This document shows, in pieces, positions 1 through 32,000 of a stretch of DNA of 32,000 bases. Within the stretch, counting starts at the first letter, position 1; the number at the start of each line of letters is the position of its first letter. This DNA is from an uncultured Chloroflexia bacterium (lineage in GTDB: Bacteria; Chloroflexota; Ktedonobacteria; Ktedonobacterales; JADMIN01): assembly GCA_963718915.1 (NCBI GenBank), contig CAVRAI010000013.1, positions 270,001 through 302,000 on the forward strand, given 5' to 3'. Below the pieces are notes generated by a model, which searched no databases, was not told the origin of the DNA, and was given only the letters and a program-made list of their open reading frames with translations. The translations under genes were made by a program, and so were the position numbers.

Positions 1-1087
1 TGCGCCACTGCTCCAGCGCGATCCGCCGGGTCGCCTGCCACTGTTCCGCCGCCTCCACAATCTGTCGCTCCGCCGCGCGCCCACCGAACGAGACCAGCAT
101 CGGCAGGCGTGCGGCAAAGATGCACAGCGAGGGTCCATCCGCGCCCTCAGCATAGACACCGTAACGAATCCGCGGGCGCACAAACGAGCGGCGATGAGCA
201 TCGGGGCCAAGGATCACCAACCGCATGCCTCGCAGCCCCATCCAATGCACCAGGCTGGGATCAGTCTTGAAGTGCAACGTGCGCCGTGGATGGGCAGCCA
301 GCAGCGCCCTGACTGGCTCGGCGAGAAGCTCGGCATCCTCGCTGCCCAGGCTCAATCCATTGCCCAGCGGAATCCATTGCATCGCGCTCTTCTCGGCGCC
401 ACGCAGCCGCATGAAGCCACACGGCGCCAATGACTCGCTGTATAACGCCTCGGCATGCTTGCGGAACGCGACACTGGCATCCGACATCCCCAGCCAGAGC
501 GGCAGCGTCAAGAGTCCACCATCGGCGAGCTGCTCGAACCACGCGGGGGTCACATCCGTCGCGCCCACCGTCAGTTCGATCCGGTCGTAGGGCGCGTCTT
601 CGGCCCAGCCTGCCGCCCCATCCGCCGTCACCACTTGTACGCGGCCATATCCGGCGACAGCCAGATGCGCGCGAGCCTCAGCAGCGATCTCCTCGCCAAT
701 GTCCACCGTGGTGACATGGCCCGCTGGCCCGGTGAGTTCCGCCAGCAACGCCGCGTTATAGCCCGTGCCCGCGCCAATCTCCAGCACGCGCATACCCGGC
801 TCGATGCCAAGCTGCTGGAGCATGATGGCGACAATCGCTGGCTGCGAGGCCGAGCTAATCGGCTGGCCGTCCTCCTCGTGGGTGAGGATGGCGTTGTCAC
901 TGTAGGCCGCTGCGAGCGGCGCGTCTGGCAGAAAGAGGTGGCGCGGAACCGTATTCAGCGCGCGCTCAACCGCCTCGTCGCGCAGCACGCCATCGCGCCG
1001 CAGCTTCTCGACCAGCGCCTGGCGTAGCTCCTCTGGCGTCACATTATTCGCGTTATTCGCGTTATTCGATTCGGTCGGTGCGGACAT
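1..1087 (-). CDS. PCMT-like (protein-L-isoaspartate O-methyltransferase family) SAM methyltransferase with a long C-terminal extension; the 3' end lies beyond the window edge
   Basis: Absent from the ORF track because no stop falls inside the window. My minus-strand translation from ATG 1087-1085 reads [54 protein letters not shown]...[38 protein letters not shown]...[20 protein letters not shown]. This shows the PCMT N-terminal helix, SAM motif I and the DG..G....PYDRI motif. The frame stays open for 362 codons to position 2, whereas canonical Pcm is about 210 aa. The start overlaps the purL 3' end by 26 nt. Confidence 0.7.
1044..1070. repeat. 9-bp tandem repeat, three copies (ttattcgcg, ttattcgcg, ttattcga)
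   Basis: Read directly from the sequence. On the minus strand it encodes the N-N-A-N-N-A-N-N stretch at the methyltransferase N-terminus. It also contains the purL stop codon (TAA, complement of 1062-1064). Confidence 0.8.
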
Positions 1088-3389
1088 GCGCCTGCTCCGC
1101 TTCAGGTGTGTCGCCCACCTGCCGGAATCCCTGCCGCCAGGCGGCATACATCTCGTCAATGGTGGCATCGAGTAGCGGCGGGAACGCAAGCCGGTCGCCT
1201 CCGACAACGCCCAGGCGCGTCAACAGCATGCCATGTGACTCCGCCAGCTCGCTGAGCGCGTCCCAGTTCTCCGGCGCGGCGGAAAGCACAATGCGCGAAG
1301 GCGCCTCGCCAAAGAGCAGCGCCGTCGCCGCCAGCGGATCGCCCGTCAGCTGCTCGGGCAGTTGCAGCTCGCCGCGCATCCCCAGGCCCGACCAGATACA
1401 GCACTCCGCCAGCGCCACTCCCAGGCCGCCATCCGAGCAATCATGGGCGCTCTGGAGCAGACCCGCGGCGCACGCGGCCAACACCACCTGCTGCACCGCG
1501 CGCTCCACTTCCAGATCGAGCTGTGGCGGACGGCCTGCCCGCGTCGCATGAAGCTCTGCCAGGTAGCTGCTGCCACCGAGGGTATCGGGCGTCACCGCCC
1601 AAGGCCCCAGCACGCCCACGATGGCTCCGTCGGCCTGGAACGCGCTCGGCGTCGGCTCGCGTCCCTCCAGCAAACCCACCATGCCCACGACCGGCGTTGG
1701 GTAGATCGCCTTGCCGAAGCTCTCGTTGTAGAGGCTGACATTGCCGGAGATCACCGGGGTTTCGAGGATACGGGCGGCGGCGGCCATGCCATCAATCGCC
1801 CGCGACAACTGATAATAGACCGTTAGTTTTTCGGGGTTGCCGAAGTTGAGGCAATTGGTCAGCGCAAGCGGCGTCGCTCCTGTGCAGACGATGTTGCGGG
1901 CGGCCTCGGCGACGGCCAGCGCCCCACCGTTGAATGGGTCGAGCCAGGTCAGACGTCCGTTGCCATCCGTCGTAAGCGCCAGATATTTGCCCGTCTCGCG
2001 GTCGTCGGCATCGCGCACGCGCAGCACCGCGGCGTCACTTCCCGGCCCCAGCGCGGTGTTCGCGCCCACCATCGTGTCATACGTACGGTAGACATCCTCG
2101 CGGCTACACAGATCGTGCGAGCCAAGCAGCGCCAGCAGCGCATCGTGGGAGGATGGCAGTATCTCAGCCAGCGATGCCGGGTCGAATTGCCACAACGCCG
2201 CCAGCTCGGGCGGCTCTTCCCCATCGCGAACATAGGCGGGCGTCTCGTCGGTTAGAAGCCGCGTGCCGACCTCAGCCACGACGTGGTTCCCCTCACGCAC
2301 GCGAATCACGGGATCGTCTACGACCGTGCCGACGACATCCGAGCGCAGCCCCCAGCGGGCAAAGAGCGCGCGCACGTCGTCTTCATGGCCCTTGCGCGCG
2401 ATGACCAGCATGCGCTCCTGCGACTCGGAAAGCATCATCTCGTACGGCGTCATGCCCGACTCGCGACGCGGAGCTTTCGCGACATCGAGATCGATGCCAG
2501 ACTGCCCCTTGTGAGCGCTCTCGACAGTGGAGCTGGTCAGCCCGGCGGCGCCGAGATCCTGCATACCGACGATCCAGCCAGTATCACGCAGTTCCAGGCA
2601 GGCCTCCATCAGCAGCTTCTCGGTGAAGGGATCGCCCACCTGAACGGCTGGCCGCCGCTCCTCCGACGCCTCATCCAGCTCGACCGAGGCGAACGTCGCG
2701 CCGTGGATGCCGTCGCGCCCGGTAGCCGCGCCCACCAGCAGAACAGGGTTGCCCGCGCCACTCGCCTTCGCCGGGATCAGCTTGCCTACCTCGATCAGCC
2801 CGACGCACATCGCGTTGACCAGCGGATTGCCGCTATACGACTCGTCGAAGTAGATTTCGCCGCCGACGGTGGGAATGCCGAGGCAGTTGCCATAGCCGCC
2901 GATGCCGCCGACGATGCCGGAGAAGAGGTAGCGGTTGCGTGGGTCGCTCAATGGGCCAAAGCGCAGGGAGTCGAGCAGGGCGACGGGACGCGCGCCCATC
3001 GTGAAGATGTCGCGGACGATGCCGCCAACGCCGGTCGCCGCGCCCTGATACGGCTCGATGGCGCTCGGATGATTATGGCTCTCGATCTTCATCACGACGG
3101 CCAGCCCGTCGCCGATATCCACCGCGCCCGCGTTCTCTTCGCCCGCCTTGACGAGGATGCGCGGGCTGCTGGTGGGAAAGCGCGTGAGCAGCGGGCGGCT
3201 GTTTTTATAGCCACAGTGCTCGCTCCACATCGCTCCGAACAGCCCCAGTTCAACAGGGTTGGGCGCGCGACCCAGCAGTTCCACGATCTGCGCGTATTCA
3301 GCGCGGGAGAGCGCGACCTCATCCAGCGTGCGCTGGTCAATCGCGGCGGCAAGTTCATGGGGCTTGTCGTCAGGCATATCGGCAGGCAC
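1062..3389 (-). CDS. purL: Phosphoribosylformylglycinamidine synthase subunit PurL (FGAM synthase II)
   Basis: ORF 1062..3623 contains [37 protein letters not shown] and [12 protein letters not shown], with two AIR-synthase-like halves typical of small PurL. SD AAGGAG (complement of 3396-3401) lies 6 nt before the in-frame GTG at 3389. ATG 3377 is an alternative start. The first ~78 codons of the tracked ORF (Cys/Arg-rich, unlike PurL) look non-coding. Confidence 0.9.
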
Positions 3390-3447
3390 AGATCGCTCCT
3401 TGCTGGCTGGCTGAAACGTCGCGGCGTGCGATGCGCGAGTCACCCAG

Positions 3448-3456
3448 ATTATACCA
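3448..3456 (-). promoter_or_regulatory. Candidate extended -10 promoter element for purL (TGgTATAAT)
   Basis: The minus strand reads gcggcTGgTATAATctggg about 60 nt upstream of the purL start. The -10 hexamer is perfect and carries a TG extension. There is no good -35 (AGCAGG at 17-nt spacing). Confidence 0.4.
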
Positions 3457-3703
3457 GCCGCTACGGTTCGCCTGCTCATCAGGCAAGCCGCCGAATGGCT
3501 ATGCGTCCGGCAAATCTTGCAGCGCGCTTTGTTCGTCTGTGCTTGTGATGCGGCAGAGCGAACAGCAGACGCGAATGTGATCGTCTTCACAGTCCGCTGA
3601 ATTAGTCCTTCGAGCGGGAACACTTGACATGTAAAGCGAATCTACATCTATGGAATCACTTTTTTCTTCGCCTGGTAGCTATGGGGAGTGGAGGAGATCT
3701 GAA

Positions 3704-4768
3704 ATGTTCTGGCGCCGTTTAATTGGTATATCCATTGTAGTGCTTACCGCCGTAGTAAGCCTGATAGGCATGACAGGCATGACAGGCATGACGCTGCAGG
3801 CGTCTCCACGGGTCGCGTTTGGCCAGCCAACTGAGGGAACCAAGGTCATTCTGGATGACACAAGCATTGATGGGCCAGCCATCACGACAACTTACTCGCC
3901 CGCGACGGCGCTGGCCTGGACCGGCACAGACGCGAGCCATCACCTCAACATCATGACCAGCAGCGATGGACTGCACTATGGCAACAAACTCATCTTGCCT
4001 GAGTTATCGCTCTGGCGTCCGGCGATGGCATTCATTGACTCCGGTCGCGGCGCGCCGTATGGCACGATTGTGCTGGCCTGGACCGGCACCGATGCGGATC
4101 ACACACTCAACGTCGAGTTCATCAAGACCCCAGACTTTACCGTCACCCGTAAGATCACCCTTTGGGGTGAGACGAGCTTTACCGCCCCAGCGCTGGCGAC
4201 GATCAACGGGGATGTCAACTCAGATATCTACCTCTCCTGGGCCGGAACTGACAGCGCGCATACGGTCAATGTGATGCACTTGACGACCAGCTCCGATGCG
4301 ACGGATAAGCATACCCAGTGGGGATGGAGCAGCATCTCGCGGCCAAATCTCTCCACTGACCCATCGTCGAGCGGTACCGGGCTAATCCTTTCATGGACGG
4401 GAACCAACCACCACATCTACTTCGCCAACTCGGCGGATGGTGTCAGTTGGTCTACGCCAGGCGCCTCACCGCTGAGCCCGCAAACCGACTGGGCGCCTAC
4501 GATGATCGGATTCAATGCGACGGCGCTGCCAACGCACTGGCTGGCATGGGCGGGGAACGGCACATCACCCACGGGAAATATGAACGTCCAATACACACAG
4601 AGCTATCCGGGCTGGGGCGATGCGAATTCCTCGGCGTCGCTCGATGAAACAACGATCTCAAGCCCGGCGCTGGTCTACAACGGCGACGGCACATTGCGCC
4701 AGGTGTTGATCGGGTGGGCTGGCACCGATGACGCTCACCACCTGAACATCGCCGTCATCTCCGTCTAA
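3704..4768 (+). CDS. Secreted repeat protein, probably a six-bladed beta-propeller-like fold; family not recognised
   Basis: ORF 3650..4768. GGAGGA at 3691-3696 lies 7 nt before ATG 3704, giving MFWRRLIGISIVVLTAVVSLIGMTGMTGMTLQA|SP, a Sec-type signal (basic n-region, hydrophobic core, LQA cleavage-like site). Six repeats have the conserved Trp at ORF residues 90, 144, 197, 249, 300 and 356 (period 51-56 aa). The cores are LAWTGTDASHHLNI, LAWTGTDADHTLNV, LSWAGTDSAHTVNV, LSWTGTNHHIYF, LAWAGNGTSPTGNMNV and IGWAGTDDAHHLNI. Two Asp-box-like strings are present (SSDGLHY, SADGVSW). Confidence 0.8.
   Translation: MFWRRLIGISIVVLTAVVSLIGMTGMTGMTLQASPRVAFGQPTEGTKVILDDTSIDGPAITTTYSPATALAWTGTDASHHLNIMTSSDGLHYGNKLILPELSLWRPAMAFIDSGRGAPYGTIVLAWTGTDADHTLNVEFIKTPDFTVTRKITLWGETSFTAPALATINGDVNSDIYLSWAGTDSAHTVNVMHLTTSSDATDKHTQWGWSSISRPNLSTDPSSSGTGLILSWTGTNHHIYFANSADGVSWSTPGASPLSPQTDWAPTMIGFNATALPTHWLAWAGNGTSPTGNMNVQYTQSYPGWGDANSSASLDETTISSPALVYNGDGTLRQVLIGWAGTDDAHHLNIAVISV
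3767..3793 (+). repeat. In-frame 9-bp tandem repeat x3 (ggcatgaca, ggcatgaca, ggcatgacg), encoding GMTGMTGMT
   Basis: Read directly from the sequence. It lies in the c-region of the predicted signal peptide. Confidence 0.85.
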
Positions 4769-4866
4769 CAGCTGCCTTCCACACACCGATGGTGTACCCT
4801 ATTGGACTGCTGCGCTGGCCCTGGAGAGCGGGCTAGATGCGGCAGTCCCGCATATGGATCACGTCG

Positions 4867-5856
4867 CTATCGCAGGCAAAGCGCCGCCGCGCCAACGACG
4901 CCCGCCTCGCGCGCCGCCGAAGTGACGCGTAGATCGAGGTTACGTGTGAATGGCATGTGCGCCCGCTCGCGTAGCTCAGCACGTAACGGATCGAGCAGAA
5001 TCTCACCCGCCTGTATGAGTCCGCCGCCCAGCACCACCCGATCCAGATCGAGCAGGCTGGCCGCATCGACGATACCGCGCGCGATGGCAACGCCCGCAGC
5101 ATGGATCAGTTGCGCGGCGAACGTATCGCCACTGGCCGCCGCTTCAGTGATCGCCTGTCCCGTCAGCGCGCTCTCACTCAGTGTCGCCAGCGTCGTCGGC
5201 GTTCCGGCCTGTATGCCCGCCTGCGCGCGTGCGACCAGCCCCGTGCCCGAGGCGTAGGCCGTAAGACAGCCAATCGCGCCACACGAGCAGCGTGGCCCCT
5301 CAGCTGAGACGATGGTATGGCCGATGTGGCCCGCGTTGCCCGTCGCACCGTGGAAGACGCGTCCGTCGGCCACAATACCGCCACCCACGCCCGTCGAGAC
5401 GATCATGCCGAGCATGTAGCGCGAGCCACGTCCGGCGCCGAACATCGCCTCGCCCAGCGCGAACGCATTGGCGTCGTTATCCAGCGTGATCGGCAGATTC
5501 AGCGCCGAGGCCAGCCGCACGCGCAACGGGAACGACTGCCACGCTGGAATGAAGAGCGGAGAGACGATACCATCGGGGTAGTTCATTGGGCCGCCACAGC
5601 CAACGCCTATCGCCACCACGCGATCCCTGTAGCCATCACAGGCGCGCTCGGCCAGCGTGACAACGAAGGCGAACAATGTTTCCGCATCCGCAGCGTGGGG
5701 CGTCGGCGCAACGTGAAAGGAGAGCGCATGGCCATTCGCCGCAACAACGCCCGCCGCTGTTTTGGTGCCGCCAATATCAATGCCGAGAATCAGCAAATGG
5801 TCATCCAGGCCATCGGCAGGAAGCCGCCTCACATCTGTGGCAACCAACGGATCCAT
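4867..5856 (-). CDS. ROK-family sugar kinase (glucokinase-like)
   Basis: Has the N-terminal ATP-binding motif LILGIDIGGTKTAAGVV. Has the ROK zinc motif GHIGHTIV...GPRCSCGAIGCLTAYASG. No N-terminal HTH, and the size is 329 aa. SD GGAGGAAG lies 3 nt before ATG 5856. Confidence 0.85.
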   Translation of the reverse strand: MDPLVATDVRRLPADGLDDHLLILGIDIGGTKTAAGVVAANGHALSFHVAPTPHAADAETLFAFVVTLAERACDGYRDRVVAIGVGCGGPMNYPDGIVSPLFIPAWQSFPLRVRLASALNLPITLDNDANAFALGEAMFGAGRGSRYMLGMIVSTGVGGGIVADGRVFHGATGNAGHIGHTIVSAEGPRCSCGAIGCLTAYASGTGLVARAQAGIQAGTPTTLATLSESALTGQAITEAAASGDTFAAQLIHAAGVAIARGIVDAASLLDLDRVVLGGGLIQAGEILLDPLRAELRERAHMPFTRNLDLRVTSAAREAGVVGAAALCLR

Positions 5857-6011
5857 GCGCTTCCTCCGCTCTTGCTGAACTCATACGCACGCTCAAATCA
5901 GCGATTGTGTAACCCATTCCCATCCATGTATTATGGCAGTATAGCGCGAACGCTACGTAATAGTAGGCAGAAACAGACGAGCATTTTGTGGGCATCAGGC
6001 GCAACGGCATC

Positions 6012-6040
6012 TTGACATGCCGGAAATACTCGCCTATGCT
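6012..6040 (+). promoter_or_regulatory. Candidate sigma-70-type promoter for plsY (TTGACA-17 nt-TATGCT)
   Basis: TTGACA at 6012-6017 and TATGCT at 6035-6040 with exact 17-nt spacing, about 94 nt upstream of the plsY ATG. Supported by consensus match only. Confidence 0.4.
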
Positions 6041-6133
6041 CGATTTCGCCGCGTTCGGTGTGGCAAGGTCATATGGACTCAGCGGCGAGACCACAGCAGG
6101 CCCCAACGTGTGGGGCAGAGAGGGAACGAGTGT

Positions 6134-6796
6134 ATGTCCTCGACAGAAGTCGTCCTGCGCATGATCGGGGCTGCGCTGGCGGGCTACCTGCTCGGTTCCA
6201 TTCCGTTCGGCGTGCTGGCTGGACACTTCTTCGGCCAACGCGACCCGCGCGCCTTCGGCAGCGGTAAGACCGGAGCTACCAACGTGCTACGGACGTTGGG
6301 GCCGGGACCAGCCGCGTTCGTCGTCGTGGGCGATGTGCTCAAAGGCATGGCGGCTGTGCTGCTGGCGCGACTGGTCTTTTTCGGCGGAGATAGCAATCTC
6401 AACGCACAGGCGACGGCTGAGGCATTGGCGGGCTTCTGCGCCATTCTGGGCCACAACTACTCGATTCTGATTGGCTTCAAGGGTGGGCGCGGAGTGTTGA
6501 CTGGCGCGGGCGCGATGGTCATTATGTCGCCATTCGCGACGCTCATTGGCTTCTTCTGCGCTGTCATCCCTATCGCCATCACCCGCTACGTCTCGCTCGG
6601 CTCAATTCTCGGCGCTGCTGGCAGCATCATCACCGAGTTCATATTACTTGTGACCCACCACGATTCTCTGCCCCACTTTATCTTCATCCTGGTGGCCGGT
6701 ACCATGATTATCGTCGCGCACAAGGACAATATTGGTCGCCTGCTCAAAGGCACCGAACGCAAGCTGGGCCAGCCAGCGCAGCCCGTCGCGAGCTAG
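6134..6796 (+). CDS. plsY: Glycerol-3-phosphate acyltransferase PlsY (acyl-phosphate dependent)
   Basis: ORF 6017..6796. From ATG 6134 it reads MSSTEVVLRMIGAALAGYLLGSIPFGVLAGHFFGQRDPRAFGSGKTGATNVLRTLG, then HNYSILIGFKGGRGV. These are PlsY signature blocks in a polytopic membrane protein. The upstream 39 codons are basic and unlike PlsY. Confidence 0.9.
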   Translation: MSSTEVVLRMIGAALAGYLLGSIPFGVLAGHFFGQRDPRAFGSGKTGATNVLRTLGPGPAAFVVVGDVLKGMAAVLLARLVFFGGDSNLNAQATAEALAGFCAILGHNYSILIGFKGGRGVLTGAGAMVIMSPFATLIGFFCAVIPIAITRYVSLGSILGAAGSIITEFILLVTHHDSLPHFIFILVAGTMIIVAHKDNIGRLLKGTERKLGQPAQPVAS

Positions 6797-6882
6797 CCAC
6801 AGTCGCGAATCGAAAGGCATTTGTCGTTTCAAACAGCAAAAAGACACTAGCCGAAGGCGAGGAAGCGTTACCCTGCTTACAT

Positions 6883-8007
6883 TTAGGCTGGACATGCCGC
6901 GTAGGCAAAGTCAAAGTACATAACGCCATCGAAGAGGCGGGCGGGTTCTGCATTGATTGGGCTCACTTGCAGCAACAAATTGTCACTCTGCACGACGGCG
7001 TCATCAACGGTGAAGATGTCCTTGCTGTAAGGTTGATCCGAGAAAAGGCTTGTACCATGTGCAGCCAATTGTCGCCGAGGTTCTAGATCAGCTCTAGCAT
7101 CTGCCTCATGAGCAAAGTGCAGTCCAATGAGACCTGAGAGATGTTTCAAGTCATACCGATAACCAAGCCCTAGCCACTCATATGGATGCAGTTCAGCCAC
7201 TCCTGACTTATCACTCTGCAAGATTGTCTGCATCTTTTGAGGAAGTGAGCTTAACGCTGAGCAAACATCTCCGCCCGGCATTATCTCAACAGAGAACAGG
7301 GTTCCCAGTCCGAGAACGAAGTTATGCAGGGTTGAATCGCTGGCAAGGTTAGGCGTTGCATTATTATACGCATCCAAAACCGCATGGATATCAGCCGTGT
7401 TACCAAAGATGAGCATCTTCTGTGTCGCCACAATAGCCGTATTGAGAATCGAATACCCATAGGGGCCGAACCAATCAGTTGAAATAGCTGAATAGTCCGA
7501 ACTACTATAGGTATAGATGGTTGCGCTCCGATACGAACTCGCTTCAAAGCCACGAGAGTTAAAATCTGCAATCAGTTGAGTCAGATTGAAGTCATTTCGA
7601 AGCTTGACGACGTAGGTTTCTATGGAAGAGTTACTGATCCCGGTCAAGGTTGACTCCCACAGATAATCGGTCCCATCAAATGACCAGGTTTTCGCTGGTT
7701 CTGTGAGAAGATCGCTTAGGCCGAACGATGACGCAGGTGCCTGCCGCGTGGCTAATGACGACAAAAACCGCCTGCGATCAGTGTCATTACTTTTGCTGGT
7801 GACGTTTTCAACACCTTCATATTCTTTGATTAGTGACCAGTCAGTGAATGCAAATGATGCTACATTCGCTGGGGCGAACGCGAGGGCTTCGGCTAGATCA
7901 GGTGCCACGGACGAAACAGGCGCTATATTCTGCTGAACACATCCAGAGAGGCCTGCAAGTGAACCAATAAGCACGAGGACTGCAATACACCCGAGTTTCA
8001 TCGACAT
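6883..8007 (-). CDS. Hypothetical lipoprotein encoded in a low-G+C island
   Basis: ORF 6883..8079. GGGAGA directly precedes ATG 8007 and lies 6 nt before ATG 8001. From 8001 the sequence is MKLGCIAVLVLIGSLAGLSGCVQQ, a lipoprotein signal with lipobox LSGC. I recognise no family motif in the remaining ~350 aa. The codon composition is visibly AT-richer than in neighbouring genes. Confidence 0.65.
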   Translation of the reverse strand: MSMKLGCIAVLVLIGSLAGLSGCVQQNIAPVSSVAPDLAEALAFAPANVASFAFTDWSLIKEYEGVENVTSKSNDTDRRRFLSSLATRQAPASSFGLSDLLTEPAKTWSFDGTDYLWESTLTGISNSSIETYVVKLRNDFNLTQLIADFNSRGFEASSYRSATIYTYSSSDYSAISTDWFGPYGYSILNTAIVATQKMLIFGNTADIHAVLDAYNNATPNLASDSTLHNFVLGLGTLFSVEIMPGGDVCSALSSLPQKMQTILQSDKSGVAELHPYEWLGLGYRYDLKHLSGLIGLHFAHEADARADLEPRRQLAAHGTSLFSDQPYSKDIFTVDDAVVQSDNLLLQVSPINAEPARLFDGVMYFDFAYAACPA

Positions 8008-8211
8008 TCTCCCACAGAAAGCAATTGCTTTCACTGATACGCGACAGTTGAAAACAAACAAAAAATCACCGTACCGCAATCAAGCGGATTGTCAGCATTT
8101 ACGACGTCCCCTGACGCATCCCCATTTCGGACACAGGTGACTGCCTGCAGAGAAAGGTCAACGCGCCAGCAACCGAAGCGGTTGTAAGATCGCATGAACC
8201 AAATATATGCT

Positions 8212-8266
8212 ACTGTACAATCGGCTTACACGTAAGAATACAGCAAAGTAGCAGGCATTGTACAGT
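8212..8266. repeat. 10-bp perfect inverted repeat (actgtacaat ... attgtacagt) with a 35-nt spacer
   Basis: The arms at 8212-8221 and 8257-8266 are exact reverse complements. They lie in the AT-rich spacer between the pgsA stop (8333) and the lipoprotein start. Confidence 0.8.
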
Positions 8267-8332
8267 GTAATTCACAGTCAACCAGATCGATACATCGGTA
8301 GATGCAAAAGACGATTGACTAAGCCAGGTGGC

Positions 8333-8947
8333 TTAATGGCTTTCGATGGCGGGGGCTGTGATAACACCCCATCCACCGCGCAGATATTCAATGGCGGAGA
8401 AGATCGTCCAGATGACCGCCAACAACAATACGATATTGGAGAGTACCAGCAAATAGTCCGCGAAGCTATCGGGCACCCCGCCAGTGCTCAGGCCCAACGG
8501 AAAAGCAGTCTGGCCGCCCAGTCCGGTCGCCAGCAGGATACCCCCTATTGCGAGCAGCGTGAGCAGCGTCTTCTGCTTGCCCCAGCGCCCCGCCGGGATC
8601 ACCACCCCACGCGCTGCCGCGAGCGAACGCAGCCCCGACACCAGAAACTCCCGCGCGACAATCACTATCACGATCCACGCGGGGACGAAGCCCACCTGCA
8701 CCAGCGCAATCAGCGCCGCCGTGACGAACACTTTGTCCGCCGTCAGATCGAGGAAGACGCCCAGATTCGAGACGAGATGGTAACGTCGTGCCAGACGACC
8801 GTCTATCGTATCAGTCACGGCGCCAGCCGCAAAAAGCACTGTGGCAAGTAACAACGCCCACGGCGTCTTGATCAGAATCAGGATGACCAGCGGAATGGTT
8901 ATCGCCAGCCGTGCGGCGCTGAGGATATTGGGCAGATTGCGCACCAT
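8333..8947 (-). CDS. pgsA: CDP-diacylglycerol--glycerol-3-phosphate 3-phosphatidyltransferase (CDP-alcohol phosphatidyltransferase family)
   Basis: Exact CDP-alcohol phosphatidyltransferase motif D-x2-DG-x2-AR-x8-G-x3-D-x3-D within DTIDGRLARRYHLVSNLGVFLDLTADK. The protein is 204 aa and polytopic. Confidence 0.8.
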   Translation of the reverse strand: MVRNLPNILSAARLAITIPLVILILIKTPWALLLATVLFAAGAVTDTIDGRLARRYHLVSNLGVFLDLTADKVFVTAALIALVQVGFVPAWIVIVIVAREFLVSGLRSLAAARGVVIPAGRWGKQKTLLTLLAIGGILLATGLGGQTAFPLGLSTGGVPDSFADYLLVLSNIVLLLAVIWTIFSAIEYLRGGWGVITAPAIESH

Positions 8948-9121
8948 ATTCTCCGAATTTCTCTAAGCCAGCGTTTCACGCTCTCGACAGCGTCGAATGT
9001 GTGCGGCGTCTTCATGGAGTGTAAGCGATGGGCGGAAGGCATAGCAAGTGGCGCACGGCTGAATGCGTGTACATGATGACCGCTTGCGAGTTGTATCCTT
9101 CTTTCAGGTATAGTAGGTCTT

Positions 9122-9868
9122 ATGATGGCTCTTCCTGATGCACTCGATTTCACCATACTCGCTGAGGATGACGACATCCTGGCAGTAGCAAAGCCTGCCG
9201 GGCTTGTCGTGCATCCAGCGTATCGGCATCCCGATGGCACGCTCACCGATGCCGTCTTTGCCTACGCCGACCGTTGTGGCGCGCCGCGACCGTGGCTGCT
9301 GCACCGGCTGGACCGCGAGACGTCTGGCGTCGTACTCTTCGCGCGCACGGAACTGGCGCGGCGGGCGCTGGTACAGCAATTTCAACAGCGGCGGATCGTC
9401 AAGCGCTATCTGGCGATCATCGTCGGAGGTCTTGCGACCATCGGCGGCGAGATCGACGCGCCTCTCTGCCGCGACCCACTCGACCGTCGGCGCGTGATCG
9501 TCTCGCCAGCGGGCAAGCCAGCACGCACGCGCTTTCAGATGCTCGCGGCCAGGAACGACTTTTCACTGGCGCTTGCCGAACCATTGACCGGACGCACGCA
9601 TCAGATCCGCGCGCATCTGGCGTTCCAAGGCGCGCCGCTGGCCGGTGACCTGACCTACGGTGGGGTGACCGAGGCGACGCGGGCGGCTGGCATCGAACGC
9701 GCGCAGTTGCACGCCTGGGAGCTGGTTTTTCACCATCCAGCGACCGGCGCCAGCACGACAATACGCGCGCCGGTTCCAGCAGACATGCTCGCCGCATGCG
9801 CTACATTTGGACTAGATCATGGCGTACTGCTAGACTCTTCGCGGACTTCACGCGATGAAAACGCCTGA
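9122..9868 (+). CDS. RluA-family pseudouridine synthase (no S4 domain)
   Basis: Has PAGLVVHP, the catalytic-Asp block HRLDRETSGVVLFART, and GRTHQIRAHLA. Confidence 0.85.
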   Translation: MMALPDALDFTILAEDDDILAVAKPAGLVVHPAYRHPDGTLTDAVFAYADRCGAPRPWLLHRLDRETSGVVLFARTELARRALVQQFQQRRIVKRYLAIIVGGLATIGGEIDAPLCRDPLDRRRVIVSPAGKPARTRFQMLAARNDFSLALAEPLTGRTHQIRAHLAFQGAPLAGDLTYGGVTEATRAAGIERAQLHAWELVFHHPATGASTTIRAPVPADMLAACATFGLDHGVLLDSSRTSRDENA

Positions 9869-9893
9869 TAACGACACGCGCTAAGGGGGAAAC

Positions 9894-10700
9894 ATGGAAC
9901 TCACATCACTCGACCAGGTCAACCAGCAATATCGTCAGGTCTACTTCCAACCGCATTTCGACGATGCCGTGCTTTCGTGTGGCGGCTCGATTGGCCTGCA
10001 AACGGCAACTGGCAACCGCGTTCTGGTGGTGACCGTCTTCGGCGGCATCCCAGCGGAAAACGTGCGCATCAGTGCGTTTGCCTCGCAGTCACTCCAGAAA
10101 ATGGGGTTGTCCACCAATCCAGCCGAGGCGGTGCGCCAACGGCGCGCGGAGGATCAGGCGGCGGTCGGCTCGCTTAGCGCTGATGTACTCCGCCTCGAAT
10201 ACCTCGATGCCATCTTCCGCGGCGACCCAGCCTACTATCAGGGCGACGACGCGCTCTTCGGCAGTGTCAATCCCGCCGACCTCTCGCTGGACGAAGAATT
10301 GGCGGGCGTCTTCCTCGCCATCTACGAACGCGCCCCACTCGCCGCGCTCTATGCGCCCCTGGGTGTCGGCCATCACGTGGATCACCAGCTCTGCTGCTCA
10401 GCGGCGGATCGACTGGCGCAGCGGAAGTTGAACGTCAAGTTCTATGAAGATTTCCCGTATGTGGCGAATGGCGGCGCACTCGCCGCCCGTCAGAGCGAAC
10501 TGAACATTACCATGGAGGCTGAGATGGTCGAGGTTTCCGGCACAGTTCGCCAGAAAGAAGAGGCCATCGCGCTCTACCGCAGCCAGGTACCAAGCCTGTT
10601 TGGGTCAGAAGAAACGATGATCAAGACGATCAACAGTTATAGCGGCTCCATGCGCAAAGCACAGCCCGGCATCATGATCGAGCGCTTCTGGCGTTGGTAG
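9894..10700 (+). CDS. PIG-L/LmbE-family N-acetylglucosaminyl deacetylase
   Basis: Has FQPHFDDAVLSCGGS, the PIG-L P-H-x-D-D...GG motif. A downstream block GVGHHVDHQ provides the H-x-D-H zinc ligands. SD AAGGGGGA lies before ATG 9894, 25 nt after the previous gene. Confidence 0.75.
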   Translation: MELTSLDQVNQQYRQVYFQPHFDDAVLSCGGSIGLQTATGNRVLVVTVFGGIPAENVRISAFASQSLQKMGLSTNPAEAVRQRRAEDQAAVGSLSADVLRLEYLDAIFRGDPAYYQGDDALFGSVNPADLSLDEELAGVFLAIYERAPLAALYAPLGVGHHVDHQLCCSAADRLAQRKLNVKFYEDFPYVANGGALAARQSELNITMEAEMVEVSGTVRQKEEAIALYRSQVPSLFGSEETMIKTINSYSGSMRKAQPGIMIERFWRW

Positions 10701-10718
10701 CCGATATAGGAGCAGGCG

Positions 10719-12258
10719 ATGAAAGTCGTCACTGTCGCGGAAATGGTCGCGGTCGAGCAACGAGCCGAGCATGAATACGGGCTGGCTTCACCAACACTTA
10801 TGGAGCATGCCGGGCATAGTGTCGCCGAGGCAATCCAGGCACGGCTTGAGGGTGATGTCAACGGTGTCAGCGTGCTCGTACTCGCCGGACCCGGCAATAA
10901 CGGGGGCGATGGGCGGGTCGCGGCGCGCTATCTTGGCGAATGGGGCGCGCGCATCACCATCTATGACTGGAAGAGCGGCCAGCTCGAAGCCAACGGGCGT
11001 ACCGGCTCGCTGGGCGATGACCTTGCCGGGCTACACGATGTAATTGAGCAAGCGGATATCGTGCTGGACGCCTTGCTCGGCACCGGACACGCGCGGCCAC
11101 TTGCGCCGACGATGGCGGAGGCGTGCGCGCTGGTGGCTCACGAACGTGCACGACGGCCTGATCTCTATGTCGTCGCGGTTGACCTCCCAAGCGGACTCAA
11201 CGCTGATACAGGCGCGGTGGATCCAGGTACGCTGGCCGCCAACCTCACGGTGACGCTGGCCTATCCGAAAGTTGGCCTGCTGCTCTTCCCCGGCGCATCC
11301 TACATCGGCGAGCTACAAGTCGGCAACATCGGCCTGCCCGCCACCATGCCCATCGCTGCCGGACTAGAGATGCTCGACGACGAGATGATTGGCCCAACTG
11401 TGCCGAAACGGCCGCTGGATAGCAACAAGGGCACGTTTGGCAAGGCGCTAGCGCTGGCTGGCTCACCAAACTATATCGGCGCGGCCTATCTCGTCTCTGG
11501 GGCGGCTGCGCGTATCGGCGCGGGACTGGTGACGCTGGCGACGCTGCCGGAACTGGCGCCGTTCTACGCCACCATGTTGCCGGAAATCACCTACACGCTG
11601 CTGCCACCCGAAAGCGCCACCCCAGAAGCACGCGCGCAGGCTATCCTCGATCAGCTGGATAGCTATCGCGCGCTGGTGGTCGGGCCGGGGCTGGGGCAAT
11701 CGCAGGCGACTGCCGCGCTGCTCGAACGCCTCTTCGCGGGGCTATCCGCGCTCGTGCCTGAGCAGCGTCCTCATCTGGTGGTGGACGCCGATGGCCTGAA
11801 CAATCTGGCGAAGCTTGACCACTGGTGGCTTCGACTACCGCCAGGCGCTATTCTGACGCCCCACCCAGGCGAGATGGCACGGTTGCGCGGCGGGAGATCG
11901 GTATCAGGTGGCGGCCCTGATCGGCTGACCGTCGTACGGGAGGCGGCCCGCGAATGGGGGCATATCATCGTGCTGAAAGGAGCCTGTACCCTGATTGCGT
12001 CGCCCGCAGGCGTTCTACGCATCAATGGTGCGCCCAACCCGGCTCTGGCCTCCGCTGGTACTGGCGACGTGCTGGCAGGAACCACGGCGGGACTGCTGGC
12101 GCAAGGGATGGACGCCATACGATGCCGCTTGCGCCGCCGTCTATCTTCATGCGCTCGCGGGGCGCCGAATTAGCGCGCACCTTGGCGACGCAGGGCTGCT
12201 GGCAGGCGATTTACTGGCCGAGTTGCCACTCGCCCGTCAGGATGTGCAGCACAGATGA
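10719..12258 (+). pseudogene. nnr: Bifunctional NAD(P)H-hydrate repair enzyme Nnr (YjeF_N epimerase plus ADP-dependent dehydratase), with the frame disrupted near 12108-12115
   Basis: ORF 10719..12173 carries GPGNNGGDG (YjeF_N) and SAGTGDVLAG (carbohydrate-kinase-like C-domain). It ends in an Arg/Cys-rich junk tail, ...LLAQGMDAIRCRLRRRLSSCARGAPN. The expected C-terminus PYDAACAAVYLHALAG...LLAGDLLAELP is encoded in the +1 frame (ORF 11995..12258). Confidence 0.8.
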
Positions 12259-12354
12259 TAGGCGGATAGGCATAGGCCGCGCTGCGCGCTCGGCGTCGGA
12301 GCCATTGAAATCACCACTTACCGCCTATCAGTACTATATGGCGCAGGTTCTCTG

Positions 12355-12384
12355 TTCAACGATGTATGGGGATAGTGCTATACT
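12355..12384 (+). promoter_or_regulatory. Candidate promoter upstream of the FHA gene (TTCAAC-18 nt-TGcTATACT)
   Basis: Extended -10 gTGcTATACTgg at 12375-12386 with -35 TTCAAC at 12355-12360. The string GTGnTATACTGG recurs upstream of rplS. Confidence 0.4.
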
Positions 12385-12464
12385 GGCTCCGTGACATCGC
12401 ATGTGTCGACAACAGTGTCGAGGGGAATGAGCAGCGTTGACAAGGTACTGCGCTGGAGGGCGCG

Positions 12465-13379
12465 ATGGCCTATCTGGAAATTCGCATCGGGCAGGAGGTT
12501 CGCCGCATCTCGCTTGACCGCGACCACCTGCGGATAGGACGACTGGCGGACAACGACATCGTGCTGCGCGACGCGCAAATCTCGCGTCAGCATGCGGAGA
12601 TCCGTTTCGCAGCAGGCGAATGGCGCATTCTGGACCTAGGGAGCACCAATGGCCTCCATGTGAAGGGCAAGCGCGTGCGCGAGCACCGCCTTGGCAGCAG
12701 TGACGTACTTCTGCTGGCGCCGGGCGTCACCCTCTCGTTGCACGAAGGCGTCGCGCCACCAGATGCAATCTCGACGGTCGCGAGCGCCGCACAGTCGACC
12801 CATCTGCCTCAATCAGCCGTTGCCCCGGCTGAGCCGCCCGCTGAACCGTCCGCATTCGATATGCTGCACCCACGCTCGCCATTCGCCGACGATGAGCAGA
12901 TCTACATTCCACCAGGCATGGGTGTGCCCGCGCCGCCTACTCATTACAATAAGCCGTATACGCCTGGCGCATATGGGGGTTCGCCAGAGGCTGGCGGATA
13001 TTCACACTTTTCTGAGCAGTCGGCAAACACGACGTCGTCACAGTTTGATACGATTCCCGCCGGTGGATATCCCGCGCCTGTTGGCCCATTGACAAGCGGA
13101 AGCGACGGGCACGATCCATTCCGGCGCAGCAGCGTTAACGCAAACTCCGAGGCTTACCGCGCAACGGCTGGCCCAACCAGTACACTGTTACATGTCTGTC
13201 AGACTTGCGGGCAACTGACGGCGCCTGACTCCGTCTATTGTCAGAGTTGCCATCATTCCGTTGCGCGTGAGTGTCCGAATTGCCGACTGAGTCTCTTACC
13301 GATTCAGGATCGTTGTCCGCGCTGCCAGTCGCCGAACCCTGGGTCTGTACGCCGAGCGCATCGAGCGGCAGGCGCATAG
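12465..13379 (+). CDS. FHA-domain protein with a Pro/Gly-rich linker and a C-terminal double zinc ribbon
   Basis: The N-terminus LRIGRLADNDIVLRDAQISRQHAEIRFAAGEWRILDLGSTNGLHVKGKRV carries the canonical FHA G-R, S-R-x-H and N-G blocks. The low-complexity middle includes PPGMGVPAPPTHYNKPYTPGAYGGSPEAGGY. Four CxxC pairs (CQTC, CQSC, CPNC, CPRC) lie at nt 13197-13325. SD GGAGGG lies 7 nt before the ATG. Confidence 0.85.
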   Translation: MAYLEIRIGQEVRRISLDRDHLRIGRLADNDIVLRDAQISRQHAEIRFAAGEWRILDLGSTNGLHVKGKRVREHRLGSSDVLLLAPGVTLSLHEGVAPPDAISTVASAAQSTHLPQSAVAPAEPPAEPSAFDMLHPRSPFADDEQIYIPPGMGVPAPPTHYNKPYTPGAYGGSPEAGGYSHFSEQSANTTSSQFDTIPAGGYPAPVGPLTSGSDGHDPFRRSSVNANSEAYRATAGPTSTLLHVCQTCGQLTAPDSVYCQSCHHSVARECPNCRLSLLPIQDRCPRCQSPNPGSVRRAHRAAGA

Positions 13380-13393
13380 GCTGCATTTCCCGC

Positions 13394-13423
13394 TTGACGC
13401 GATAGTATACGAGCAGGCACAAT
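13394..13423 (+). promoter_or_regulatory. Candidate promoter for the acidic-protein gene (TTGACG-18 nt-CACAAT)
   Basis: Consensus-like hexamers at 13394-13399 and 13418-13423, just after the FHA stop and about 95 nt before ATG 13521. Confidence 0.3.
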
Positions 13424-13520
13424 ACCGCAGGTACGGACATTTCAAACGCCCCATGTCATTCGAGCGTTTCCGTCCGTTTTCACTGACAACCCGCTGATAA
13501 CCCAGAGGAGGCTGTGTAGC

Positions 13521-13751
13521 ATGCTGTCCACCGACGATGTGACGCTAATCTCATCCGACGTTGCCGCATCCGCATATCTGTTCGCCGGTCCCGACGACGA
13601 TGAGAATCTCGATGATGATTTCGACGACGACATGGATGATGACGACCTCGACGACGAATGGGACGATGAGCTCGATGACGAAGATGAAGAAGACGAAATC
13701 GAGTGGGATGAAGAGGAACTGAGCGATCTAGATGAAGAAGAAATGGAGTAG
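13521..13751 (+). CDS. Small polyanionic protein (76 aa; 42 Asp/Glu; no Lys/Arg/His)
   Basis: SD GAGGAGG (13506-13512) lies 8 nt before ATG 13521. The translation is MLSTDDVTLISSDVAASAYLFAGPDDDENLDDDFDDDMDDDDLDDEWDDELDDEDEEDEIEWDEEELSDLDEEEME. It is followed by a terminator-like hairpin. The overlapping minus-strand ORFs are Ser/Arg low-complexity mirror images. Confidence 0.6.
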   Translation: MLSTDDVTLISSDVAASAYLFAGPDDDENLDDDFDDDMDDDDLDDEWDDELDDEDEEDEIEWDEEELSDLDEEEME

Positions 13752-13823
13752 CACGCGCCGGACTGTCGTTATGCGGCACTATCGGGCCGTACGCCTGCAT
13801 TTCTGAACCGAGGATGCGATGAT

Positions 13824-13871
13824 CGCCTCACCTATCCGGTTTCACCCGGCCGGGTGAGGCGCTTTGTGTTT
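13824..13871 (+). terminator. Candidate rho-independent terminator after the acidic-protein gene
   Basis: A 9-bp stem pairs cgcctcacc (13824-13832) with ggtgaggcg (13853-13861). The 20-nt loop contains self-complementary ccgg elements. It is followed by cTTTgTgTTT. Confidence 0.45.
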
Positions 13872-13894
13872 GAGCGCGCCTGCTCGCTGGGTGA

Positions 13895-13924
13895 TTGACG
13901 AACGCCCTCAGCAGTGGGCATACT
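13895..13924 (+). promoter_or_regulatory. Candidate promoter for the SWIM-protein operon (TTGACG-18 nt-CATACT)
   Basis: Hexamers at 13895-13900 and 13919-13924, about 68 nt upstream of ATG 13992 and just downstream of the terminator-like hairpin. Confidence 0.35.
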
Positions 13925-13991
13925 CGACAGCGACAGAACTGAGCAAGGCGTTGAGGAGTGCTTAGAGACGCCGTAGAGAGAGACCGTACGC

Positions 13992-16247
13992 ATGGCGACA
14001 TCCGAGCAGAGTCCGTCGGCGGCATTGTTGCGACTGCGCGCCGCCGACGTCGTTCGTGTCTGCGGGCTGAACGCCGCTGCGGTCGGACTGGAACTGGCGT
14101 CGAATTACTGTGTCGTGGCCAGTCGCCGCGAAGGCAGTCGTTTGCTGGCCACAGTGATGGCCGGAGCGCCACGCACGGTGTGGGTTGAGGTCACCGATGG
14201 CGTTGAGGCGATGGAGTGGGTGTGTGACTGCGCTCACACGGGGCCACTGGCCTGTGAGCATATCGCCGCGACGCTCTCCGCGTGGATAGCGCACCCATCT
14301 GACTTCCTGGTCAAGGATTCTGAGAACGTTTCTGACGCAGCGCCCGAACCGCCTGCTGAGCGCACGTCCTCGCCTCAGAGTGTTTCCGATAGCGCCACTC
14401 TCGCCATGCCAGGCGTGACAGCTTATAGCGTCGAATCGCTGACTCTCGCCGACGCGCTAGCACGGATGAACGACGCCGATGTGGAAGCGATAGCACGTCG
14501 CATCATCGGGCCAGAAACACCAGGCGATACGGTAAACATCTATCGCACGATTGTTGCAGCGCTTGGCGACCCAGGGCGTCTGCAAGCGCTGCTCAAGCGC
14601 CTCGAACATCCCGCGCGGATACTGCTCACGTTAATAGACCTTGCGGGCGGAGCCATCACTACAGCAGATCTTGAGGGGCTGGCAATCCGTATCGGGCGGC
14701 CATTGAGCGCGGTGCAGAGCGATATCGCAGTTCTGGAGCGGCATGCGCTCGTGCTTCCTAAGTTGCCATCGAGCGCTCCGAGCCACCATGGGCCGGGGGC
14801 AACGTGGCGTCACGTCGCAGGCTGGCGCATAGCCGACGAGGTGCGACAAGCGCACGCACTGTCACTGCCGCTTGAGGCACTGCCCACCCAACGTGAGACG
14901 CGCCTCGCGCCGCCACTCGCCGACCCATCCGGCGCTCCCCCCCATGTTGCGCGTTGTACGCCACGTGCGCTTTGCCTGGCGCTGGCGCTGCTTGCTCATG
15001 CTCCACCCCCGCTCGGTCTACCGCGTGAAATAGCCGCTGTGGACAACGACGCCAGGCCTGTCCTCCAGGGCGCTAGCCCGCTCGCTCCCGGAGAGATTGT
15101 GCCCGGTCGGCTCAACGAACTCGCCCGCAATGCTGGTATCGACGTGGATGCGGTTCGAGTCGCCCGAAGGCTCTTACGCCAGGCGCGCGAGCAACATCCC
15201 GCGCCGCCGATTGCCGATCTGGCGCACGTGCCAGTAGCGGAGCGCCCGCTTGTCCTGCGCAACGCATTCCGGCGGTGGTTGCGTGCTGACTCCGTGGCCG
15301 AGTTGCTCGATCTCGAAGCGTCCACGGATCTTCATGTACGCTATGCGACGACACATCCAGCGTTTCGCCCGGCGGCGATTGCCAGTGAGGTAAGCAACGC
15401 GCGTCGATTTATAGCCCGCCTGCTCACTCAAACTCACCCGGACACCTGGTACTCACTTGAGGATTTTGTCACGCTGGTGTGGCAGATTCGCCCAGGGCTG
15501 CTACGCGGCCAGCAGCACACCTGGGCCACACCTGCCTGGTGGTTGGAGTCTGCCAACGAGAAGCGGACATTGCAGCCAACTGTACGCGACGACTGGATGG
15601 CAGCGGAAGGCGCATTCATCCTATCACTGCTTACCCGTACCTTCGCCGTATGGGGCGCGCTTGATCTGGCCGTGCGCGAGGATCGCTCGACGGTCGCCTT
15701 TCGCCTGACGTCATTCGGCGTGTTCTTGCTTCAGCGCGCCAATGATCCAGCGGATGCCTCGCTAGCGGCGTTATGCGACTCCGATTGGGGACCTCCGGTG
15801 TTGCCGCTTCGCGAGGGTGTGCTGGCGGTGCAGCCGCTGGCTGCTGGGATCACTCTGCTCGACGCGCTGGCTCTCTGGGCAAACCCAACGGCGGTGAACG
15901 GGAAGCGCCTCATCTATACACTTTCGTCTGACCGCGCTTGCGCCGCTTTCGATCAGCAACTCTCGCCCGCATCACTGATTGCCATGCTTCGTCCACTGCA
16001 TAGCCGGGCAGCCGAAAACATCGCCAGTCAGTTGACCCAGTGGCAGGCGGAGTGGGGACACACACGCATCACGACTGGATTCACCTTGCTGGAAGCGAAC
16101 GATGAGGCGACGCTGGTAGAGGCGCTGTCTGCCGCTCCTGATATCGCCGCGCGCTGCCGCCGCATCGGGCCGACGCTGGCGCTGGCGCATCCCAGCGATG
16201 CTGAGATCCTTCGCACGCTGCTCGCGCGGCGCGGCTTCACCGTGTAA
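13992..16247 (+). CDS. SWIM zinc-finger protein with a C-terminal XPB/Ssl2-N-terminal-like (helicase-associated, DRD-like) module; no ATPase motifs
   Basis: CxCx7CxH at aa 78-90 (WVCDCAHTGPLACEH, nt 14223-14261) follows the usual SWIM-family N-terminal region. The C-terminal ~145 aa (nt 15813-16244) are paralogous to the C-terminus of the next ORF and resemble the XPB N-terminal domain as I recall it. No GxxxxGK[ST] is present. Confidence 0.7.
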   Translation: MATSEQSPSAALLRLRAADVVRVCGLNAAAVGLELASNYCVVASRREGSRLLATVMAGAPRTVWVEVTDGVEAMEWVCDCAHTGPLACEHIAATLSAWIAHPSDFLVKDSENVSDAAPEPPAERTSSPQSVSDSATLAMPGVTAYSVESLTLADALARMNDADVEAIARRIIGPETPGDTVNIYRTIVAALGDPGRLQALLKRLEHPARILLTLIDLAGGAITTADLEGLAIRIGRPLSAVQSDIAVLERHALVLPKLPSSAPSHHGPGATWRHVAGWRIADEVRQAHALSLPLEALPTQRETRLAPPLADPSGAPPHVARCTPRALCLALALLAHAPPPLGLPREIAAVDNDARPVLQGASPLAPGEIVPGRLNELARNAGIDVDAVRVARRLLRQAREQHPAPPIADLAHVPVAERPLVLRNAFRRWLRADSVAELLDLEASTDLHVRYATTHPAFRPAAIASEVSNARRFIARLLTQTHPDTWYSLEDFVTLVWQIRPGLLRGQQHTWATPAWWLESANEKRTLQPTVRDDWMAAEGAFILSLLTRTFAVWGALDLAVREDRSTVAFRLTSFGVFLLQRANDPADASLAALCDSDWGPPVLPLREGVLAVQPLAAGITLLDALALWANPTAVNGKRLIYTLSSDRACAAFDQQLSPASLIAMLRPLHSRAAENIASQLTQWQAEWGHTRITTGFTLLEANDEATLVEALSAAPDIAARCRRIGPTLALAHPSDAEILRTLLARRGFTV

Positions 16248-16271
16248 TCAGGTGGCAGAAGAGAGGAAGCC

Positions 16272-17510
16272 ATGCCGACAGATGACGCGAAAGCCGCGCC
16301 GGACCTTGAAGAGGCTGTCACCTTTCAGCGCGACCTGTATCTCTACTGGTGGGCCGCGCGCGAACTTGGCGAACTTGCGCTGACCTCGCGTGGCTTCCTC
16401 ACTCGCCATTCACTACGACGGGTGCGCTCCCAGTGGCCAATAGCGGGGGACGACCGTCCCGAGGCGAACGATCCACGGCGCTACTACCTCCGGCGACTGC
16501 TGGAGCGCCTGGGACTCTTGCGCGTGCTATCCGAGCCATCTAATGCATCGGCGCATGGCGGGCTGGTGGCGGCGGACACCCAGATGATGGAGCGCTTCCT
16601 TGCCCATCCACTCTCAGAGCGACTGCGCATCTGCACGCGCCTCTGGGTAGGAGGCGGCTGGTGGCCCGATGGCAAGCCATCGAGCGTTGCCATCGGATTG
16701 CACTCGCCCATTCAGCCCCGCATCGCGCTGGCGCGTCGGCGTCTGATCGAGATACTGGCCGTGCTGGAGCCGGGGAGTCTGGTCGAGATTCCAGGCGTCC
16801 TATTGGTTGAGGACCACGCGCCGCGCATTATCGGCGCAACGACGCGCCGCAAGCCGCGAGATATCGCCGACGAACGCAACGAGACAATGCGTGCGGCATT
16901 AGCAGGGCCGCTTCAGTGGATGGGGCTTGTCGTCAGACGTGACACCAACGGATCGGGAGAACGGCTGATGGTAGCGAGCCACGGCATGCTGGCGCTGCGC
17001 AGCGAATCGGACGACACGACAGTCCAAGAATCCCCTGGACGGGTCATCATCCAGCCCAATCTGGATATCGTGGCCTACCAGCCACTCACCGCGCCAACAC
17101 TTTCCACGCTGGATAGCTGCGCCACACGTCGTTCACTGGATCGTGTCGCACACTATCGCCTGACCGGGAACGATGTGACGCGGGCACAACACGATGGCTG
17201 GTCGGAAGACGATATCGCACGGAGGCTGGAGGCGCTCACAGAAGGTCCGCTACCGGGCAACGTCCGCGTGCGTCTGGCCGACTGGACACGCGCCGCCAGC
17301 CGCATCCGCCTCACTCCACAGGTGACGTTGCTGTCCACCTCAACTCCGGCGCTGCTCGATACGCTGCTCGCGGACCGCGCCGCGCGTGGATGGGTGCTCC
17401 GCCGCATGGGGCCAACACTGGCGCTGGTGCAGACAGACAAACTCGAATCACTACGTCACTGGCTGCTGGCGCGCGGCGAATTGCCGGCGGTTGAGTCTGC
17501 TGAGCCATGA
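16272..17510 (+). CDS. Paralogous helicase-associated (XPB/Ssl2-N-terminal-like) domain protein without a helicase core
   Basis: ATG 16272 lies 24 nt after the upstream stop and is preceded by GAGAGGAAG. The C-terminal ~155 aa (nt 17037-17507) read GRVIIQPNLDIVAY...VAHYRLTGNDVTRAQHDGWSEDDIARRLEALTEGPLPGNVRVRLADW...RRMGPTLALVQTDKLESLRHWLLARGELP. They align by eye with the end of the 751-aa protein (RRIGPTLALAHPSDAEILRTLLARRGF). No Walker A motif. Confidence 0.65.
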   Translation: MPTDDAKAAPDLEEAVTFQRDLYLYWWAARELGELALTSRGFLTRHSLRRVRSQWPIAGDDRPEANDPRRYYLRRLLERLGLLRVLSEPSNASAHGGLVAADTQMMERFLAHPLSERLRICTRLWVGGGWWPDGKPSSVAIGLHSPIQPRIALARRRLIEILAVLEPGSLVEIPGVLLVEDHAPRIIGATTRRKPRDIADERNETMRAALAGPLQWMGLVVRRDTNGSGERLMVASHGMLALRSESDDTTVQESPGRVIIQPNLDIVAYQPLTAPTLSTLDSCATRRSLDRVAHYRLTGNDVTRAQHDGWSEDDIARRLEALTEGPLPGNVRVRLADWTRAASRIRLTPQVTLLSTSTPALLDTLLADRAARGWVLRRMGPTLALVQTDKLESLRHWLLARGELPAVESAEP

Positions 17511-17540
17511 GTAGCGTTTGGCCGCAATCACTTCCACGTG

Positions 17541-19148
17541 TCATACCGGAGGATTGCTGATCGGCTCCAGCAGAAAGAGCGCGCCGTTTTGATCGAAGGT
17601 GGTGACCAGAGTATAGCGCGCGGCAACCCAGTCACGGAAGCCAGGAAGCAGATCGAAACGACCACTGGCGAAGAGGATGACATGAATACGGTTGCGTGTG
17701 ATGTAGTCTTCCAGTTGCGATGCCATCAAATAACCACTCGTAATGCGCACCGCCGAAGTGTCCACCAGTTGCGGCGGCACATCGCGGTTGGCCAGCGCCG
17801 CCGCATACTGGTCGTCGGATAGCACGACCTCGTCAGGCGCGCTGACGCCTTGCAGCGCGAGCGCCATAGAGAGCGTGCGGGCTGGCAGTGACGCATTCGC
17901 TGCGACATTTTGACTCCAATTGAACGCCAACCCCGTAATGCACATTACCACCAGCACAACAAGCGTGACTGTCTGAGCCAGGCGCTGGCGAGATGGCTCA
18001 GTGGACGCCTGCCATACGGCATAGACGCCGCAACCGGTAACCAGCGCCAGAGCGGGGCTGAGTAGCACGATATGATGCTCTAAAAGCGGCTGCTGTCGCA
18101 GGAGTGTGATAAAGGCCACCAGCGCCCACAGGATAAGCGGCGCGCTCACCCACATGCGTCGCCATACAACTACAATAATCGCGGGCACAGCGATAAAGAC
18201 CAGCCGAGCATCCCATAACGTCTCAACGATGAGCTGGAGATTGTCTCGCGAGGATTGGCTATCTGCCTGGGCAGCTGCGAGATGAAACCGCACGACCTGA
18301 TCGTAGACGGTTCCCAGTTGGCCTATGTACGGCAACAGAATGACGACGATAGCGCCGAACAGACCAGCAGCCAGCCACCCCAACGTCGGCGCGATCTGCC
18401 GTAGACCATCCCATACCTCGGATCGCGGTGGCCATCTGAGATTCCCGCCTTTATCGAGCCAGCGCCGGGCTAGTGGCACGCTGAGATACAACACAATCGG
18501 GACGAGCGCGGCAATAGCGAAGAGTTTGATAAGCAGCGCGCAACCCAGCAACACACCAGACCCAACCACCAGCCAGGTCCGACGCCTCCCGCTGGCGCGC
18601 ATTGCCAGCACTGCGCAGGCCACTGCCCAGATTTGCAACGCAACCGACGGTAGCTCTGCCTGCAACGTATGCGCGCCGTGCTCATAGAGTGGGTCAAGCG
18701 CGAGCAAGAGACATGCTACCGCGCCAATGGCGCCATGTCCCAACGCGCGCCCGGCGACATATGTGCCCGCAATACCTGCCAGCGAGAAGACGATCAGCGC
18801 TAACCGCGCCGCGCTAAGGCTCTGACCGAATATCATGTAGAAGGGATAAACGCTGAGCAAAAAGAGGGGCGGCTGCGAGCTGAACACGCTGCTAAAGAGG
18901 GGATGACCATCGGCCATGGCACGCAGGGACTGCCAATACACACCTTCATCGTAGTCACTGATCTGCCCTTGCAGCGTCTGTAGCGCCAGAACGAGCGCGA
19001 GCACACCTGCGCCGAGCGCAACCCACCCTGCCGGTGAGATATGTCTGATCCGCTCCACGAGCGACAGCGAATGGCTACCATGCCCTGTGTGCCGCGATGG
19101 CCGCCTCCGAGTGCGCGCCGTACCTGACGCCAACGTGTGCCCCCTCAT
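17541..19148 (-). CDS. Glycosyltransferase family 39 / ArnT-PMT-like polytopic membrane glycosyltransferase
   Basis: 535 aa with many predicted TM segments. The first extracytoplasmic loop carries SDYDEGVYWQSLRAMADGHPLFSSVFSSQPPLF, the DE-containing GT-C motif typical of GT39/ArnT-like enzymes. Confidence 0.65.
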   Translation of the reverse strand: MRGHTLASGTARTRRRPSRHTGHGSHSLSLVERIRHISPAGWVALGAGVLALVLALQTLQGQISDYDEGVYWQSLRAMADGHPLFSSVFSSQPPLFLLSVYPFYMIFGQSLSAARLALIVFSLAGIAGTYVAGRALGHGAIGAVACLLLALDPLYEHGAHTLQAELPSVALQIWAVACAVLAMRASGRRRTWLVVGSGVLLGCALLIKLFAIAALVPIVLYLSVPLARRWLDKGGNLRWPPRSEVWDGLRQIAPTLGWLAAGLFGAIVVILLPYIGQLGTVYDQVVRFHLAAAQADSQSSRDNLQLIVETLWDARLVFIAVPAIIVVVWRRMWVSAPLILWALVAFITLLRQQPLLEHHIVLLSPALALVTGCGVYAVWQASTEPSRQRLAQTVTLVVLVVMCITGLAFNWSQNVAANASLPARTLSMALALQGVSAPDEVVLSDDQYAAALANRDVPPQLVDTSAVRITSGYLMASQLEDYITRNRIHVILFASGRFDLLPGFRDWVAARYTLVTTFDQNGALFLLEPISNPPV

Positions 19149-19247
19149 GCGTTGATTTGTCCATCTCTATGCGCCCTATCGTGCGCCCGTGCTGAATTAT
19201 AGCCACGGGATTCCCAATAAGCGCCAGCGAGATAGTAGTAAATTGGC

Positions 19248-20312
19248 TCAGACTGCCTTGCCAAACTCGAGCACCAGCAGGTCGAGCGCCAGCTCAGGCG
19301 TCATGCGACTGCGTTTGAGCGACGTATCTATCTCGAGCAACGTGCGATGGGCAGCCTCGAGCTGCGCAAAGGTGAAACGGCGCGCCAGCCGTAACGACTT
19401 TTCGACGACGAACGGCGCGATGCCCGCTGCGGAAGCAATCTGGTGAGCAGGCATACCACGATCCGAGAGCAGTTTGACCTGCATCAACGACCGCGTCTGA
19501 TACGCCACTAGCCCAACAATGCGTAAAGGAGGCTCACCTTGCTCCAGCAATCGGTGTAGGATGGCGAGCGCTGCAGAACGGTCGTTGCGCGCTAGTGCAT
19601 CAGTCAATTCAAAGGCATCTAGTTCGCGCCCAATCGGAGTGAGCGTTCGGACATCCTCAGGGCCGATCTCCCCGCCCTCGCCGACGTATGTGCCCAGCTT
19701 ATCGATCTCGCTCGCCAGCATCCGCAGGTCATTGCCCAACGACTCCACCAGCATGCGCGCGGCCTCCGGCGTGATGCGTCGCTGCTGTGCTCGCGCGCGA
19801 CGTGTCACCCAATCGGTGAGCTGCGCTCCGGTCGGCTTCGCGAACACATGCGATGTACCGTGACGACGCGCCGCCTGCATCAGCGGATGATCCGCCTTCA
19901 GATCATCGGGCACGAGAGCCACCAGCACCGTCGTCTCAGGTAGCGAGGGAATATACTCCGCCAGCCCTTTTGCGAACGCCAATGGACTGAGGCCTGTTGT
20001 CGCCGCCTTTTTGCCGCGTTTTCCTTTCGCGACTGGCGGCTCTGGCACATTCGCTACGCCATCCTCGGCGCCATCCTCAACGCCATCCCCGTCGACGGCC
20101 TGGCCTTTACGTGGCTTCGGCAGACCCTCCAGCACGACCAGGCGCTTTTCCGCCAGGAACGGCATCGTGTCACAGGTATTGCGAATCACAGCCAGGTCGG
20201 CGGTATCGCCAGCGAAGGAATCCTGATTGTAGCCAAAGTCGCCCGACGTGCGAATGCGCGCCAGTTCCTCGTAGGCTGAAAACTCATCTTTGCCCGATAG
20301 AAGTGTAAACAT
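19248..20312 (-). CDS. holA: DNA polymerase III subunit delta
   Basis: The N-terminus LLSGKDEFSAYEELARIR...DTMPFLAEKRLVVLEGL and the C-terminal block LLEQGEPPLRIVGLVAYQTRSLMQVKLL...IASAAGIAPFVVEK...LLEIDTSLK match delta-subunit organisation. It contains an unusual Gly/Asp/Glu plus Lys-rich insertion. Confidence 0.8.
   Translation of the reverse strand: MFTLLSGKDEFSAYEELARIRTSGDFGYNQDSFAGDTADLAVIRNTCDTMPFLAEKRLVVLEGLPKPRKGQAVDGDGVEDGAEDGVANVPEPPVAKGKRGKKAATTGLSPLAFAKGLAEYIPSLPETTVLVALVPDDLKADHPLMQAARRHGTSHVFAKPTGAQLTDWVTRRARAQQRRITPEAARMLVESLGNDLRMLASEIDKLGTYVGEGGEIGPEDVRTLTPIGRELDAFELTDALARNDRSAALAILHRLLEQGEPPLRIVGLVAYQTRSLMQVKLLSDRGMPAHQIASAAGIAPFVVEKSLRLARRFTFAQLEAAHRTLLEIDTSLKRSRMTPELALDLLVLEFGKAV
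20057..20092. repeat. Imperfect 12-bp tandem repeat x3 (cgccatcctcgg, cgccatcctcaa, cgccatccccgt) inside holA
   Basis: Read directly from the sequence. On the minus strand it encodes the DGDGVEDGAEDGVA stretch of the holA insertion. Confidence 0.75.
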
Positions 20313-20436
20313 GTATCCATTCTATGCCGCAACCAACCAGGTCGCAACATGTGCTATCATCCGGGGATGTAACGGCGCGGCAACGAGTCACCGTTAGCGC
20401 TCCCTATGCCTACGTCACAAGAAACGAGCGGACGCC

Positions 20437-21228
20437 ATGAGCCTGCCATCCTGGCTGCAGCAAGGCATAGACACGTACGGCTACTGGGTTGTATTCCTGG
20501 CGGTTGCCATCGAGAGCATGGGGATACCGTTTCCCGGCGAGACGGCGCTGGTCGCGGCGTCGGTCTACGCCAGCACGAATCACACGCTGAACATCGTGCT
20601 GGTGATCGCGGCGGCGGCGGCGGGTGCGATTCTCGGCGATAACGCGGGCTACACCGTCGGCAAGTACGGCGGCTTCCCGGTACTCCAGCGGCTGCTACGG
20701 CTATTCCACATTGGCGAAGACAAGTTGGTCTACACCCAGCGCTTCTTTGAGAAGCATGGCGACAAGACTGTGTTCTTCGGCCGGTTTCTGGCGGTACTGC
20801 GCGCCTGGGCCGCGTTTCTGGCCGGAGCCAACCACATGCGACGCCGTACCTTCTTCATCTGGAATGCGGCGGGAGGCATCCTCTGGGCGACGATCTACGG
20901 CTCGCTCGGCTACATCCTGGGCAATAATCTTCCGCTGCTTGGGCGCATCCTCAAGGACCTGGGCATCCTCGGTTTCGTCGCGCTTGGCGTCGTCGTCGTA
21001 GCTATCATTGGGATCTGGTACATTCGCCACCGTCGCCAGAAGGAGGCCCTTCAGCAGATCGCGGGTACACGAACAACGACGCCAACCTCCGATGAGTCGC
21101 CCGACATGCCAGTCGCCGCGCGCGCTGAGGTGTCCAGCCCGGATCATACCGACGCCAACGCCACTATCAGTGTAGCAAACTCATCACACCGGTCTCGGCA
21201 CACCCGCAGACAGCATGCGTACAGATAG
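20437..21228 (+). CDS. DedA-family membrane protein
   Basis: Has ESMGIPFPGETALVAA, GDNAGYTVGKYGG and FFGRFLAVLRAWAAFLAGA, which are characteristic DedA/SNARE-associated blocks. It also has a hydrophilic C-terminal tail. Confidence 0.85.
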   Translation: MSLPSWLQQGIDTYGYWVVFLAVAIESMGIPFPGETALVAASVYASTNHTLNIVLVIAAAAAGAILGDNAGYTVGKYGGFPVLQRLLRLFHIGEDKLVYTQRFFEKHGDKTVFFGRFLAVLRAWAAFLAGANHMRRRTFFIWNAAGGILWATIYGSLGYILGNNLPLLGRILKDLGILGFVALGVVVVAIIGIWYIRHRRQKEALQQIAGTRTTTPTSDESPDMPVAARAEVSSPDHTDANATISVANSSHRSRHTRRQHAYR

Positions 21229-21239
21229 CTCGCCTGCCT

Positions 21240-21995
21240 CTATTCTTCTTCCACGATCTCACCGCCGTGCGAGATTGAAGGATCCGGCTCGTAGTCCGGG
21301 TAGCTGAATTCCCAGATGTTACCCGGTTCTTCTCGCGCCTCCCAACGGCGCAATGCATCCATCAGGACCCGACGCTGCAACGCCGGGTGATGGGGTGGAC
21401 CAAGGCAGTCGCCAAGCGTGAAACCCACTGGCGCAACGGCTCGTGGCGGTCCCATCTCGCGCGACACTTTGGGCACAAGCGTAATGAGGACGGTGGGCAG
21501 GCCCAGCATCTCTATCTCGCGCTGAATCGCCACCACCGTACGGTGACAGAGCGGGCAGCCAGCGGTGAGCAGTACCGCATCGGCATGCGAGCGCTCGATC
21601 ACACTGGCCATCTCCGGCGCGCCACGCTCGTAGAGATCGCGCAGGAGCTGGGTATAGCCCATAAACCCCAGATGCTTATCGCCCACGCCCGCGATGACGC
21701 CCTCGGCGGCCAGTTCGCGCAGGCGGTCAATCGGGAAAACGCAGTTGATATCGCTGTCGGCATGGCGATGATCGTAGTGGCCATGCGTCACCATGAGCCG
21801 TGCGCTGTCCACGTCGCCTGGGATGAGCCGCCAGGAGTTATCGCCTGCCAGATCGAACGGCTCCTGTTCGCGCAGGTGAACGCCCGCAGTGGTAACGAGC
21901 GCGAAGACCGTCTCACTCAACTCGCGACGACGCGGCGTGTAGGGGATGCAGCGGCGCGACATCGGCATGTCGGACGACCTTTCGTGTTTGGACAC
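21240..21995 (-). CDS. GRDB-family protein (glycine/sarcosine/betaine reductase component B-like; non-selenoprotein homologue) with a CxxC motif
   Basis: The block TTAGVHL...PFD...SWRLIP...THGHYDHRHADSDINCVFPIDRLRELAAEGVIAG resembles the GRDB family as I recall it. The motif LLTAGCPLCHRT supplies a CxxC. The tracked start is GTG 21995, 3 nt after the peroxiredoxin stop. ATG 21968 or 21962 are alternative starts. Confidence 0.5.
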   Translation of the reverse strand: MSKHERSSDMPMSRRCIPYTPRRRELSETVFALVTTAGVHLREQEPFDLAGDNSWRLIPGDVDSARLMVTHGHYDHRHADSDINCVFPIDRLRELAAEGVIAGVGDKHLGFMGYTQLLRDLYERGAPEMASVIERSHADAVLLTAGCPLCHRTVVAIQREIEMLGLPTVLITLVPKVSREMGPPRAVAPVGFTLGDCLGPPHHPALQRRVLMDALRRWEAREEPGNIWEFSYPDYEPDPSISHGGEIVEEE

Positions 21996-21998
21996 GCA

Positions 21999-22487
21999 CT
22001 AACCGAGCTTGCGCAGCACCTCGAAGAGTTCCTCGTTGTCGGGCGCCTCGCCAGTTGGGCGATGGACATGAATCCAGGCTATCTTGCCCGCCTGGTCTAC
22101 GACGAAGAGCGCGCGTTCGGGCATGCCCGCGGGATGGCGCGCGCCGTAGAGGTCGGTCACTTTGCCCTGGGGATAGAAGTCACTGAGCAACGGATAGTTG
22201 ATGTCAAGCTGCCTGGCCCAGGCGACGAGCGAGTGACGAGCATCCATGCTGATGCCGAGCACCTGAGTATCATAGGAGTTGAAACGCTCCAGTTCCGCCT
22301 GGTATGACGGCATCTGCGCCGAACAGGTGCTACTGAAGGCAAATGGGAAGAAGGCCAGCACGACATTTTTCTGGCCGCGATACTGGCTCAACGCGATCTT
22401 CTCACCCGTCTGGTCGGACAACGTAAAATCGGGGGCCTCATCCCCAACTTTGAGTGTCGGGGTCATATCCAGACTCTCAGCCGCCAC
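21999..22487 (-). CDS. 1-Cys peroxiredoxin (AhpC/TSA family, AhpE/Bcp-like)
   Basis: [11 protein letters not shown]...[20 protein letters not shown] carries the peroxidatic Cys in the standard position. It is the only Cys in the protein. SD AAGGAG lies 8 nt before GTG 22487. Confidence 0.85.
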
Positions 22488-22557
22488 GTCCGTAACTCCT
22501 TAACTGCTCACAGCGCTTCAGATAAACGTAGCCGCCCTCGAAACGGCTGCCGTCGGG

Positions 22558-22587
22558 ATTGTAGAGCGCCTGTTTGGGTGGTGTCAA
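22558..22587 (-). promoter_or_regulatory. Candidate sigma-70-type promoter for the peroxiredoxin operon (TTGACA-18 nt-TACAAT)
   Basis: The minus strand reads cgtTTGACAccacccaaacaggcgctcTACAATcccg. TTGACA is the complement of 22582-22587 and TACAAT the complement of 22558-22563. It lies between the purC stop and the peroxiredoxin start. Confidence 0.5.
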
Positions 22588-22615
22588 ACGCACGGCGCCC
22601 GCGCGTCGCCCATCA

Positions 22616-23512
22616 TCAACTACGCGGCAGGGTTTCGCCTGTCAGCCATTCATACCCCTCGCGGTAGCGCTTGGCCGTCTCCGCTACTACCTCATCAGGC
22701 AGCGCGGGCGCGGGCGGCTGCTTATCCCAGCCGGAACGCTCCAGCCAGTCACGGAGGTATTGTTTGTCGAAGCTTGGCGGCGAGCCTCCAGGCGCGTACT
22801 CTCCGACCGCCCAGAAGCGCGAGGAATCCGGGGTCAGCAGCTCGTCGATCAGGATAAGCTGGCCATCGAGCAGGCCAAACTCCATCTTAGTATCGGCGAT
22901 AATGATGCCGCGATCCAGCGCATAGGCCGCCGCCGCACGGTAGATAGCTATGCTGACGTCGGCAATCGCCTGACCCACATCTTCGCCTACGCTGTTCTTC
23001 ATCTCGTCGAGTGAGATGTTGATATCGTGCCCAGTCTCCGCCTTGGTAGCCGGGGTAAAGATCGGCTCAGGTAGCTCGTCCGCTTGGCGCAGTCCCGTGG
23101 GCAGCTTCACGCCACAGACAGCCCCTGTCCGCTGATAGTCCACCCAGCCGCTTCCCGCCAGGTGGCCACGAACTACACACTCGAAGTCCAGCCGCTTCGC
23201 CTTGCGCACCACCATGAAACGACCCGCCAGCGCCTCTGCTGTGGCGCCGAGCGACTCCGGCAGGTCCGCCAACTCGACGCTTAGAAGATGATTGGGGATG
23301 ATCTCGTGCGTTCGCCCGAACCAGAACGCCGAGAGCAGCGTCAGCACACGGCCCTTATCGGGAATGCCATTCGGCATGATCGCGTCGAAGGCCGAGATGC
23401 GGTCGGTCGCCACCATGAGCAGGCGGTCGCCCAGATCGTATGTGTCGCGCACCTTACCGCGCCCAAAAAGCGGCAACGGCAGATTGGTCTGCAGAACGAC
23501 CTCTTGCGACAT
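22616..23512 (-). CDS. purC: Phosphoribosylaminoimidazole-succinocarboxamide (SAICAR) synthase
   Basis: Has GKVRDTYDLGDRLLMVATDRISAFD, LPEPIFTPATKAETGHD and IIADTKMEFG, which are PurC signature blocks. SD AAGGAG lies 10 nt before ATG 23512. Confidence 0.9.
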   Translation of the reverse strand: MSQEVVLQTNLPLPLFGRGKVRDTYDLGDRLLMVATDRISAFDAIMPNGIPDKGRVLTLLSAFWFGRTHEIIPNHLLSVELADLPESLGATAEALAGRFMVVRKAKRLDFECVVRGHLAGSGWVDYQRTGAVCGVKLPTGLRQADELPEPIFTPATKAETGHDINISLDEMKNSVGEDVGQAIADVSIAIYRAAAAYALDRGIIIADTKMEFGLLDGQLILIDELLTPDSSRFWAVGEYAPGGSPPSFDKQYLRDWLERSGWDKQPPAPALPDEVVAETAKRYREGYEWLTGETLPRS

Positions 23513-23583
23513 CGGTGTATTTCTCCTTGTGATGAGTCTTCATGACACTGGCGGTGATTGTGGGCACGAGAGCAGCCAGTTGT

Positions 23584-23592
23584 ATCGTACCA
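23584..23592 (-). promoter_or_regulatory. Candidate extended -10 element for purC (TGgTACGAT)
   Basis: The minus strand reads actggcggcTGTGgTACGATacaac about 70 nt upstream of the purC ATG. It has the same TGgTA form, and the same preceding GCGGCTG, as the purL candidate. Confidence 0.3.
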
Positions 23593-23719
23593 CAGCCGCC
23601 AGTCTGACCCGGCTACGTTCGCTCGTCTTCTTGTCACTGGCGTTGGGATAGCGCGCGGTGTCAGGCAATGATAAGATGAGGAGGTGTGTTTCTCTGGCAG
23701 GCAATTGGAAGGTACCCGC

Positions 23720-24685
23720 ATGGCATCGGCGACATCGAGCAAGCCCGCGCGCTCCGCGTCCGGTTCGCGCAGGGCAGCGTTCGGCGCGCTGGTGCTGGCG
23801 AATGTGCTCTGGGCGGGCAGTTATACCGCCGGGAAAGTGGCGCTGGCGGAGTTGCCGCCCGTTGAGTTGAATGCGATCCGATTCACGCTGGCGGCGCTTC
23901 TGCTGGCGCCGATTCTGATTCGTTACCGTAAACAGATTCCACGCGACCGCCGGATGTTGTTCGTTCTACTCCAGCTTTCGCTGTTGGGCTTCGTGCTCAA
24001 CAAAGCGCTGGAGTATATCGGTCTCTCGCTCTCGACGGCGTCCGATGTCGCACTGCTGATCGCCACTGAGTCCATCTTCACCGGACTGCTCTCGTGGATA
24101 TTCCTGCGCGAGCGCGTCACGCGCACTGGTGTCGCGGCGTTGGCTGTCGGTCTGTTCGGCGTCTATCTTATTGTCGAACGCGGGGTGGTTCCTAATCTGG
24201 GCGATGGTAATAACACCCGCGCCATCGGTGATATGCTGGTTGTACTCTCGCTGCTGCTGGAGGCTGGCTATACCGTCCGGGGCAAGACTACGCTCACGAC
24301 ACTGCCGCCGTTGCTTTTCACCGCGCTGACCATCACCGGGAGCCTGTTCTTCTGGATACCCGCGGGCGCGGTGGCGGTAGCGTCCAGCGGATTGCCACAC
24401 GTCTCGCTCGGCGGATGGCTTTCAGTGTTCTATCTGGCGGCCATCACGACCGTCCTGGGCTACTGGCTCTGGTTCCACGCGCTGCGCGTGACGGACGCCT
24501 CGGCGGCGGCGGCAACCCTGTTTATCCAGCCGCTACTGGGGGCGGCGTTGGCCATCTTAATCCTGCACGACGAACTTACCGTGGCGACGGTGATAGGCGC
24601 GCTATGTATCGTCGCCAGTTTGTTACTGGTGATGCGTGGCGGTCGGCGCGAATCGCCGGCCGTCCTGGACGAGTCTGCGCCGTGA
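23720..24685 (+). CDS. EamA/DMT-superfamily transporter
   Basis: ORF 23684..24685. GGAAGG at 23707-23712 lies 7 nt before ATG 23720. There are about ten hydrophobic segments in two halves. The opening LWAGSYTAGKVALAELPPVELNAIRF is typical of EamA domains. Confidence 0.75.
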   Translation: MASATSSKPARSASGSRRAAFGALVLANVLWAGSYTAGKVALAELPPVELNAIRFTLAALLLAPILIRYRKQIPRDRRMLFVLLQLSLLGFVLNKALEYIGLSLSTASDVALLIATESIFTGLLSWIFLRERVTRTGVAALAVGLFGVYLIVERGVVPNLGDGNNTRAIGDMLVVLSLLLEAGYTVRGKTTLTTLPPLLFTALTITGSLFFWIPAGAVAVASSGLPHVSLGGWLSVFYLAAITTVLGYWLWFHALRVTDASAAAATLFIQPLLGAALAILILHDELTVATVIGALCIVASLLLVMRGGRRESPAVLDESAP

Positions 24686-24747
24686 GATGAGCGAGGTCTC
24701 CGGCTATCTCACGGGAATCGCGGCCCGTTTTCCGCGAAGGGATGCCC

Positions 24748-25044
24748 ATGTTTACAGCAATCGGGCAGGTGACACTCCACCTGCCTGAGAGTAGTTCGCT
24801 CAAAGATAAGCGACAGGTGGTGCGTTCGATTTTAGCTCGCCTGCGCAACCAGTTCGAGATCGCCGCCGCCGAGGTGGATCGCCAGGATAGCTGGCAGATT
24901 GCCGTGCTTGGGCTGGCGTATGTCAGCGGCGAGGCCAGCCATGCCGAAGAAGTGATCGACCACGCCGTGCGCTACATCGAAGAGTCACGGCCCGATCTTG
25001 CCGTGACGGACGTCCAGGTGGATGTGCTACCGTTCGGCGACTGA
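24748..25044 (+). CDS. DUF503 (YlxP-like) family protein
   Basis: MFTAIGQVTLHLPESSSLKDKRQVVRSILARLRNQFEIAAAEVDRQDSWQ matches the DUF503 N-terminal pattern (..l.ip.s.SLKdKR.v...i..rlr..f.v..aEv). AAGGG lies 6 nt before ATG 24748. The tracked start 24742 has zero spacing to it. Confidence 0.75.
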   Translation: MFTAIGQVTLHLPESSSLKDKRQVVRSILARLRNQFEIAAAEVDRQDSWQIAVLGLAYVSGEASHAEEVIDHAVRYIEESRPDLAVTDVQVDVLPFGD

Positions 25045-25072
25045 AGCCGTCTAAGCATTGGCCAGGGCATGC

Positions 25073-25100
25073 ACTACCAGTGGCGCTGGTAGTAATTTCC
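25073..25100 (+). terminator. Weak terminator-like hairpin after the DUF503 gene
   Basis: An 8-bp stem pairs actaccag (25073-25080) with ctggtagt (25086-25093) around a 5-nt loop. It is followed by aaTTTcc, so the T-tract is short. Confidence 0.35.
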
Positions 25101-25102
25101 AG

Positions 25103-25132
25103 TTGCGCGCATGAAACGAACCGTGTTATACT
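25103..25132 (+). promoter_or_regulatory. Candidate promoter for rplS (TTGCGC-18 nt-TGtTATACT)
   Basis: -35 at 25103-25108. The extended -10 gTGtTATACTgg lies at 25123-25134. SD AAGGAG (25155-25160) lies 8 nt before ATG 25169. Confidence 0.5.
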
Positions 25133-25168
25133 GGGCGATGGCATTTCACGAAATAAGGAGCGCACTAC

Positions 25169-25522
25169 ATGTCAGTTACACCATTGGTTCGAGCCGTCGA
25201 AGAGGAGCATCTGCGCGCTGATGTGCCAGAGATTGCCTCGGGCGACACGGTTCGCGTGCACGTCAAAGTGGTCGAGGGTTCGCGCGAGCGCATTCAGGTC
25301 TTCGAGGGCATTGTCATTCGCCACCATGGCGAGGGGCTGAACCGCTCGTTTACCGTCCGGCGCATCGCACATGGCGTCGGCGTCGAGCGGTCGTTTCTGA
25401 TGCATTCGCCGCGCGTCGATAAGATCGAGGTCGTGCGCCACGCCGTCGTCCGGCGCAAGAATCTCTATTACATGCGCGGACTGCGCGGCAAGGCGGCCCG
25501 ACTCAAAGAGCGCCGCGTCTGA
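25169..25522 (+). CDS. rplS: 50S ribosomal protein L19
   Basis: [66 protein letters not shown] is the canonical bL19 sequence pattern. The protein is 117 aa. Confidence 0.95.
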
Positions 25523-25581
25523 GTCGCATCTGAGTCGCTCTGGTGACGCTCGCGCTCCAGCCATCGCCATTCTTCTCCGTA

Positions 25582-25630
25582 GCGGAGGCAACTGACGCCG
25601 GTCGGCCAGCCTCCGCATTGTTGCGTTGCC
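25582..25630 (+). terminator. Candidate terminator after rplS
   Basis: An 8-bp GC-rich stem pairs gcggaggc (25582-25589) with gcctccgc (25609-25616) around a 19-nt loop. It is followed by aTTgTTgcgTTg. Confidence 0.4.
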
Positions 25631-25732
25631 ACCCTTCTCATACCTCTTCGCACACATGCCCGTAGTCAGGTACACTCGTACGCAGAGCGGGACGAGCCGC
25701 CTGCCATCATCATCTGCCTGTTGGAGCGCCAA

Positions 25733-26479
25733 ATGAGTCTGAGGCCCGCACCTAAGCCTACGCCACTGGAAGCCAGAGCGATATCTCGACCTATCCTTCA
25801 GCCCACCCTGCTGGACGCGCCAACCATGCCGCTACGCCGCTGCGGACTCGACGAGGTGGGGCGTGGCGCGCTAGCAGGTCCGCTGGTTGCGGCGGCGGTC
25901 ATCCTGCCCGACGATATTGCCGACCGACTCGGCGCGCTCGCCCGCTTTCTGCGTGACTCGAAGACCGTCCCCCGCGCCCGCCGCGAAGACCTTGCCATCG
26001 CCATTCGCGCCCACGCCCTCGCGCTAGAGGTCGTGAGCATCCCCGTTGACGACATTAATCAGCACGGCATCGGCTGGGCCAATCGTGAGGCGTTTCGACG
26101 CCTGATCACCGCACTCGACGCCGACGAATATATCGTTGACGGGCGCGTGCGCCCACCCGCGCCACCAGATCGTATCGCGCGCGTGCGCTGCCTCGTGAAG
26201 GCTGATGCGCTTGTACCAGCGGTTGCGGCGGCATCGCTGGTGGCGAAGGTATATCGCGACACTATGATGGCGACGCTTCATTGCGCCTATCCCGCCTATG
26301 GCTGGAATACCAATGCTGGCTACGGCGCCGCCGCCCATCTAGCGGCGCTCCGGGTAACCGGCGCCTGCCCGGAGCATCGCGCGGTGTTCGTGGCGACGGC
26401 GCTCAGCGGCGGACAACGCGCCCGCAATGCGAGTAAAGCCAGCAAGCACGACGTGGAACCGACGCGCCTGCTGGAGTAA
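25733..26479 (+). CDS. rnhB: Ribonuclease HII
   Basis: Has the catalytic block CGLDEVGRGALAGPLVAAAV, then DSKTV...R and GYGAAAHLAAL. The tracked start is TTG 25721. ATG 25733 has GGAG 6 nt upstream. A later ATG (MPLRRCGLDEVGRG) cannot be excluded. Confidence 0.85.
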   Translation: MSLRPAPKPTPLEARAISRPILQPTLLDAPTMPLRRCGLDEVGRGALAGPLVAAAVILPDDIADRLGALARFLRDSKTVPRARREDLAIAIRAHALALEVVSIPVDDINQHGIGWANREAFRRLITALDADEYIVDGRVRPPAPPDRIARVRCLVKADALVPAVAAASLVAKVYRDTMMATLHCAYPAYGWNTNAGYGAAAHLAALRVTGACPEHRAVFVATALSGGQRARNASKASKHDVEPTRLLE

Positions 26480-26490
26480 CATAGGTCAGG

Positions 26491-27159
26491 TCACTTCAGT
26501 TCTTCGATCTGGAAGGTCCATGGCCCTTCACTATTGACGTCCAGATAGAACGTCCCAGAGCTGTACTCGTTCGTCTCGCCAGTGATGGACGACGGATCGT
26601 TGGTCATACAAATAACATTGACGACGCTGTCGCCGAAGTCATCGCCAGGCGCAGTAAGGTCGGCAATGAGATTATACTGGAATCCATAGGCCTTCGGATT
26701 GCACGACCAGGCGATTTTCCAGTGGTCAGAGTTCACTGTGAACGGTTCAGTCTTTTGAATGCCATTCCCCTTGAAGGTATGCGTCACCACCCATTTGGGT
26801 TGCGGTGTCGCGGTGGCTGTTGGCTTCGGGGTAGCCGTGGGCAGCGGTGTACCCGCGTGCACGTTTCCTTGCTGGTGAGTAGCGGTCGGCGAGGCGCCCG
26901 AGTTTGCCGAGGTCGATCCATTTGACAAAATCGCGCTGAGCAGACCACCGCACATACATAGCACCAGCAGCACCCCGCAGCCGATGCCACCGCCGATGAG
27001 CAGCTTCTTGCGGTTCGACGACGGCGGAGTAGGGGCGCCGGGAGCGGGTGATGGCATTGCGAATGGTGGCGCTGCGGTTGGAGCGCCAAATGGGAGCGGA
27101 GTTGGTGGGGTCTGCTGAGACGACTGCTGTGGGTCAGGGGTGGTAGGATATCCCTGCAT
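26491..27159 (-). CDS. Hypothetical bitopic membrane protein (Pro-rich N-terminus, one TM segment, ~110-aa C-terminal ectodomain)
   Basis: ORF 26491..27231. SD GAAGGAAG lies 3 nt before ATG 27159, giving MQGYPTTPDPQQSSQQTPPTPLPFGAPTAAPPF. The TM segment is LLIGGGIGCGVLLVLCMCGGLLSAIL. A Thr/Pro linker follows, then a beta-rich domain ending GTFYLDVNSEGPWTFQIEELK. No family recognised. Confidence 0.6.
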   Translation of the reverse strand: MQGYPTTPDPQQSSQQTPPTPLPFGAPTAAPPFAMPSPAPGAPTPPSSNRKKLLIGGGIGCGVLLVLCMCGGLLSAILSNGSTSANSGASPTATHQQGNVHAGTPLPTATPKPTATATPQPKWVVTHTFKGNGIQKTEPFTVNSDHWKIAWSCNPKAYGFQYNLIADLTAPGDDFGDSVVNVICMTNDPSSITGETNEYSSGTFYLDVNSEGPWTFQIEELK

Positions 27160-27407
27160 GCACTTCCTTCTTTCGCGATGACCGCGGAGAGCGCAAGACA
27201 GCGCCGCATCGGCGGTGCGATCTCGCAACATGGGCAGTCACATTTCTGCCACAACATCTCCATACAGCAGGCTGACGCCCCACCGGAAATCAGCCGACGC
27301 GAATTGCTGAATATTCGCTACGATACGGTTAGATCGTGAATCGCTACCCAATTCCGAATAAACGATGCCATGGTGAGGGGATGGCGCAAGACAAGGAGGG
27401 ATATTAC

Positions 27408-27854
27408 ATGCAAAAACCGACCGAGGCATTTCGCCAGCGATTGGCCGAGGCGTTCGAGCAGATTCCGCTGGGGAAAGCGTTCACCTGGCGACGCACTTTT
27501 ACCGAGGCCGATGTGACGCTGTTCTGTGGCATTACGGGCGACCTCAACCCATATCACCAGGATGAACTGTTCGCCCGTGAAAGCTGGTACGGCAGGCGGA
27601 TTGTGCCCGGCCTTCTCACCGCCAGCATGATTACCCACATCGGGGGGATGGTGGGCTTCCTGGCGACCGAGATGACCTTTGAGTTTCTGGCCCCTGTCTT
27701 CCCTGGCGATACAATCACCTGCACTGTCGAGTTCGGCGACCGCGACGTGGTCTTCAGGCGGATGACAGGCAGCGCACGTTTCGAGAACCAGGACGGCGCT
27801 GAGGTGCTGCGAGCGCGCTTCAGCGGCTTTCCAGCGCAGGTACGCCTCGCATGA
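27408..27854 (+). CDS. MaoC-like (R)-specific enoyl-CoA hydratase/dehydratase (hotdog fold)
   Basis: FTEADVTLFCGITGDLNPYHQDELFARESWYGRRIVPGLLTASMI is the MaoC dehydratase motif. SD AAGGAGGG lies 7 nt before ATG 27408 (tracked ORF starts at 27336). Confidence 0.8.
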   Translation: MQKPTEAFRQRLAEAFEQIPLGKAFTWRRTFTEADVTLFCGITGDLNPYHQDELFARESWYGRRIVPGLLTASMITHIGGMVGFLATEMTFEFLAPVFPGDTITCTVEFGDRDVVFRRMTGSARFENQDGAEVLRARFSGFPAQVRLA

Positions 27855-27959
27855 TAACCCATGATAATGGAGAAATGGGTGGGGATAACACACGGCTCCT
27901 TTCCTTCCTGACAGGCGCAAAAGAAAGGAGCCATAACCGACACATGCCGCCAGGTAGGG

Positions 27960-28316
27960 CTAGCGCTGTGGCTGCGCGACAGAGACGGCGGTGCCGTAGC
28001 AAAGTACTTCCGTGACACCCTGTCCGATCTCAGTCGCGTCATAGCGCACGCCGATAACCCCATTCGCGCCGATCTCAGCGGCGTGCCGAATCATCAACTC
28101 ATAGGCGTCCACACGTGCGCGCTCGCAGAGTTCGGTATAGATGGAGATGTTGCCACCGACGATTTGCTGGAATGCCGCGCCGATATTGCCGACGACGCTG
28201 CGTGACCGGACGATAATGCCCCGCACCAACCCGTAGTTACGTACGATTGTAAGGCCTGGCAACTCGAACGCCGACGTGACGAGCGAATGATCGAACGCTA
28301 GCGCCTTCTGACTCAT
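27960..28316 (-). CDS. YbjQ/UPF0145 (DUF74) family protein
   Basis: From ATG 28316 (SD AAGGGAG 6 nt upstream) it reads MSQKALAFDHSLVTSAFELPGLTIVRNYGLVRGIIVRSRSVVGNIGAAFQQIVGGNISIYTELCERARVDAYELMIRHAAEIGANGVIGVRYD. This is the typical YbjQ pattern. Confidence 0.8.
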   Translation of the reverse strand: MSQKALAFDHSLVTSAFELPGLTIVRNYGLVRGIIVRSRSVVGNIGAAFQQIVGGNISIYTELCERARVDAYELMIRHAAEIGANGVIGVRYDATEIGQGVTEVLCYGTAVSVAQPQR

Positions 28317-28451
28317 CGAAAGCTCCCTTTTCCGCGGAACCCAACGACGGGCGGCACACGTCGCCGCACGCAACAACTCATCAGGTACCGCAAAGGATAC
28401 GCGCGCGATGGAAGGAGGTTGCAGAGCATAAGAGGTATGGTATCGCTGACT

Positions 28452-28694
28452 TCAGGAGTCGTTCCGCTTCTCGCCCCACAGGCGGCGCGAGACGTAGCCG
28501 CCAAGGTAATAGCCGAGGCCACCGAGCAGCACCGTGGCGCCAAGCCAGACCGCCGTGGCGACATTGACGCCGTTACTGTTACGCATTACTTGAATGACGA
28601 CGACAGCGGCAATCAGGCCCAACAGCAGCCCCCCGGTCAGGCCAAGCGTGCATCCGACATGCGCCAGGTTGCGTCCGCGCAATTGATCGAGCAT
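28452..28694 (-). CDS. Small hypothetical membrane protein (two predicted TM helices)
   Basis: 80 aa. It has two hydrophobic stretches, GCTLGLTGGLLLGLIAAVVVIQV and VATAVWLGATVLLGGLGYYLGGYV. Third codon positions are mostly G or C by my count, unlike the overlapping plus-strand ORF. GGAGA lies 4 nt before the ATG. Confidence 0.5.
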   Translation of the reverse strand: MLDQLRGRNLAHVGCTLGLTGGLLLGLIAAVVVIQVMRNSNGVNVATAVWLGATVLLGGLGYYLGGYVSRRLWGEKRNDS

Positions 28695-28811
28695 AGTATC
28701 TCCAATGCGAGATAGTGGCGAGGTATTCCAATGGGGTTATAACAGTGCGAGCGTCATGGCGTCAATGCGATATATTCGCGCGGCGCCTCCTCGACAAGGA
28801 GAACAACACGT

Positions 28812-29405
28812 ATGGCTGAACTGACCTATGACGACCTGACAGCGCTCAGGCAGCGGATCCTCAGCGGTGAATTGACCATCGAGCAAGCCGGTTCGCAGTA
28901 TTCGCTAGGCGAACTGGCGGAGGCGCTGCGGATGACCCGCGCGACGGCACAGGCGCTGGTGGAAGGCTGGTCGGAGGAACAACTGATCTGGCAGCCACCA
29001 GCCGTCCAGAGTCAGGCTCCCGCGAACGGCGAAGATCGCTGGTCGGCAACTGAAGCCGCTACCCATTTGATCGCCACCGAGAATTGGTATCTGTTGCATA
29101 TGGGGCGGCTCGTGGGCAAACGCGAACAGTTCGCCGTCATGCCGCGCGGCCTGGGTGACCACGCCGACAATAGCGTGCCAAAAGATACACTGGCCACCGC
29201 AATGAACGCTGCCACCGAGCGGATACTGGCTGATATCGCCGCCATTCCCGCGGACGCCGACCTGACGGCGCGACGCGATTCCACCTACTTTGGCGAGCTG
29301 AGTCTGCGCGGGTGGGTCATGCTGGCTATCGTCCACGATCTCGACCACACAGCGCAGATGCAGCGGCTCACCGAACAGCCTGGATTCCCAGCAAGCGAAC
29401 AGTGA
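28812..29405 (+). CDS. DinB-family (DinB_2/YfiT-like) metal-dependent protein
   Basis: Has a four-helix-bundle-type pattern with conserved His positions (ATHLIATENWYLLHMGRL and IVHDLDHTAQMQRL). SD AAGGAGA lies 9 nt before the ATG. Confidence 0.6.
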   Translation: MAELTYDDLTALRQRILSGELTIEQAGSQYSLGELAEALRMTRATAQALVEGWSEEQLIWQPPAVQSQAPANGEDRWSATEAATHLIATENWYLLHMGRLVGKREQFAVMPRGLGDHADNSVPKDTLATAMNAATERILADIAAIPADADLTARRDSTYFGELSLRGWVMLAIVHDLDHTAQMQRLTEQPGFPASEQ

Positions 29406-29415
29406 CAGCTACCAC

Positions 29416-29465
29416 AAACCGACCAGTGCCAACGCTTCGTGCGACTACCTGGTCGGTTTTCTCTA
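29416..29465 (+). terminator. Candidate terminator after the DinB-family gene (partly bidirectional with rpsU)
   Basis: An 11-bp stem pairs aaaccgaccag (29416-29426) with ctggtcggttt (29449-29459) around a 22-nt loop. It runs into TTTTcTcT. Confidence 0.5.
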
Positions 29466-29518
29466 TCGATATGCGAGGCGTGCGAACAACGCGTCGTGGC
29501 TACCGAGCGCTCAGAAGC

Positions 29519-29725
29519 CTAGTAGCCCATCGCAGCGGCCTTGGCGCGGGCCTTGCGGGCCTTGCGCTCGCGCGCGTCTGCTTTGCGCTTCCGCTTGACA
29601 CTGGGCGGCTCATAGTGCTGGCGGCGTTTCGCCTCCGAGAGCAGGCCGTCCTGCTGCACCTTGCGTGTAAACTTCTTCAGGGCCTGGTCGAACGACTCGC
29701 CCTCTTTGATCAAAACCTCAGTCAC
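29519..29725 (-). CDS. rpsU: 30S ribosomal protein S21
   Basis: MTEVLIKEGESFDQALKKFTRKVQQDGLLSEAKRRQHYEPPSVKRKRKADARERKARKARAKAA is the canonical bS21 pattern. It has a GTG start with only a weak AGG upstream. Confidence 0.9.
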   Translation of the reverse strand: MTEVLIKEGESFDQALKKFTRKVQQDGLLSEAKRRQHYEPPSVKRKRKADARERKARKARAKAAAMGY

Positions 29726-29777
29726 TCTTGTACCTGTTGCCTGGATGGAGACACAGACCTCTCATCCAGTCTCCTTT
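29718..29777 (-). promoter_or_regulatory. Candidate rpsU leader: strong SD plus a 15-codon uORF overlapping the rpsU start
   Basis: The minus strand reads AAAGGAGactggATGagaggtctgtgtctccatccaggcaacaggtacaagaGTGacTGA. The uORF is MRGLCLHPGNRYKSD (29765..29718). Its TGA overlaps codons 2-3 of rpsU. Confidence 0.3.
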
Positions 29778-29910
29778 CTTCGCGTTAGAAATCCGCTTTG
29801 TCGGTTCTCTCGTGGTAGGCGCATTTCCCTCTTTAGCGAGGATGCATCCTAACCCCGTCAAGTACATAGCATACCACATCGTTGCTCATTTGGCATCCCC
29901 TTGTTTCGGC

Positions 29911-30567
29911 CTATTCAGGGATTTTCGGCTCTTTCGCGTCAGCCACTGCCTGAGCAACTTTGCGCCCAGAAGCCCAACGACTGCCTGCCAGCACAAATCG
30001 CCACGGCCAGTCGGCGGCCTGCGTGATGCCGATACGCGGCGTCGCCACGACAGGCGCATCTGGCGGGAAACCAGGCGTTTCCGTAAGCCAGAGCGCGTCC
30101 TCCTGCAAATCCAGCCCATTGTCCGCGATGGTAAGCGCCAACGCGGCGCATAGTCGGCCTGGCCCGCGCGCCAGATCGCGTTCGGCCATCCGCTCCCCCC
30201 GACGGGCACGCATCAGCGGCAGCCCCACCGTCGGCTCCAGCGCGCGAAGCAACACTGCGGCGGCCACATCGTCTTCTTCGGTCACCACGTTGAGGCAGAA
30301 GTGCATGCCATAGGTGAAATAGACATAGGCATGTCCTGGCGGCCCAAACATCACGGCATTGCGTGGCGTCTTACCCCGGTAGCCGTGCGCCGCTGGATCG
30401 ATTGCGGCGACATACGCCTCCGTCTCGACAATGATTCCAGCAGTCACGCCATCTCGCGTCTGACGGTAGAGCGTCTTGCCGATGAGATCGCGGGCAACAT
30501 CCAGTGTTTGGCGCGCATAGAAAGCGCGGGGCAATTTGAGATGGTTGTCAGCCGAGATGTCTGTCAC
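29911..30567 (-). CDS. mpg: DNA-3-methyladenine glycosylase (Mpg/AAG family)
   Basis: LPRAFYARQTLDVARDLIGKTL...GIIVETEAYVAAIDPAAHGYRGKTPRNAVMFGPPGHAYVYFTYGMHFCLNVV shows the hallmark blocks of the AAG/Mpg family. GTG start at 30567. Confidence 0.9.
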   Translation of the reverse strand: MTDISADNHLKLPRAFYARQTLDVARDLIGKTLYRQTRDGVTAGIIVETEAYVAAIDPAAHGYRGKTPRNAVMFGPPGHAYVYFTYGMHFCLNVVTEEDDVAAAVLLRALEPTVGLPLMRARRGERMAERDLARGPGRLCAALALTIADNGLDLQEDALWLTETPGFPPDAPVVATPRIGITQAADWPWRFVLAGSRWASGRKVAQAVADAKEPKIPE

Positions 30568-30878
30568 TGGGCGTACCTTGATGGATGCATGGATGGATTG
30601 CGGTCACGGCCAGGCTGCCGTGCACTGCACATCGTACGGAAACCGGCTGTCCGGTGCAAGGGTTACAGACAACCTGGATATTCCTATGGATGGTGCGCCA
30701 ACGATCTCCGCGACCTTTGGCGATATCACGCGTTAGTACGCAAGCAACTCATTACGCTCGAATCCACCTCAGTCGCATAGCGCTTTCATCCTCATAATCC
30801 ATCATAATGATGTACACTATCCGGCAGGGTGTGCGCCGGAGACACACCTAATCAGAGCAATCGCACCGAGGAGATTCT

Positions 30879-32000
30879 ATGCAGACGCGACCCAAACGCA
30901 GCGATGTAAAGACCGAAGATACCTGGGAACTGGAAACGATCTATCCCGCCAATGACGTATGGGAGGCCGATTTCCAGCGAGTAAGCGCCATGCAGCCCAG
31001 GCTGGGCGAACATCAGGGCCACATGGGCGACTCCGCGCAAAGCCTGTTCGAAGCGCTCAAACGGCGCGACGAGGCGGGCGAAATTCTGGGGCACCTCTTC
31101 GTCTACGCATACATGCGCCTGCATCAGGACAGCACCGATAACACCTATCAGGCGATGGCCGACCGCGTGACCACTCTGGCGAATGATATCAACACCGCGA
31201 CCGCCTACCAGACACCAGAGATTCTGGCGATCACGCAGAGTCGCCTCGACGCCTTCTTGCAGGAGGAACCAGGGTTACAGGTGTATCGTCAGGCGTTGGA
31301 CGAGATCACCCGCGAGCGACCGCACATACTCTCGGCTGAGATGGAAGCGCTGCTGGCGCAGGCGGCTGAGGTGGGCAACGCGCCGGAGCGTATCTACGAG
31401 ATGTTCAGCACGGCTGACCTGAAACTGCCGTCGGTGCGCGACGCCGAGGGGAACGAGGTGCAACTGACGCAGGGCAACTTCGTCTCACACTTCCTCGAAG
31501 GTCGCGATCGCGATGTACGCAGCAGCGCCTTCGAGGCGATGTTTGGCGCGTATCAGTCCTACCGCAACACGATGGCGGCGCTGCTGAGCGCGCAGGTCAA
31601 GCGCAACATCTTCTTCGCCCGCGCGCGCAAATACGAAAGCTCGCTCCATGCCGCGCTGGATCCGTCGAATATTCCGGTGAGCGTCTATGACAATCTGATT
31701 GCCACCGTCAACAACAACCTTCCAGTGCTTCACCGCTATCTGCGTCTGCGCAAGAAGCTACTTGGGCTGGACGACCTGCACATGTATGATCTGTATGTGC
31801 CGATGGTGCCGGAGGTCGAGTATAAGGTCAGTTACAGTGAGGCGCAGCAGCAGGTGGCACAGGCGCTCGCGCCGCTTGGCGAGGCGTATGTGGCGGCCGT
31901 GCGGCAGGGGATGTCGTCGCGCTGGATCGATGTCTATGAGAACGAGGGCAAGCGCTCAGGCGCATATAGCTGGGGTAGCTATGGCACGAATCCCTTCATG
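30879..32000 (+). CDS. pepF: Oligoendopeptidase F (M3B family), N-terminal 374 codons; continues beyond the window
   Basis: Not in the ORF track because there is no stop in the window. SD GAGGAG lies 5 nt before ATG 30879. My translation is MQTRPKRSDVKTEDTWELETIYPANDVWEADFQRV...LLAQAAEVGNAPERIYEMFSTADLKLP...FEAMFGAYQSYRNTMAALLSAQVKRNIFFARARKYESSLHAALDPSNIPVSVYDNLI...YENEGKRSGAYSWGSYGTNPFM. This is the typical PepF N-terminal and middle region. The HExxH motif would lie downstream. Confidence 0.8.
   Translation, partial: MQTRPKRSDVKTEDTWELETIYPANDVWEADFQRVSAMQPRLGEHQGHMGDSAQSLFEALKRRDEAGEILGHLFVYAYMRLHQDSTDNTYQAMADRVTTLANDINTATAYQTPEILAITQSRLDAFLQEEPGLQVYRQALDEITRERPHILSAEMEALLAQAAEVGNAPERIYEMFSTADLKLPSVRDAEGNEVQLTQGNFVSHFLEGRDRDVRSSAFEAMFGAYQSYRNTMAALLSAQVKRNIFFARARKYESSLHAALDPSNIPVSVYDNLIATVNNNLPVLHRYLRLRKKLLGLDDLHMYDLYVPMVPEVEYKVSYSEAQQQVAQALAPLGEAYVAAVRQGMSSRWIDVYENEGKRSGAYSWGSYGTNPFM

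Follow-up and report, generated by a model that had tools for sequence, protein, structure and literature searches.

The open reading frame at positions 13521..13751 (+ strand) of the window, by which we mean the whole 32,000-nt stretch of DNA analysed here, encodes a 76-aa polyanionic, predicted-disordered protein (identified from its sequence, composition, homologues, third-position substitutions, in-frame indels and an AF2 model) and, judging from the comparative sequence data, is a genuine coding gene under protein-level selection. The gene is conserved, narrowly distributed and lineage-restricted to soil Ktedonobacterales (Chloroflexota), and, as a partner gene, it would best be grouped with the FHA/double-zinc-ribbon (FHA-DZR) protein encoded upstream rather than with the SWIM pair encoded downstream. 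We tentatively propose, as an explanation that falls somewhat short of probable, that its product acts in trans as a disordered polyanionic partner of FHA-DZR, which docks through its N-terminus, competes with ligands and gates the output of FHA-DZR.

The open reading frame extends from an ATG at 13521 to the stop codon TAG at 13751, and its product consists of MLSTDDVTLISSDVAASAYLFAGP followed by a 52-residue tail. A recount of the 76 residues gave 27 Asp and 15 Glu, that is 42 acidic residues, and no Lys, Arg or His, exactly as an earlier note on this DNA had it; the tail (residues 25-76), described there as about three-quarters acidic, contains 39 Asp or Glu among its 52 residues, and the hydrophobic positions listed in that note (L30, F34, M38, L43, W47, L51, I60, W62, L67, L70 and M75) are likewise exact. 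Residues 1-24 carry a docking-like motif, MLSTDDVTLI...FAGP, which takes the more general form acidic-x-(T)-L-hydrophobic, and then G-P, in the acidic family. Inspection of the sequence revealed neither a Cys nor an FYDLN element. At the DNA level the frame contains imperfect tandem repeats of 24-27 nt, which fits tails that lengthen and shorten by in-frame steps.

Several lines of evidence show that this frame is maintained as a gene. A word-indexed search of 5.8 billion proteins yielded 16 homologues of 58-98 aa, one of them named as originating from a Ktedonobacterales MAG, and the family occurs in soil metagenomes. In the alignment of these homologues, M1, L2, S3, D6, T8, L9, I10, G23, P24, E46, W47, D49 and E50 are invariant and the indels are in frame, and the aromatic/hydrophobic positions W47, F/L51 and W62 are kept in the family. 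In codon alignments, the orthologues of six related loci show most of their differences at the third codon position (e.g. 11/9/42 and 13/12/43 at positions 1/2/3), with all indels in frame and no frameshift, and the ORF is far beyond chance expectation. An overlapping ORF in the +2 frame and an antisense ORF at 13480-13800 could both be ruled out by the accumulation of substitutions at third positions of the + frame, as the variable third position of the + strand falls on second codon positions in the antisense frame. Among the tests named in the earlier note were in-frame maintenance and a search of relatives for syntenic Asp/Glu-rich ORFs, and both spoke for a gene: the frame is preserved with a third-position bias, and 49 distinct syntenic acidic ORFs of 62-126 aa were recovered. 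The tail itself evolves fast through repeat-like in-frame indels.

Beyond this family, no relatives could be detected. When 1.84 billion representative proteins were searched exhaustively with a HMMER profile, 11 matches were obtained, all from the same close family, and a profile widened with the divergent syntenic ORFs gained just 3 more sequences; the divergent clades are thus joined by synteny, architecture and composition and not by detectable homology. The acidic protein matched no model in Pfam (E<=0.01), NCBIfam, PHROGs or PADLOC, and when the 16 family members were compared with Pfam at E<=10, chance matches only were obtained (Nop14; FYDLN_acid with E=7.3). A search of PDB sequences with the acidic-family profile gave chance-level matches only. 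Likewise, literature searches on SWIM/Helicase_C_3 proteins, bacterial p52, FYDLN and Ktedonobacter FHA proteins yielded nothing on the acidic-ORF family.

The gene is furnished with its own expression signals. The Shine-Dalgarno sequence GAGGAGG (13505..13511, + strand), to which the earlier note had already drawn attention, lies 9 nt 5' of the ATG, and a GGAGG-type Shine-Dalgarno sequence is located 5-12 nt 5' of the start codon in 49 out of 49 distinct syntenic acidic ORFs. Further upstream, the promoter-like hexamers reported before were recovered by a consensus scan as TTGACG-N18-CACAAT (13394..13423, + strand), beginning right after the FHA-DZR stop codon. The corresponding block GCTTGACG...CGAGCAGGCACAATACCGCAGGTAC, spelled GCTTGACG-N9-ATACGAGCAGGCACAATACCGCAGGTAC in the seven closest loci, is kept in all 7 of them, and its flanks are variable. 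Downstream, scanning and folding energy revealed an intrinsic-terminator-like hairpin, CGCCUCACC...GGUGAGGCG, followed by CUUUGUGUUU (13824..13871, + strand), which starts 73 nt after the acidic stop codon and substantiates the hairpin plus T-tract of the earlier description: the hairpin at 13824-13861 together with CUUUGUGUUU has a folding energy of -27.1 kcal/mol (z = -4.05), and 0 of 200 shuffles were as stable. Among the relatives, the hairpin is conserved in loci L005 and L007 and shows a compensatory change from T:A to C:G in L006, and other hairpins are present in L004.

A second promoter-like element, TTGACG-N18-CATACT (13895..13924, + strand), was found by scanning and conservation ahead of the 751-aa SWIM gene, and its TTGACG and GGCATACTC are kept in 6 of 7 close loci, with a variant in L004. 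The conserved promoter of the acidic gene, the terminator and the separate promoter of the 751-aa gene support, by comparison among loci, the previously suggested monocistronic unit for the clade of the window. In divergent clades, only 7-70 nt separate the acidic stop codon from the next gene. An Rfam search of the region 13200-14100 gave no match.

The locus represents a housekeeping neighbourhood and not a phage or defence island, and the same gene order is found in close relatives. Genes for an RluD-like pseudouridine synthase, a PIG-L deacetylase, an NAD(P)HX repair enzyme and FHA-DZR precede the acidic ORF, and it is followed by the genes for the 751-aa protein, a 412-aa Helicase_C_3 protein and a convergent PMT-type glycosyltransferase; the window contains no kinase gene. 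The immediate flanks, which had been described as an FHA/zinc-ribbon gene and a SWIM/XPB-N-like pair, were confirmed as FHA/double-zinc-ribbon and SWIM/Helicase_C_3. The 304-aa FHA-DZR protein (12465..13379, + strand), defined by Pfam matches and co-occurrence, consists of an FHA domain (1.4e-18), a disordered linker and a C-terminal double zinc ribbon (DZR, 1.7e-5, which is below the Pfam cut-off). Across its family the phospho-Thr-binding residues (G-R, S-R-Q-H, T-N-G) and all Cys ligands of the zinc ribbons are invariant, and the long linker bears conserved short motifs.

At its N-terminus, the 751-aa protein (13992..16247, + strand) bears a SWIM-like CxC...CxH domain, followed by a winged-helix array and, at the C-terminus, a Helicase_C_3-like domain. 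Pfam matches within its family are weak (Helicase_C_3 in 4 of 16 members, best 6.7e-5; SWIM in 3 of 16, best 0.01), and the description further draws on AF2 and Foldseek. The AF2 model is confident, with a pLDDT of 82 and a pTM of 0.69, and its best Foldseek matches in the PDB are TFIIH structures, namely 8ebs_D (E 5e-8) and the yeast PIC chain 7zs9_2, cryo-EM chains that we infer to be p52/Tfb2 from the chain lengths and from 6trs. The model also matches the p52-p8 crystal structure 6trs_B (E 6e-4), and matches to XPB-containing chains are weaker; TM-scores are low (0.15-0.26), owing to a different arrangement of the domains. The fold of the 751-aa protein is hence predicted to resemble TFIIH p52/Tfb2. 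The adjoining 412-aa gene (16272..17510, + strand; PF13625, 5.4e-17) encodes an XPB-N-terminal-like Helicase_C_3 protein (HelC3) and accompanies the 751-aa gene in all loci with sequence beyond the latter. PDB sequence searches with the SWIM-family profile and with the HelC3 protein sequence gave chance-level matches only.

To which of these neighbours the acidic gene belongs is best judged from its distribution. A profile of the 751-aa family led to 23 genome loci, almost all titled as Ktedonobacterales or other Chloroflexota MAGs (one is titled Proteobacteria), and 21 of them had usable upstream sequence. The acidic ORF lies directly 5' of the SWIM gene in 12 of these 21, including loci whose 751-aa protein shows 35-45% identity, and FHA-DZR is also encoded upstream in 10 of the 12, L010 and L021 being the exceptions; the remaining 9 SWIM/HelC3 loci have neither an acidic ORF in the 8-14 kb examined nor FHA-DZR. 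A profile of FHA-DZR, in turn, retrieved 54 metagenome loci with the zinc-ribbon end, 48 of them with enough downstream sequence, and an acidic ORF is present 120-320 nt 3' of FHA-DZR in 42 of these 48 and absent in 6. Behind the acidic ORF, the SWIM gene adjoins in 20 loci of this set, is preceded by an inserted SAM-methyltransferase-like gene in 3, and is absent within 0.5-3.5 kb in about 10. The acidic ORF stays with FHA-DZR even where the methyltransferase-like gene is inserted, and the order of the two genes persists at FHA-DZR identities as low as about 40%.

When the 751-aa family was arranged in a neighbour-joining tree, the loci without acidic ORF fell into three basal branches plus one clade. 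From the linkage in 42 of 48 loci, the approximately 10 loci without SWIM gene and the 9 SWIM loci without either gene, it follows that the acidic ORF tracks FHA-DZR more faithfully than the SWIM/HelC3 pair, with the qualification that the two sets were ascertained differently and that the counts are not independent, since presence and absence map to few gain/loss events on the SWIM tree. Consequently, the suggestion of the earlier note that the protein might regulate the adjoining DNA-recognition proteins is weakened as far as the SWIM pair is concerned, as the acidic ORF co-varies with FHA-DZR instead.

With respect to the conformation of the product, an AF2 model based on an alignment of 17 sequences had a mean pLDDT of 60.6 and a pTM of 0.21, with residues 64-75 as the sole helix and no beta strands, and the protein is predicted from these values to be intrinsically disordered. 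The hydrophobic residues nevertheless follow a pattern. In the window protein their periodicity is strongest at 85 degrees, which corresponds to a repeat of about 4.2 residues, with only a weak signal at the 100 degrees of an alpha-helix, and their regularity was equalled by 5 of 5000 shuffles. The 49 tails consist of 72.5% Asp/Glu and 17% Leu/Phe/Trp/Ile/Met/Val, with Lys/Arg/His at 16 of 2527 residues, and across them spacings of 3-5 residues between hydrophobic positions make up 67% (32% in shuffled sequences), spacings of 1-2 residues make up 8% (33% in shuffled sequences), and the power peak lies at 85-90 degrees. The heptad-like spacing and the single hydrophobic stripe on a negative helix, as envisaged in the earlier note, thus have to be given up along with the amphipathic-helix model, given the 85-degree peak and the restriction of the AF2 helix to residues 64-75. 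From the sequences, the tail is best described as a polyanionic chain with isolated, evenly dispersed hydrophobic/aromatic anchors, and as such shows the features of an 'acidic exposure'-type disordered module, which is a functional class and not a homology family.

Based on these observations, one could imagine the following mode of action. The acidic gene and the upstream FHA-DZR gene would form a conserved two-gene module, in which the short non-acidic N-terminus (MLSTDDVTLI...FAGP) docks the acidic protein on its partner. In the clade of the window, docking might proceed through phospho-Thr8 in the FHA pocket. Thr8 is invariant in this clade, but is replaced by Ser in L063 and absent in several other clades, and the residue at +3 varies across the family, so that FHA docking by phospho-Thr8 is a possibility for the clade of the window and is not established for the family as a whole. 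The tail (approximately 72% Asp/Glu, almost no Lys/Arg/His) would stay unfolded and expose isolated Leu, Phe and Trp residues to the solvent every 3-5 residues, and it could wrap basic or hydrophobic surfaces, such as those of the zinc ribbons and perhaps of the neighbouring p52-like proteins. Once bound, it would compete with nucleic acid or protein ligands and gate the signalling output of FHA-DZR, which may often be directed to the SWIM/p52-like module that follows. The parts of this scheme that we infer are a physical interaction, a dependence on phosphorylation and the competition with nucleic acid.

The proposed partnership with FHA-DZR draws on features demonstrated above, namely the coding selection, the expression signals, the predicted disorder, the hydrophobic pattern, the FHA-DZR linkage and the canonical FHA residues. 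On the other hand, L010 and L021 combine an acidic ORF and a SWIM gene without FHA-DZR, and 6 FHA-DZR loci have no acidic ORF. Adjacency to FHA-DZR also does not equal co-transcription, since the acidic gene is served by a promoter of its own and lies 120-320 nt away. Furthermore, charge complementarity does not single out FHA-DZR, which is not strongly basic (pI 6.7, net charge -2). The earlier idea of a chaperone for a very basic partner has to be abandoned with regard to the neighbours: with a pI of 6.1 and a net charge of -10 for the 751-aa protein and values of 9.3 and +4 for the 412-aa protein, none of them is very basic.

An unlikely alternative that still carries some weight is that the acidic protein mimics DNA or nucleic acid and in this way competitively inhibits or regulates the SWIM/p52-like and Helicase_C_3 pair, or that it is a subunit of a four-gene system of FHA-DZR, acidic, SWIM and HelC3 proteins. 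Such a role would be in line with the position of the acidic ORF directly 5' of the SWIM gene in the 12 of 21 SWIM-anchored and the 20 FHA-anchored loci, with the operon-like gap of 7-70 nt to the SWIM gene in several divergent clades and with the two loci that hold the acidic and SWIM genes without FHA-DZR, and the p52/Tfb2-like, winged-helix-rich predicted fold of the SWIM protein makes a DNA-associated role of the latter plausible. However, 9 SWIM/HelC3 loci do without an acidic ORF within 8-14 kb, about 10 FHA-DZR loci have an acidic ORF without a SWIM gene nearby, and in the clade of the window a terminator and a separate conserved promoter stand between the acidic and SWIM genes. It further argues against this alternative that the net charge of the SWIM and HelC3 proteins is the same in loci with and without the acidic ORF, and that the acidic protein, as modelled, would have no fixed fold to set its carboxylates in DNA-like geometry.

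We regard it as rather improbable that the protein works as a polyanion independently of any partner, either as a buffer for cations (Mg, Ca or metal) or as a 'Hero'-like anti-aggregation or desiccation protein, in which case its position next to FHA-DZR would be historical. The extreme charge and predicted disorder are compatible with such a function, as are the strong Shine-Dalgarno sequence and own promoter, which suggest abundant independent expression, the rapid evolution of the tail through repeat-like in-frame indels and the occurrence of the family in soil metagenomes. Yet composition alone would not require the conservation of the N-terminal motif, the G-P, W47, F/L51 and W62, and the persistence of the FHA-DZR gene order down to approximately 40% identity also argues against it.

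Lastly, attenuator leader peptides are about 14-30 codons long, have a stop codon that abuts alternative hairpins and precede biosynthesis genes for the same amino acid. While a GAY/GAR codon run followed by a terminator hairpin 5' of other genes, together with the imperfect 24-27 nt tandem repeats, could recall such an attenuator sensing Asp/Glu-tRNA supply, or a chance ORF in low-complexity DNA, these notions are largely refuted and deserve hardly any credence, given the 76 codons (far more than in known leader peptides), the hairpin that begins 73 nt past the stop codon, the unrelated downstream genes, which are not for Asp/Glu biosynthesis and have their own conserved promoter, the protein-level conservation (aromatics, N-terminal motif, third-position substitutions and in-frame indels) and the fact that an antisense ORF at 13480-13800 would carry most substitutions at its second codon position.

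Disordered polyanions have been studied extensively as stand-alone proteins in eukaryotes (DSS1, prothymosin-alpha) and as fused tails in bacteria (delta subunit, SSB). For a conserved, separately transcribed bacterial polyanion gene tied to an FHA phospho-signalling protein, the libraries and literature that we searched offered no counterpart. The acidic protein and FHA-DZR provide a compact system of two small proteins in which the targeting of a disordered polyanion, by an N-terminal motif and aromatic anchors, and its competition with ligands could be studied. As its frequent neighbours have a predicted p52/Tfb2-like fold, and as p52 homologues were stated in 2012 not to have been found in bacteria (PMC3353954), the locus could also be informative about how XPB-p52-type modules originated. 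One could even speculate, although we consider this very improbable, that the acidic, FHA/zinc-ribbon, SWIM plus p52/Tfb2-like and XPB-N-like proteins constitute a single phospho-regulated module with a mechanism analogous to that of the TFIIH core, with the polyanion in the recruiting or gating role of the acidic, Trp/Phe-anchored segments of XPC, TFIIE-alpha and p53. If true, such a TFIIH-core-like module would set a bacterial precedent for acidic 'activation-domain'-type recognition on p52-like scaffolds.

Among known systems, TFIIH p62/Tfb1 is bound by acidic activation-domain-type segments (TFIIE-alpha acidic domain, p53 TAD2, XPC) that are disordered and Asp/Glu-rich, with isolated Trp, Phe, Leu or Val residues as anchors. 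TFIIE-alpha and p53 bind TFIIH through their acidic segments (PMC2275666). The even dispersal of hydrophobic residues in the acidic tails matches the 'acidic exposure' idea, and a neighbour has a TFIIH p52-like predicted fold; however, the locus has no evident p62/Tfb1 PH-domain protein and the likeness, between eukaryotic and bacterial proteins, is one of analogy only. With TFIIH p8/Tfb5, an alpha/beta protein of roughly 70 aa that pairs with the p52 C-terminal domain, the acidic protein shares only its size and a p52-like neighbour, and neither a Pfam match nor beta strands in the low-confidence AF2 model were seen.

The structured DNA mimics Ocr, ArdA, DMP12, SPO1 Gp44 and CarS are small, highly acidic proteins and take the place of DNA at the binding sites of their targets (PMC3643605, PMC8208478, PMC2926617). 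Most of them have a defined fold with DNA-like carboxylate geometry, whereas the acidic protein is predicted to be disordered (pLDDT 60.6, pTM 0.21, helix 64-75 only, no PDB sequence relative), has no PHROGs or PADLOC match and resides in a housekeeping chromosomal neighbourhood. FYDLN_acid proteins (PF09538 / TIGR02300) unite a [KR]FYDLN motif flanked by zinc-ribbon-like CxxC pairs and a tail of roughly 50% Asp/Glu in one polypeptide, and the FHA-DZR zinc ribbons followed by the acidic gene resemble a split version of this layout. Here, however, the two parts are separate polypeptides and the acidic protein lacks FYDLN as well as Cys, and 1 of the 16 members matches this family at E=7.3, so that membership can be dismissed.

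The acidic C-terminus of the RNA polymerase delta subunit (RpoE) of Firmicutes and the acidic tails of SSB and T7 gp2.5 compete with nucleic acid for basic channels. These bacterial or phage segments are likewise polyanionic and disordered with interspersed or terminal hydrophobic or aromatic residues, but they are fused to a folded domain, whereas the acidic protein is stand-alone: Pfam and NCBIfam revealed no HARE-HTH or OB domain in it, its N-terminal part comprises 24 residues and it does not belong to RpoE. In GarA/OdhI, a phospho-Thr motif in the disordered N-terminus is bound by the FHA domain of the same polypeptide, and a ligand of this type would be expected to have a conserved pT+3 residue and to be phosphorylated by a Ser/Thr kinase. 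A canonical FHA domain is similarly encoded beside a disordered protein with a clade-invariant N-terminal Thr in the present case, although Thr and FHA domain are located in separate polypeptides, the Thr is not kept across the wider family and the window has no kinase gene.

The closest resemblance is to DSS1/Sem1, a eukaryotic acidic disordered subunit of 70 aa in BRCA2, proteasome-lid and TREX-2 complexes, in which a few conserved Trp/Phe anchors are set within Asp/Glu runs (roughly 40% Asp/Glu) and which acts only as the bound partner of larger winged-helix/OB-fold proteins. Together with CSNAP, DSS1 has been described as a small, highly acidic intrinsically disordered protein of PCI complexes (PMC8442969). 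The acidic protein shares with it the size, strong acidity, predicted disorder and Trp/Phe anchors in Asp/Glu runs, but is bacterial, contains 55% Asp/Glu as compared to roughly 40%, has a distinct N-terminal motif and gave no match to DSS1_SEM1 (PF05160) at E<=10 in any of 16 family members. Overall, the acidic protein thus belongs to no described family and yet appears, by analogy, to be of a known functional kind, that of small acidic disordered partners such as DSS1/Sem1, which it would most resemble in its action.

The acidic tail of the 76-aa protein (13521-13751, +) contains imperfect tandem repeats of 24-27 nt, that is 8-9 codons, at 13598-13697, and its orthologues are distinguished by in-frame blocks; P0016, for instance, is shorter by a 14-aa deletion and P0006 by one of 5 aa. 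Together, the repeats and the block differences suggest repeat slippage as the way in which the tail changes length during evolution.

In one clade, a SAM-methyltransferase-like gene with a VVDVGCGTG motif lies directly 3' of the acidic ORF (L055, 4284-5384; L040, 4651-5865; also L057 and L060). The SWIM gene comes next after this methyltransferase-like gene, except in L040, where none follows. Among the six loci that encode the upstream FHA/double-zinc-ribbon protein without an acidic ORF, four (L042, L071, L074 and L076) share a conserved ORF of ~140 aa as the next gene downstream (MGLSIGMQGE...AEEHTAAHFGAGGVHVFGTPMMIGLME), the product of which, judged by eye, looks like a hotdog/thioesterase-type protein. 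In the FHA/double-zinc-ribbon protein itself (12465-13379, +), the linker from the FHA domain to the zinc ribbons is disordered, and short motifs in it (SPFADDExPYxPPG, GGYPAPxGPxxSG and DPFRR) are kept down to 40% overall identity in the family alignment. They look like docking motifs.

Further upstream, a 398-aa ORF (6883-8079, -) without a Pfam match lies between the genes for a G3P-acyltransferase and a CDP-alcohol phosphatidyltransferase, in a stretch where GC content dips to 48% (7001-8000) compared with ~61% elsewhere. Since the two flanking genes adjoin directly in relatives (L002 and a JGI contig), the ORF is possibly a recent insertion.

The gene for the 751-aa 'SWIM' protein (13992-16247, +) has a conserved promoter-like sequence of its own, TTGACG-N18-CATACT, within 13895-13991. 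Its leader of ~70 nt carries a conserved GGAGG ~50 nt upstream of the ATG, and another conserved element, AGAGAGAGACC, stands immediately upstream of the gene start. Such a leader is unusual, and the annotated start codon might be open to doubt.

In the protein encoded in the window, the SWIM-like CxC...CxH motif (residues 76-90, encoded at 14221-14261) is intact, with C78, C80, C88 and H90. Throughout the family, only W76, C78, C88 and H90 are invariant in the motif region, and several relatives, for example those at L012 and L021, carry another residue at the second Cys. Zinc binding may therefore have been lost in part of the family.

A Pfam scan of this 751-aa protein returned no match, and its AF2 model (pLDDT 82, pTM 0.69) was compared with the PDB by Foldseek. 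According to a 2012 paper (PMC3353954), bacteria had no known p52 homologues. The predicted fold matched 8ebs_D (E 5e-8), which we take to be the TFIIH subunit p52/Tfb2, and also 6trs_B from a p52-p8 structure (E 6e-4); XPB-containing chains were matched more weakly.

Follow-up and report, generated by a model that had tools for sequence, protein, structure and literature searches.

A gene pair of Ktedonobacterales that descends from accessory genes of a bacterial XPB operon and is best explained as paralogous p52/Tfb2-type scaffolds

The window analysed here, namely a stretch of 32,000 nucleotides from an uncultured bacterium of Ktedonobacterales (Chloroflexota), carries two neighbouring genes, A and B, which follow two smaller genes on the same strand and face a convergent glycosyltransferase gene. 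The features of this region are as follows.

12465..13379, forward strand: gene for a 304-aa FHA and double zinc-ribbon protein (Pfam FHA, E 1.4e-18; DZR, 25.3 bits, under the cut-off of 27.3)
13521..13751, forward strand: gene for a 76-aa polyacidic protein (42 D/E, no K/R, pI 4.05)
13839-13860, forward strand: terminator-like hairpin just 5' of A (low confidence, consensus scan only)
13895-13924, forward strand: promoter-like TTGACG-18-CATACT, after the hairpin and 5' of A (low confidence, consensus scan only)
13992..16247, forward strand: gene A, an ORF of 751 aa, best explained as SWIM plus p52/Tfb2-like scaffold, without ATPase motifs
13992..14306, forward strand: SWIM-type zinc-finger domain of A (aa 1-105), a beta-sheet plus helix, with the signature at nt 14223-14261
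14319..14435, forward strand: predicted disordered linker of A (aa 110-148), with many S, T, P, A and acidic residues, pLDDT <50
14439..14516, forward strand: borderline SAP/Rho_N-like helix-extended-helix motif of A (aa ~150-175), LTLADALARMNDADVEAIARRI
15387..16238, forward strand: region of A (aa 466-749) paralogous to B aa 150-403, from hhalign and secondary structure
~aa 603-690 of A, within 15387..16238, forward strand: clutch-like domain, from secondary structure
~aa 698-746 of A, forward strand: small C-terminal domain like the p52 C-terminal domain and p8, from secondary structure and Foldseek
16248..16271, forward strand: 24-nt A-B spacer with the Shine-Dalgarno sequence AGAGAGGAAG
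16272..17510, forward strand: gene B, an ORF of 412 aa, best explained as a p52/Tfb2-like scaffold, without ATPase motifs
17043..17408, forward strand: PF13625 domain of B (aa 258-379; Pfam 62.4 bits, cut-off 34.2, E 5.4e-17)
to ~aa 400 of B (nt 17471), forward strand: small C-terminal domain, continuing after the PF13625 domain
17541..19148, reverse strand: PMT_2 glycosyltransferase gene, convergent, the next gene after B

A preliminary description of this DNA had proposed both reading frames, the 24-nt gap with its Shine-Dalgarno sequence, a probable operon and the convergent glycosyltransferase, and all of these stand in our analysis: the spacer with its Shine-Dalgarno sequence suggests co-transcription, and A and B are probably in one operon. 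Between 13839 and 13924, the counts of the hairpin and promoter consensus scan were not above those in shuffled sequence. The dN/dS values of A (0.18-0.25) and B (0.15-0.22), which together span 0.15-0.25, show that both genes are under purifying selection. Conservation of the two-gene arrangement had been posed as a question, and we find that A adjoins B at about 19 of the 21 distinct loci, that the two are fused into a single 1346-aa protein at one locus (L031), and that both are retained even where different contigs of one assembly carry them. The pair lies, furthermore, among housekeeping genes of stable order (nnr, holA, purC and rplS), and a related genome has ~84-87% nucleotide identity across ~21 kb of the locus. 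Such surroundings argue against a part in an anti-phage defence or mobile-element system, as do the lack of any integrase or other mobility gene adjoining the pair and a PADLOC search that matched none of A, B and the FHA protein; some conflict systems do contain SWIM and helicase-associated modules, and a Streptomyces relative carries a fused WYL domain, but we regard a defence role as very improbable.

The Pfam search suggested earlier for both proteins detected PF13625 in B, but in A itself it had no match at all, whether to SWIM or to PF13625, and NCBIfam gave none for A either; the domains of A are assigned from the matches of family members and from profile comparisons. Translation of nt 14223-14261 gives CDCAHTGPLACEH, which is the CxCx7CxH signature previously read there and aligns onto the canonical CxCx6CKH of relatives. 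In the A family alignment W76, C78, C88 and H90 are invariant, and C80, the second Cys of CxC, is lost in the branch of 40-46% identity. One relative (P0269) clears Pfam SWIM (22.1 bits, cut-off 19.6), and the relatives' profile matches the SWIM region of human ZSWIM8 (E 1.4e-4). Bacterial proteins that have an SNF2 ATPase as partner or fusion portion carry the same type of N-terminal SWIM, and two SNF2 proteins (P0352 and P0353) gave weak matches to the SWIM-family profile; in A, however, the finger is joined to a p52-like scaffold, whose ancestral motor is not SNF2 but XPB (SF2, ERCC3 type). The linker that follows is little conserved and varies in length across the alignment, and the SAP-like motif aligns with L..LR.IA..RGW of the relatives, which falls just under the Pfam cut-off for SAP or Rho_N. 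The AF2 model of A has a pLDDT of 83.7, and the informatively named proteins among its 65 homologues are all labelled Ktedonobacterales except one mislabelled Nitrososphaerota.

The C-terminal homology of A and B is larger than had been claimed. BLASTP aligns the last 76 aa (E 1e-5), and profile-profile alignment (hhalign) places A aa 466-749 on B aa 150-403 across 258 columns, with E 4.3e-9 and a probability of 96%, by which the paralogy extends over ~285 aa, roughly twice the length first described. Within it, conservation in both proteins is highest in the clutch and C-terminal modules. PF13625, to which the shared module had been assigned, was found in all 85 members of the B family tested and in 5 of 21 members of the A family, and Pfam Tfb2 matched below its cut-off in 8 of the 85. 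Protein B is basic (pI 9.3, 12.4% Arg), its AF2 model has a pLDDT of 82.1 and a pTM of 0.75, and it has at least 194 homologues, the taxon-named ones being labelled Ktedonobacterales and annotated as "helicase-associated domain-containing protein".

In the eukaryotic factor TFIIH, the XPB helicase is held and regulated by the subunit p52. PF13625, which aligns to aa 97-168 of human XPB and aa 146-249 of yeast Rad25, corresponds to the N-terminal domain by which XPB binds p52, and not to the damage-recognition domain with which the shared module had been identified; the XPB N-terminal domain has no structural relation to the damage-recognition domain of archaea (Balasingham 2012, PMC3353954). 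Nor is PF13625 known as a DNA-recognition module; it is known for protein pairing, in which the XPB N-terminal domain forms a pseudo-symmetric dimer with the p52 clutch (Greber 2019, PMC6422496). The p52 C-terminal domain and p8 also have a common fold and dimerise (PMC7708078).

Nor is the resemblance confined to a C-terminal XPB-like module, as the preliminary description had it, but the whole of A and B is p52/Tfb2-like in Foldseek searches with the predicted models. For both models p52/Tfb2 chains came first with a probability of 1.00, namely 6trs_B for B (E 3.8e-9; 360-433 columns among the best matches) and 8ebs_D for A (E 3.8e-8, ~620 columns); the alignments take in most of the p52 chain, and XPB chains ranked lower (~170 columns; E 3e-6 with B, 0.07 with A). 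Outside the clutch, it is the predicted structures of A and B that resemble p52, with low TM-scores (0.16-0.36) that are due to domains oriented differently from those of p52. Protein A matched Tfb5/p8 (5oqj_5) with a probability of 0.96 and a target-normalised TM-score of 0.55, but with E 1.4. Sequence methods detected neither the N-terminal p52 domains nor Pfam Tfb2 in A and B themselves, whereas Pfam Tfb2 is present below the cut-off in longer XPB-operon orthologues of B and exceeds it in a natural fusion protein (P0226; 42.5 bits against 34.5). The domain order is that of p52 (helical/winged-helix region, clutch, small C-terminal domain), the clutch and the XPB N-terminal domain are members of one sequence family, relatives of the pair are co-encoded with XPB, and neither A nor B is an enzyme; on the other hand, the proteins are bacterial, two paralogues stand here against p52 plus p8, A has an extra SWIM finger and SAP-like motif, p34, p44, p62 and XPD are missing at the loci examined, and XPB is not co-encoded with the pair in this lineage. 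The best explanation is that A and B are paralogous non-catalytic scaffolds of the p52/Tfb2 type, in which a winged-helix region is followed by the clutch (PF13625) and a small C-terminal domain that resembles p8 and the C-terminal domain of p52.

The relatives reveal where the pair came from. All four Chloroflexota loci examined have an operon in which XPB is followed by a SWIM-p52-like protein (~760 aa) and a p52-like, helicase-associated protein (~765 aa), in the same order as A and B. The A family is homologous to this SWIM family over its full length (hhalign, E 1.5e-71, 712 columns, A aa 12-750), and the B HMM matches, at full length, the core of the third gene's product (aa ~187-614, E 1e-54 to 1e-65). 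These results show that A and B descend from the two accessory genes of the XPB operon. Bacterial XPB N-terminal domains, furthermore, match positions 264-407 of the B HMM (E 5e-13 to 6e-7). At a Streptomyces locus (L030), XPB adjoins a large PF13625 protein whose clutch matches the A and B profiles (E 5e-18 to 5e-19), but this partner is single, has WYL and no SWIM, and is only distantly related outside its C-terminal half; Rv0861c/Rv0862c of M. tuberculosis we take to be the same arrangement. Similar partners are common beside bacterial XPB genes: of 80 metagenomic XPB loci, 43 have one adjoining XPB, and so do 18 of the 28 loci whose flanks reach at least 3 kb on either side. The literature yielded no paper on p52-like partners of bacterial XPB and no publication on the Chloroflexota XPB, SWIM and helicase-associated genes, though these are annotated, the latter two as "SWIM zinc finger family protein" and "helicase-associated domain-containing protein". 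In archaeal XPB-Bax1, an accessory protein encoded beside XPB, as in the XPB-linked relatives, modulates the helicase (PMC13024598); Bax1, however, is a nuclease without PF13625 that contacts XPB at its thumb motif and second helicase domain, and neither A nor B shows a nuclease motif or match.

It had been considered that homologues might be accessory genes beside XPB and the present locus a simple rearrangement. The first part is true of the Chloroflexota, Streptomyces and metagenomic loci; the second is not, in that the helicase-less arrangement is conserved across Ktedonobacteria and the pair is remodelled. Compared with the third gene of the XPB operon, B of the window lineage has lost ~190 N-terminal residues and the SAP-like N-terminus of XPB-linked orthologues, as well as ~150 residues at the C-terminal end, among them a second PF13625-like repeat; part of the A family has a degenerate SWIM motif, and the FHA-zinc-ribbon and polyacidic genes have been gained upstream. 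FHA domains are phosphothreonine readers. The FHA gene (dN/dS 0.10-0.12) lies 5' of A in most Ktedonobacterales loci having an upstream flank, and a hyper-acidic ORF stands between the two in 11 of 11 FHA-A intervals examined, which come from both branches of the family, as well as upstream of A at another locus (L018); no such ORF occurs at XPB-linked loci or Ktedonobacteraceae loci. In the window, the polyacidic ORF has AGAGGAGG 8 nt 5' of its ATG, and its product has W/F residues inside acidic runs and no Pfam match. With XPB gone from the locus, B shortened and one branch without the second SWIM cysteine, the genes might be taken for functionless, decaying remnants of the XPB operon; this reading is strongly disfavoured by ORFs that dozens of lineages, some with no more than 40% identity, keep intact, by the purifying selection and conserved gene order, and by the confident structure models of both proteins.

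The preliminary description was right that no ATPase is encoded in A, B or nearby: a motif scan found no Walker A motif and no GK[ST] in either protein, and neither an XPB HMM run against window ORFs of at least 50 aa nor a Dna2-like query matched any gene of the window. Its suggestion that a motor may be encoded elsewhere also gains ground, since the order has XPB at unlinked loci. The pair is never beside XPB in Ktedonobacteria (~21 related loci), and XPB loci without the partner fall into clusters titled "DNA repair helicase XPB [Ktedonobacterales bacterium]" (L055, L061) or into ones with the names Ktedonobacteraceae or Ktedonobacter (L048, L049, L052, L101), the N-terminal domain of XPB being intact in all of them; this presence is drawn from MAGs labelled Ktedonobacterales, not from the window's own genome. 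Given the XPB-operon ancestry and the XPB genes that stand without the partner, the best reading of the pair is as XPB accessory subunits with the helicase unlinked.

Alternatively, the motor could be a Dna2-like SF1B helicase-nuclease, which in this genome would be encoded elsewhere. Such a gene (980-1040 aa; Dna2, PD-(D/E)XK, AAA_11 and AAA_12) follows B in L003 (the same contig as L019), L006, L016, L021 and the P0049 contig, directly or with one antisense gene between. The antisense gene is usually there, however, and the Dna2-like gene is not downstream in the window branch or in L015, L023, L025, L026 and L027; its product matches no A or B profile and has no PF13625 among its Pfam matches, and hence is without the pairing domain, whereas the ancestral operon partner is XPB. 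We consider this motor unlikely.

Less easily set aside, yet still doubtful, is a pair that works without any helicase, namely an A-B heterodimer as a stand-alone DNA-binding or structure-sensing regulator under FHA phosphothreonine signalling and the polyacidic protein. The absence of XPB beside the pair, the loss from B of the second PF13625-like repeat and of the SAP-like N-terminus, the conserved new neighbours restricted to this lineage, and the SWIM, SAP-like and winged-helix elements kept in A next to a very basic B would fit it. Two further points count against the XPB reading: the loss of the second PF13625-like repeat of B could be the loss of its tether to XPB, and XPB of Ktedonobacteria has a tightly linked neighbour of its own, an alpha/beta hydrolase. 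The clutch and C-terminal modules, nonetheless, are the best conserved, and the only role known for them is pairing in the XPB-p52-p8 assembly; the order still has XPB with an intact N-terminal domain, and no precedent is known for p52-like proteins working without XPB.

We therefore favour, at slightly better than even odds (about 0.55), that A and B are p52-type XPB accessory subunits, a heterodimer acting in trans on unlinked XPB. By analogy with the XPB N-terminal domain and p52 clutch, and with the p52 C-terminal domain and p8, they would dimerise through their clutch and C-terminal modules, and the dimer would bind the PF13625 N-terminal domain of XPB. DNA contacts may come from SWIM, the SAP-like elements and the basic B, while the FHA protein, as a phosphothreonine reader, and the polyacidic protein, possibly a DNA mimic or a chaperone for B, may regulate the complex. 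In these bacteria, the pair would thereby target or regulate the DNA-translocase activity of XPB in DNA repair.

The ORF listing of the window contains both genes of the tandem pair, hereafter A and B, and the genes around them are as follows:

12465..13379, gene for a protein with FHA and double-zinc-ribbon domains, upstream of the pair
13521..13751, forward strand, hyper-acidic 76-aa ORF with a strong Shine-Dalgarno sequence, upstream of A
13992..16247, forward strand, A, 751 aa
16272..17510, forward strand, B, 412 aa
after B, convergent, gene for a PMT_2 glycosyltransferase
downstream of the glycosyltransferase gene, holA

The convergent glycosyltransferase and the 24-nt gap with a Shine-Dalgarno sequence between A and B, the spacer of which contains AGAGAGGAAG, agree with the preliminary description of this locus. 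When compared with four related genomes, the dN/dS ratio was 0.18-0.25 for A, 0.15-0.22 for B and 0.12-0.17 for holA; both A and B are therefore considered to be functional genes, and the idea that they are pseudogenes is disfavoured by these ratios. A scan for promoters and terminators around the genes gave nothing beyond the level of shuffled sequences. The taxon-named homologues of A and B all belong to Ktedonobacterales MAGs (Chloroflexota) with one mislabelled exception, and the proteins are named in the databases either “hypothetical protein” or “helicase-associated domain-containing protein”.

Several other features were noticed in the window. The reading frame of the NAD(P)H-hydrate repair gene nnr (10719-12255) shifts near 12103-12110 relative to the intact 512-aa orthologue in L004, a locus of another contig, which reflects either a frameshift or a sequencing error; in L004, an IS605-type TnpB gene is inserted between the PIG-L and nnr genes. 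Also, a 1.54-kb stretch of low G+C content (6797-8336; 0.48 versus approximately 0.61) has no counterpart in L004, which is collinear elsewhere, and was probably inserted recently. This segment includes a 398-aa ORF (6883-8079, reverse strand) whose N-terminus is probably a signal peptide or lipoprotein-like, and a 372-aa ORF (3650-4768, forward strand) adjoins purL; neither of the two ORFs has a Pfam match.

The C-terminal homology between A and B that had been claimed from the sequence was borne out, and the region turned out to be larger than stated. While the BLASTP alignment was confined to the last 76 residues (E 1e-5), the profile-profile comparison of the two families placed aa 466-749 of A on aa 150-403 of B over 258 columns (96% probability, E 4.3e-9). 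The assignment of PF13625 to both proteins is borne out by the sequence of B itself and, for A, draws on its family and on the profile comparison with B. B matches this domain with 62.4 bits at aa 258-379 (gathering cut-off, 34.2 bits), as do 85 of the 85 B-family members tested, whereas A has no match in Pfam or NCBIfam, even when Pfam was searched up to E 10 with the whole protein and with three pieces of it. Five of 21 A-family members, however, reach PF13625 (best E 2.1e-7), and full-length homologues score 35-55 bits. The SWIM finger of A is likewise supported in one respect and not in another: namely, the signature C78-D-C80-x7-C88-E-H90 can be read at nt 14223-14261, with a helix predicted from aa 89 after a beta-sheet, but no match to Pfam SWIM (PF04434; cut-off, 19.6 bits) was found for A or any of the 21 family members. 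This cut-off is passed only by one homologue, P0269 (22.1 bits), alongside PF13625. The second cysteine, C80, is replaced in a branch of the A family with 40-46% identity, while C78, C88, and H90 are invariant; in the sequence of A from the window, all four putative zinc ligands are intact.

In the preliminary description, PF13625 (Helicase_C_3 in Pfam) had been read as a damage-recognition module. The Pfam model maps onto aa 146-249 of yeast Rad25 and aa 97-168 of human XPB, i.e., the XPB N-terminal domain. According to Balasingham et al. (2012, PMC3353954), this domain occurs only in XPB and bears no structural relation to the archaeal damage-recognition domain. Indeed, the XPB N-terminal domain and the “clutch” of p52 have the same fold and are paired as a pseudo-symmetric dimer (Greber et al. 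2019, PMC6422496); the module is thus known for protein pairing and not for DNA recognition. The family profiles of A and B gave a non-significant match to Rad25 as the sole hit in a sequence search of the PDB. With regard to the XPB/ERCC3 motor (Walker A, DExH, and ERCC3_RAD25_C; NF045503, PF16203), neither A nor B has Walker A, as had been claimed, and motif inspection revealed no GK[ST] or DExx either. The NCBIfam XPB model scored 14.5 bits against a cut-off of 610, confined to the region of the N-terminal domain, and the XPB HMM matches B through the N-terminal-type domain alone.

Confident single-chain AlphaFold2 models were obtained from the family alignments, with a pLDDT of 82.1 and a pTM of 0.75 for B and a pLDDT of 83.7 and a pTM of 0.70 for A. 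When the B model was compared with the PDB by Foldseek, p52/Tfb2 chains of TFIIH from fungi, yeast, and human came first with probability 1.00 over 360-433 columns (6trs_B with E 3.8e-9, and also 8ebs_D, 6nmi_D, and 7o4i_2), ahead of XPB chains (approximately 170 columns, E around 3e-6). The A model also matched p52 chains first, again with probability 1.00 (8ebs_D, E 3.8e-8, approximately 620 columns), with XPB reaching only E 0.07; the p52 chains in the comparisons of both models were 289-452 residues long. TM-scores to p52 were low (0.16-0.36), as is expected because the hinged domains differ in orientation. In p52, an N-terminal domain is followed by two middle domains, the second of which is the clutch, and, at the C-terminal end, by a domain that folds like p8 (PMC7708078). 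The secondary-structure maps of both models are compatible with this domain order, and Tfb5/p8 (66 residues) matches the extreme C-terminus of A with a probability of 0.96 and a target-normalised TM-score of 0.55, but with E 1.4. The C-terminal domain of the paralogue may stand in for a separate p8.

Outside the clutch, neither A nor B gave any p52 signal at the sequence level, and the match to the p52 fold therefore rests on the predicted models. Pfam Tfb2 (PF03849; cut-off, 34.5 bits) was not matched by A or B; it was matched below the cut-off by eight of 85 B-family members (best E 3.3e-4) and by longer orthologues encoded in XPB operons (12.8-22.7 bits), and only a fusion of A-like and B-like parts (P0226) exceeded the cut-off with 42.5 bits at model positions 248-353. 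On the basis of the models, A and B would then have a multi-domain architecture of the p52/Tfb2 type. In TFIIH, p52 holds the XPB N-terminal domain by its clutch and stimulates the ATPase of XPB; in bacteria, the observation that bears on this trait is the genomic linkage, with XPB adjoining in relatives. The core partners of p52 in TFIIH are p34, p44, p62, XPD, and p8, and Pfam annotation of the genes in the examined loci returned none of these families.

When 1.84 billion representatives were searched exhaustively with a profile, 1446 relatives were retrieved at E <= 1e-3. One tier of them is 740-800 aa long and includes MCL5959156.1 (“SWIM zinc finger family protein [Chloroflexota bacterium]”), the name under which A's Chloroflexota relatives are annotated; in this tier, the canonical CxCx6CKH is nearly invariant. 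The profile of these SWIM relatives matched human ZSWIM8 in its SWIM region (E 1.4e-4) and also winged helices of the MarR type (E 0.009). By hhalign, the A family aligned with the SWIM relatives over 712 columns (aa 12-750 of A; 100% probability, E 1.5e-71), and WVCDC...ACEH of A fell on CxC...CKH of the relatives; A is therefore a divergent member of this SWIM-p52-like family. Also, a short motif after the disordered linker of A aligned with a region of the relatives that is just under the SAP or Rho_N cut-offs.

Homologues of the pair were found as accessory genes beside XPB, which is largely the outcome that the preliminary description had set against its own reading. In all four Chloroflexota loci that were read (L028, L029, L032, and L033), a tight operon runs from XPB (582-617 aa, with PF13625, ResIII, ERCC3_RAD25_C, and Helicase_C) through a SWIM-p52-like protein (756-768 aa) to a third gene. 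In three of the four, the product of the third gene is complete (761-774 aa) and has PF13625; the contig of L029 ends within the third gene, which has no Pfam record there. The full-length HMM of B covers aa ~187-614 of the third protein (E 1e-54 to 1e-65), which differs from B in its additional SAP-like N-terminus and in a second, C-terminal PF13625-like repeat. In Streptomyces, the neighbour of XPB is 838 aa long and combines PF13625 with a WYL domain. When metagenome contigs were scanned with an XPB alignment, furthermore, 43 of the 80 loci had at least one such partner gene, and a partner was present in 18 of the 28 loci having at least 3 kb on both sides. The commonest layout among partner-bearing loci was two partners downstream of XPB.

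In Ktedonobacterales, the genome scan and contig look-ups revealed a different arrangement; namely, the order of FHA-zinc-ribbon gene, polyacidic ORF, A, and B recurs across approximately 21 distinct loci, in approximately 19 of which A is adjacent to B. L014 has B without A beside it. No XPB gene was found in any of these loci. In a locus of Ktedonobacteraceae (L034), the pair follows prmA-rsmE with no XPB, FHA gene, or acidic ORF. On another, probably Ktedonobacteraceae contig (L031 10001-14041), the fusion protein P0226 combines the two in a single polypeptide of 1346 aa, in which an A-like part (aa 2-736) is followed by a B-like part (aa 766-1184; E 2e-69) and then by a third PF13625 repeat; the gene is flanked by prmA-rsmE and recO. 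This fusion and the persistent adjacency of A and B argue that the two proteins work together physically. In GCA_021324535.1, which is labelled “Proteobacteria bacterium” and yet clearly of Ktedonobacterales type, both genes are kept though not adjacent: A (L001 5921-8362, after a ketoacyl synthase gene) and B (L017 2293-3696, after secA) are on separate contigs.

The polyacidic protein is 55% D/E with no K/R and has W/F within the acidic runs, and its N-terminus carries a short hydrophobic motif ending in GPD[DE]DE. In all loci of the window lineage, its ORF occupies the space that separates A from the FHA gene, and it is missing where the pair is XPB-linked or split. In addition to 13521-13751 (forward) in the window, polyacidic ORFs are located at:

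L003, 1959-2249
L012, 7244-7471
L015, 7192-7542
L018, 2798-3085
L026, 7014-7442

The preliminary description had left room for a motor encoded elsewhere, and those XPB loci that lacked a partner over a distance of up to 10 kb were looked up by their exact sequences, with taxa taken from the labels of the XPB clusters. The clusters to which four of them (L048, L049, L052, and L101) belong are called “DNA repair helicase XPB [Ktedonobacteraceae bacterium]” or “helicase [Ktedonobacter sp.]”, and L048, L052, and L101, the three measured, have a G+C content of 48-51%. For two others (L055 and L061), the cluster name is “DNA repair helicase XPB [Ktedonobacterales bacterium]”, and the G+C content of L061 (0.611) equals that of the window. 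Judging from these labels, XPB is present in the order at a place in the genome that is not linked to the pair, as that alternative had it, and the partner-free Ktedonobacterial XPBs have a complete N-terminal domain. Ktedonobacterales XPB loci have a PAC2-family gene after XPB, and in Ktedonobacteria generally XPB has an alternative neighbourhood, in which it is directly preceded, with gaps of 6-54 nt, by a conserved gene for an alpha/beta-hydrolase of approximately 225 aa:

L048, 9046-9723
L101, 2578-3255
L055, 9197-9928
L061, 6137-6808

A and B are hence paralogues descended from accessory genes of an XPB operon, with a fold class assigned from the models, and the Ktedonobacterial changes consist of the loss of XPB linkage, the loss of domains from B, and the gain of conserved neighbours. 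As to mechanism, A and B would form a heterodimer through the clutch and C-terminal modules, in the way that the XPB N-terminal domain pairs with the p52 clutch and the p52 C-terminal domain with p8. Such a dimer would bind the unlinked XPB at its N-terminal domain and, in DNA repair, direct or control the activity of this translocase; B, which is basic (pI 9.3), would make contact with DNA, as would SWIM, the SAP-like motif, and the winged helices. A possible role of the FHA protein is the recognition of phosphothreonines, such as in the S/T/P-rich linker of A, and the polyacidic protein may be a DNA mimic or a chaperone of the basic B. An anti-phage defence system is a disfavoured explanation of these genes, given that PADLOC returned no match for A, B, or the FHA protein.

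Alternatively, the pair may no longer bind XPB. The main argument for this possibility is the number of clutch-type units, which is four in the ancestral trio (one in XPB, one in the A-type protein, and two in the third protein) and two in the pair of the window, and this decrease fits two pairings being cut to one. A joint proposal would be that bacterial XPB normally acts in a TFIIH-like sub-complex with two p52-like subunits held by PF13625 clutch pairings, as the counterpart or ancestor of the XPB-p52-p8 lobe, and that the Ktedonobacterial heterodimer was freed as B lost its spare clutch repeat and was rewired as a helicase-independent DNA-binding complex under phospho-regulation with the FHA-zinc-ribbon and polyacidic, DNA-mimic-like proteins; we consider this proposal, taken as a whole, doubtful, with a chance of roughly one in five.

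Another motor is also conceivable. A Dna2-like helicase-nuclease (PD-(D/E)XK and SF1B) is encoded downstream of B in five loci, but it has no clutch-like domain and its linkage to the pair is inconsistent across loci, and we rank it low as the partner. The Dna2-like gene follows B in one branch, and in L006 and the contig of the homologue P0049 it is followed by a gene for an NA37 (YejK-like nucleoid-associated) protein and then by one for an uncharacterised 575-595-aa protein; these genes may constitute a separate DNA-maintenance cluster. The Dna2-like cluster is found at:

L006, 5376-8312, 9151-10260, and 10257-11984
L003, 7577-10516
P0049 contig

The literature searches brought up no account of p52-like proteins or p52/Tfb2 homologues as partners of bacterial XPB, nor anything relevant on PF13625, XPB with SWIM, or Rv0862c. 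The function of bacterial XPB has been called elusive (2026 review, PMC13024598), and the main biochemical study considered it likely to work without a TFIIH-like complex (PMC3353954). Our results suggest otherwise, in that about half of the sampled bacterial XPB genes have next to them genes for one or two large proteins with the clutch domain of p52; for A and B, the two that were modelled, the predicted fold resembles most of the p52 chain, and the two partners also occur as a natural fusion. We classify the locus as p52-type XPB accessory scaffolds that have been unlinked from XPB and remodelled, by which its “helicase-less” nature is mostly explained.

The interest of the locus lies in its wider implication, a TFIIH-like XPB-p52 module in bacteria. 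If this inference holds, bacterial XPB would offer a simple three-protein system for the control of a translocase by p52-type scaffolds, and it would become possible to test how the XPB-p52-p8 lobe of TFIIH arose. The informative variant would then be the Ktedonobacterial locus, in which the scaffolds occur without the motor gene, B is trimmed, and new putative regulators are present.
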